Shown: one piece after another, positions 1 through 64,000 of the stretch
Numbering within the stretch: position 1 is the stretch's first letter
Layout: each line of letters starts with the position of its first letter
NCBI GenBank assembly: GCA_965243835.1
Contig: OZ251578.1
Span: forward strand, 2,464,303 to 2,528,302
DNA length: 64,000 nucleotides
Direction: 5' to 3'
DNA from: Candidatus Spongiisociaceae bacterium
GTDB taxonomy: Bacteria; Actinomycetota; Acidimicrobiia; Spongiisociales; Spongiisociaceae
The notes under the pieces: model-generated
Seen by the model: the letters and a program-made list of their open reading frames with translations, nothing else
What the model was told of the DNA's origin: nothing
Databases searched by the model: none
Translations under genes and position numbers: made by a program

Positions 1-690
1 GCCATGTTTGAAACCGGCTTGCGGGCCGAGAACGCGACGGTGGAGGCGGTTTACAGCCATCTGGCCTGCGCCGACGAAGCCGACCGGGACTTCACCCTGC
101 GCCAGATCGAGCGGTTCCGGGAGGCGGTCTCCTTCTATCCCGACCGGGGCCTGCCCTCCCCCCGCCTCCACCTGGCCAACTCGGCCGGAATCCTGATGTA
201 CCCGGAGTCGCACCTGGACCTGGTCCGTCCCGGAATTCTGCTGTACGGGGTGTATCCGTCCCGGCAGGCGGAGCGGACCATCCCGGTGCGACCGGCCCTG
301 TCCTGGAAATCGCAAGTAGTGTTTTTCAAAGTGCAACGGGCGGGCGATCCGGTCAGTTACGGAGCAACCTGGCGGCCAAAGGCCGACACCCGGGTAATAA
401 CGGTGCCGGTGGGCTACGGAGACGGCTACTTCCGCTCCCTGTCCGGCCGGGCGGAGGTGCTAGTGGGCGGCGAGTTGAAACCGGTAGTGGGACGGGTATG
501 CATGGACCAGCTGATGGTGGACATAGGCCCGCAAGCAAGCGCCTACAACGGAGACGAAGTGGTTTTGCTGGGCGAACAAGGCGCTTGCTCCATAGGGGCC
601 CTGGAGCTGGCGGAGCGGGCGGGCTCCATAGCCCACGAGTTGCTATCCAACATCAACGTCCGCGTCTCCCGCCGCTACACCGGCGGCTAA
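1..690 (+). CDS. alr: Alanine racemase, C-terminal portion (5' end lies outside the window)
   Basis: ORF 4..690 is open from the window edge. The translation carries alanine racemase C-terminal domain motifs (PGILLYGVYPS ... GRVCMDQLMVD). Stop at 690. Confidence 0.8.
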   Translation, partial: AMFETGLRAENATVEAVYSHLACADEADRDFTLRQIERFREAVSFYPDRGLPSPRLHLANSAGILMYPESHLDLVRPGILLYGVYPSRQAERTIPVRPALSWKSQVVFFKVQRAGDPVSYGATWRPKADTRVITVPVGYGDGYFRSLSGRAEVLVGGELKPVVGRVCMDQLMVDIGPQASAYNGDEVVLLGEQGACSIGALELAERAGSIAHELLSNINVRVSRRYTGG

Positions 691-1129
691 CCCTCACAAA
701 CGCCGGCATCCCCGCCCCTCGCCGCAACCCCCGCGCTCACCCATCCCCCGCCCCAAAAAAACAACCCCTAGAAATTTCCCAAAAACCCCCTTAAACTGTG
801 GGCGGGAGGGCGGGGGGCGGGCGGGACCCCCAAATTTGAAAACGCGAAAAAAATCCTTAGATCGCGAAAAGCAAACCTAAAACCTAGACACGGAAGCCCC
901 CACCCGCTATGCTGACGGCGGAACAGCCCCGGAAGTTTCACAGCCCCGGAAGTTTCGACGACCGGGCGTCAGGTCCGTCCCTCTCGGGGGACGGACCTTT
1001 GTATCACCCTCCCCCATCCCTTAGCTTGACGACGTACCATAACCCTGCTATCATAGAGGCGCACGTTCCCAGCCATTTCGATGGTCTGGGCGCCAGGCCC
1101 GCTCTTCGGGGTGGGCCTGGTCACGTTAA

Positions 1130-1774
1130 TCACCATTCAGGCGGTTTATGGAACGACCCTTTTCCATCTTCCAATCTGTTAGGTAATTGCGAACTAGCAA
1201 GTATACCCTCATTAATCTGGTCATAACTTGACGCTTTCAACCCACGAGCACGTCTGCCGTGACGATTAGGGTTGACAATTAATACTTTGACTTTCGCTTT
1301 TTCCTCAACCATACGAATGGCGGGTGCAATATCGGAATCATTAGTAATGACAACAGCAAGATCACATGGTTCTAGAAATGCATCACAAAGAAGATGGGAA
1401 GCCAGATTTACATCTGTTTCCTTCTCTTGTGTCTCATATATTAGCAGGTTTGTTGGCCCACCTAAAGATGGGTAAACTAATCTTCTCCATCGCTTTCTTT
1501 TTTTCATCTTCCCCTCATATACACTCACATTAGGTAAGGTTTTCAAAGCTCGTAAATATACATTCTGTCGTTGAGATGTGCCCGGATTACCTTCCGCATC
1601 TATAACAATAGAAGTAAAATACTTTATACCATTAAGGTCATATTCGGGCAACAGTCGCTGACATAGTTGCTCCAGATCAAGCCACTTATATGAAGTTTTT
1701 TTGACGGCGCCATAGTATAAATTTAGGCCGTCGATATATACTATCGCACGCCGGTTGTTGTCTTGTTGCGTCAT
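1130..1774 (-). CDS. NYN/LabA-like (PIN-like) domain protein on an AT-rich single-gene island
   Basis: 214 aa ORF beginning AIVYIDGLNLYY, typical of the NYN/LabA N-terminus. Local GC is far below the flanking genes (1130-1800 is AT-rich). Confidence 0.6.
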   Translation of the reverse strand: MTQQDNNRRAIVYIDGLNLYYGAVKKTSYKWLDLEQLCQRLLPEYDLNGIKYFTSIVIDAEGNPGTSQRQNVYLRALKTLPNVSVYEGKMKKRKRWRRLVYPSLGGPTNLLIYETQEKETDVNLASHLLCDAFLEPCDLAVVITNDSDIAPAIRMVEEKAKVKVLIVNPNRHGRRARGLKASSYDQINEGILASSQLPNRLEDGKGSFHKPPEW

Positions 1775-1802
1775 TGTATCTCCCTTTCTTATATTTCTGT
1801 AG

Positions 1803-2864
1803 TCAGTTAGTTGCGGGGGCGGTTAGGAAGCGGTGGAGGGTTTGGTAGGCTTTTTCCAGGTTTTCCAGGGGGACGCTTTCGGCGGGTTGGTGAGCTTGGG
1901 CGGTTTCACCGGGGCCGTAGTTGACAGCGGGGACGCCGTAGGCGGCTAGGCGGGCTACGTCCGTCCACGCCTGTTTGGGTTCCACCGGGGCGGCGGCGCA
2001 CCGGCGGAGCCGCTCCAAAAACGGATTGTCCTCCGGAACGGGGGCGGCGGGGGCCGTATCCGTAATCTCCGCCTCATCCGCCCCGGCCGCCACCTCCAAC
2101 AGGCGCTCCCGCGCTTCGGCGACGGTGCGATGGGGGGCGAACCGGTAGTTCAGGTTCATAACAAACGAGCCGGGGATCACGTTGTTGGCCACCCCGCCCG
2201 CGGCCCGCGTCACCGAAAACACCTCGTAGAAGGTCAGGCCGCCCGACTCATGCGACTCCCGCTCCCGGCCATGCATCCCGGCCAGCCACTCCCCCGCCTT
2301 GGTCACCGCGTTCTCCCCCAACCAGGGCCGGGCGCTGTGAGCGGGGCGCCCCGTAAAGCGCACCGCGGCGTTCACCACCCCGGTGCACCCCAGTTGCAAC
2401 GTCAAATCGGTGGGTTCGCACACCACGGCGAACTCCGCCTCGGCCAGCCACCCGCATTCCCGCAACACCCGCTCCAAACCGTTGCCGGCGAACGGCCCCT
2501 CCTCGCCGTCGTAAAACACCCCCATCGTGTCGCAGGGTCCGGCCAAAACCCCGGAATCCTCCAACAGGTGCGTCATCACCGCCAAACCGGATTTCATATC
2601 GGAGGCCCCCAACCCGTGCAGCCTCCCCCCCGCGATCCGGGCCGGGCCCTGCCCCTGGTTGGGCACCGTGTCCAGATGGCCGACCAGCAGAACAAGGGGG
2701 CGGCCGGTGCGCCGTCCCGCCACCAGGCTGTTCCCCACCCGGAGCAACTCGTCATCCCGGTAGACGGCGGACAGCCGTTCCGCCAACGCGGCGCGCAACG
2801 GCCCCTCCTCCCCGGTCACCGACGGCGTATCCACCAGTTGCGCCAGTGTGTCGACCAGGTTCAC
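1803..2864 (-). CDS. dapE: Succinyl-diaminopimelate desuccinylase (M20 peptidase family)
   Basis: 353 aa ORF with M20/DapE motifs (LVGHLDTVP, ASDMKSGLA). Lies immediately downstream of dapD, with overlapping stop/start. Confidence 0.75.
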   Translation of the reverse strand: MNLVDTLAQLVDTPSVTGEEGPLRAALAERLSAVYRDDELLRVGNSLVAGRRTGRPLVLLVGHLDTVPNQGQGPARIAGGRLHGLGASDMKSGLAVMTHLLEDSGVLAGPCDTMGVFYDGEEGPFAGNGLERVLRECGWLAEAEFAVVCEPTDLTLQLGCTGVVNAAVRFTGRPAHSARPWLGENAVTKAGEWLAGMHGRERESHESGGLTFYEVFSVTRAAGGVANNVIPGSFVMNLNYRFAPHRTVAEARERLLEVAAGADEAEITDTAPAAPVPEDNPFLERLRRCAAAPVEPKQAWTDVARLAAYGVPAVNYGPGETAQAHQPAESVPLENLEKAYQTLHRFLTAPATN

Positions 2865-3706
2865 ACCGGCACCTCGAAAGTGCGCAGGGCCTCGTTGAGG
2901 GAGGTGCGGTCATCGGTGCCCGCGGTGCGTCGGCCGATGATGTAGGCGCAGGCCAGGGAAGCGGTTCCGGACGGAAACTCTTTAGGACGGGTTCCGGGAA
3001 CCACCACCGACCGGGCGGGCACCCGGCCCCGGTACTCCACCCGCTCCGAACCGGTCAAATCGATAATGGGGGTGGAGGCGGTAATAGTCACGTTGGCGGC
3101 CAGCACCGCCCCCTCCTCGATCAGCGCCCCTTCGGTGACGATGCACCGGCTGCCCACAAAAGCCCCATCCTCCACGATTACCGGGCGGGCGTTGGGGGGC
3201 TCGAGCACCCCGCCGATCCCCACCCCGCCGGACAGGTGAACGTTCGCCCCGATCTGGGCGCAGGAACCGACCGTGGCCCAAGTGTCCACCATCGTCCCGG
3301 CCGCCACGTAGGCCCCGATGTTCACGTAACCGGGCATCACGATCACCCCCGGCTCGCAGAACGCCCCGTAGCGCACCGCGCCGGGGGGGACCACCCGCAC
3401 CCCGGCCTCGGCCAGGTTCTGTTTAGTGGGAATCTTGTCGTAGTACTGGATGTCGCCGGATTGCATCACCCGCATCCCGGCCACCCCGAAGTAGAGCAGG
3501 ATGGCCCGCTTCACCCACTCGTTCACCACCCACTCCCCGTCCGTTTTTTGGGCCACCCGGATCTCCCCCGCGTCCAGCCGGGCGATGGCCTCGGCCACCG
3601 CCGTCCGGGCCTCCCCCAACCGGTCGCGGTCCGCAAACGCGGCCTCGATCAACTCTATTAGTTCACTGTCAAGCATTTCCCTATCACCTCCATCGCCCGC
3701 TCGCAT
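2861..3706 (-). CDS. dapD: 2,3,4,5-tetrahydropyridine-2,6-dicarboxylate N-succinyltransferase
   Basis: 281 aa ORF with hexapeptide-repeat acyltransferase region and a DapD-like N-terminus. An alternative start at about 3676 (MLDSELIE) is possible. Confidence 0.75.
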   Translation of the reverse strand: MRAGDGGDREMLDSELIELIEAAFADRDRLGEARTAVAEAIARLDAGEIRVAQKTDGEWVVNEWVKRAILLYFGVAGMRVMQSGDIQYYDKIPTKQNLAEAGVRVVPPGAVRYGAFCEPGVIVMPGYVNIGAYVAAGTMVDTWATVGSCAQIGANVHLSGGVGIGGVLEPPNARPVIVEDGAFVGSRCIVTEGALIEEGAVLAANVTITASTPIIDLTGSERVEYRGRVPARSVVVPGTRPKEFPSGTASLACAYIIGRRTAGTDDRTSLNEALRTFEVPV

Positions 3707-4797
3707 TCTTCCACGGTCGGCACCAGCGCCAACCGAATGTAGTTCCGGCCGCCCGGCCCGAAGGCCCGTCCCGGGGTGACCGCCACCCCGGCGTCCAGCA
3801 ACCGGTCGGTCGCGGCCAGGTCATCGTTCACTTTCAACCACAGGTACATTCCCGCCTCCGAACCCGCCGCCTCCGCTCCCAGTCCGGCCAGCCCCCGGCG
3901 CAACGCCGCCCGCCGCTCCCGGATCGCCTCCCGCACCCGGCCCGCATGCCCGTCGTCCGCCCAGGCGACGGCCGCCGCCCGCTGGACGAACTCGGGGGAG
4001 GCGGTGCCGGTGCCGGAACGGAGCAGTTTCAGGGCGGCGATGGCGGACGGGTCTCCCACCACCGCCCCGCTCCGGTATCCGGTCATCCCGCTCCGTTTGG
4101 ACAGGCTGAAGTAAACCAGGACGCTGGCGGTTCCCCCCGTCTGCAACAGGGAGGGCGGCGGCTCCGTTTCGTAGATGTCGGCGTAGCACTCGTCCGAACA
4201 GAGCAGAGTATCGGAGGCGGCGGCCCGCTCCCGGAACCGGGCCAACTCGTCCATCGGGATGACGGAACCGGTCGGGTTGTGCGGGGTGCACAGCCACAGC
4301 AGGCGGGCCCTCTCCCAAACCCGGTCGGGGGCATCGGAGGCCCGGAAGATGAAATCGTCCCGCACCGGAACCGGAACCGACTCCGCCCCGGCGAACAGCG
4401 CCCCCCGCTCGTAGACGGGGTAACCGGGGGTGGACCACGCTACCGCCTGCCCCGCCTCCCGGTCGATGAAAGCCAGCGGGGTGGAAAAAATGGCCTCCTT
4501 GGCCCCCGAGACGGGAATTACTTCGGCGCCGGGGTCCACTTCCACCGCAAAACGGCGCCGCACGTAGTCGGCGATGGCGGACCGCAACCCGGGGAGGCCG
4601 GCCACCGTCGGATACTGCGAGACGGCCGGAACCGCCTCCCGCAACGCTTGCGGAACCGCCTCCGGGGTGGGTATCCGCAAGTCGCCGATGGAGAAGTCGG
4701 CCAGCAGGCGCCCCTCCTCCCGCAAAATCCGCGTCCGCTCCGCGACGGCGGTGATGGGGTTTTTGCCCACCTGTTCCAGAACCGGATTTAATAGCAT
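3658..4797 (-). CDS. dapC: PLP-dependent class I aminotransferase, likely N-succinyldiaminopimelate aminotransferase
   Basis: 379 aa ORF with an aminotransferase class I/II fold. Operonic with dapD and dapE, so the assignment is by context. Confidence 0.6.
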   Translation of the reverse strand: MLLNPVLEQVGKNPITAVAERTRILREEGRLLADFSIGDLRIPTPEAVPQALREAVPAVSQYPTVAGLPGLRSAIADYVRRRFAVEVDPGAEVIPVSGAKEAIFSTPLAFIDREAGQAVAWSTPGYPVYERGALFAGAESVPVPVRDDFIFRASDAPDRVWERARLLWLCTPHNPTGSVIPMDELARFRERAAASDTLLCSDECYADIYETEPPPSLLQTGGTASVLVYFSLSKRSGMTGYRSGAVVGDPSAIAALKLLRSGTGTASPEFVQRAAAVAWADDGHAGRVREAIRERRAALRRGLAGLGAEAAGSEAGMYLWLKVNDDLAATDRLLDAGVAVTPGRAFGPGGRNYIRLALVPTVEECERAMEVIGKCLTVN

Positions 4798-4827
4798 CGT
4801 CCCAGGATAGTGCCCGGCCGCATCTAA

Positions 4828-6027
4828 TCAGTCCGGCCCGGCCCCGACGGGCAGGAAAGCCCGCACCAGGTCCAGGTTGGGAACTATTCCCTCCGGGGTG
4901 CGGACGATCAAACGTTTCTCTTCCAACAGGTTGAGGTCCCTGGTAACGGTTTTCGAGGTCTTGCCTGCGTATTCGAGAGTGATGCGGGGCGTAATAACGG
5001 TGATGCCGGACCGGGGGGCGGGCGCCTCGTAATCCAGATCAAGCAACAGCCTTTGTCGCCTTCGTGCGGCATTGGTGTTCTTGTCGGCAAACTGCTCGTG
5101 CACAAAACTTTCCCAGGCGAGTTGCAACTGCTGACGCTCAATCCACTCAATCTGTTCTTGCAGGCCATCGACTAATCCCCCCAGCGCATAAGAAAAAAAT
5201 TCTCGGATGGAGTACGGCTCCACCTTGCTGGAACTATCCATCACCCGGTAGTACATCCCCCGGGTGCGGTTGTAGTGATTTGACAGCAGATGTCCGACCG
5301 GAAAAGGCAGGCCCGACTCCACCAGGATGCGGAACTCCACCAGCCGGGCGGTGCGGCCGTTGCCATCCCCGAACGGGTGAATCCAAGCCAGGTAGAGATG
5401 GGCGGCCAAGGCTTTAGCCGCTACTTTGACGAAACCGGGCGCATCGTAGATATTGCCCGCAAAGTCGGGCCCGTTCAACCAGTCGCACATCCGTTCCAAC
5501 AGATAACGGCAGTCCTGGGCGGGGGCGGCCCGGTAACGGCCCACCACTACGTTGTGCCGACGGATCTCACCGGGAACCGCCTCTTGCTCCCGCAGGTTAA
5601 GTCCCTCTAAAACCTGCCCGTTATATCGGCAAATATCATCAACTGTAAGAGGTTGAGTACCCTTCTCCAAAACCTGTTCGGCGATAGAGTTGCACGCCGC
5701 GATCACATTATCGACCTCTTGGGCCAGATACTCCTGGCTGGGCGGCAACCGTAACACACCGGTGAGCAACCGGCTGACCTCTTCCTCGCTGAGGCTGTTA
5801 CCTTCGATGGCGGTAGTGGCATGAACGCCCTTGGCCAGATAGAGCTCGTGTAGCCGGTCCGCGACTACCGGCGTAAGCGGCGTCCCGGCAATTTGGTCGC
5901 ACTTGGCGCGCGCTTCGCCGAGGAGCATCCAGTCAAGGTGACTCAGCTCGCCCAGATCAACCCGAAAAGTTATCCAGGGATGTGTCCCTGTATATTCCTG
6001 CTTGGAGTTGGCGTATTTGTCCTGCAT
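4828..6027 (-). CDS. Fic/DOC family protein (AMPylator-type) with C-terminal winged-HTH region
   Basis: 399 aa ORF containing the Fic motif HPFGDGNGRTAR. Divergent from the DUF4268 gene, with an AT-rich intergenic promoter region. Confidence 0.8.
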   Translation of the reverse strand: MQDKYANSKQEYTGTHPWITFRVDLGELSHLDWMLLGEARAKCDQIAGTPLTPVVADRLHELYLAKGVHATTAIEGNSLSEEEVSRLLTGVLRLPPSQEYLAQEVDNVIAACNSIAEQVLEKGTQPLTVDDICRYNGQVLEGLNLREQEAVPGEIRRHNVVVGRYRAAPAQDCRYLLERMCDWLNGPDFAGNIYDAPGFVKVAAKALAAHLYLAWIHPFGDGNGRTARLVEFRILVESGLPFPVGHLLSNHYNRTRGMYYRVMDSSSKVEPYSIREFFSYALGGLVDGLQEQIEWIERQQLQLAWESFVHEQFADKNTNAARRRQRLLLDLDYEAPAPRSGITVITPRITLEYAGKTSKTVTRDLNLLEEKRLIVRTPEGIVPNLDLVRAFLPVGAGPD

Positions 6028-6185
6028 ATTGCTTATATTATATGATTTAGGGAAATTGTCAAATTAGAATTCTATAATTAAAATGTCCCTGCTACTGTCC
6101 CCCAAGGTGTCCCTCAACGCGGTCGATGGGCAACCGACGTCGCGGGGTGGTAGCATTAGGCTCCCATACGGCGGAAAGGAACCCT

Positions 6186-7100
6186 ATGACCAAGAAATAC
6201 CAGCTGGGCCGGCTGGAGAAGGTGTACCTGCGCGAGGTGTGGGCCAACGCGGCCCGCGACTTCACGCCCTGGCTGGCCCGCGAGGAAAACATCGCGTTGC
6301 TCTCCGAAGCCATACACATGGAACTGGAGGTCGAGGAAAGCGAAAAGAGCGTGGGCTCTTTCGCCGCGGACATCGTCTGCCGGGAAGCCAAAACCGGCCA
6401 TCGCGTCTATGTTGCAACTCAGTTTGACGAAACCGATGATGAACGTCTCGGAAAAATCATAAACTATGCCACGCAAATGGATGCTGTAACAATTATCTGG
6501 ATAACTAGAAAAATTAAGAAAGCACACCGGCTTGCTTTGGATTGGTTAAATAATAATACTACTAAAGAAATCAATTTTCTGGGTATTGAAATAGAATTCT
6601 ATCGTATTATGGATTCTCCTATTGCTCCTAAGCTTATGTTGTCTTTAAAATCAAAGCAATGGATTAAAAAAACCAGAGAAGTAATAGATTTATATAAGAT
6701 AAGACGGGAATACTGGTCTATATTTTGCAATTTAGTAAAGCAGAGGGGCGGCTTGGTAAAACCAGCAGTACCTACTGATAATTGGATTAGACATTCTATA
6801 CTACCTCACTTTAAGTTAGATATGGGAAATGATAGTAAAAAAGAGACAATTCATGTTAACGTTCATTTAACAGGACCTAACAGTGAAGAAACTATAAAAA
6901 ACCTCGCCAAAGAAAAGGCTATCATAGAACAAGAGGTAAATGATAAATTGGATTGGAGAAGTCAAAGTGGAAATATTTATCTTAAAAAATATAATTGTGA
7001 TATATATAACAAAGATGGTTGGGCGGAGCAACATGAGTGGCTGTATGAGAAACTGCAAATTTTCCATAAAGTGTTCACGGAGAGAATCAAAAACTTATGA
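6186..7100 (+). CDS. DUF4268 domain protein with N-terminal PD-(D/E)XK-like module
   Basis: N-terminus LGRLEKVYLREVWANAARDFTPWLAREENIALLSE...VGSFAADI...AVTIIWI matches the conserved DUF4268-family N-terminal region. RBS GGAAAGGAA upstream of the ATG at 6186. The 3' half is markedly AT-rich. Confidence 0.7.
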   Translation: MTKKYQLGRLEKVYLREVWANAARDFTPWLAREENIALLSEAIHMELEVEESEKSVGSFAADIVCREAKTGHRVYVATQFDETDDERLGKIINYATQMDAVTIIWITRKIKKAHRLALDWLNNNTTKEINFLGIEIEFYRIMDSPIAPKLMLSLKSKQWIKKTREVIDLYKIRREYWSIFCNLVKQRGGLVKPAVPTDNWIRHSILPHFKLDMGNDSKKETIHVNVHLTGPNSEETIKNLAKEKAIIEQEVNDKLDWRSQSGNIYLKKYNCDIYNKDGWAEQHEWLYEKLQIFHKVFTERIKNL

Positions 7101-7498
7101 CAAATAGGCAGTATCGGGCTTTGTTTTTGCTGTTGGGGGCGGCGGGGCTGGCGGTGGTGGTAGTCGCATTTTTATACGGGTCGCCGGAACGGGAGCGGGA
7201 ACCGTTACCCGCCGTGCTGGAAGCCATAAGCCCGCAACCGGGAAGCCAGGTTCCCCGGCAGACGGCGGTGGAAGTGGACCTGCCGGTCGGCTATCGGCTG
7301 GAAATGTTCGCGGACAACTTCCGGGTGCCGGAATCGGAAGTGCGCTTCGTGGAAGGCACCGGCGTCTACTCTTGGTCGCCCTCCGCCTCCTCGGTTGTCA
7401 TCTGGGACGCCGGGGAACACCGGGTGCTGGTGCGCTGGCACCGCCTTAGCGGGCTGGCCGACGAGGGCGAATACTCCTGGACTTTCCGGGTTTTCTGA
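7097..7498 (+). CDS. Hypothetical small membrane-anchored protein
   Basis: 133 aa ORF with an N-terminal hydrophobic helix (LFLLLGAAGLAVVVVAFLY). Start overlaps the DUF4268 stop (ATGA). GC-rich codon usage like the host. Confidence 0.45.
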   Translation: MTNRQYRALFLLLGAAGLAVVVVAFLYGSPEREREPLPAVLEAISPQPGSQVPRQTAVEVDLPVGYRLEMFADNFRVPESEVRFVEGTGVYSWSPSASSVVIWDAGEHRVLVRWHRLSGLADEGEYSWTFRVF

Positions 7499-7517
7499 CC
7501 CGCCGCCCCCCCTCGCC

Positions 7518-10701
<3,184 letters not shown>

Positions 10702-10705
<4 letters not shown>

Positions 10706-11877
10706 CGCAGGGCCTCCGCCTGCTCGGCCACCACCCGGGCCGCTTCCCGCCCCTCCCCGGGCCGGGTGGACCAGCCGAAGGAAAACCGCAGGCACTCCCG
10801 GGCCGCGGCGGGCGTCAAACCCATCGCCGTCAGCACATGCGACACGGCGGCCGCCCCCGACTGGCAGGCGGAAGCCGCCGACGCCGCCGCCCCCGCCCGG
10901 TCCAGGCGGGCCAGCAGGGTTTCGTTGCGGACGCCGGGGATGCGCACATGGCTGATCTGGACGGCGCGGGGAACGTCGGCCCCGGTGACGACCGCCTCCG
11001 GCAGGCGGGAAGTCAAAACCCGTTCAAACTCGTCCCGCTCCCGGGACACCCGCGCCCGGAAGTCGTCCCGTTCGTCTTCGGCGGCCTGCATGGCGGCCGC
11101 CATCCCCGCCGCTCCCGGCACGTTGTGCGTGCCCGACCGTCTTCCCAACTCCTGGCCTCCTCCGTGCAACAGCGGCTCCAACGGGACGCCGTCCCGCACA
11201 TAGAGTATCCCCGTCCCCGGCGGGCCGCCGAACTTGTGGGCGGACAGGGTCAGCAGATCCACGCCCAGCTCCCCGACGTCCATGGACCGGGACACGAACC
11301 CCTGCACGGCGTCGGTGTGCACCGCGACCGACGGATGGGCCTCCCGCACCGCGGCCGCCGTCTCCGCCAGCGGTTGCTCCACCCCGGTTTCGTTGTTGGC
11401 GGCCATCACCGAGGCCACCGCCGCATCGGCGGTCACGGAGGAGGCGAGCCGGGCCGGGTCCACCCGTCCGGCGCCGTCCACCTCCGCCATCGTCAGCGGA
11501 CAGCCCCGGTCCCGGCAGAACCGGGCGGCGGCCAGCACCGCCTCATGCTCCACCGGGGCGACCGCCACCCCCCGCCGTCCGCCGCCGGCGAAGGCCGAAC
11601 CCTTAATGGCCAAATTGTCGGATTCGGTGCCGCCCCCGGTGAAAACTATCTCCAACGGGCGGGCCCCCAGCAGGGCCGCTATCTGTTCCCGGGCTTCCTC
11701 CAAGGCGTTTTTGGCGCGGCGGGAAACGCTGTGGGAACCGGAGGGGTTGCCGTAGCAGCCGCAGTCGCCGTCCCGGTAGTCCCGGTAGGGGGCCATCGCC
11801 TCCCGGGCCTGCGGACGCAGAGGGGAGGTGGCGGCGTGATCCAGGTAGAGGATGTCCCCGCGCTTCATACGTTCCAT
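10702..11877 (-). CDS. Cysteine desulfurase (IscS/NifS family)
   Basis: 391 aa ORF with class V aminotransferase motifs and the PLP-lysine region SAHKFGGPPGTG. Translationally coupled to mnmA. Confidence 0.8.
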
Positions 11878-12039
11878 ACTGCCCTATTGTCGCGCGTCTC
11901 CGCCGTCCGCCGGTACCCGGATCTCCCAATCAGCGGTTTCGCGCATAAAGGGCGAGGACGCCTATCGGGAAACGGGTTGGGGACAACGGGGGGTTCGCCG
12001 ATGCGCCGGAGCGGTTGACCGCGCCCCGCTTCGCCAAAA

Positions 12040-12170
12040 ATCTCTTAATCCCCAAGGCTTCTACCCCGGGGTTTGCGATCCCCGAAAACAACCCCCTTGT
12101 TTGGGTTGGAAATACCGGGTATATTAAGGGCGGGAGGGCGGGGGGCGGGCGGGTGGGTTGAATTTTGACG
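12040..12170. repeat. Dispersed intergenic repeat family, copy B (reverse orientation relative to copies C and D)
   Basis: Shares the core aacgacccccttgtttggg...ggtatattaagggcgggagggcggggggcgggcggg with loci near 776-870, 13690-13830, 14290-14440 and 17925-18040. Confidence 0.7.
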
Positions 12171-12283
12171 GCGAAATTTTGAGGTTTGGGCGGAGGGCGG
12201 CGGGCTCCCGGTTATTGCGGGCAAAGGGCGGACGCGCAGTCGGGTTCCCCGCCTTGTTAAAAGCGACCGCAACCTCTAATCTG

Positions 12284-12736
12284 GTGGGCGTGCGGACCGA
12301 GGCGGTTATTGAAATCGAGGCCCCCATGGAGCGGGTGTGGGAGGCGGCGACCGACTTCCCCTCCCATGTCCGGTGGATGCGGGACGCCCGTTCCATCAGG
12401 GTGGAACCGCCGGGCGAGGCGGGAGCGGGGTCGACGCTGTTCATCGACACCCGGGTGGGGCCGTTTCGCACCACCGACCGGTTCGAAATCACCGAGGTGG
12501 TCCCGTTGCGGCGGGTGACGGGACGGCACCGGGGACTGTTCACCGGAGAAGGATGTTTTGAACTGTCCGAGGCCGGGGAGGGCCGCACCCGGTTTGCGTG
12601 GCGGGAAAACATCGTCTTTCCCTGGTATTTTGGAGGCGGAGCCGGGGCGCGGGCCGCCAAACCGATCCTGACCCGCATCTGGCGCTCCAACCTAAAAGCC
12701 CTGAAAGCGCTGTTGGAAGAGTCCTCCGGGAACTGA
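12284..12736 (+). CDS. SRPBCC (START/Bet v1-like, polyketide cyclase/dehydrase family) protein
   Basis: Core EAVIEIEAPMERVWEAATDFPSHVRW typical of the SRPBCC N-terminus. The ORF is open from 12158, but the likely GTG start is near 12284. Confidence 0.6.
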   Translation: MGVRTEAVIEIEAPMERVWEAATDFPSHVRWMRDARSIRVEPPGEAGAGSTLFIDTRVGPFRTTDRFEITEVVPLRRVTGRHRGLFTGEGCFELSEAGEGRTRFAWRENIVFPWYFGGGAGARAAKPILTRIWRSNLKALKALLEESSGN

Positions 12737-13370
12737 TCCCCCGCCCCCCGGACTGCGCCTCCGCAACCGCCTCCCCCGAAAAGGGTTCTTCGCGAAGGAG
12801 GCGGGGGCGTGCCTGCTTGCCCGTTTAGGTGAGACCTCGGCGGAATCGGGGCGGTAAATCATCCATTCGAGGAGCCTCGTATGTCGGAGGTTTCGGTTGC
12901 GTCGGTGCGGGAGCGGTCGCCGTGTCCGGCATGCGGAAGGAGCGCCGGAGGGTGCGGGCGTATCGGGAGTCGCGGGTGCGGGATAATCCGGTGGGAGAGC
13001 TGGTTACGACGCGGGCGCGCCGCCGTCGGTTTGAGCGCGATGGGTGCGGCCGGACGCATTTGGAGACGCATCCGGAGGTACGGGGAAGTTCACTGTGCGG
13101 TTCGCCCGCCCGTTGACGGCGGAGGTGGAAGACGAGCATCCGGGCGGTGTCCCTCCGTAGGAAGGTGGGGTGGCACATGCTCCGGGCTTTGGCGGATCGA
13201 TAAGCGGGCGAAACCAACACGTCGGCGGGCGTCGCCGAGCCGAACGCTCCCGGCGAATGAGCCCGCATGAGCGGAGGCGCAAGCATATGACGGGCTCTCT
13301 TTCTCTCTCTGTAACGGGGCTATGGGAAATATTTCCCCGTTACAGCGGGAAGGATGCTAGTGTAGGGGCG

Positions 13371-13706
13371 ATGGCGCGCAAAAGAATATACTCCCCAGAG
13401 GCCTTGGCAAAGACCCGTAGCCGCCGGAGCCGGAAGGGCGCCTATCGGAGAAACCCCGACCTGCGGCACTTAGCCAACATTTACAGCAACCGCGGCTACG
13501 AGGCGGTGGACGCGGTGCGCCGCGCCATTGAGGATCTTTTCCCCACCAGCCCCGGCGATCGATTGGAGTTTCCGGGCCTGGGTGTGTGGAGCATGGGCCC
13601 CGAACGACTTAGCCACCGGATAAGCGACAACCTGCGTTGCCTGCGCTCCCAGCCGGGGGCGTGGTCCGGAGATGCCCCCAATTCCCCCGAGGCGGAAACG
13701 CCGTAA
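13371..13706 (+). CDS. Hypothetical basic small protein (low confidence)
   Basis: 112 aa ORF with AGGGG 3-7 nt upstream of the ATG at 13371. Preceded by a perfect hairpin (ctgtaacgggg...ccccgttacag). Lies in a repeat-rich, ORF-poor region. Confidence 0.3.
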   Translation: MARKRIYSPEALAKTRSRRSRKGAYRRNPDLRHLANIYSNRGYEAVDAVRRAIEDLFPTSPGDRLEFPGLGVWSMGPERLSHRISDNLRCLRSQPGAWSGDAPNSPEAETP

Positions 13707-13830
13707 CCGCCTCCCAAAAAATTTTCGCGACCTGTTCAGCCCACCCGCCCGCCCCCCTCCCTCCCGCCCTTAATATACCCCGTATTTTGAACCCAAACAA
13801 GGGGGTCGTTCTTTCAAGAAACGCAAAACA
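13690..13830. repeat. Dispersed intergenic repeat family, copy C
   Basis: Sequence aaaattttcgcgacc...cccgcccgcccccctccctcccgcccttaatataccc...aaacaagggggtcgtt. Confidence 0.7.
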
Positions 13831-14289
13831 CCAAGTGGAAAGCCTAACTGGGCTAAAGAAATTTTTCGCGAGGCTGGGCGAACCCGCAACGCGGTCAACA
13901 CCGGACATATCAAACCGGTCAACCGCCCCGGCGCAGACACCCGCCTCGTCCTCGCAACCCAACCGCAACAGCCACCCAATCCCTTCGCCCACAGGCCCCG
14001 TGAAGCGCCCAAATCCGAGGCGGAGTCGTCGCAACCGTCTCCCCTGGAAAATTGGACAAATCACCAGCCCGCCCTAACGCCCAACCACCCCGGCGCAACC
14101 GACGCCCGCCCCCGACGCAATCCTCCCGCCCCGTCTTTCGCAACCCAAACCGCAACCCGAGACCCTCCCCGTCGTGCAAACGCAACCGCCGACTCATGTT
14201 CCCTCTCACCGCAAAACCGACCCAAACCATCCCCTTACCGCACTGTGTCCGCCCCCCCGGGCCTAAGCCCGCGAAACGCCCAAACCCGG

Positions 14290-14440
14290 GACTGCGCCGC
14301 TGTAACCGCCTTCCCTCCAAAAATTTTCGCGACCTGCTCAGCCCGCCCGCCCGCCCCCCTCCCTCCCGCCCTTAATATACCCAACATTTCAAAACCAAAC
14401 AAGGGGGTCGTTCTTCAAGAAACGCAAAACACCAGGTAAA
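14290..14440. repeat. Dispersed intergenic repeat family, copy D
   Basis: Near-identical to copy C over about 120 bp, same orientation, about 600 bp away. Confidence 0.7.
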
Positions 14441-14552
14441 AGCCTTATTGGCTCAAGATTTTTTCGCGAGGCTCCATGCCGTCCGGCTGTTCCGGCGGAA
14501 ACGGGAACCGGTTGCTTCGGCCCTGGTTCGGGCGGGTTTGGAACAACTGCAA

Positions 14553-14942
14553 CTAGGAGCCGGGGACTCCGCGGGCGGCGAAGTCGGGGCATCTTTCAAT
14601 TTTGTCTACCGCGAATGTCTCCGTGGGGAGTTCCACGACGCTGAGACGCGCCACTTCGGCTCCGCCCGTCACTATCGTCCCGGTACGGGCGTCGATGACG
14701 TGAATCCCGTAATCGTTCGTCCCGTAGCGGGAAATCAGGGCGTCCGCTTCCGCCACCATGGCTTCGAACGGGGTGCGGGCGCCTTCCGAGTCGGAACCCC
14801 AGTTCCGGTTGACGATCGATTCTCCGCCCGTCTCCGGCGGGCAGTCCAGCTCTCCGTCCGGGGCTCCGGCGGGCGGCGGGTCGGAACCGCAGGCGGCGGC
14901 CGCCAGGGACAAGGCCAAGATAAGAGCCGCGGCCCGTTTCAC
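14553..14942 (-). CDS. Hypothetical lipoprotein
   Basis: 129 aa ORF with a signal peptide and lipobox (LSLAAAACGS). Confidence 0.55.
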   Translation of the reverse strand: MKRAAALILALSLAAAACGSDPPPAGAPDGELDCPPETGGESIVNRNWGSDSEGARTPFEAMVAEADALISRYGTNDYGIHVIDARTGTIVTGGAEVARLSVVELPTETFAVDKIERCPDFAARGVPGS

Positions 14943-15706
14943 TCGCCTGTGAACTCAGGTTTGCGCTTCTCCAGAAAGGCGGACACTCCCTCCCGGGCGT
15001 CCCGGGTGTAGAAGCATTCCCGAAAGGCCTCCGCCTCCGCCGCCAGGGCCTCGTCGATGGGGCGGCCCCAGCCTTCGTTGACGGCCCGTTTGGCCGCCCC
15101 CAGGGCCGCGGTCGGGCCGGAGGCGTAGCGGGCGGCGTCGTCCAGGGCCGCTTCCAGCAACTCGCCGGCGGGGAAAACCTTGTCGGCCAGTCCGATGGCC
15201 AGCGCCTCCCCGGCCGGGACGTGCCGGCCCGAATAGACCAGTTCCTTGCCGCGGCTGAAACCGACCAACCGGGGAAGGCGCTGGGTTCCCCCCGCCCCGG
15301 GGATGATCCCCAACTTGATTTCCGGCTGCCCCACTTGGGCGTCCTCGGCCAAGTAGCGGAAATCGGCCCCCATCGCCAACTCCAACCCCCCGCCCAGGGC
15401 GTATCCGAACACGGCCGCGATGACCGGCTTGGGAACCTGCTCCAACCGGCGGATGACCTGGTCGATGGCGTTGTCCTCCAAGCCTTCTTTGCCGCCGGCG
15501 TGGGCGGTTTTGAAACCGGAAATGTCGGCCCCGGCCGCGAAATGGGGTCGGCCGGTGATCACCACCGCCCGCACCGGGGACGCCGTCGCTTCCGCTATCG
15601 CCCGGTCCAGGTCGTCGGCCAACTCCCCGGACAGGGCGTTGACGGGGGGGCGTTTCAGTTCGATAATCCCCACCGCCCCTTCGGCGTCGTACGAAACCAG
15701 TTCCAT
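14939..15706 (-). CDS. Enoyl-CoA hydratase/isomerase (crotonase family)
   Basis: Crotonase fold motifs ([26 protein letters not shown]). Start MELVSY at 15706 with a GGAGG RBS. The longer upstream extension is a GC-rich artefact. Confidence 0.8.
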
Positions 15707-15798
15707 TAGTTCATCCTCCTCGGCCCGCTGACTCGACCCGCCGGGCCCTCCTGGCCCGCCCGCGTAAGAATAGAGGTTGCGCCGCCCGCGTGATTTCC

Positions 15799-16731
15799 TT
15801 ACCCGGCCAAACGGGCGGCGGCCGTCCACGGGTCGGCTTCCCCGGCGGCCACCCGGGCCGCGGTTTCCTCCAAACCGGGTATTCCGCCGCTTCCCAGACG
15901 GCGCACCGCCGCTTCCCGCACCGCTTCTTCCACGGCCGCCCGGGCCCGGCGGAGGCGGCGGGCGGCCAACTCCCCCTCCCGCAGATGGGCGGCGTGCCCC
16001 TGCAGGGACTCCCATAATTCATCCATCCCCGTCCCGTCCGTCGCCGCCGTTTCCACCACCGGCGGACGCCACCCGCCGGCCTCCCCCATATCCAGCATCA
16101 TCTCCAGGTCGCGCCGGGCGTTGCCGGCCCCGGGACGGTCCGCCTTGTTGACCGCGAACACATCCCCGATTTCCAAAAGCCCGGCCTTGCCGGCCTGGAT
16201 TCCGTCCCCCCAGCCGGGAGTGACCACCACCGTCACCGTGTCCGCCTCCAGCATAATGTCCACTTCCGCCTGCCCCACCCCCACCGTTTCGATAATCAGA
16301 AAGTCGAAACCGGCCCCGTCCAGCACTACCGCCGCTTTGGGGGCGGCCGCCGAAATCCCGCCCAGGCGCCCCCGCCCCGCCAACGACCTCACATACACCT
16401 GCGGGTCGTCTATGTGCTCTTGCATGCGAATGCGGTCGCCGAGAATGGCCCCGCCGGTAAAAGGGCTGGACGGATCCACCGCCAACACCCCCGCCGTTTC
16501 CCCCCGGCGCCGGATGATTTCTATCAGCCGGGAGACGAGGGTGCTTTTGCCCGCCCCGGGGGCCCCGGTAAGTCCGATGCGCCGGGCTCCGCCGGCCGCG
16601 TCCCAAAACAGGCGCAACAGGTCGGGGGCGCCGGGCGAGCCGTCTTCCACGGCGCTGACGGCCCGGGCCAGTGCCCGGCGGTCGCCGGCCCGGGCTTTGC
16701 GCACCGCCTCCGCCGGGGAATCCTGGTTCAT
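15799..16731 (-). CDS. meaB: Methylmalonyl-CoA mutase-associated GTPase MeaB/ArgK
   Basis: P-loop GAPGAGKST and G-motifs ETVGVGQ and NKAD, typical of the MeaB family. Confidence 0.8.
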   Translation of the reverse strand: MNQDSPAEAVRKARAGDRRALARAVSAVEDGSPGAPDLLRLFWDAAGGARRIGLTGAPGAGKSTLVSRLIEIIRRRGETAGVLAVDPSSPFTGGAILGDRIRMQEHIDDPQVYVRSLAGRGRLGGISAAAPKAAVVLDGAGFDFLIIETVGVGQAEVDIMLEADTVTVVVTPGWGDGIQAGKAGLLEIGDVFAVNKADRPGAGNARRDLEMMLDMGEAGGWRPPVVETAATDGTGMDELWESLQGHAAHLREGELAARRLRRARAAVEEAVREAAVRRLGSGGIPGLEETAARVAAGEADPWTAAARLAG

Positions 16732-16748
16732 AGGGGGAGCGGAGCGGC

Positions 16749-17108
16749 TCAGGCGGCCCGCACCGAGGTGACGCCCGGCACCCGCTCGGTGAGGATGCGC
16801 TCAATGCCCGCGGTCAAGGTCATCATGGACAGGGGGCAACCCGCGCACGCCCCCACCAACTGCAGGTCGACGGTTCCGTCCGCATCCACCCCGTTCAGGA
16901 TCAAATCGCCGCCGTCGGCTTGCAGGGCGGGGCGGATGTATTCCAGGGTGGCCTCCAGCAGGTTCCGGTCCACGGCCCCGGCCCGTTCCGTCTCCGACTC
17001 CGGAGCTTGCGGCCCCCGGTCGGCGGCGGACGGCTCCGTCTCCCGGCGGCCGGGCGGGACGGGCAGGTCCAAAGTCACGGTGGAGGGCGAGGAGGTCACG
17101 GGCGTCAT
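16749..17108 (-). CDS. NifU-family Fe-S cluster assembly scaffold (Nfu-type)
   Basis: C-terminal Nfu domain with GACAGCP motif. 119 aa. Confidence 0.7.
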   Translation of the reverse strand: MTPVTSSPSTVTLDLPVPPGRRETEPSAADRGPQAPESETERAGAVDRNLLEATLEYIRPALQADGGDLILNGVDADGTVDLQLVGACAGCPLSMMTLTAGIERILTERVPGVTSVRAA

Positions 17109-17109
17109 G

Positions 17110-17901
17110 CTACCAGTCGGGGGCGCTGGCCCGAATCTCCAGGGACAGCCTCTCGGCGTCCAAGCCTTCGCTGCGAACCCGCAACTCCAGGTAAGCCACC
17201 GCCAACGCGGTGAACAGAAACACTTCCAACAACCCTCCCGCCAAGGCGGACCACAGTATGAAAAAAGGCCGGCCGGTGATGAACAGGGCGGGCAGAAGCG
17301 TGGCCGCCGCGCCTGCGGCCATGATGATGAGGATCGCCAACGCCGCCACTCCGAACAAGTGCCACCAGCGGGAATGCGCCAGACGCCACGCCCGGCGCAG
17401 GCATCCCCGCACTCCCTGGTTTTCCACCGCCAGCGGCCCCGGCCACACCGCCCAGGACGCCATCAGGAACACGCCGGGCAGGATGAACAACACCGTCCCC
17501 AGCGCGACGGCGAGCAGAATAACCGCATAGGCGCCCAGGATGGGAAGCAACCGGGAGAAGGCGAAACCCAGGGCCGCCCGCCATCCCTGCTCCACCCCGG
17601 CGTAGGCGGCGGCCGTCAGCCGGAAAACGGCCACCGCGGCCACCACCGACGCCAGGGAGGTGACCAGAAACTGAAAGAAAACCACGGGGGCGGCCGCCGC
17701 TATCCAGTCGGCCACCTCCTGCAATGGGGCTTCGGCGGCGGGCGGGGCGGGGACTTCGATCAGGGCGGCCAGGGCCGCCGACACCGGCGCCGGCAAAACC
17801 AACCCCACCGCCGCCAGCGACCCGAACCGGCTGCGGATGACCGCCATGGCGTCAGTGAAAACTCCCCCGATATCCAGTTGCCGAAGTCGCAAAGTTTCCA
17901 C
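17110..17901 (-). CDS. Hypothetical polytopic membrane protein
   Basis: Multiple hydrophobic helices. Likely GTG start (VETLRL) near 17901; the ORF is open to 17934. Confidence 0.5.
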   Translation of the reverse strand: METLRLRQLDIGGVFTDAMAVIRSRFGSLAAVGLVLPAPVSAALAALIEVPAPPAAEAPLQEVADWIAAAAPVVFFQFLVTSLASVVAAVAVFRLTAAAYAGVEQGWRAALGFAFSRLLPILGAYAVILLAVALGTVLFILPGVFLMASWAVWPGPLAVENQGVRGCLRRAWRLAHSRWWHLFGVAALAILIIMAAGAAATLLPALFITGRPFFILWSALAGGLLEVFLFTALAVAYLELRVRSEGLDAERLSLEIRASAPDW

Positions 17902-17924
17902 ACCCGAATGGTAACCGAACCGCC

Positions 17925-18040
17925 CCCTCCCCAAAAATTTTCCCGCCCGGCGGCCCCGCCCGCCCCGCCCCCGCGCCCGCCCACCCGCAATTTAATCGAT
18001 TTTTTCGACCCAAACAAGGGGGTCGTTTCCCCAATTGACC
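17925..18040. repeat. Dispersed intergenic repeat family, copy E (partial)
   Basis: Sequence aaaaattttcccgcc...cccgcccgccccgccc...cgacccaaacaagggggtcgtt. Confidence 0.6.
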
Positions 18041-18339
18041 GTTTTGCGGTACTGGGGATACGGCCGGTTTTGTAGAGGGCGGCGAACCGGGCCGGCACCT
18101 AGTAGGCGTCCTCCAAGTCGGAGCGGTTGCGGCCATCGCCGCGAAGTTCTTCGGCGCCTTGACGCTTTCCGCAAACAAGCAGGCGTACTGCGCAGTGAAC
18201 TTGCCCTCTATGGCCGGAGGCGTCTTCATATAAGCCGGTATAACATTCGACATACCAGGCCTCCTCGAATCGATGATGTTTACAACAGCGTTCCAGCGAG
18301 GCCTCACCTAAATTGCAAACACTTCACCCCACCACCACC

Positions 18340-19258
18340 TTACGCGGAGAGCCTCACATATTCCTTATTAATCTCTATTCCGATGGACTTGCGTTGCAGT
18401 TGTTGCGCCACCCGGCACGTAGTGCCGCTGCCTAGAAACGGATCCAATACAGTGTCTCCCCGGTCGGTGAACAACTGTATGAAGAACTCCGGCAACCATT
18501 CCGGGTAGGCGGCGCTGTGGCCCGTGTTATGGCAAACGGGCGGCTTATACAGCACGTTGGAGGGATACACCTTGTCCTTGCCTTCCCATGCGGCTATCCT
18601 CTGCCCCACCCCGGAACGGGTGGAGGACTCTTGACGGCTTCTGTCATTATCATTCATATTGCGTAAGCGCGCCTTGGCCCAGTCGCCGAATCGGCACTTT
18701 GACCGCCTCCTGGTTCATCTTGAAATCTTTAGTTTTGGAGAAATGCAGAATTCTTTCCCATGCATCCCGGAAACGATATTTCCACTTGCCCGGCGCCGAC
18801 GTTGTCTTATGCCAAATATATTCCTCCACCCAGCGAAACCCGGCCTGCTGTTTCAAGGCTAAAATCAACTCCAACACATAGGTGTGCCGTTCCCCGTCAA
18901 CCGCCTTCTCCTTGATGTTCAGCACGAAAGAACCGGTTGGTTTCAGGACGCGGCGCATTTCCGCCGCCCGCTCCAAAAACCATTCCACGTACTCGTCGGG
19001 GGCTATCCCGCCGTAAGTGTGCGACCGGGCATCGGCATAGGGAGGGGAGGTAACGATCAAAGCGACGCAGTCGGACGGCAAGCCCCTCATCACCTCCAAG
19101 CAGTCGACATGGTGAATGATCCGCTCCGCAACCCGGGCGGCGTCGTCCTCGCTCCGCTTCCCCGCCCGCTCCGGGGCGATCAGGGCGAGGGTGTCCAAAG
19201 TCATCTGTTTTCCTCCCTTCGGCGTACTGCCCTGCAAGATAGGACGCGCCTGTGACAT
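18340..19258 (-). pseudogene. Orphan beta-class DNA methyltransferase (SPPY motif IV before DPFLGSGTT motif I), frameshifted
   Basis: Two overlapping ORFs in different frames, 18650..19258 (SPPY) and 18340..18657 (DPFLGSGTT), together form one N6A/N4C methyltransferase. The frame changes near 18650-18660. Local GC is reduced. No adjacent endonuclease. Confidence 0.65.
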
Positions 19259-19270
19259 TGGCGCCGCCGC

Positions 19271-20086
19271 TCATCGTGCGGTTCCGGGGGGCGGGGCGGG
19301 CGGTGGCGATTCTAAGGCGGCGCGGTGGGCATCGGTTATCGGGGGGGAGGCGGGAAGCAGGATGGGGGTGACGGCGATCTCCCTGCCCAGGCTGACGGCG
19401 GTGTCGCATCCGGCGGCGGCCAGCATCTCCCCCCGGTCCGCCCGGTAGCGGTGACTGAAAGTTCCATCCGGGTTGCGCCGGTGCAACTGTCCGTAGGAGA
19501 CCGGGGCCAGCGGAGCCAATCGGCGGGGGGTGTCCGGCCCGGCCTCCCAGGGCACGTTGACGTTGATCACGTCCCCGGGCAGATCAGCGGCCAGGATGTC
19601 GGCCAGCAACACCGCGCACAGCCCGGCCAGCCTCTCCCATACCGGGGCCGAGTCGGGGGAGGCGGCCCGTTCGTACCATTGCAGCCAGTCGCCCCGGCCT
19701 TCGGCGGAGAAGGCGACCCCCGGCGTCCCCAACGCCCGCGCCTCGAAGGCGGCCCCGATAGTGCCCGAGGCCAGCGCCCCGATGGCCGAAAAATTGTATC
19801 CCAGGTTGATGCCGGAAACCACCAAGTCGGGGGGTTCGTCAAAATAAACCGACCCCACATGCACCGCATCCGCCGGAAAGCCGGAGACGGTCACCACCGT
19901 CACCCCCGACCGCTCCGACTGCGCGACCCGCAACGGGTCATGGCGGGTTATGGCCTTGCTGGACCAGCTCCGCTCCCGATCGGGGGCCACCGCCCGCACC
20001 TCCCCCAGGGCCTGCAAAGCCCGGGCGAAGGGAATAAGGGCCGGGCTGGCCGGGCCGTCGTCGTTGGTGAGCAGAATCCAGGACAT
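19271..20086 (-). CDS. surE: 5'/3'-nucleotidase SurE
   Basis: N-terminus MSWILLTNDDGP and the SurE fold. Confidence 0.85.
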   Translation of the reverse strand: MSWILLTNDDGPASPALIPFARALQALGEVRAVAPDRERSWSSKAITRHDPLRVAQSERSGVTVVTVSGFPADAVHVGSVYFDEPPDLVVSGINLGYNFSAIGALASGTIGAAFEARALGTPGVAFSAEGRGDWLQWYERAASPDSAPVWERLAGLCAVLLADILAADLPGDVINVNVPWEAGPDTPRRLAPLAPVSYGQLHRRNPDGTFSHRYRADRGEMLAAAGCDTAVSLGREIAVTPILLPASPPITDAHRAALESPPPAPPPGTAR

Positions 20087-20127
20087 ACAAGACGGCAGGG
20101 TAGCCGCCGGGCGCCTATTATTTAAAC

Positions 20128-20616
20128 ATGACCAGACGAGCGGCGGCGGTGACCTGCAGCGACGGGGTAACGCACGGAACCAGAACCGATGAATCGGGGG
20201 CTTTGCTGGAAGAGTTGCTCACCGCATTCGGGCCACAGGTGGGCGGCTGGGAGGTGGAACGGCACGTGACGGCCGATGAACGGGAGCGGATAACCGAACT
20301 GTTGGCCGGGCTGGCCTCCGACTGCGCCCTGATCGTCACTTCCGGCGGCACCGGATTCGGGCCGCGGGACGTGACTCCGGAAGCGACCGCCGCCCTGCTG
20401 GATCGCCCCGCCCCCGGATTGGCGGAACTGATCCGCGCCGAAGGCCTCAAGCACACCCCGCTGGCCGCCCTGTCCCGGGGAACGGCGGGCGTCATCGGGT
20501 CGTGCCTGGTCATCAACCTGCCCGGCAACCCCAAGGGGGTGGCGGAAGGTTGGGAGGCGGTGGAACCGTTGCTCCCCCACATCCTCGACCTGCTGGCCGG
20601 CCGCACCGTCCACTGA
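20128..20616 (+). CDS. Molybdenum cofactor biosynthesis protein MogA/MoaB family
   Basis: MoCF biosynthesis domain with GGTGF motif. 162 aa. Confidence 0.75.
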
Positions 20617-20623
20617 CCCTCCT

Positions 20624-21418
20624 TCACACGATGCGGCGGGGGTGGGAGTAAATGTTGAACCCCCCGGGTCGCACGAACCCGGCCACGGTCACTCCCAACT
20701 CCTCGGCCAGCTCCGCAGCCAGGGAGGTGGCGGCCGACACTCCGGCCAGCAGGCTCAGCCCGGCGGCGGCTGTTTTCTGCACCAGTTCGAAGGAAACCCG
20801 CCCGGACACGGTCACCGTCATCTCCCCCAGCGGCCACCGGTCCGCGGCCAGGGCCCCCACCAGTTTGTCCATGGCGTTGTGGCGGCCCACGTCCTCCCGC
20901 AGGGCGGCCAACTCCCCGTCGGGGGTGAAAGCGGCGGCGGCGTGCAACCCTCCGGTCTGGGTGAAACCGGACTGGGCCTCCCGCATCGCCTCCATCAGTT
21001 CCGGCAACCGGTCGGCGGCCACCTCCGGCCCGGGGGGCGGGGTCGGGGAAGCCACCCGCACCGCGTCGATGGAGGCCTTGCCGCACACCCCGCACGAGGA
21101 AGTGGCGTACAGGTTGCGCCGGAACTGTTCGGGGTCCACCATCGTCCCCTCCGCCAAAACCAGGTCGTAACGGCCCTCCCCCTCGGGACCGCCCGCCGCC
21201 CGCACCTCCGCCAGCTCCGAAGGGCGAAGAATTATCCCTTCGGTGAGGGCGAACCCGCGAGCCAGCTCCCCATCGTGCCCGGGGGTGCGCATCAGCACCG
21301 CAATCGGCACGCCGCCCAGCCGAAACTCCACCGGCTCCTCGGCGGGCAACCGATCCTCCCGCACCCGGCGCCCGGCCTCCTCCACCCGCACCAAGCGCCG
21401 AACCGAAACCGCATCCAT
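20624..21418 (-). CDS. fdhD: Formate dehydrogenase accessory sulfurtransferase FdhD
   Basis: FdhD family features (SSCGVCG cysteine motif, GRHNAMDK). Start likely MDAV at 21418. Confidence 0.8.
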   Translation of the reverse strand: MDAVSVRRLVRVEEAGRRVREDRLPAEEPVEFRLGGVPIAVLMRTPGHDGELARGFALTEGIILRPSELAEVRAAGGPEGEGRYDLVLAEGTMVDPEQFRRNLYATSSCGVCGKASIDAVRVASPTPPPGPEVAADRLPELMEAMREAQSGFTQTGGLHAAAAFTPDGELAALREDVGRHNAMDKLVGALAADRWPLGEMTVTVSGRVSFELVQKTAAAGLSLLAGVSAATSLAAELAEELGVTVAGFVRPGGFNIYSHPRRIV

Positions 21419-21515
21419 CCCCCCAGTATACCACACCCGCACTCCCTACCGGAGAATCTTTATCAAACAAACCACATGGCGAACCGGAACGTACGCATCT
21501 GCTATAGTGGTGCTC

Positions 21516-22445
21516 ATGACTGAACATATTCAAACTCCAGAGCAATACGAAACATTTGCAATCGGGGAAGACGAACACGGCAACCCGATAATGTATACTT
21601 GCGATCCTATGGCACTCCGCGACCAGGGTAACCCCTCCGCCCCTAGCCATAGCAAAATGGTTTTTTTCGAAAGAACAGTTCTAGAAAAATATTTTGCGAA
21701 TCCAGACAAATATCATTTCGAAGGGTTCTATATTAAATCTTCAGAATTTTGGTTAAGTATATCGCAAATGTCATTAAGTCATGTATCTGTGTTTCTCGGC
21801 GACTTAGGCGAGAACTTACCATACAAGGAACAACGACACTGGCAAGCCTTGAATATTATACCACAAGCGGCACAACATGAACCAGACTTGTGCAGTTCTA
21901 AAAACTATGCCTACATAGAAAAATATTTTTACGCAAATTATAATAATCTAAATCAGATTTGGCATTTACGCTTTGGATGGCCTCTATTCAAGAAGGATTT
22001 TCACGACGATGACACCTACTTGGAACAATCTATACGCGTACCTACAAACGACAGTACCAAGCAATTCGATGAGCAAATAATGCATCTAGCAAGATTTATT
22101 ATCGATAATCTTAATAAAAATAAATTAGATATAACGATAGGCAAAATAAAGGACGAAAAGAGTATTAGTACGTTGGAACGCTTTCTAAATAAGCATAAAA
22201 TAAAATCACCGATTTGTAAAATATTTCGAGAGATCCAAAATTTTAGAAGTAGTGGATCTGCACATCTGAAAGGTGAGAACTACGATAAACTCAAAGAAAA
22301 ACATATGCCTTCCGCCAACCGACAGACATACTATGCCGAGCTCCTAAAAAGACTGGTAGATGAATTTACTATGCTCGCCGGTGAACTATGGCACACCAGG
22401 AAACTGGTTGTTGACACAGATGAGATAACCGGCGGATGCGGTTAG
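21516..22445 (+). CDS. Hypothetical protein of unknown function, strongly AT-rich (foreign)
   Basis: 309 aa ORF starting MTEHIQ at 21516. GC is far below the genome average. No family recognised. Confidence 0.55.
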   Translation: MTEHIQTPEQYETFAIGEDEHGNPIMYTCDPMALRDQGNPSAPSHSKMVFFERTVLEKYFANPDKYHFEGFYIKSSEFWLSISQMSLSHVSVFLGDLGENLPYKEQRHWQALNIIPQAAQHEPDLCSSKNYAYIEKYFYANYNNLNQIWHLRFGWPLFKKDFHDDDTYLEQSIRVPTNDSTKQFDEQIMHLARFIIDNLNKNKLDITIGKIKDEKSISTLERFLNKHKIKSPICKIFREIQNFRSSGSAHLKGENYDKLKEKHMPSANRQTYYAELLKRLVDEFTMLAGELWHTRKLVVDTDEITGGCG

Positions 22446-22468
22446 CCTGGGAACGGAAAGGAGGCAAA

Positions 22469-23068
22469 ATGAAGGGAACAAGCGAAGTGCCTTTTGGGCG
22501 TTACAGCGCCAGGGAGGTTTCATATTTGACGGGCGTCCCGCCGCGGCGGATAGGCCAGTGGGCGCGACACGGATGCATCCTGCGCTCCCATCCCGACCTC
22601 CCCAAATACCCGTATTCATATCAGGATGTAGCCGAGACCTTGGTGGTGTGCAAACTTTTGGAAAAAGAGTTCCGATTTTCCGATGTACGTCAGGTCATGA
22701 CACGATTGCGGGACGACTTCGGCGCTTGGCCCTTGCAGGCCGCCCCGCTTCACTTGGATGAATATCGCAGAATCCTGCTGAAATCCGATGATCTCTGGGA
22801 TTACACCTCCGGCCTGCAGGCGATAAGTGCGGCCCTCGCCGATGGAGGGTGGGCGTCCGTGGAGGAAAAACTCACGCAGATTGCGGTGGACCCGGCGGTA
22901 ATGTCGGGGACCCCTACCATACGCGGCCGTCGTATCACCGCTATGTTCGTCGGGGGGATGGGGGCGACCGCCGAAGGAAGACGGATACTGGAAAACGATT
23001 ACGGATTGGGGGCGGAAGAGATCGACCAAGGCCGCCGCTGGCGCGCCAAGGCACTGGAATACGCTTAA
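22469..23068 (+). CDS. HTH (MerR-like) plus DUF433 domain protein
   Basis: RBS GGAAAGGAGG then ATG at 22469. The C-terminal IAVDPAVMSGTPTIRGRRITAMFV matches the DUF433 core. N-terminal HTH (REVSYLTGVPPRRIGQWARHG). Confidence 0.6.
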   Translation: MKGTSEVPFGRYSAREVSYLTGVPPRRIGQWARHGCILRSHPDLPKYPYSYQDVAETLVVCKLLEKEFRFSDVRQVMTRLRDDFGAWPLQAAPLHLDEYRRILLKSDDLWDYTSGLQAISAALADGGWASVEEKLTQIAVDPAVMSGTPTIRGRRITAMFVGGMGATAEGRRILENDYGLGAEEIDQGRRWRAKALEYA

Positions 23069-23077
23069 ACTGGCGTC

Positions 23078-23812
23078 ATGCTGATGGACGATCGATCGCA
23101 AGGTCAACAGGACGAGAACGCCCCGCCGGGAGGGTGGCGCCGGGCGGCGTGGAATCTTTGCTGGCGACACGGCCTGCCTTCCCCTTTCCCGCACCGCGCC
23201 GAAACCGTGGCGCGCATACAAGAAACGGTACTGACGGATCTCCGGGCAAAAGGCGCGTCGAGCGCAGGCGCGGATGCCCTCGCGGAGTGGGGGATGAACC
23301 ATTATATACGAAAAAGAACCTTTCAAACATCACTGGCGGAGGTCGATAAGGCGAGCGACCCCCTTCGGACGCGGCCCTACCTGCTGGTGCCCGATTTGCC
23401 GGATATGATGATGAAGCCCAACGGCCGCGGGCGGTACCGACCTCTGATCCAATACTGCAAAGACTGGGGGGATCGGCCCGCCGACCGGCCCGCAATGATG
23501 GCCGACCCCCCGCCGCCGGACGCCATCCCGGGTATCGCCGTCAGCATCGCGGCGGTGGTGCATGCCCTCTGCGACCAAGACGAACACCAGACTCCGGAAT
23601 GGGTGATGCGTTATCGGTCCGCCTCCCCCCATCGACTATGGGGATTCCGTCCTTACGATCCCAACTCGGCTTACGACCAGCGCGTCTTGTCCAACTCTCC
23701 CCCCGCCTGCCGTTACCATCAAACTTACTTCACCCGCTCTTTCATCGCAGGCAGCCTCTGGTTGAGAGAACCCAACGACCAGCCTCACCCGACTACCTCC
23801 CCCATGAAATGA
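23078..23812 (+). CDS. Hypothetical protein
   Basis: 244 aa ORF following the DUF433 gene. No recognisable family. Confidence 0.4.
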   Translation: MLMDDRSQGQQDENAPPGGWRRAAWNLCWRHGLPSPFPHRAETVARIQETVLTDLRAKGASSAGADALAEWGMNHYIRKRTFQTSLAEVDKASDPLRTRPYLLVPDLPDMMMKPNGRGRYRPLIQYCKDWGDRPADRPAMMADPPPPDAIPGIAVSIAAVVHALCDQDEHQTPEWVMRYRSASPHRLWGFRPYDPNSAYDQRVLSNSPPACRYHQTYFTRSFIAGSLWLREPNDQPHPTTSPMK

Positions 23813-24288
23813 CAATCCCCGTCGAGTCCGCTAGCGGTTCGGCATAGCGGAATTGAGTTATCCGGGTGTGAATTTTGGTCGAAATTGATGAAAGTCGACT
23901 CGTCAATTTGTCAAAAATTTTTAAATAATGATAAATATAATTATTAGTAGTATTTATAATGCCGTATTAGCCTATGATTTTATAACTAAGACAGGGAACT
24001 TAACTATTGTAAAGCAACGATGCTACCCAAAATGCCCTTAATGTTTTAGGCCGCTGACCAGGGTATTTTTAGATCGCCTTTTCATAAACTATTATAAACT
24101 AGCAAGTTTCGTGCTCGGTCACGGGTTAAGTAGAAGGGCAATTGCAACTAGTGTCGTCGTCGAACCAAAGAAAGGAGAAGCCACAATAGATAATTCAACT
24201 ATTAGATAGACGGTGCGACGAGAAACCCGCCCAAACCATAACGACTAGCGAGCCAGCCAGTAATCGACATCAAATAGGAAGGAACAGA

Positions 24289-24567
24289 ATGCACAAAGTA
24301 TTTCGCATCAAATTCGACTCCGGCCTCAAATGGTTTGGCCATACCAGCGGCAGTATCGGCAAAGCCGCCGCGTCGATAGCCGCCGAGAGGGGCTTCTACG
24401 GCCCCTACAAAGTGGAGCAGGTGAACGAATTCAACACTGCGGACAAGGCCGCCGCGGAGGTAAAGCGCACGTTACGACAAATAAGGATTCATAAGGAGCG
24501 TAATATCGAATATCGTCTCCTCGTTTGGGAAAAGCCCCCTCACTCCATACGCGCTTGGCGCGGCTAA
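24289..24567 (+). CDS. Hypothetical small protein at the edge of an AT-rich non-coding stretch
   Basis: 92 aa ORF with a strong RBS AGGAAGGAACAGAATG. Preceded by about 480 bp of very AT-rich sequence with no ORF. Confidence 0.4.
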   Translation: MHKVFRIKFDSGLKWFGHTSGSIGKAAASIAAERGFYGPYKVEQVNEFNTADKAAAEVKRTLRQIRIHKERNIEYRLLVWEKPPHSIRAWRG

Positions 24568-24691
24568 TCAACCGTAACGGAAGGTCGCCCGCCCTTCGGT
24601 TCGGTGCGTCTACCAAGGCAACTCACCCAACGCTACGGTCGCCTGGGCCGGAATTTGAATTGTGACGGGCGGGGCGGGGCGGGGGGCGCGC

Positions 24692-24697
24692 TATAAT
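24692..24697 (+). promoter_or_regulatory. Sigma70-type -10 box (TATAAT) for the thi operon leader
   Basis: The sequence cgcgcTATAATgggggg lies immediately upstream of the riboswitch aptamer. Confidence 0.5.
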
Positions 24698-24704
24698 GGG
24701 GGGT

Positions 24705-24800
24705 AGCGAACACGGGAGCTCCGGTATGGGGCTGAGAGGGAGTTTCGGCTCCGACCGTTGGCACCTGATCCGGGTAATGCCGGCGCAGGGAGACGCCCCC
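24705..24800 (+). ncRNA. TPP (thiamine pyrophosphate) riboswitch / THI element
   Basis: Conserved motifs GGGGCUGAGAGG and ACCUGAUCCGGGUAAUGCCGGCGCAGGGA lie 50-140 nt upstream of the thiamine-binding protein start codon. Confidence 0.85.
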
Positions 24801-24848
24801 TCTCCTCTCCACCGCCTCCCGGAAGACAAGGGACATAGGAGAGAACCA

Positions 24849-25901
24849 ATGCGCAAAATCGTTCCCCCCGCCTTGGGGCTGATGTTGCTTATCGCCGCCT
24901 GCGGCGGGGCGGGGTCCGGCCCGGACGAAGGACCGCAGACCGTCCGGCTCATCACCCACGACTCGTTCTCGGTCAGCGACTCGGTCTGGGAGCGGTTTAC
25001 GGAGGAAACCGGCCACACCGTGCGACTGCTGGCCTCCGCCGACGCCGGTTCCATGGTCACGCAGGCCATCCTCAGCAAGGACAACCCGTTCGGCGATGTG
25101 ATATTCGGGGTGGACAACACGTTCCTGGGCCGGGCCCTGGAAGAAGACCTGTTGGAGGAATACGTCTCCCCCTACCTGGTCAACGTGCCGGACTCCCTGA
25201 AACTGGACACCCGGGCCACCCCCATCGACTTCGGGGATGTGTGCCTCAACTACGACAAGGCCGGCTTGGCCGCCCGGGGTTTGTTCCCACCGCGGACCCT
25301 GCGCGACCTGACCCGCCCCGAATACCGGGGCCTGCTGACCGTGCAACATCCGGGGACTTCCTCCCCCGGCTTGGCCTTCCTGCTCTCCACCGTGGCCGCT
25401 TTCGGGGAGGACGGCCCCTACACCTGGCGGGATTTCTGGGCGGAGTTGGCGGACAACGACCTGCGGGTGACCTCCGGCTGGGAGCAGGCCTACTACGAAT
25501 CCTTCTCGGGCGGGTCGGGGGCGGGCGACCGGCCGCTGGTCGTCTCCTACGCCTCCTCGCCCCCCGCCGAAGTCATCTTCGCCGACCCCCGCCCGGAAAC
25601 GGCCCCCACCGGAGTGGTAGAAGCGGGTTGCTTCCGTCAGATCGAGTTCGCCGGGGTCGTCAAAGGCACCCCGGTTCCCAACGCCGCCCGCGCCCTGGTC
25701 GACTTCATGCTCGGCCTGACTTTCCAGGAGGACATCCCGCGCAACATGTTCGTGTTCCCCGCCCATGAGGGGGCGGCCCTCCCCCCGGAGTTCGTCGAGC
25801 ACACCGTCATCCCCGCCGACCCGGCCCGGCTGGACCCGGAAAGTATCGACGCCAACCGCTCCCGGTGGATTGAAGAATGGACCGAGACGGTAACCGGCTG
25901 A
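24849..25901 (+). CDS. thiB: Thiamine ABC transporter substrate-binding lipoprotein (ThiB/TbpA family)
   Basis: Start MRKIVPP with RBS AGGAG. Signal peptide plus lipobox LLIAAC. Periplasmic-binding fold, with riboswitch context. Confidence 0.75.
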   Translation: MRKIVPPALGLMLLIAACGGAGSGPDEGPQTVRLITHDSFSVSDSVWERFTEETGHTVRLLASADAGSMVTQAILSKDNPFGDVIFGVDNTFLGRALEEDLLEEYVSPYLVNVPDSLKLDTRATPIDFGDVCLNYDKAGLAARGLFPPRTLRDLTRPEYRGLLTVQHPGTSSPGLAFLLSTVAAFGEDGPYTWRDFWAELADNDLRVTSGWEQAYYESFSGGSGAGDRPLVVSYASSPPAEVIFADPRPETAPTGVVEAGCFRQIEFAGVVKGTPVPNAARALVDFMLGLTFQEDIPRNMFVFPAHEGAALPPEFVEHTVIPADPARLDPESIDANRSRWIEEWTETVTG

Positions 25902-27511
25902 CCCTGCGCCCCGGGCCGCTCCTAGCGGCCGTCCCGTTGCTGTTCCTCGGGCTTTTTTTCCTGTATCCGCTTATCCGGATCCTCGTCCGCAGCCTCACCC
26001 TGGACGGGGGTCTGGACCTGTCCCCGTTCCTGGAAATCGCGACCAAAGGGTCGTTGCGGCGGACGGCCTGGTTCACCCTGTGGCAGGCGGCGGCCTCCAC
26101 CCTGCTCACCCTGGCTTTCGCCCTGCCCGGGGCCTACGTCATCGCCCGCTACCGTTTCCCGGGCCGCAACCTCCTGCGGGCGGCGGTAACCGTCCCCTTC
26201 GTGCTGCCCACGGTGGTGGCGGGAACCGCCTTCCTGGCCCTGCTCGGTCCGGGCGGGCCGCTGGGGTTCGACCTGCGCGACACGGCCTGGGCCATCCTGG
26301 CCGCCCATGTCTTCTTCAACTACGCGGTGGTGGTGAGAATGGTGGGAACTTTCTGGGAAATGCTGGACCCCCGTTTGGAGGAGGCGGCCCGCGTCTTGGG
26401 GGCGGGCCGCCTGCGGGCTTTCCGCACGGCGACCCTGCCCCTGCTGGCCCCCTCCGTCTACGCCGCCGCCTCCATCATCTTCCTGTTCTCTTTCACTTCC
26501 TTCGGGGTAGTTTTGATCCTGGGCGGATTCGGCTACGCCACCCTGGAAGTGGTCATTTGGCAGGAGGCCGTAATCCAACTGGACCTGGCGGCGGCGGCCG
26601 CTTTGGCCGTCCTGCAACTGGCGGGAGTGGGGGCCGCCCTGGCCGCCTACGGCCGCTTCGCGCGCCGGCGCGCCCGCCGTCTGCGCCTGCTGCCGGGCGG
26701 AACGGCCCGCCCCCCCCGCGGAGCGGCCCAGAAACTGACGGTGGCCGTCGTCCTGGCCTCCATGGCCGCTTACCTGGGGGCCCCCATCGCAGTGTTGATT
26801 TGGCGTTCCCTGCGCACCGGGGGCGGCGGCTGGGGCTGGGACAACTACCGGAACCTGGCCCGGGGGGGGACGAGGTTCGTGGAACCGCTGGCGGCGATGG
26901 GCAACTCCCTGTGGTTCGCCGCCGTAGCCGCCGCGGGGGCCCTGCTGATCGGGTTGACGGCGTCGGTGGTCATCGCCCGCTTCCCGGGACGGCTCGGCCC
27001 CCGGCTGGACTCCCTGCTCATGCTCCCCCTGGGGGCGTCGGCGGTCACCATCGGCTTCGGTTTCCTGGTGGCCTTCGACCGGCCCGTCGACTTGCGCGCC
27101 TCCGCCTGGCTGATTCCCCTGGCCCATACGGTGGTGGCGGTCCCGTTCGTGATCCGGTCGGTGGTTCCCCCCCTGCGGGCGGTGCGGGCCGACCTGTGGG
27201 AGGCGGCGGCCACGCTGGGGGCCTCCCCCCGCCGGGTGTTCCGGGAAATCGACCTGCCCGTCATCAGGAAGGCGGCCCTGGTGGGAGCCGGATTTGCGTG
27301 CGCGGTGTCCCTGGGGGAGTTCGGGGCCACCGCCTTCCTGATCCGCCCCGACCGGCCCACCATCCCCACCGCCATTTTCCGCCTGCTGGGCCAGCCGGGG
27401 GCGGCCACCCTGGGGCAGGCCATGGCCCTGAGCGTGGTCCTGATGGTTCTCACCACCGCGGTGATAATGCTGATCGAAAGCCGCCGGACGGGAAATTTGG
27501 GAGACTTCTAG
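25877..27511 (+). CDS. thiP: Thiamine ABC transporter permease (ThiP, fused double permease)
   Basis: 544 aa polytopic membrane protein with two ABC permease domains. Confidence 0.75.
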   Translation: MDRDGNRLTLRPGPLLAAVPLLFLGLFFLYPLIRILVRSLTLDGGLDLSPFLEIATKGSLRRTAWFTLWQAAASTLLTLAFALPGAYVIARYRFPGRNLLRAAVTVPFVLPTVVAGTAFLALLGPGGPLGFDLRDTAWAILAAHVFFNYAVVVRMVGTFWEMLDPRLEEAARVLGAGRLRAFRTATLPLLAPSVYAAASIIFLFSFTSFGVVLILGGFGYATLEVVIWQEAVIQLDLAAAAALAVLQLAGVGAALAAYGRFARRRARRLRLLPGGTARPPRGAAQKLTVAVVLASMAAYLGAPIAVLIWRSLRTGGGGWGWDNYRNLARGGTRFVEPLAAMGNSLWFAAVAAAGALLIGLTASVVIARFPGRLGPRLDSLLMLPLGASAVTIGFGFLVAFDRPVDLRASAWLIPLAHTVVAVPFVIRSVVPPLRAVRADLWEAAATLGASPRRVFREIDLPVIRKAALVGAGFACAVSLGEFGATAFLIRPDRPTIPTAIFRLLGQPGAATLGQAMALSVVLMVLTTAVIMLIESRRTGNLGDF

Positions 27512-28555
27512 ATGCTGGAAATAGACCGGGTTACCCTCTCCTACGAAGACTCCGGGGCGCCCGCCTTGCGGAGCGTGAGCCTGACCGTGCGCACGGGGGA
27601 GATCGCAGCCCTGCTGGGGCCGTCCGGGTCGGGCAAGACCAGCCTGTTGCGGGTGGTGGCCGGTCTGGAACGCCCGCAGGCGGGGCGGGTGGCGCTGGAC
27701 GGACGGGACTTGACCGGGGTGGCCGTCCACCGGCGCCGCATCGGGATGATGTTCCAGGACTACGCCCTGTTTCCCCACTTGACCGTATTCGAAAATGCGG
27801 CTTTCGGACTGCGGATGGCGGGCCGGGATCGGGAAACCATCAACCGGCGGGTGCGGGAAGTTCTCTCCTGGGTGGAAATGGAAGATTTCGCCGACCGGGA
27901 AGTGGAGGGTCTGTCCGGGGGGGAGCGGCAACGGACGGCCCTGGCCCGGTCGCTGGCCCCGGAACCGTCCCTGCTGCTGCTGGACGAACCGGTGGGGGCC
28001 CTGGACCGGGCCCTGCGCTCCCGGCTGATCCCCGACCTGTCCGCCCTGTTGCGCCGGGTGGGGGTGTCGGCCGTCTACGTGACCCACGATCAGGACGAGG
28101 CCTTCGCCATCGCCGACCGGGTGGCCATCCTGGCCGCGGGCCGCATCCGGCAAACGGACGCCCCCCGCGCATTGTGGACGGCCCCCGCCGACCGGTTCGT
28201 GGCCCGCTTCCTGGGTTTGGACAACTTCATTCGCCTGACGGTGCGGGGCGGGCGGGCGACGGGCGACATCGGAACTTTCCCGGCGCGCCTGCCGGACGGG
28301 GAGCATACGGCGGTGATCCGCCCCGAGGGAATCCGCCTGGACCGGAACGGCCCCGTCGCCGGGACGGTGGAAACGGCCGTTTTCACCGCCGGGCGCACCC
28401 GCCTGGGCCTAGCCTGCGCGGGACATCCCCTAACCTTTGAAACCGCGGAACCGCCGCCGGCCCCCGGAACCAAAGTGCGAATAACGATCGACCCCGCCGC
28501 CCTGCACATCTTGGCCGACGACCGGCCGCTCCCGGACGGAGACGATGGCCGATGA
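27512..28555 (+). CDS. thiQ: ABC transporter ATP-binding protein (ThiQ-like)
   Basis: Walker [10 protein letters not shown], signature LSGGERQR, Walker B LLLDEP. Confidence 0.85.
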
Positions 28556-29370
28556 CCCTCTTTCATCGTTTCCGCCGCCGCCCCGGCCCGCCTGTCCGCG
28601 ACGCCGGACCGCCCCCCTCCCCCAACGGGGCCTCTTCCTTTCATTTCTGGTGGGACATCGCGGAGCCTTTGGCCTGGATCGCGGCGGACCTGGAGGTTTC
28701 CGTCCCGCCCGGGACGGACAGCCTGGCTTTTTTCGCCCTGCAGGCTTCTTTCTGGTCCGCCGACCGTTGCGAGGGGGGAGCCCATGCCGGATTGCAATGG
28801 CATCCCGACTACCCGGGAGGGCGGGCGGTCAACTGGGGCGGATACGACCGGGACGGGGCCCTGCTCCCCGGATCCGATTCGGAGCTGCCGTCGGCCTTGG
28901 GCAACCCCAATACCCGCAATTTCCCCTGGAAGACGGAGCGTCGCTACCGGTTGACCATCGGCCCCCGCCTGGTCCGCCCCGGCCATACCGCCTGGCCGGC
29001 CCGCATTCGAGACTTGGACGCGGAGCGGGAGATAGTCATTCGGGAACTGTTCTGCCCCGGCGACCGCCTGCGGGACCCCGTAGTGTGGGCCGAGCTGTTC
29101 GGCGACTGCGACGCCCCGGGCGCAACCGCCCGCTGGACCCGGCCCCGGGCCGCAACCCTGGACGGCCGGTTGCTCCCGGTGACGGGCGGGAGGGTCTCCT
29201 ATCAGTCCTACGAGGGCGGCGGATGCTCCAACACCGACGTCTCCATCCGGGAGGGAGCGGTGGTGCAGCAATCCAACTGCGACCGCCGCACCCCCCACCA
29301 GGCGTTTCTGGCCTGGGAAGACACCGCCCGGGAAGACACCGCCCGGGAAGACAACGGCCCGGGGGAATAA
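28552..29370 (+). CDS. Hypothetical protein embedded in the thi operon
   Basis: 272 aa ORF translationally coupled on both sides (ATGA with thiQ, TAATG with thiD). Ends with a 15-bp tandem repeat encoding DTAREDTARED. Confidence 0.5.
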   Translation: MTLFHRFRRRPGPPVRDAGPPPSPNGASSFHFWWDIAEPLAWIAADLEVSVPPGTDSLAFFALQASFWSADRCEGGAHAGLQWHPDYPGGRAVNWGGYDRDGALLPGSDSELPSALGNPNTRNFPWKTERRYRLTIGPRLVRPGHTAWPARIRDLDAEREIVIRELFCPGDRLRDPVVWAELFGDCDAPGATARWTRPRAATLDGRLLPVTGGRVSYQSYEGGGCSNTDVSIREGAVVQQSNCDRRTPHQAFLAWEDTAREDTAREDNGPGE

Positions 29371-30170
29371 TGGCCGGCCCCGCCCCTCCTCCGATTGTCC
29401 TGACCATGGGCGGCAGCGACTCGGGGGCGGGGGCGGGCGTCCAGGCCGACCTGAAAACCCTGTCCGCCCACCGTTGCTTCGCGGTGACCGTCGTCACCGC
29501 GGTCACCGCCCAGAACACCCTGGGGGTGGAAGCGGTCCGGCCGGTGGAGGCGGAAATGGTGGAGGCGCAACTGGAGGCCCTGTTGTCCGACCTGCCCCCG
29601 CAAGCGGCGAAAACCGGTTTCCTGGGCCGGGCGGAAATAATAGAAATGGCGGCCGCGGCCGCCCCCCGCCTCCCCCGCCTGGTGGCGGACCCGGTTTTGG
29701 CGGACCGCGCCGGACGGCCCATCGCGGAGCAATCGGCGGCGGAGGCCTATCTGAAACATCTGATGCCGGCGGCCGTCCTGTCCACCCCCAATCACCGGGA
29801 GGCGGCCCTGCTGACCGGCCGGCCGGTGACCGACCTGGAGGAGCAAAAGCGGGCGGCGCGGGACTTGGCGCAAACGACCGGGGTTCCGGTACTGGTAACC
29901 GGAGGCAAACTGAGGGGCCCCCGGCCGGTGGATGTGCTGTCCGACGGGCAAACGGTGCGGGAAATAGCCGGGCGGTGGGTGCGCAGCCGCAACGTGCACG
30001 GCTCCGGCGACGCCCTGTCCGCCTCCATCGCCGCCCGGCTGGCCGCAGGCGCCGGCCTGGAAGCGGCCGTCGCCGAAGCCAAAGCCTGGGTGAGCCGGGC
30101 CATCGCCGGGGCCGCCCCCTGGCGCCTGGGCGGGGGGGAAGGCCCGCTGGATCCGTTCGGCTGGGGCTGA
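29370..30170 (+). CDS. thiD: Hydroxymethylpyrimidine/phosphomethylpyrimidine kinase ThiD
   Basis: N-terminus LTMGGSDSGAGAGVQADLKT and the PfkB-family C-terminal GSGDALSA. Confidence 0.85.
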   Translation: MAGPAPPPIVLTMGGSDSGAGAGVQADLKTLSAHRCFAVTVVTAVTAQNTLGVEAVRPVEAEMVEAQLEALLSDLPPQAAKTGFLGRAEIIEMAAAAAPRLPRLVADPVLADRAGRPIAEQSAAEAYLKHLMPAAVLSTPNHREAALLTGRPVTDLEEQKRAARDLAQTTGVPVLVTGGKLRGPRPVDVLSDGQTVREIAGRWVRSRNVHGSGDALSASIAARLAAGAGLEAAVAEAKAWVSRAIAGAAPWRLGGGEGPLDPFGWG

Positions 30171-30177
30171 CCGAACC

Positions 30178-31146
30178 TTACGTTCCCGCTCCGGCGCGGG
30201 AGGGACGGACTTCCCGGCCGGGTCGTTCGGGTGCGGCATCCCGGATCTGCGACGGGAAACCGGGGGCGCGCAAGTCGGTGGCGCACTCCTCCTCCAGCAG
30301 GCGCACTATCCCCGGGGACCAGGCGCGGGGGCCGTAACGTTCCATCCCCCGGCGGAAAATGTCCAAAGCCAACGGCGCCACCTCGGCGGGAACGCCATGT
30401 TCCTCCGCCAAGGCGCAGAACAGGGACATGTCCTTCACCACCAGGTCCATGGTGAAATTGATGTCGTAGCTGCCGTTCAAAATCACCTGCGACTCGGTTT
30501 CGTGCACAAAGGAGTTGCCGGAACTGATGCGGATCGCCTCGTAGGCGATGTTCAAGTCCGCTCCGGCCCGCTTGGCGGCCATCAACGCCTCCCCCAGGGC
30601 CACCAGATGCACCGACGCCAAATAGTTGGTAACCACCTTCAGGACCGACGCCGAACCCAGCTCCCCCACATGCAGGATGTTGCGTCCCATAGCCGACAAG
30701 GCCGGGAAGGCCCGCTCAAAATCGGGGCGGTTGCCGCCCACGAAAATGGAAATGTTGCCGGTGGCGGCCCGGTGGCAGCCTCCCGACACCGGCCCGTCCA
30801 GGGGGCGTCCCCCCGCCACCCGCACCGCCTGCCCCAAACGGCGCACTTCCCCGGCGTCGGTGGTGCTCATCTCCAGCCAAATCCGGCCTTCCCCCAGAGC
30901 GGCCGCCGCCCCCTGCGGCCCCTCCATCACTTCCCGGACCGCCGCCGGAGAGGGCAGGCAGGTGATGACCAGTTCGCTGCGTTCCGCCAGGTCCCCGGGG
31001 CTGTCCGACCATTCCGCCCCCGCCGCCAGAAGCGGGCGGGCCGCCTCCTGATCCAGGTCCCGCACCACCAGGGAATGGCCGTTGCGCAACAGGCTGGCCG
31101 ACAACTTTCCGCCCACGTTCCCCAAACCGATGAAACCGACCCGCAT
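30178..31146 (-). CDS. NAD(P)-dependent oxidoreductase, 3-hydroxyisobutyrate dehydrogenase family
   Basis: GFIGLGNVG Rossmann motif and the 6PGDH-like NAD-binding fold. Confidence 0.75.
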   Translation of the reverse strand: MRVGFIGLGNVGGKLSASLLRNGHSLVVRDLDQEAARPLLAAGAEWSDSPGDLAERSELVITCLPSPAAVREVMEGPQGAAAALGEGRIWLEMSTTDAGEVRRLGQAVRVAGGRPLDGPVSGGCHRAATGNISIFVGGNRPDFERAFPALSAMGRNILHVGELGSASVLKVVTNYLASVHLVALGEALMAAKRAGADLNIAYEAIRISSGNSFVHETESQVILNGSYDINFTMDLVVKDMSLFCALAEEHGVPAEVAPLALDIFRRGMERYGPRAWSPGIVRLLEEECATDLRAPGFPSQIRDAAPERPGREVRPSRAGAGT

Positions 31147-31194
31147 CGTCTCTCCCTCCCTGATTGGCCTAACCCGGAGTTTTCCCTCCCGCCC

Positions 31195-31845
31195 TCACAG
31201 GATTCCGTGGCGGGCGAATACTTCCCCGATGTCGTCCCCCCGCAAAATCTCGTCCCGCACCCGGCTCTCCCCCGCGTCCTTGGCCTCCGCCGCCTCCACG
31301 GTCGCCGCAACCAAATCCCGGGGGATGACCACCGCCCCCATCACGTCGCCCACTATCCAGTCCCCCGGGTTGACCAGGGCCGCCCCGCACCGCACCGGTC
31401 GGCCATGCTCCACCACCTCTTGGCGGCCGGAGGAGTCCAAGGGGGAAAACCCCCGGGAGAAAACCGGAAAGCCCATCTCCAGGATTTGCTCCACATCCCG
31501 GACGGCCCCGTCCATCACCGCCCCCGTCGCCCCCCGCACCCGGGCCGCGGCCGACAGCAACTCCCCCCACATGGCCGATATCCGATCCCCGCACCGCATC
31601 ACCACCACCGCCCCCGGCGTAATGTCCCGGAACGCGGCCAGCAGATGGGAATAGGGGTCGGCGGCGGGCCGCTCCATCGGCTCGCACCGCATGGTGAACG
31701 CCGGACCGGCCACCCGCTGGCCGCTTTCCATGGGGCGGATATCCACTCCCAGAGCCGAATCCCGAAACCCCAGCCCGTCCAACACATCGCACAGCAACGC
31801 GGTGTGCAATCGTCCCAACCGCCCCGCCCAGTCCTCCCCGCTCAT
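31195..31845 (-). CDS. RraA-family protein (RNase E regulator / 4-hydroxy-4-methyl-2-oxoglutarate aldolase-like)
   Basis: 216 aa ORF with RraA/MenG-like conserved blocks. Confidence 0.65.
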   Translation of the reverse strand: MSGEDWAGRLGRLHTALLCDVLDGLGFRDSALGVDIRPMESGQRVAGPAFTMRCEPMERPAADPYSHLLAAFRDITPGAVVVMRCGDRISAMWGELLSAAARVRGATGAVMDGAVRDVEQILEMGFPVFSRGFSPLDSSGRQEVVEHGRPVRCGAALVNPGDWIVGDVMGAVVIPRDLVAATVEAAEAKDAGESRVRDEILRGDDIGEVFARHGIL

Positions 31846-31948
31846 CCGAAACCTCCTCCTTCGCCGAATCCGGCCCGCGTTGCCCTGGCGGACAATAACA
31901 CATTAGCAAGTTCTCACCCGGTCGGCATTACGCAGTATAATATTATTT

Positions 31949-32767
31949 ATGACAATTCAAAACGGGTTATCATCTCCCAACTTGGTCAATGCCCCGGCTG
32001 GCCGCGGCGGGTGGCCCGGCCCGTCGGAAGCGCCCGATGTCTGGCGGGAAATCCTAATCGAGGAAACGCATCACTCCACCGCTTTGGAAGGCAACTCCCT
32101 GTCCCCCGCGCAAGTCGCGCAACTGCTCGCCGGCCGCGCCGCCGCGGAAGGCGAACCGCCGGGCGACTGTAGGGAAGTCGCCGGTTACGCCCGGGCCGCC
32201 CAATGGGTGCACGCCCAAATCGCCGGCGCGCGCCGGGATGAACCAATCGGCCCGCTCTTGTCCCTGTATGAGGTCCGAACCATCCATCACTGGGTTCTGG
32301 AACCGGTTTGGGCGGTCGCCCCCCATTACGCCGCCACCGATCAGGAACGACCCGGCTCCTATCGCCAACACGAAATCCGGCATTTTCCCGGCGGGATGAA
32401 ACCCGTCACCTGGCCGCTGATACCGGCCGAAATGGACGCCTGGATCGCGAATGTCAACCGCCTGCCGGCAAACCCCGCGGCCCTGCTGGAGCAACTGGCG
32501 GCGGCGCATTGCCGTTTTGAGCAGATCCATCCTTTCCTGGACGGCAACGGACGCACCGGACGACTCCTGCTCAACCTGGTTCTGGTGCGGCTCGGTTACC
32601 CGCCGACCGTCATTCGGGTAGAGGAGCGCGAGCAATACCTCCGGGCTCTCCAAAACGCCGACCGCGGCCGACCGGAACTGCTGGTCCGGCTTATCAACCG
32701 GGGGTTGCTCGCCAACCAAACCCGCTTGCTGACGCCGGCGGATTCCCGAAAGAGTTTTGTGCAATAA
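31949..32767 (+). CDS. Fic family protein (second copy in the window)
   Basis: Motif [12 protein letters not shown]. 272 aa. Confidence 0.8.
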
Positions 32768-33072
32768 AATTCCCCAAACTAAACAAAAACAGGACACACC
32801 CCGCCAGCCCCCCCGGACCAGGGCCCGACCGAGGGTCAAGCGACGGAACCGCCCGCCGCCCAAAAAAATGGCGAAACCGGGCAACCAACCGGGACTTCCT
32901 CGAACGCGACCGCCCAAGCGCCGAGAAATGCCAAGCAAACCGATACTGCCGAAAACCGGAAACCCGGGGACGACCAAAAACGCCCGAAAGAGTTTTGTGC
33001 AATAAAATTCGCCAAACTAAACAAATCCCGCATAACCCCGCCAGCCCCGCCGGACCGGGGCCGGGTCGGGGG
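32744..33072. repeat. Degenerate tandem segmental duplication of the Fic 3' end / SDR 3' end junction
   Basis: A 44-bp near-perfect direct repeat (cccgaaagagttttgtgcaataaaattcNccaaactaaacaaa) at 32744 and 32979. It extends about 100 bp at lower identity and includes a decayed copy of the SDR gene 3' end. Confidence 0.7.
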
Positions 33073-33828
33073 TCAGGCGATGGACTGCCCGGCGTCCAGG
33101 AAAATGGTGGAGCCGGTGGCCAGCCGGGATTCGTCGGAGGCCAGGAACACCGCCGCCCCCGCCACATCCTCGGGAACACCGATGGTTTTCAGGGGGATCA
33201 GCGACAACCGGTGCTCCCGAAACTCCGGGTCGGCGATGTCATCCCGGTTGAGGTCGGTTTCGATCAGCCCGGGGGCGATCCCGTTGGCCCGGATCCCGTA
33301 GGGGGCCAACTCCAGGGCCAACTGCCTGGTCAGCATGCGCACCCCTCCTTTGGCGCAACAGTAGTGGGCGAGGTCAACCACCGCCGACTGCTCGCAGACG
33401 GAGGAAATATTGATGATGACCCCCGACCGCCGCTCGACCATTTTCCGGGCCGCGGCCTGCGCGCACAGGAAATACCCTTTCAGGTTTACGGCCATGATGC
33501 GATCCCATTCCCGCTCGGTAATCTCGAAAAAGGGAGTCCGTTTCAGAACGCCGGCGTTGTTGACCAGAATGTCGATCCGTCCGAATCGGTCCGCGGCCGC
33601 CGCCATCAGCCGCTCCGCTTCCCCCGGCGCGGAAACGTCGGCCCGCACCGCCAAGGCCCGCTGTCCCGTCCGCTCTATCTCCGCCACCGCTTCCCCGGCC
33701 TCCGCCTCGCGCACCCGGTAGCCGACCGCCACATCCGCCCCCTCCCGGGCCAACCCGACCGCGATGGCCCGCCCGATGGAACGGGAGGCCCCGGTCACCA
33801 CCGCTACCTTGTCCCGCAATCGCATCAT
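33073..33828 (-). CDS. SDR family oxidoreductase (FabG-like)
   Basis: TGASRSIGRAIA Rossmann motif and the catalytic YxxxK context. Confidence 0.85.
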   Translation of the reverse strand: MMRLRDKVAVVTGASRSIGRAIAVGLAREGADVAVGYRVREAEAGEAVAEIERTGQRALAVRADVSAPGEAERLMAAAADRFGRIDILVNNAGVLKRTPFFEITEREWDRIMAVNLKGYFLCAQAAARKMVERRSGVIINISSVCEQSAVVDLAHYCCAKGGVRMLTRQLALELAPYGIRANGIAPGLIETDLNRDDIADPEFREHRLSLIPLKTIGVPEDVAGAAVFLASDESRLATGSTIFLDAGQSIA

Positions 33829-34014
33829 TCAGCCCTCCCGTCTCACTGCTCCGACCCGCCGCAAACCCAACGAACTGTAGTCGGCTATCAGTTAAACAGC
33901 TAGCAGGGGAAGATGCCCCGCCGCGCCGGGAAAACCCGCGTTTCCCCCCCGGGGCGGGCGACGAACCGGGTATAGTGATTTTTTGACGCTCGCTCAAGGA
34001 AGGAGACGCTGAGC

Positions 34015-35367
34015 ATGTTCGGGACGAATTCGACGGGGATGACCAGGCGGCAGTTTTTGCGCAACGGTTCGCTGACCGCTTTGGGGTCGGTGGGCGGTTT
34101 GTCGGCGCTGTTGGCGGCCTGCGGAGGCGATGACGATTCGGTGCCGGAGGCCACCATGCCCGGGAACGACCTCACCGGAGCGGTGAGCTTGTTGCTGGGA
34201 ACGCATATGGACCCCGTCAAGCAGATCATCGACGGCTATCCGGCGCAAAACGGAGTCACCCCCCAAGTGGAGGAGATCACCACCCCCGATCTGCGCAGCA
34301 AACTGACCACCTCCTTTTTGGCCGAAAGCTCCCCATGGGATGCGGCTTTCGTAACCGCCGAACTGGGGGCGGAGCTGGCGGACCGCAACTGGCTGACCAA
34401 CGCCTCCGCCTGGGTGGAAGAAAAAGTCCGCTCCCGGGGGAACCTGCTGGAACGGGGCATGGGAGCCGTCGAATCCCGGGGCGCCACTTGGGCGGTGCCG
34501 TGGACGATGGGCAGCCAGTTGCTGCACTGGAACCGGGGGTTGATGGAGCAAGCGGGCCTGGACCCGGACGCCCCCGCCGCCTGGCACGAAACCCCCAACT
34601 CGTGGGACATGTTCGTGGAATACGGCAAAGCCATGACCGCGGAACGCGACGGGCAACAGTACTACGGCTACACCGACGCCTGGGCGGACACGCATGTCCT
34701 GTGGACCTGGGGCGGGATGTTGCACATGCACGGCGGGGATTTCCTGGACGAGGAGGGCCAGCCGGCCTGGAACTCGGAGGCCGGGGTGGCCGCCACCGAA
34801 AAGTTGTACGACCTGTTGCACACCCATCGGATCATCGACCCGGCCGCCCCCACCTACACTTGGGTGTTCGACGCCGCCCCCGGTTTTCTGGAAGGCAACC
34901 GGGGGATGTTCATCAGTTGGCCGTTCATCGCCGGCATCGCCGCCTCCCCCGACTCGCCTTTCCGCAGCGGGGTGGCCCCCAACCCGGCGGTGGAGACCAG
35001 CGGGTCGGTGGACGGATCCGAGTTCTTCGGAGTGCCGGTGTTCGCCGACAACCCGGACGAGGCGTGGCGCTTCCTGGAGGCAATCGTCTCCCCGGAGGGA
35101 CAGCGGATCGTGGCTTTGGGCGGATGGGCCTCCATCTACCGCGACATCCTCAACGAGCCGGACATCGTGGAGGCCTTCCCCTTCTACCCGGCCTTGGCCA
35201 AGGCCTACGAGTATCCGGTGGACGGCGGCTGGTCGGCGGACCGCCCCCGGTGGACGCAGTTCCTGGCCGACAAGATCCACGATGTGTTGAACAACGCCGC
35301 CTCCCCCCAAGAGGCGCTGGACGATGCGGCGCGGTTGACCACCGAAGCCCGGCAGCAGGACGAGTGA
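34015..35367 (+). CDS. ABC transporter substrate-binding protein (family 1 sugar-binding) with Tat signal
   Basis: MTRRQFLRNGS twin-arginine signal. Extracellular solute-binding protein family 1. Confidence 0.8.
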   Translation: MFGTNSTGMTRRQFLRNGSLTALGSVGGLSALLAACGGDDDSVPEATMPGNDLTGAVSLLLGTHMDPVKQIIDGYPAQNGVTPQVEEITTPDLRSKLTTSFLAESSPWDAAFVTAELGAELADRNWLTNASAWVEEKVRSRGNLLERGMGAVESRGATWAVPWTMGSQLLHWNRGLMEQAGLDPDAPAAWHETPNSWDMFVEYGKAMTAERDGQQYYGYTDAWADTHVLWTWGGMLHMHGGDFLDEEGQPAWNSEAGVAATEKLYDLLHTHRIIDPAAPTYTWVFDAAPGFLEGNRGMFISWPFIAGIAASPDSPFRSGVAPNPAVETSGSVDGSEFFGVPVFADNPDEAWRFLEAIVSPEGQRIVALGGWASIYRDILNEPDIVEAFPFYPALAKAYEYPVDGGWSADRPRWTQFLADKIHDVLNNAASPQEALDDAARLTTEARQQDE

Positions 35368-35377
35368 ACCGCCGGCG

Positions 35378-36328
35378 ATGACCGGCGGGCGGCCGCGGGG
35401 GCGGGCGCGCCGGGGGGACCCGCCCGGAATGACGTTGCGCCGCCGGGAAAGGCGGCGGGGGCTGTGGATGGCTTCCCCCGCCTTGGCCTTGGTGGCCGGG
35501 GTGTACGTCGTACCGGCCCTCGCCACCCTCCTGTTCAGCATCAGCCGGGTGGGCGTCTCGCCGTTGCGCATCCGGCGGCTGGCCGGGTGGGGCAACTTCG
35601 TCAACATCATCACCGGCGAAGGTTTCTGGTCCATCACCGTCCGCACCCTCTATTTCGGGGCGTTGCTGACCGCCGTCACCATGGCGGCCGCTTTCCTGAT
35701 CGCCTTGTTGCTCAACCGGCCTTTCCGGGGGCGGGCGCTGGTAGCCGTGGTGGTGCTGTTGCCATGGGCGGTGCCGCCGGTGGTGTCCGGGGTGCTGTGG
35801 ACGCAGATGTTCCACGCCGACTTCGGTTTCATAAACGGCCTGTTGCGCTCCTTAGGCGGGGAGGGGAACATCATCTGGCTGGGGAACCCGCAACTGGCCC
35901 TGCTGGCGGTGCTGGCCGCGGAAATCTGGCGGTGGATACCGTTCGCGGCCCTGTTCCTGCTGGCCGGTCTGAAAACCATCCCCCCCGCCCTGCGGGAAGC
36001 GGCCGCCATGGACGGGGCCGGGGCGTGGGGGACATTCCGCCGCATCACTTTTCCGTTGATGGCCCCGGTGACCGTCCCGGTGGCCATTTTCCTGTTCGTG
36101 TGGTCGATGAAAGTCTTCGACACCATTTTCATCCTCACCCGGGGCGGGCCCAGCGGCAACACCACCACCCTCAACTATCTGGTCTACCAGCTGGGTTTCG
36201 AACAGTTCGATTTCGGTTCGGCCTCCGCCGCCGCCTACCTGCTCACCATCCTCACGGTTGCGGTCATCGCCGGACTGGTTTACATGCGCCGCCGGGCCCG
36301 CGCCCTGGCCGGAGGGGGCGTCCGATGA
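35378..36328 (+). CDS. Sugar ABC transporter permease (MalF/UgpA-like)
   Basis: Six TM helices and the EAA loop (EAAAMDGAGAW). Confidence 0.8.
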   Translation: MTGGRPRGRARRGDPPGMTLRRRERRRGLWMASPALALVAGVYVVPALATLLFSISRVGVSPLRIRRLAGWGNFVNIITGEGFWSITVRTLYFGALLTAVTMAAAFLIALLLNRPFRGRALVAVVVLLPWAVPPVVSGVLWTQMFHADFGFINGLLRSLGGEGNIIWLGNPQLALLAVLAAEIWRWIPFAALFLLAGLKTIPPALREAAAMDGAGAWGTFRRITFPLMAPVTVPVAIFLFVWSMKVFDTIFILTRGGPSGNTTTLNYLVYQLGFEQFDFGSASAAAYLLTILTVAVIAGLVYMRRRARALAGGGVR

Positions 36329-37158
36329 GGCGCCGCCGGCGCGCCGCCGCCCTGCTCACCTACGTCGGGGCGGCCGTAGTGGTGATCGTAATGGGTTTCC
36401 CCCTGTACGGGATCGTGCTGACCAGCATTCAGGAGGAGAGCGACATCCGCTCGCGGGATGTGCGGTTCGTTCCCCAATATGTCGTCACCGAACATTACGA
36501 GCGGGTTCTGTCCCCCGACAGCGGAGTCCCGGTGCGCCGCTCCCTGGCCAACAGCCTCATCGTGTCCTTGGGCGCGGCCGCGGCCACGGTGTCCCTGTCC
36601 CTGCCCGCCGCTTACGGGCTGACCCGGTTCCGCCCGCCGGGAACCCGACTTATCAACGGGGCCCTGGCCTCGGTCTATATTTTCCCGACTTTGCTGTTCG
36701 TCATCCCCATTTTCCTGGTGTGGAACCGCCTGGGATTGTTCGACACCTACCTGGGGCTGATCATCCCCTACACGGCTTTTATGATTCCGTTCGTGGTGTT
36801 TATGCTCAGCGCCTTCGTGCGGGCCATCCCGGCCGAGGTGGAGGAAGCGGCCCGGCTGGACGGGGCCAACCAGCGGCAGATCCTGTTGCGGGTGGTGCTG
36901 CCCCTGCTCCGCCCCGGCATTTTCGCCTGCCTGTTGCTGGGGTTCATCCTGGCCTGGATCGAGTTTCTGACCCCGCTTTTGTTCACCAGCGAGTTGACTT
37001 TGCTCACCGTGGCCCTGGGGCTGTTCCGTTCCACCATCGACATCCAAATCGGGCAGTTGGCGGCGGCGGCGGTCATCACCGCCCTGCCGGTAATTTTAGT
37101 AACCGCCCTTTTTCAAAGCCAGATTCGCCAAATAACCACCGCCGGAGTGGAACAATAA
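36325..37158 (+). CDS. Sugar ABC transporter permease (MalG/UgpE-like)
   Basis: ATGA overlap with the upstream permease. EAA motif (EAARLDGANQRQ). Confidence 0.8.
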   Translation: MRRRRRAAALLTYVGAAVVVIVMGFPLYGIVLTSIQEESDIRSRDVRFVPQYVVTEHYERVLSPDSGVPVRRSLANSLIVSLGAAAATVSLSLPAAYGLTRFRPPGTRLINGALASVYIFPTLLFVIPIFLVWNRLGLFDTYLGLIIPYTAFMIPFVVFMLSAFVRAIPAEVEEAARLDGANQRQILLRVVLPLLRPGIFACLLLGFILAWIEFLTPLLFTSELTLLTVALGLFRSTIDIQIGQLAAAAVITALPVILVTALFQSQIRQITTAGVEQ

Positions 37159-37190
37159 GGATGGCGGACTAGCGAGGAAAGGAAGGAACC

Positions 37191-37997
37191 ATGTCCAACC
37201 AGGCGGACATAGCCAACAAAGTGGACGTGCTGGTGCAGCCGGTGGTGTTGCGGTTTGCGCTGGTGGGCGACGAAATCGCCTACTTCTTCGCCGGCCACGC
37301 CGACGGCCAACTGGACGCCATGGAACGCCACTTCGGGATCGACCCGGCGGAGCAGATGCTGTTCGACGCCAACCTGGGGTTCCTGCCGGTGTCCACCACC
37401 GTCCTCATCCGGGGGGAGCGCACCATCGTGGTGGACCCCGGCAATCATCATGTGGGCTTCTACGGGCAGTTGGGGGTCGCCTTGCGCCGGTTCGGCCTGA
37501 CCGTCGGGGATGTGGACCTGGTGGTGTGCACCCACTGCCACCACGACCATATGGCCAGCGTGTTCCGGTTTCCGGGGGTGGAACTGGTGCTGGGCGAAGG
37601 GGAGGCCGAGTTCTCCAAAGTTTTGTACGGGCCGGAGGAGGCGGGGGCCCGCCTGGCGGTGATAGGCAACCTCACCGAAGTGCCTTTGGGAGGCGAGTTG
37701 CAACTGTGCGCGGGGGTGCGGGCGGTGTCCACCCCCGGCCACACCCCCGGCCATATCAGCGTGGTGGCGGACACCGCAACGGAGCGGATCGTGATCACCG
37801 GGGATGCGGCCATGACCCGTTCCGAATACATGGGGCGGGCTTTCTCCCACTGGTATACGGACGATCAGTTGCGGGAGTTGAACGCCAGCGTGGACCGGAT
37901 GGCCGCCTTCTCCCCCACCCTGGTGATGCCCGGCCACGACCGGGCGTTTGCGCCCGGCCCCGTCCCGCCCGCCCCGGTCCCGGAGGAGGTTTCCTGA
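37191..37997 (+). CDS. MBL-fold metallo-hydrolase
   Basis: HCHHDH metal-binding motif. Confidence 0.8.
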   Translation: MSNQADIANKVDVLVQPVVLRFALVGDEIAYFFAGHADGQLDAMERHFGIDPAEQMLFDANLGFLPVSTTVLIRGERTIVVDPGNHHVGFYGQLGVALRRFGLTVGDVDLVVCTHCHHDHMASVFRFPGVELVLGEGEAEFSKVLYGPEEAGARLAVIGNLTEVPLGGELQLCAGVRAVSTPGHTPGHISVVADTATERIVITGDAAMTRSEYMGRAFSHWYTDDQLRELNASVDRMAAFSPTLVMPGHDRAFAPGPVPPAPVPEEVS

Positions 37998-37998
37998 T

Positions 37999-39000
37999 AT
38001 GAAAAAACTGCGAACGGGGGTGGTCGGGGTGGGGATGATCGGCTCCCTGCACGCCCGGGCCTACGCCGAACACGACTTGGCGGAGCTGGCGGCGGTGGCC
38101 GACGTCGACCCGGAGCGGGCGCAGGCTGCGGGGGAAATGTACGGCGTCCCCTGGTTCGGCTCCGCCGGGGAAATGCTGGACGGGGCGGAGGTGGATGCGG
38201 TCACCATCGCCGTCTCCGAACATCACCGGCGGGGGCCGGCCCTGGCCTGCGCCCGGCGCGGCGTGCATCTGCTGTTGGAGAAACCGCTGGCCCCGGACTT
38301 GGCGGGGGCGGAACGGCTGTGCGGGGAGCTCCGCCCGTTTGGGGTGAAAATCATGGTCAATTTCATTCTCCGGTTCGACCCCCGGTTCATGGCCGTCAAA
38401 GAAGCCGCCGCCTCGGGTCGGCTGGGAACGTTGCACTATCTGTCCGCCCGGCGCCGGGGAACCGGCTTGGGGGCGGAAATCTACGGGCCGTGGACCGACC
38501 TGCTGATCTCCACCGGCATCCACGACCTGGAGGCGATGGCCTGGATCGTAGACGCCCCGGTGGAGCGGGTGTACGCGGAGGGGGTGTCCCGGCGGTCGGC
38601 GGAGTGGGGGCATCAGGATGCGGTGGCGGTGCTGATGAGGTTCTCCGGGGACGTCATCGCCGCCCTGGAAACCAGCTGGGTGTTGCCCGCCGGGGCCCCC
38701 GCCCCCCTCGATGCCTCCCTGCATGTCATAGGAGACGGCGGGTCGGCGGTGATCGAGGGTTCCAACAGCGGACTGTCCATCCTGGACGAGCAGGGATTCT
38801 CCCACCCCGACTTGGTGCACTGGCCGGTGAACCAGCGGGGCCTGGGCGGGGACCTGGCGGCGGCGGTGGATCATTTCATCCGCTCCGTCCTGGCCGACCG
38901 GGACCCGCAAGTGGGCTTGGAGCAGGGCCTCTACGCCCACCGCCTGGTAGACGCCGCCGACCGCTCCCTCCGTGAAAACCGCCCCATATACCTGGAATAA
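37999..39000 (+). CDS. Gfo/Idh/MocA family oxidoreductase
   Basis: Start MKKLRTGVVGVGMIG preceded by a GGAGGAGG RBS. Rossmann fold plus GFO_IDH_MocA C-terminal domain. Confidence 0.85.
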   Translation: MKKLRTGVVGVGMIGSLHARAYAEHDLAELAAVADVDPERAQAAGEMYGVPWFGSAGEMLDGAEVDAVTIAVSEHHRRGPALACARRGVHLLLEKPLAPDLAGAERLCGELRPFGVKIMVNFILRFDPRFMAVKEAAASGRLGTLHYLSARRRGTGLGAEIYGPWTDLLISTGIHDLEAMAWIVDAPVERVYAEGVSRRSAEWGHQDAVAVLMRFSGDVIAALETSWVLPAGAPAPLDASLHVIGDGGSAVIEGSNSGLSILDEQGFSHPDLVHWPVNQRGLGGDLAAAVDHFIRSVLADRDPQVGLEQGLYAHRLVDAADRSLRENRPIYLE

Positions 39001-39062
39001 ACCGTCTCTTCGGAACCGAGAAGCGACAACCGCGGCGGCAACTATGGGATGGCGGAGGGGGT

Positions 39063-40364
39063 TCACCAGAGGGGGGAGGCGCGGGCGGGGGGTTTGTCCG
39101 GCCGCCGCGCGGGGGGAGGAGGCGGGGGCGGCCCGGCGCGGGGGCGGGTTTGCCACTTGTTTCCAATTTTTACCAGTTCCCGGTTATGCTCCCCCAACTC
39201 TCGGTGATGAGGCCCGCACAAGGACGCCAGATTGTCGATGTCGGTGGGACCGCCGTCGTACCAGTCCCGCAGATGGTGCAACTCGGTGCGGTGAACGGGG
39301 GCGTCGCACCGCACGCATCCCTTGTCCCGCACCGCGGCCGCCAGCCGTTGCGCCCCGTTGCCCAACCGCTGATTGCGCCCCAACCACAGGACTCGTCCTT
39401 TCCCCCCGAAGATGATCCCGCACACGGAAGAGTCCGGCGACAGATTGCCCAACACGGAAGGCGGAACGGGCCCGGTCCCCAAAATCTCGCAAGACCCATC
39501 CGGGCGGGAGCCGTCTAGCAACCCGAGGTCGGCCACTACCACCACTTGCGTTAGGGCCGGTCCCGGTTTCCCCTCGCCGTCGGGGAGGGGTTCCAAGGTG
39601 TGCGCCCGGCGGCCGGTAAGCAACTCCGACAAGGCGTCCGCCCGACGTTGCTCATTAGTGCGAATGTCATCGGGGTGAACCTCCCCACCGGAATCATCCC
39701 GCCGCAACAAGTCAGTATGCTTATCCAAGGCTTGCCGCACCTGCCCGAAGCTTATGTAATCCAACTCGGCATGCAGGACTCCCATCTCCAACTCCTTGCT
39801 CCAAAACAAATGCGCCTTGCGTCGCTTCTTCTGCCGCTCCAGCAACTCCTCGCCCCGATCCGGGCTACGGGAGTTGGCCCACCGGCGGGACCGCTTGCGG
39901 AAATCATCCGGATTAGACGCCGCCGCCTCCTCCAAAAACCCCCGATCCTCATCCACCCGCTTGCTTCCGCACTCACCGGCGGCCGCGGCCAGGGCCGAGG
40001 CGTTCTGCAAAGTAATCTCCCCCGCCTCCAACTTGGCCCGCGTGTTGGGCATCTCCTCCAAGCGGCGGGCCACCCGCGACAGGCGCTTGGCCTGATGATC
40101 GGTAACCCCCAACCGATCCCGCAACACCTCACCCGCCCCCGCTCCCCCATCGGTGCGGCTGAGCCGACCGGCCAAATCACATTTCAATGAAGACATCTGC
40201 GACTCCATACGACGCAGGGTCTCCGCCACCTGCCCCAACTCCTCGCGGGACGCCCCCGCTCCCACCAACCGGCGCAGATCGGCTACGGCCGCGGCGTTGG
40301 CGGCCTCCGCCCGCCCGCAAATATGTTGCGGCGTCTCAATGGAGGTGCGTGGGTTGTGCTGCAT
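39063..40364 (-). CDS. HNH endonuclease signature protein with DUF222 (REP13E12-like family)
   Basis: DUF222 architecture with a C-terminal HNH (CVRCDAPVHRTELHHLRDWYDGGPTDIDNLASLCGPHH). Start MQHNPRT at 40364 with an AAGGTGA RBS. Confidence 0.8.
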   Translation of the reverse strand: MQHNPRTSIETPQHICGRAEAANAAAVADLRRLVGAGASREELGQVAETLRRMESQMSSLKCDLAGRLSRTDGGAGAGEVLRDRLGVTDHQAKRLSRVARRLEEMPNTRAKLEAGEITLQNASALAAAAGECGSKRVDEDRGFLEEAAASNPDDFRKRSRRWANSRSPDRGEELLERQKKRRKAHLFWSKELEMGVLHAELDYISFGQVRQALDKHTDLLRRDDSGGEVHPDDIRTNEQRRADALSELLTGRRAHTLEPLPDGEGKPGPALTQVVVVADLGLLDGSRPDGSCEILGTGPVPPSVLGNLSPDSSVCGIIFGGKGRVLWLGRNQRLGNGAQRLAAAVRDKGCVRCDAPVHRTELHHLRDWYDGGPTDIDNLASLCGPHHRELGEHNRELVKIGNKWQTRPRAGPPPPPPPARRPDKPPARASPLW

Positions 40365-40439
40365 GATGTTCACCTTAGAAAGAGGGTGTGACATTCTTTT
40401 TTCGGCTTGTGCCAAGGTATAACCGGATGTTTAGAAACC

Positions 40440-40690
40440 GAATCGCGTTTCCGGGAAGACACTTGGGCTTCCATCTGCTTGACGGTTTCCACTACTTCTC
40501 CCAGCTCGCTCCGGGACGCTCCCCGACCCGAGTTGCCCGCGCAGGTCCGTCGCACAATGGCAACAGCGGCCCTTCTGGCCCGCTCGCAGGCGTGTTGGGA
40601 CGTTCCGACGGGGGCGCGGGTGTTGCGTTGCATGGTGTTCACCTTAGAGGGAGGGTGTGACATTCTTTTTTCGGGGCTTGCATACCGCGT
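40440..40690 (-). pseudogene. Truncated tandem duplicate of the DUF222/HNH gene 5' end including its RBS/promoter region
   Basis: The nucleotide string ggtgttcaccttagagggagggtgtgacattcttttttcgg repeats the sequence at 40360-40400. The encoded peptide MQRNTRAPVGTSQHACERARRAAVAIV... parallels the N-terminus of the full gene. Confidence 0.7.
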
Positions 40691-40728
40691 CGGACCGCCC
40701 GCACCCGACCAGTAAAACAGGCGGCGGG

Positions 40729-51093: not shown

Positions 51094-51795
51094 ATGACCG
51101 AACAGGAACTGGATCTTCGCACCCTCGGCGACGAGGACTTGGTAGCCCAGATGCACGACGACTTGTACGACGGGCTGGCCGAGGAAATCGACGAAGGGGT
51201 GCGCATTCTCCTAGAGCGGGGATGGGACGCCTCCCGGGTCCTCAACGACGCCTTGGTGGAGGGGATGCGCATCGTGGGGATCGACTTCCGAGACGGGATC
51301 CTGTTCGTGCCGGAGGTGCTCTTGGCCGCCAACGCCATGAAAGCGGGGATGGCCCTGTTGCGGCCCCTGCTGGCGGAAACCGGGGCGGAAACCATCGGCA
51401 AAGTGGTGATCGGCACCGTCAAGGGCGACATCCACGACATCGGCAAAAACCTGGTGGGGATGATGCTGGAAGGGGCCGGGTTCGAAGTGATCGACCTGGG
51501 AATCAACACCGACGTGGAGGAGTTTCTGGAAGCCCTGGCCGCCCATCAGCCGGACATTCTGGGAATGTCGGCCCTGCTCACCACCACCATGCCCTATATG
51601 AAAGTGGTGATCGACACGCTGGTGGAGCAGGACAAGCGCAACGACCACATCGTCATGGTGGGAGGGGCCCCGCTCAACGAGGAGTTCGGTCGGGCCATCG
51701 GGGCCGACGCCTACTGCCGGGATGCGGCGGTGGCCGCGGAAACCGCCAAAGACCTGGTGGAAAAACGGCGCATCCTGGCCAGCGAGCATGTCTAG
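51094..51795 (+). CDS. Corrinoid (cobalamin)-binding protein for methyltransferase system
   Basis: B12-binding motif DIHDIGKNLV plus the helical cap domain. 233 aa. Confidence 0.8.
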   Translation: MTEQELDLRTLGDEDLVAQMHDDLYDGLAEEIDEGVRILLERGWDASRVLNDALVEGMRIVGIDFRDGILFVPEVLLAANAMKAGMALLRPLLAETGAETIGKVVIGTVKGDIHDIGKNLVGMMLEGAGFEVIDLGINTDVEEFLEALAAHQPDILGMSALLTTTMPYMKVVIDTLVEQDKRNDHIVMVGGAPLNEEFGRAIGADAYCRDAAVAAETAKDLVEKRRILASEHV

Positions 51796-51807
51796 GCATG
51801 TCCGGGC

Positions 51808-52443
51808 ATGCCTAGGACCGCCGCCCCCCCGTCCGGGCCGGAGCCGACGCTGGTGATCGCCTGCGGGGCCCTGGCCGGGGAAATCAGGCGGGCGGCCCGC
51901 CTCAACCACTGGCGGCACCTCGCCTTGGAGTGCCTGCCCGCCCGCCTGCATAACACCCCGGACCGGATCGTCCCGGCCGTGAAGCGGTTGCTGGAGGAAA
52001 AATCGGGAGAATACCGCCGGACGCTGATCGGGTACGCCGACTGCGGCACCGGCGGCCTCTTGGACGCCCTGCTGGAAAACTGGCCCGACGTGCGCCGGTT
52101 GCCCGGCGCCCACTGTTACGAGTTCTACGCCACCTCCCCCCTGTTCTCCGAACTGCATCAGGCCGAGCCGGGAACCTTCTACCTGACCGACTTCCTAGCC
52201 GCCCACTTCGACCGGCTGGTGTGGGAGTTCCTGGGGCTGGACCGCCACCCGCAACTGCGGGACGACTACTTCCGGGCCTACCGCCGCCTCGTTTACCTTT
52301 CCCAGTCGGAAAACCCGGACCTGATGACCGCCGCCCGCCGGGCCGCCGCCCGCCTGCAACTGGATTTCCAGCATATTCACACCGGGATGGGCGAGCTGGC
52401 CTCCGCCCTGCGCGACCTCGCCCAACCGGCCCGGGCCGGGTAG
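51808..52443 (+). CDS. DUF1638 domain protein
   Basis: Family commonly encoded with corrinoid methyltransferase clusters. Confidence 0.6.
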   Translation: MPRTAAPPSGPEPTLVIACGALAGEIRRAARLNHWRHLALECLPARLHNTPDRIVPAVKRLLEEKSGEYRRTLIGYADCGTGGLLDALLENWPDVRRLPGAHCYEFYATSPLFSELHQAEPGTFYLTDFLAAHFDRLVWEFLGLDRHPQLRDDYFRAYRRLVYLSQSENPDLMTAARRAAARLQLDFQHIHTGMGELASALRDLAQPARAG

Positions 52444-52850
52444 TGACGGCCCGCACCCGCCCCGGCCGCAACCGGCGGGCCGCAGACGAGTTGGTGGTCA
52501 TCTTCTGGCGGGACATCCCGGCCCAGGTCACCGTCCGCTACCGGGGCAAAACCGCCGCCCTGGAACTCCCCGTCCGGTTCCGCACCGCCATCGACCGGGC
52601 GGCGATGAACGCGGGCAAAAAAACCTACGACGAGTACATCGGCGAATGGCGCCGGGAAACGTCTCCCATCGCAGCCCCCGGCCCCCCGGCGGCGGGCGCC
52701 GAGGGGGAAGACCCGGCGGAGGCGGCCCGGGCCCTGGCCGGAACGGAATCGGAACGGCTGCAGGCCGACTACCCCGGTCCGCGGGTGGTGCGCCTGGTGC
52801 GCAACGGCGGCTTCGAACCGGACGGCGACGCCCGCGGGACGGATCAATGA
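52443..52850 (+). CDS. Hypothetical protein (GTG start overlapping upstream stop)
   Basis: 135 aa ORF (VIFWRDIPAQV...), coupled on both sides within the operon. Confidence 0.45.
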   Translation: MTARTRPGRNRRAADELVVIFWRDIPAQVTVRYRGKTAALELPVRFRTAIDRAAMNAGKKTYDEYIGEWRRETSPIAAPGPPAAGAEGEDPAEAARALAGTESERLQADYPGPRVVRLVRNGGFEPDGDARGTDQ

Positions 52851-53761
52851 CCGACACGGTAGTTTCCTCCGCCTCCCGGGAAGTGGTGATCGGCCCCCGC
52901 CGTCCGTTTACCATCATCGGCGAGCGCATCAACCCCACCGGCCGCAAAGCCCTGGCGGCGGAGATGAAAGAGGGCGACTATTCGCGGGTGGAGGCGGACG
53001 CCGCAGCGCAAGTAGCGGCCGGGGCCCGCATGCTGGACGTCAACGCCGGCATCCCCCTGGCGGACGAACCCCGCATCCTGGCCGAAGCCGTGCAACTGGT
53101 GCAGAAGCTGGTGGACGTTCCGCTGTCCATCGACTCTTCCATAGTGGAGGCCCTGGAAGCCGGGCTGGCCGTCTACCAGGGCAAGGCCCTGCTCAATTCG
53201 GTCACCGGAGAGGAGGATCGTCTGGAGACGGTGCTGCCGCTGGCGGCCAAGTACGGGGCGGCGGTGGTGGCCATCTCCAACGATGAAACCGGCATCTCCG
53301 AAGACCCCGACGTCCGGTTTGCGGTGGCGGCCAAAATCGTGCGCCGGGCGGCGGATCACGGCATTCCCAAAGAGGATGTGGTGGTGGACCCGCTGGTTAT
53401 GCCCATCGGGGCGTTGCGCTACGCGGGACGGCAGGTGTTCCACATCCTGCGCCGGTTGCGGGACGAGTTGGGCGTCAACTCCACCTGCGGGGCCTCCAAC
53501 ATCAGCTTCGGCTTGCCCAACCGGGCCGGGATCAACAGCGCCTTCATTTCCATGGCCGCCGCCAACGGCCTCACTTCGGCCATCGCCAACCCGTTGGAAC
53601 CCGAGATCGCGACGGCCGTGAAAGCGACGGACGTGATGTGCGGCAACGACCCGGACTGCGCCGTCTGGATCAGGGCCCATCGCACCCCGGGGGCCGCCGG
53701 GGAAGGGGCCCGGCGGCGGAGCGGACGGCGCCGGCCCCCGCCGGGCTCCGCGGAGCGATGA
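52847..53761 (+). CDS. Methyltetrahydrofolate:corrinoid methyltransferase (pterin-binding, MtrH/MtgA-like)
   Basis: Pterin-binding DHPS-like TIM barrel. ATGA coupling at both ends. Confidence 0.75.
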   Translation: MTDTVVSSASREVVIGPRRPFTIIGERINPTGRKALAAEMKEGDYSRVEADAAAQVAAGARMLDVNAGIPLADEPRILAEAVQLVQKLVDVPLSIDSSIVEALEAGLAVYQGKALLNSVTGEEDRLETVLPLAAKYGAAVVAISNDETGISEDPDVRFAVAAKIVRRAADHGIPKEDVVVDPLVMPIGALRYAGRQVFHILRRLRDELGVNSTCGASNISFGLPNRAGINSAFISMAAANGLTSAIANPLEPEIATAVKATDVMCGNDPDCAVWIRAHRTPGAAGEGARRRSGRRRPPPGSAER

Positions 53762-55773
53762 TGAGCGAGGCCGCCCTGTCCGTGACTTTCACCCCCTCCG
53801 GCCGGCGGGGGACGGTTCCGGCGGGGAGCACGGTGCTGGAAGCGGGACGGATGCTGGGGGTGGACATTGATTCGGTGTGCGGGGGACGGGGACTGTGCGG
53901 CCGGTGCCAGATCGCCATCGGCTCCCAGCCGGGGACGCCCGCCGACCCGGACCGCCTGTCCCCGCCCGGACCGCTGGAAACTTCCTACCGGGGCCGCCGC
54001 CCCCTGCGGGACGGACATCGCCTGTCCTGCGCCGCCCTCCTGCTGACGGATGCTGTAATCGACGTCCCCCCGCACAGCCAGGTGCGGCGGCAGGTGGTGC
54101 GCAAACGTCCCGAGGTGGCCAACTTCACCATCGACCCGGTGGTGCGCCTCCACTACGCGGAGGTGGAAGAGCCCACCCTGCGCCGCGCCTCCTCCGACGC
54201 CACCCGCCTCCGGGAGGCCTTGGAAGCCCAATGGGGCCTGGAGGGACTGACCGTCGACCCCCGGATTTTGGACTCCATGCAGGAAACTTTGCGGGCGGGA
54301 AAATGGGCGGTCACCGCCGCCGTTTACCGCCGCCGGGAAATCGTCGGGGTGTGGCCGGGCTTGCGCGTCCGGGCCTTGGGGGCGGCCTTCGACGTGGGCT
54401 CCACCACCGTGGCCGGGCATCTGTGCGACCTGTCCACCGGGGAAATACTGTCCTCGGAGGGAATAATGAACCCGCAGATCCGGTTCGGCGAAGACCTGAT
54501 GAGCCGCATCTCTTTCGTGATGATGAACGAGGACGGGGCGGACCGGTTGACGGAGGCCGTCGTCGACGCCCTCAACGGGTTGCTCGGGGACCTGACCGCG
54601 GCCGCCGGAGCGGAGCCCGCCGACGTTCTGGAAATCGCCCTGGTCGGCAACCCGATAATGCATCACCTGGTGCTGGGGATCGACCCCCGGCGCCTGGGAA
54701 CGGCCCCTTTCGCCCTGGCCACCGACCGGGCGGTGCGCATCCGGGCGGAGCGGGCGGGGATCGTCGCCCATCCCGGGGCCCGCCTGTACGTGTTGCCGTG
54801 CGTGGCCGGGCATGTGGGGGCGGACGCGGCCGGGGCCATGCTGTCGGAAGCCCCCCACCGCAGCCGGGGAACGCAACTGCTGGTGGACGTGGGCACCAAC
54901 GCCGAAATCGTGCTGGGCGACCGGGAGCGGTTGCTGGCCGCCTCCAGCCCCACCGGCCCCGCCTTCGAAGGAGCGGAAATCAGTAGCGGGCAACGGGCTT
55001 CCCCGGGGGCCATCGAACGGGTGCGGGTGGACCGCGCCACCCTGGAACCCCGTTTCAAGGTGATCGACGTGGAGCCGTGGTCGGACGAAGACGGGTTCGA
55101 CGCGGCCGTGCAGGACTCGGGGGTGACGGGAATTTGCGGGTCGGGGATCATAGAAGCGGTGGCCGAGTTGGCCTTGGCGGGGGTGGTGTCCGCCGACGGG
55201 CGCATGTTGCGGCGGGAAACCCCCCGCCTGCGGTGGGAGGGGCGCATCCCCTGCTATATTCTCTACGACGGGCCGACCCGGATCGCGGTCACCCAGACCG
55301 ATGTGCGCGCCGTCCAGCTGGCCAAAGCCGCCCTGTATGCGGGCATCCGATTGTTGATGGACCGCTTAGGCGTGGAAAACGTGGACGAAGTCCGGTTGGC
55401 GGGGGCGTTCGGCTCCCACATCGACCCGCTCTACGCCATGGCCCTGGGAATGATCCCCGACTGCGACCCGGCCCGGGTGCGGGCGGCGGGCAACGCCGCC
55501 GGGGCCGGGGCGATTATGGCCCTGCTGAGCGGGACCGCCCGCCGGGAAGTGGAGGAGTTGGTGCAAAAAGTGGAAAAAGTGGAAACGGCCACCGAGCCGC
55601 GCTTCCAGGAACATTTCGTGCAGGCCATGGCCATCCCCCACGCCGCCGCCCCCTACCCGCACCTGTCCCGGGCGCTGGATTTGGGGGGCATCCCCGCCGC
55701 GGCAGCGGACCGCCCGGAGCGGCGCCGTTCCCGACGCCCGGCCCGGGCGGGCGTCGGCGGGAGCGGACGATGA
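53758..55773 (+). CDS. Reductive activator of corrinoid protein (RACo/RamA-like: 2Fe-2S ferredoxin + ASKHA ATPase)
   Basis: N-terminal CGGRGLCGRCQ 2Fe-2S ferredoxin motif and an ASKHA/DUF4445 C-terminal region. Confidence 0.75.
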   Translation: MMSEAALSVTFTPSGRRGTVPAGSTVLEAGRMLGVDIDSVCGGRGLCGRCQIAIGSQPGTPADPDRLSPPGPLETSYRGRRPLRDGHRLSCAALLLTDAVIDVPPHSQVRRQVVRKRPEVANFTIDPVVRLHYAEVEEPTLRRASSDATRLREALEAQWGLEGLTVDPRILDSMQETLRAGKWAVTAAVYRRREIVGVWPGLRVRALGAAFDVGSTTVAGHLCDLSTGEILSSEGIMNPQIRFGEDLMSRISFVMMNEDGADRLTEAVVDALNGLLGDLTAAAGAEPADVLEIALVGNPIMHHLVLGIDPRRLGTAPFALATDRAVRIRAERAGIVAHPGARLYVLPCVAGHVGADAAGAMLSEAPHRSRGTQLLVDVGTNAEIVLGDRERLLAASSPTGPAFEGAEISSGQRASPGAIERVRVDRATLEPRFKVIDVEPWSDEDGFDAAVQDSGVTGICGSGIIEAVAELALAGVVSADGRMLRRETPRLRWEGRIPCYILYDGPTRIAVTQTDVRAVQLAKAALYAGIRLLMDRLGVENVDEVRLAGAFGSHIDPLYAMALGMIPDCDPARVRAAGNAAGAGAIMALLSGTARREVEELVQKVEKVETATEPRFQEHFVQAMAIPHAAAPYPHLSRALDLGGIPAAAADRPERRRSRRPARAGVGGSGR

Positions 55774-57311
55774 GCCCCGGCCGTCGGGGGGGGCGGTCCG
55801 GGGGACGGGCCGCCCGGCACGCCGCCCGCGCCGCCAAGGTCATCCGCCAAGATCCTTTCCTGACGCGGGCCCTCCGTCCCTGGGAGGTGCTGTCCGAGGA
55901 GGGGGCGGAGTTGATCGAACGCAACGCCGACACCCTGCTGTGGGAAGTAGGGGTGGAAATAATGGATTTCCCGGAGGCCCTGCCCGTATTCGCCGCCGGC
56001 GGGGCGGAAGTGGACGGGACCCGGGTGCGTTTCCCGCGGGGAATGTGCCGGGAGATCATCACCCGCTCCGCGCCTTCTTCTTTTACGCAACACGCCCGCA
56101 ACCCGCAACGCACGGTCACCATCGGCGACCCGCACAGCGTGTTCGTCCCCGCCTACGGTCCGCCGTTCGTGCGGGACCTGGACGAGGGCCGCCGCTACGC
56201 GGCTCTGCGGGACTTCGTCAACTTCGCCAAACTGACCCATATGAGCCCCTCCCTCCATCATGGGGGCGGCACCTTGTGCGAACCGGTGGATCTGCCGGTC
56301 AACAAACGCCACTTCGACATGCTGTACTCCCACATCCGCTACCACGACAAGCCTTTTATGGCGTCGGTCACCGCCCCGGAACGGGCCCGGGATTCGGTGG
56401 ATATGGCCAAAATCGTGTTCGGGGAGGACTTCGTGGCCGACAACACGGTGCTGGTCGGCCTGTGCAACGCCAACTCGCCCATGGTGTGGGACCGGGCCAT
56501 GCTCGGCTCGGCCCGGGTGTTGGCCGAAAACAACCAGTGTTCCCTGATCACCCCTTTTATCATCGCCGGGGCGATGTCGCCGGTGACGGTGGCCGCCACC
56601 GCCACCCAAACCCTGGCCGAAGCCCTGGCGGGAATGACTTTCACCCAGCTGGTGCGCCCCGGGGCCCCGGTCATTTTCGGATCGTTCGCTTCTTCCATGT
56701 CCATGTCCACCGGCGCCCCCACCTTCGGCACCTCCGAAGCGGCCCTGATGCTCCTGACGGTCGGCCAACTGGCCCGGCGCTTGGGGGTTCCCTTCCGGGC
56801 GGGCGGGAACAAAACCGCTTCCAAAATCCCCGACGCGCAAGCCGCCTACGAAAGCATGATGACCTTTTTGCCCGCGGTGACGGCCGGGGTCAACTTCGTG
56901 TTGCACACCGCCGGCTGGCTGGAAGGGGGTCTGACGATGGGATACGAGAAGTTCATCCTGGACGCCGACCAGGCGGGGATGATGGCCAAACTGACCGGCG
57001 GGGTGGACCTCTCCGAAAACGGGCAGGCCCTGACCCCCCTGCTGGAGAACGGACCGGGCAAACACCATCTGGGCACCGACCACACCATGGCCAACTTCGC
57101 CGCCGCCTTCTGGACGTCCGACTTGGCGGATGCGAGCAGTTTCGAGCAGTGGGAGTCGGAAGGGTCGCGGGATTCCATCGCCCGGGCCAACGAGGAGTGG
57201 AAACGGAAACTGGCCGAATACGAACCGCCGCCCCTGGACGAGGCGATGCACGAGGAGCTGACCGCCTGGATCGCGGCCCGCAAAGCCTCCTTCCCCGACT
57301 CCGACGTTTAA
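55770..57311 (+). CDS. MttB-family (non-pyrrolysine) quaternary amine:corrinoid methyltransferase, glycine betaine methyltransferase-like
   Basis: 513 aa ORF with the trimethylamine methyltransferase MttB superfamily fold and no in-frame amber codon. Operonic with the corrinoid protein. Confidence 0.75.
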   Translation: MSPGRRGGRSGGRAARHAARAAKVIRQDPFLTRALRPWEVLSEEGAELIERNADTLLWEVGVEIMDFPEALPVFAAGGAEVDGTRVRFPRGMCREIITRSAPSSFTQHARNPQRTVTIGDPHSVFVPAYGPPFVRDLDEGRRYAALRDFVNFAKLTHMSPSLHHGGGTLCEPVDLPVNKRHFDMLYSHIRYHDKPFMASVTAPERARDSVDMAKIVFGEDFVADNTVLVGLCNANSPMVWDRAMLGSARVLAENNQCSLITPFIIAGAMSPVTVAATATQTLAEALAGMTFTQLVRPGAPVIFGSFASSMSMSTGAPTFGTSEAALMLLTVGQLARRLGVPFRAGGNKTASKIPDAQAAYESMMTFLPAVTAGVNFVLHTAGWLEGGLTMGYEKFILDADQAGMMAKLTGGVDLSENGQALTPLLENGPGKHHLGTDHTMANFAAAFWTSDLADASSFEQWESEGSRDSIARANEEWKRKLAEYEPPPLDEAMHEELTAWIAARKASFPDSDV

Positions 57312-57328
57312 GCGACGGAGGGACGGCG

Positions 57329-58183
57329 ATGCGCAAACGAGGGCGGCCCGACGAGGCGGGACGGGCGGCCATCCGCGCCCTGCTGGAGCGTCCCAAGTTC
57401 GAACTGATCCCGTTGCGCAACGTGCTGGAGCAGGCCCGGTTCCTGCCCGCGGGGGCCACCGTGTCGGTCACCGCCTCCCCCACCAAAACCTTGGAAGACA
57501 CGATGGAGTTGGCGGAGGGCCTGTCGGAGATGGGTTTGGCGGCCATCCCCCACCTGTCGGCCCGCATGACCAAAGACCGGGCCCACCTGGCCTCCCTCCT
57601 GGAACGGATGGAGCGGGCGGGCCTGCGCCGTATTTTCCTGGTGGGCGGGGACGCCCGGCATCCGGGCGAGTTCTACGACGCCTACTCCCTGTTGCGGGCC
57701 ATGAACGAAATCGGGCATCACCTGACCGAAATCGGGGTTACTTCCTACCCGGAGGGGCACCCGCTGATTCCCGACCCCAAGTTGCATCAGGCCCTGCGGG
57801 ACAAGCAACCCCACGCCTCCTATATGACCACCCAAATGTGCTTCGACCCGCAGGCGATCGGCGGTTTCATCCGCGGGCGGAGGGCGGACGGGATCGCCCT
57901 GCCGGTGCATCTGGGGTTGCCGGGGGTGGCGGAACGGTTGAAACTGATCAGCATCTCCACCCGCATCGGGGTGGGGCAGTCGGTGCGCTTCCTGTCCAAA
58001 CACCGGGGCCTGGTTGGCCGCTTCCTGAAACCGGGCGGCTACACCCCCGCCCCCCTGCTGGAGGGTCTGGCCCCGGTGCTGTGCGACCCGCAGGCGAACG
58101 TGCGGGGCCTCCACATTTACACGTTCAACCAGTGCGAAACCACCGAACGGTGGCGGACGGAATACTTGGAGTCCTTGCGATAA
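57329..58183 (+). CDS. metF: Methylenetetrahydrofolate reductase
   Basis: MTHFR family TIM barrel. GGAGGGA RBS. Confidence 0.75.
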   Translation: MRKRGRPDEAGRAAIRALLERPKFELIPLRNVLEQARFLPAGATVSVTASPTKTLEDTMELAEGLSEMGLAAIPHLSARMTKDRAHLASLLERMERAGLRRIFLVGGDARHPGEFYDAYSLLRAMNEIGHHLTEIGVTSYPEGHPLIPDPKLHQALRDKQPHASYMTTQMCFDPQAIGGFIRGRRADGIALPVHLGLPGVAERLKLISISTRIGVGQSVRFLSKHRGLVGRFLKPGGYTPAPLLEGLAPVLCDPQANVRGLHIYTFNQCETTERWRTEYLESLR

Positions 58184-58346
58184 TGCCGGGGCGGGGGCGG
58201 GGGTTTGCCAGATTTTTCCAGGTCGTCCGGCACCCCCAATTCGATAGCGTAGCGCCGGTTGGCGACGTGAAAATTTTCCGGGCGGTCCGGGGCGGGGCCG
58301 CCGGTCGGGCGGGTTCCGAGACGGCGGGTTCCGGGGCGGGCGGGCG

Positions 58347-60101
58347 ATGAACGGCGTCGCCGCCCGCTTTGACGACTTGCGGGAGGGGGGCCGGGGCGGC
58401 TGGGAGCTGTTGGAACCGCACCAAACCTGGTGCGCCTGGGAGCCGGAGGAGGTTCCGGCGGCGATAGCGCGGGCGGAGGCCGCGGCCGCGGCGGGCCGGT
58501 GGGCGACCGGGTTCATCTCCTACGAAGCTGCCCCCGCCTTCGACGCCGCCTTGCCGGTGCGCGACCCCGTCCCCGGTTTGCCCCTGACCTGGTGGGCGGC
58601 CTTCCGGTCGGCGCGCCCCGCCCCTCTCCCGGAGGGCGGCCCCTGCCGGATGTCGGCCTGGGAGCCGGAACTGGGCTTCGCCGCTTACCGCTCCCGCATC
58701 GAGGCCGTCTCGGAACGCATCCTGGCGGGCGACACCTACCAGACCAACTTCACCATGCGGTTGCGGGGGCGGGTGGAGGGCGACCTGCGTTCCTTCTACC
58801 GCCGCCTGGCCGAGGGGCAACGGGGCGGTCACAATGCGCTGTTGCTCACCGGCCGGTGGGCGGTGGTTTCCGCCTCCCCGGAGATGTTCCTCCGCTGGGA
58901 CGGACGGCGGGTGGAAACCCGGCCTATGAAAGGCACCATGCCCCGGGGCCGCTGGGAGGGGGAGGACCGCCATCGGCGGGAGCGTCTGTTGGCCTCCGGC
59001 AAAGACCGGGCGGAGAACGTAATGGTGGTGGACCTGGTGCGCAACGATCTGGGGCGGGCCTCCCGCTTCGGGACGGTGGCGGTGGAGGAACTGTTCGGCG
59101 TGCAACGTTTGGAGACGGTGTGGCAGATGACTTCCACGGTGGCCGCCGAAACCCGTCCGGGCACGGAACTGGGCGAATTGTTGGCGGCCATGTTTCCCTG
59201 CGGGTCGGTGACCGGCGCCCCCAAACCGGCCACGATGGGACTCATCCGCTCCCTGGAAACCTCCCCCCGGGGGGTGTACTGCGGGGCGGTGGGACTGCTG
59301 GCTCCCCCCGATGCGGGGCGCCCCCGGGCCGAGTTTTCGGTGGCCATCCGCACCGCGGTGGTGAACCTGGCCGACCGCTCCGCCGAGTACGGCGCGGGAG
59401 GGGGGATCGTGCACGAGTCCACCGCCGCCGGGGAATACGCCGAGGCGCTGGCCAAAGCCCGGGTGCTGACCGTCCCCCGCCCGCCGATCACCCTGCTGGA
59501 GACCATGCGCCGGGATCCGGGAGGGGGGATTTGGCTGCGGGAGCGGCATCTGAACCGGATGCGTTCCTCCGCCCGTTACTTCGGTTTCCAACTTCCGGAG
59601 ACGGAAATCGCCGCCCGGTTGCGCGAGTTGGAGGAGGAGGGGCCGCAGGTTCCGCTCCGGGTGCGGTTGCTGGCCGCGGAAGGAGGGGGGACGTCCCTGG
59701 AATGGTCGCCGGTGGCCGCCGTCCCCGCGGTGGCGGGCTTGGCGGTGGACGACCGCCCCGTGGACCGGTCGGACCGGTTCCGCTATCACAAAACCACCCG
59801 GCGCGGCGCGTACGAGGAGGCGGCCCGCCGCCACCCCCGGGCCGATGACGTGATCCTGGTCAACGAACGGCGGGAAGCGGTGGAAACCACCACCGCCAAC
59901 CTGGCCGTCCGGCTGGACGATGAATGGCTGACCCCTCCCCTGGACGCCGGGTGCCTGCCCGGAACCTACCGGGAAGAGTTAATCGACCAAGGGGCGTTGC
60001 GCGAACACCCCCTGTTGGCGGCGGACCTGGCCGACGCCGACGAGTTGGCGGTAATCAACTCCCTCCACGGCTGGCGCCCCGCCAAACTAACCTACGACTG
60101 A
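58347..60101 (+). CDS. pabB: Bifunctional aminodeoxychorismate synthase component I / aminodeoxychorismate lyase (PabB-PabC fusion)
   Basis: Chorismate-binding domain followed by a class IV aminotransferase domain. Confidence 0.8.
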   Translation: MNGVAARFDDLREGGRGGWELLEPHQTWCAWEPEEVPAAIARAEAAAAAGRWATGFISYEAAPAFDAALPVRDPVPGLPLTWWAAFRSARPAPLPEGGPCRMSAWEPELGFAAYRSRIEAVSERILAGDTYQTNFTMRLRGRVEGDLRSFYRRLAEGQRGGHNALLLTGRWAVVSASPEMFLRWDGRRVETRPMKGTMPRGRWEGEDRHRRERLLASGKDRAENVMVVDLVRNDLGRASRFGTVAVEELFGVQRLETVWQMTSTVAAETRPGTELGELLAAMFPCGSVTGAPKPATMGLIRSLETSPRGVYCGAVGLLAPPDAGRPRAEFSVAIRTAVVNLADRSAEYGAGGGIVHESTAAGEYAEALAKARVLTVPRPPITLLETMRRDPGGGIWLRERHLNRMRSSARYFGFQLPETEIAARLRELEEEGPQVPLRVRLLAAEGGGTSLEWSPVAAVPAVAGLAVDDRPVDRSDRFRYHKTTRRGAYEEAARRHPRADDVILVNERREAVETTTANLAVRLDDEWLTPPLDAGCLPGTYREELIDQGALREHPLLAADLADADELAVINSLHGWRPAKLTYD

Positions 60102-60104
60102 CCC
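60065..60104. repeat. 40-bp direct repeat (left copy) covering the pabBC stop codon
   Basis: ccacggctggcgccccgccaaactaacctacgactgaccc is repeated at 62253-62293 with one extra g. Confidence 0.85.
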
Positions 60105-60129
60105 AAAGGCAAGACCGAAAGGGTCGTGT

Positions 60130-64000: not shown

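Follow-up and report, generated by a model that had tools for sequence, protein, structure and literature searches.

A short AT-rich islet separates fdhD from a TPP riboswitch in the window (here, the whole analysed stretch of 64,000 nucleotides of contig OZ251578.1, Candidatus Spongiisociaceae bacterium), and the question it raises is whether its genes form one coherent defence or addiction module, as the initial annotation proposed, or merely share a location. The genome belongs to a clade of sponge-associated Acidimicrobiia related to Candidatus Spongiisocius. The features of the locus are as follows.

20624..21442, minus strand: fdhD (PF02634 FdhD-NarQ, E 4e-68; start possibly 21418), the left housekeeping flank.
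21443..21515, no strand: divergent intergenic region between fdhD and p309, the host/island junction; GC 49%.
21516-22445, plus strand: p309, which corresponds to the C-terminal ~55% of an unnamed family of ~545 aa and is thus truncated at its N-terminus.
22469..23068, plus strand: MerR-DUF433, a DNA-binding protein with a MerR-type HTH and the antitoxin-type domain DUF433 (COG2442), without a PIN partner.
23078..23812, plus strand: p244, a lineage-specific hypothetical protein.
23813-24288, no strand: AT-rich non-coding gap of 476 bp, 40.1% GC, with a core (23860-24110) at 31.9%.
24289..24567, plus strand: p92, a small orphan ORF with a Shine-Dalgarno-like sequence.
24701-24808, plus strand: TPP riboswitch (RF00059, 65.9 bits, E 1.6e-11), the right housekeeping flank, heading the thi ABC transporter operon, with SBP, permease and ATPase downstream.

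The 309 aa ORF, the HTH-DUF433 gene, the 244 aa ORF, the gap and the 92 aa ORF all lie where the initial annotation had placed them, and several of its descriptions proved accurate. Thus, MerR-DUF433 carries both domains and lies 23 bp 3' of the p309 stop; p244 consists of 11.5% proline; and the AT-rich stretch, put at ~480 bp and said to be devoid of ORFs, contains none larger than 46 aa. The low GC was likewise borne out: it falls from ~70% to 38.5% in p309, compared with 71.3% in fdhD and 66.7% and 68.2% in the 10 kb flanks, and the GC3 of p309 is 0.38 versus 0.82-0.89 in the adjoining housekeeping genes. The remaining coding segments differ in GC from p309 and the gap (MerR-DUF433 59.2%, p244 62.7%, p92 54.5%), so the island is a mosaic.

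Three lines of evidence indicate that this DNA was acquired horizontally, as had been suggested: its composition, its absence from the more distant genomes L006-L009, and the scattered distribution of the p309 family across taxa. The islet is present in the window and in the sponge-symbiont relatives L004/L005, L001/L002 and L188; fdhD is 94-98% identical at the amino acid level in L001, L004 and L188. Upstream of fdhD in L006-L009, the islet is missing and there is no low-GC DNA, while in L007 a DUF3352 gene occupies the slot. Conservation with normal synteny in all related genomes, which the initial annotation regarded as evidence against its reading, therefore extends to the three closest relatives and stops short of the next-closest genomes. 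No integrase or transposase ORF was found in the island, no tRNA in the 12-32 kb region, and no convincing flanking repeats or att-like sites.

In its most specific form, the module idea holds that p309, MerR-DUF433 and perhaps p244 constitute one operon-encoded toxin-antitoxin or defence module, in which p309 would be a toxin, perhaps constitutively active without its N-terminal regulatory domain, and the DUF433 protein its antitoxin or its repressor. In its favour, all three genes share a strand and are separated by only 23 bp and 9 bp; the window, L004 and L001 each have both p309 and MerR-DUF433; and an effector lacking its sensor would plausibly need a neutraliser. The antitoxin-like character of DUF433, mentioned in the initial annotation, agrees with the published record, in which it is an antitoxin-type domain (PMC2701414), and DUF433/COG2442 is an antitoxin family that has been both predicted and validated, Rv2018 being one of its HTH fusions (PMC3834315). 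Comparison of the four orthologous loci, however, argues against this idea. p309 is the only gene constant across them. In L188, MerR-DUF433 is cut to a 33-codon frameshifted remnant, while p309 (a 318 aa ORF) and p244 are intact and only 77 bp of the gap matches. L001 has no p244, gap or p92, and 0.9 kb of unrelated DNA splits p309 from MerR-DUF433; p92 is conserved in L004 and L005 only. MerR-DUF433, p244 and p92 were thus lost independently among orthologous loci and are independent passengers.

Evidence from outside the clade points the same way. None of the 94 p309-family loci inspected (the metagenomic ones having been fetched with one N-terminal peptide pattern) has a homologue of MerR-DUF433, p244 or p92 nearby, and no other recurring partner was found. 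GC of 38.5% in p309 versus 59% in MerR-DUF433 argues for separate origins. Searches of Pfam, NCBIfam, PHROGs and PADLOC revealed no PIN domain or other known toxin in p309, p244 or p92, and the defence-system HMM search suggested in the initial annotation yielded no PADLOC match (PADLOC-DB 2.0) for p309, MerR-DUF433, p244 or p92. Because p309 alone is constant, MerR-DUF433 is deleted in L188 and the partners do not recur, we largely reject a p309/MerR-DUF433 toxin-antitoxin pair, and we consider a coherent module of any kind, the central claim of the initial annotation, very unlikely in view of the independent losses and gains. It follows that tight spacing and an antitoxin-type domain do not suffice to define a toxin-antitoxin module; here, the genes could be told apart from a comparison of just four orthologous loci.

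The passengers can be described individually. MerR-DUF433 most likely starts at the ATG at 22469, behind GGAGG, which gives a 199 aa product. Both of its domains score above the Pfam cut-offs (MerR_1 PF13411, E 1e-6, 29.1 bits; DUF433 PF04255, E 5e-6, 26.6 bits against a cut-off of 23.6, residues 149-196 of the 210 aa ORF), and its HTH is GlnR/TnrA-like (7tea, E 0.0017). Its dN/dS is 0.22-0.27. Searches of phage and plasmid records gave no match, and those run on plasmids and JGI metagenomes gave no homologue; most likely, it is a transcription regulator of antitoxin type that has been orphaned. p244 (dN/dS 0.28) has 15 homologous clusters, with paralogues in variable, defence-like contexts in sponge-metagenome Acidimicrobiia, and no match in Pfam, NCBIfam, PHROGs or PADLOC. 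p92 (dN/dS 0.37) has no match in these four libraries or among phages and plasmids. The gap has no Rfam match at E<=1 and no notable repeats; its identity to L004 is 92%, a divergence near that at synonymous sites in the neighbouring genes (~0.1). With this identity (~92%) as a rough neutral yardstick, the fdhD/p309 intergenic region stands out at 97% identity to L004; no consensus promoter was found in it.

What, then, is p309? The initial annotation called it a protein without a recognisable family, which is correct for Pfam, NCBIfam, PHROGs and PADLOC and incorrect in that a large unnamed family matches. Its status as an orphan, suggested by the five matches of a word-indexed search, was discarded after an exhaustive profile search returned 1,681 representative clusters at E<=1e-3, 627 of them at E<=1e-30. 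Typical members are 530-565 aa long; none is matched by Pfam, NCBIfam or PHROGs, and PADLOC gives only weak single-member matches apart from P0128, in which the family domain is fused to NsnA/GmrSD_N and which is the only such match among full-length relatives bar weak ones. When p309, MerR-DUF433 and p92 were searched against phage and plasmid records, p309 matched six plasmids and the others none.

Structure prediction followed by Foldseek, also recommended in the initial annotation, was informative for a full-length relative. The AF2 model of P0244 is confident (pLDDT 89.8, pTM 0.83), while that of p309 itself, built from a 5-sequence alignment, reached a pLDDT of 47 and was not used. The P0244 model has no Foldseek match at E<=1e-3 in PDB and BFVD (best E 0.017), no HEPN structure is among its best 50 matches there, and a PDB sequence-profile search returned only noise. 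A likeness to Avs3 (8dgc_B, probability 0.93, TMq 0.20; one PADLOC Avs3a match, E 0.046) was judged too weak. The family's one near-invariant signature is R-x5-H-x-K (R 98%, H 99-100% in 146-223 members), which fits the HEPN-type Rx4-6H pattern. In the model, the C-terminal region is all-alpha, and DSSP places R496-H502 at the C-terminal end of helix 479-501, not at a helix start. No HEPN Pfam family was detected in 86 members at E<=1, and the sole HEPN trace is one member's match to PADLOC CARF_HEPN (E 0.0066). The idea of a C-terminal HEPN-like RNase therefore draws on the motif, not on profiles or structure, and the region is possibly such an enzyme.

p309 aligns to the C-terminal ~290 residues (~245-540) of the family. 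Its start falls in the linker that follows the beta-rich domain at the N-terminus of the family; the P0244 model shows a loop there (~235-254). What p309 retains is the beta/alpha module in the middle and, at the C-terminus, the all-alpha module with the motif (R244-SSGSA-H250, i.e., R244-x5-H250-x-K252). No remnant of the N-terminal domain was detected anywhere in the window. The naturally short members seen elsewhere (P0064, P0038) come from contigs of only 1.6-2.3 kb and have the look of contig fragments, so truncated p309 might not retain the parental activity.

Such a truncation invites the view that p309 is inert: an old insertion or deletion would have spared just the 3' half of a defence gene, now drifting to loss in an islet of junk that is possibly silenced. 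Besides falling short of the ~545 aa norm, p309 has lost three near-invariant polar residues (the family's D at p309 positions 70 and 83 and its N at 84); its dN/dS against L004, the closest relative, is a fairly high 0.57, and its dS is ~2x that of neighbouring genes; it has no obvious Shine-Dalgarno sequence or consensus promoter; and other decayed foreign genes, such as a frameshifted methyltransferase, occur in the window. Yet four genomes (window, L004, L001, L188) have an unbroken ORF with an identical start codon, and dN/dS is below 1 in both comparisons (0.23 in the other). In neutral simulations, the probability of remaining free of stops was 0.014 and 2.5e-4, the latter at 18.3% divergence. 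p309 also keeps 39 of the 50 positions conserved at >=85% in the family, including the R/H/K motif, and its truncation coincides with a domain boundary predicted from the model. p309 is under purifying selection as a stand-alone gene, and we regard decay towards loss as quite unlikely. Thus, a fragment of a foreign gene, AT-rich at 38% GC, can persist under purifying selection in a symbiont genome of 70% GC: p309 is intact at 18% DNA divergence from L001 without having ameliorated, at a synonymous divergence of 0.22-0.36 in neighbouring genes.

Clues to function come from the genomic contexts of the family. In 14 of the 94 loci, the gene order on one strand is hsdS -> family gene -> hsdR, and hsdS lies directly upstream in 16; HsdM, HsdS and HsdR were confirmed by Pfam. 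The R-M-embedded loci represent 12 clusters at 90% identity. They form one subclade (median identity 68%), so the embedding could stem from few ancestral events. Elsewhere, on P. syringae pPma4326F, gmtY-gmtZ-gmtX is immediately followed by the gene for the full-length member WP_007250370.1 (526 aa), another member lies beside Phd/RelE and RES on pFiD188, and a third is in a TraG/DnaB region of Streptacidiphilus. One copy adjoins an IS66 transposase gene and has SLFN-nSTAND, EVE and Uma2 as neighbours. Members also occur on 11 IMG/VR contigs; serine recombinases are more frequent beside them than any other neighbour, in counts biased by the collection. In 63 of 70 loci, the family gene is lower in GC than its flanks (mean -7.9 points). 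The neighbourhood search advised in the initial annotation therefore revealed R-M and mobile contexts for the family and no recurrence of the island partners in 94 loci. The defence flavour it had assigned to the island holds for the p309 family, whose members turn up in Type I R-M operons, in a Gamma-Mobile-Trio (GMT) island, on prophage-like contigs and near IS elements, and not for the island as a module. p309 itself, flanked by fdhD and MerR-DUF433, is not part of a Type I R-M operon; the 18-28 kb region has just one methyltransferase, a Type II N6_N4 enzyme whose gene is frameshifted and lies at a distance of 2.3 kb.

These contexts could also be explained if the family served Type I R-M systems or mobile elements in an accessory or regulatory capacity (for example, in restriction alleviation, HsdR control, entry exclusion or maintenance) and p309 had been domesticated for an unrelated host role. 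The strict hsdS-X-hsdR order in one subclade suits a subunit-like role, no similarity to any nuclease or other enzyme fold is detectable, and many members stand alone among ordinary genes (e.g., L086). On the other hand, 75 of the 94 loci are not adjacent to R-M genes; since this applies to most members, the family's function cannot depend on HsdR. The GmrSD_N/NsnA fusion and other neighbours (OLD-like ATPase-TOPRIM, DUF1016 PDDEXK, E2/ThiF/JAB) point to immunity, and embedded genes that have been tested are mostly defences (10.1101/2024.01.29.577857). An accessory role is, in our opinion, unlikely.

The explanation we favour, and consider somewhat probable, is that the fdhD-thi slot is a small hotspot of exchangeable, horizontally acquired genes and p309 a truncated copy from a mobile, defence-linked family. 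Genes would come and go in the slot, with p309 its sole constant and most AT-rich occupant. Full-length members would behave as single-gene phage-defence or abortive-infection cargo, carried by Type I R-M operons, GMT islands, ICE-like regions, plasmids and prophage-like contigs. The C-terminal helical module would be the effector, possibly an RNase using the Arg/His pair as HEPN enzymes do, and the N-terminal domain missing in p309 would be a sensor or regulatory part. A bolder proposal, which we put forward only tentatively and think doubtful as a whole, is that the family is a widespread new-fold single-protein immune effector with a PrrC-like R-M link and an Arg/His/Lys site, p309 being an effector-only truncation. 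If so, p309, maintained by selection and cut exactly at the domain boundary, would provide a ready-made dissection of sensor and effector. With ~1,700 representative clusters, absence from four libraries and ties to R-M embedding, GMT cargo and prophage edges, the family is a concrete candidate for a new anti-phage protein with a mutable R/H motif.

Known systems provide partial parallels. HTH-DUF433 fusions occur in VapBC-type pairs with PIN proteins, such as Rv2018/Rv2019 and Synechocystis VapBC10. The 199 aa MerR-DUF433 resembles these in having DUF433 above the Pfam cut-off and an extra HTH, but its HTH is MerR-type, no PIN or other known toxin adjoins it, and it was lost in L188 while its neighbours were retained. 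Fusions of DUF433 with an extra HTH were described by Makarova et al. 2009.

For the p309 family, the closest parallel is positional. PrrC and RloC are anticodon nucleases, latent HEPN RNases encoded in Type I R-M loci, with hsdS on one side and hsdR on the other. A p309-family subclade occupies the same hsdS -> X -> hsdR position, and in both cases a single polypeptide has, in its helical C-terminal part, an Arg/His pair that looks essential. Unlike PrrC, however, the p309 family has no ABC-ATPase/P-loop N-terminal domain (ten full-length members gave no P-loop or ABC Pfam match, and the modelled N-terminus is beta-rich) and no HEPN Pfam match; its PADLOC matches are scattered single-member ones with E of at least 0.0066 in a library that may not hold a PrrC model. 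Moreover, PrrC is reported to be almost exclusively embedded in Type I R-M systems (10.1101/2024.01.29.577857), whereas most p309-family members are not R-M linked, and the p309 of the window is truncated with no hsd genes nearby.

GMT island cargo, to which the GAPS anti-phage systems belong, is enriched for defence and offence tools (GMT paper), and WP_007250370.1, as the first gene after gmtX on pPma4326F, has the position of such cargo. It is not named in the GMT paper (0 occurrences); GAPS2 has no known domains, and the p309-family member may or may not be GAPS2. Guilt-by-embedding is, finally, a validated predictor of defence function (10.1101/2024.01.29.577857; PMC11411939), and HEC-08 is an HEPN protein that needs the His of its Rx4-6H motif (Payne et al. 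2024). The p309 family differs from such embedded defence candidates (HEC/PDC) in being absent from PADLOC 2.0 and in having a fold without a PDB match, but it resembles them in being a single gene, also embedded in immune operons, with an R-x(4-6)-H motif, and it may be among the 3,231 embedded families of Payne et al. 2024.

The low-GC islet between fdhD and the TPP riboswitch heading the thi ABC transporter operon lies in a window of 64.5% mean GC, with 67–68% in the 10 kb flanking the locus on either side. The initial annotation described its coordinates, GC drop, genes and ORF-free gap accurately; both flanks are confirmed (fdhD, PF02634, E 4e-68; riboswitch, RF00059, 65.9 bits), as are the MerR_1 and DUF433 matches of its second gene, both of which exceed Pfam cut-offs. 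GC begins to fall at the fdhD start, and the thi leader is again at about 68%. The segments between are as follows:

21443-21515: fdhD/p309 intergenic region, 73 bp, GC 49%
21516-22445, + strand: p309, an ORF of 309 aa, GC 38.5% (lowest 300 bp, 33%)
start most likely the ATG at 22469, after GGAGG and 23 bp past the p309 stop: MerR-DUF433, GC 59%
p244: an ORF of 244 aa, GC 63%
23813-24288: gap of 476 bp, GC 40% (core 32%)
p92: an ORF of 92 aa, GC 54.5%

The gap has no ORF longer than 46 aa; it matches nothing in Rfam and shows no notable repeats. It is 92% identical to the same DNA in L004, a locus of a related genome, which is about the divergence at synonymous sites of neighbouring genes, and its promoter-like hexamers are as numerous as its AT-rich composition predicts. 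The intergenic region at 21443-21515 is 97% identical to L004, above both the gap and p309 (91%). Such conservation would be expected if divergent promoters lay there; no consensus sigma-70 promoter was detected in it.

The initial annotation suggested that the gene set was a horizontally acquired defence or addiction-type module. By FdhD, the closest species representatives are Candidatus Spongiisocius and Spongiisociaceae MAGs (73–75% identity), which are sponge-associated Acidimicrobiia. A surE-mog-fdhD ... thi-ABC backbone is common to four metagenomic contigs of closer relatives, with housekeeping proteins 84–98% identical, and a p309 orthologue immediately follows fdhD in all four. What comes after p309 varies. 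L004 and L005 match the window, at 91.6% DNA identity over the entire islet including the gap; L001 and L002 have 0.9 kb of unrelated DNA and then MerR-DUF433, and lack p244, gap and p92. At L188, MerR-DUF433 has been lost, leaving a frameshifted 33-codon remnant between two intact neighbouring genes, p309 and p244, and a DUF732 protein replaces the gap and p92. In four loci of more distant relatives (L006-L009), the DNA upstream of fdhD is not low in GC; in one of these, from Acidimicrobiia SB0664_bin_25, the slot holds a normal-GC DUF3352 protein of 563 aa (8165-9856 of the locus, - strand). No tRNA, integrase or flanking repeat was found at the site. Because the content of the slot varies with p309 alone constant, the fdhD-thi site is a gene-turnover hotspot whose sole constant occupant is p309. 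The islet is of an ordinary type, a small hotspot of foreign DNA in the genome of a symbiont.

Of this proposal, the horizontal acquisition and the link to defence or mobile elements are supported; a single module is not. A toxin cannot outlive its antitoxin, and p309 persists intact where MerR-DUF433 is gone (L188) and where p244 is missing (L001). Homologues of MerR-DUF433, p244 and p92 occur in 0 of 94 loci of the p309 family, and the distinct GC of the segments likewise marks the islet as a mosaic. The neighbours of p309 are independent of it. A true toxin–antitoxin module is therefore very unlikely. Makarova et al. (2009) describe DUF433/COG2442 as predicted to bind DNA and to act as the antitoxin to PIN toxins, and cite fusions to an HTH, e.g., Rv2018/Rv2019; a PIN-COG2442 pair is under experimental study as vapBC10 in Synechocystis (PMC3834315). 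Here, the DUF433 domain is C-terminal to a GlnR/TnrA-like MerR HTH (7tea, E 0.0017); Pfam and PADLOC detected no adjacent PIN or other toxin gene, and no relatives were found in plasmids or JGI metagenomes.

The p244 family comprises 15 lineage-restricted clusters, all contigs traced being from one set of metagenome assemblies, with members at normal GC in varied contexts. Paralogues also lie elsewhere in sponge-metagenome Acidimicrobiia (L102, 5001-6382; L103, 5001-7265; L105, 4282-6166). The first shares 4 bp with a weakly DUF6036-like nucleotidyltransferase gene (its 21.3 bits fall below cut-off), and a PLDc_2-SNF2 helicase comes next; another precedes an AlbA_2/HATPase_c_4 protein; a third is tandemly duplicated and followed by a 113 aa protein resembling the C-terminal part of the DUF6036-like nucleotidyltransferase. 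p244 might be the partner of a nucleotidyltransferase-type toxin. p92 is an orphan, found in L004 and L005 only.

Foreign islets of toxin or nuclease type are found at several places in the window, with accessory genes at its left end in or beside low-GC DNA. The low-GC features outside the fdhD-thi slot are listed here:

1130-1774, - strand: NYN-domain protein (PF01936), DNA at 40–50% GC
4828-6027, - strand: Fic/DOC protein (PF02661), its 5' end extending to the next low-GC stretch
6126-7100, + strand: DUF4268 protein (PF14088), DNA down to 31% GC
18340-19258, - strand: second low-GC patch, an N6_N4 DNA methyltransferase frameshifted near 18650 into ORFs of 202 and 105 aa
41500-42500: moderately low GC, 47–53%
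60130-61953, - strand: multi-pass membrane protein of 607 aa, GC 33–37%, no Pfam match, the largest low-GC gene of the window

At L188 (2917-4420), an intact methyltransferase of 288 aa adjoins an RE_Eco47II endonuclease; nothing in the window matches the latter. The second patch is a decayed Type II restriction-modification (R-M) system. At L004, the corresponding slot upstream of surE is taken by a PhdYeFM and PIN pair.

Selection maintains p309 itself. The ORF is uninterrupted and keeps one start in four lineages, comparison with L004 gives a dN/dS of 0.57 and with L001 one of 0.23, and in random-substitution trials the frame stayed stop-free in 1.4% at 8.6% divergence and in 0.025% at 18.3%. 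Since the ORF is intact, dN/dS is below 1 and a stop-free frame is improbable by chance, p309 is under purifying selection, looser than on housekeeping genes. Its synonymous divergence (dS) runs at roughly double that of neighbouring genes, and it has not ameliorated (GC3 0.34–0.42 in the three genomes compared).

Curated libraries (Pfam, NCBIfam, PHROGs, PADLOC) gave no match to p309, and a word-indexed search returned just 5 relatives. An exhaustive HMMER profile search recovered 1,681 representative clusters at E<=1e-3, 627 of them at E<=1e-30, named 'hypothetical' in their source records. Named hosts include Planctomycetota, Ignavibacteria, Actinomadura, Streptacidiphilus, Actinomyces, Leptolyngbya and Spirosoma, and plasmid-borne members also occur in Pseudomonas, Rhodococcus and Streptomyces. 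Almost all members are 530–565 aa long, and p309 aligns with their C-terminal ~290 residues. An AlphaFold model of one full-length member, P0244, built from a 109-sequence alignment (pLDDT 89.8, pTM 0.83), has four parts. Residues up to about 235 form a beta-rich N-terminal domain; after a loop at ~235-254 come a mixed beta/alpha module (255-355) and an all-alpha module (366-544). As p309 begins in this loop, it would on this model comprise the last two modules; no remnant of the N-terminal domain was found in the window. Two short forms elsewhere (P0064, P0038) lie on contigs of 1.6–2.3 kb and are probably fragments; the truncation therefore seems particular to the window's clade. Foldseek of the P0244 model against PDB and BFVD gave no match at E<=1e-3; a PDB profile search likewise returned nothing.

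The strongest family signature, R-S-x-x-x-A-H-x-K-G in the last module (p309 R244, H250 and K252; R 98%, H 99–100% and K 93–95% conserved), fits the Rx4-6H pattern of HEPN RNases. Among 86 members, no HEPN profile matched, weak matches included; PADLOC gave a CARF_HEPN match in one member only (E 0.0066), and the Foldseek list holds no HEPN structure. For these reasons, an RNase acting like a HEPN enzyme is a tentative mechanistic guess about the family, not a claim of membership. p309 retains 39 of 50 highly conserved positions, this site among them, and lacks the conserved D at its positions 70 and 83 and N at 84. Such losses, with the truncation, are what an inert relic would show; given the selection on the gene, that reading is improbable.

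The contexts of the family were surveyed in 94 loci. JGI metagenomes supplied 80 and IMG/VR viral contigs 8 (of 11 found); the other 6 are genome, plasmid or metagenome loci fetched one by one. Type I R-M genes occur in 19. The order hsdS, family gene, hsdR on one strand is seen in 14, with HsdM, HsdS and HsdR confirmed by Pfam (e.g., L137); hsdS is directly upstream in 16, which form 12 clusters at 90% identity and one subclade (median identity 68%). In the R-M-embedded loci L114, L125, L138 and L140, an ORF of 72–90 aa right after the family gene matches the HsdR start (HSDR_N E 1.5e-4 in L125), and in L125 (4695-8427) and L131 an ORF that by sequence likeness resembles an IS200/RAYT-type transposase precedes full hsdR; the hsdR 5' end appears interrupted or duplicated in such loci.

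Further neighbours include OLD-like AAA_15-TOPRIM, DUF1016/YhcG PDDEXK and Prok-E2/ThiF/JAB proteins. On pPma4326F of P. syringae, gmtY-gmtZ-gmtX is followed by the family gene, here encoding WP_007250370.1, as first cargo gene; on pFiD188 of R. fascians the family gene adjoins Phd/RelE and RES genes; TraG and DnaB genes are found near it in Streptacidiphilus; and one copy adjoins an IS66 transposase gene in a defence islet with SLFN-nSTAND, EVE and Uma2. In a scan of 12 loci, 8 on viral contigs and 4 others, large serine recombinases were the commonest neighbours. In 63 of 70 loci, the GC content of the family gene falls below that of its flanks (mean -7.9 points). It should be noted that the metagenome loci were retrieved by one peptide pattern and the viral collection was pre-selected; the association is guilt by association, yet coherent. 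p309 is a truncated member of a large family tied to mobile elements and R-M operons.

These contexts would also suit an accessory factor of R-M or mobile elements, which we consider unlikely; P0128, a member of 883 aa, is fused C-terminally to an NsnA/GmrSD_N (DUF262) domain (PADLOC NsnA, E 9e-58), which ties the family to known defence nucleases by domain fusion. We favour instead the view that each full-length member is an immune or abortive-infection effector on its own, in which the N-terminal domain would sense or restrain and the C-terminal helical module would act via the Arg/His/Lys site, possibly on RNA. p309 would then be an effector-half derivative with its activity retained, perhaps altered.

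The family is widespread, without a name in the libraries searched and without a fold match, and a specific, testable defence hypothesis can now be attached to it. A gene found inside a Type I R-M, BREX or Hma operon very often proves to be a defence system (10.1101/2024.01.29.577857; also PMC11411939), PrrC being reported as almost exclusively R-M-embedded (10.1101/2024.01.29.577857), and GMT cargo is rich in defence tools. The value of the locus lies, in our opinion, in the family behind p309, kin to such embedded or mobile-element-borne single-gene defence candidates.
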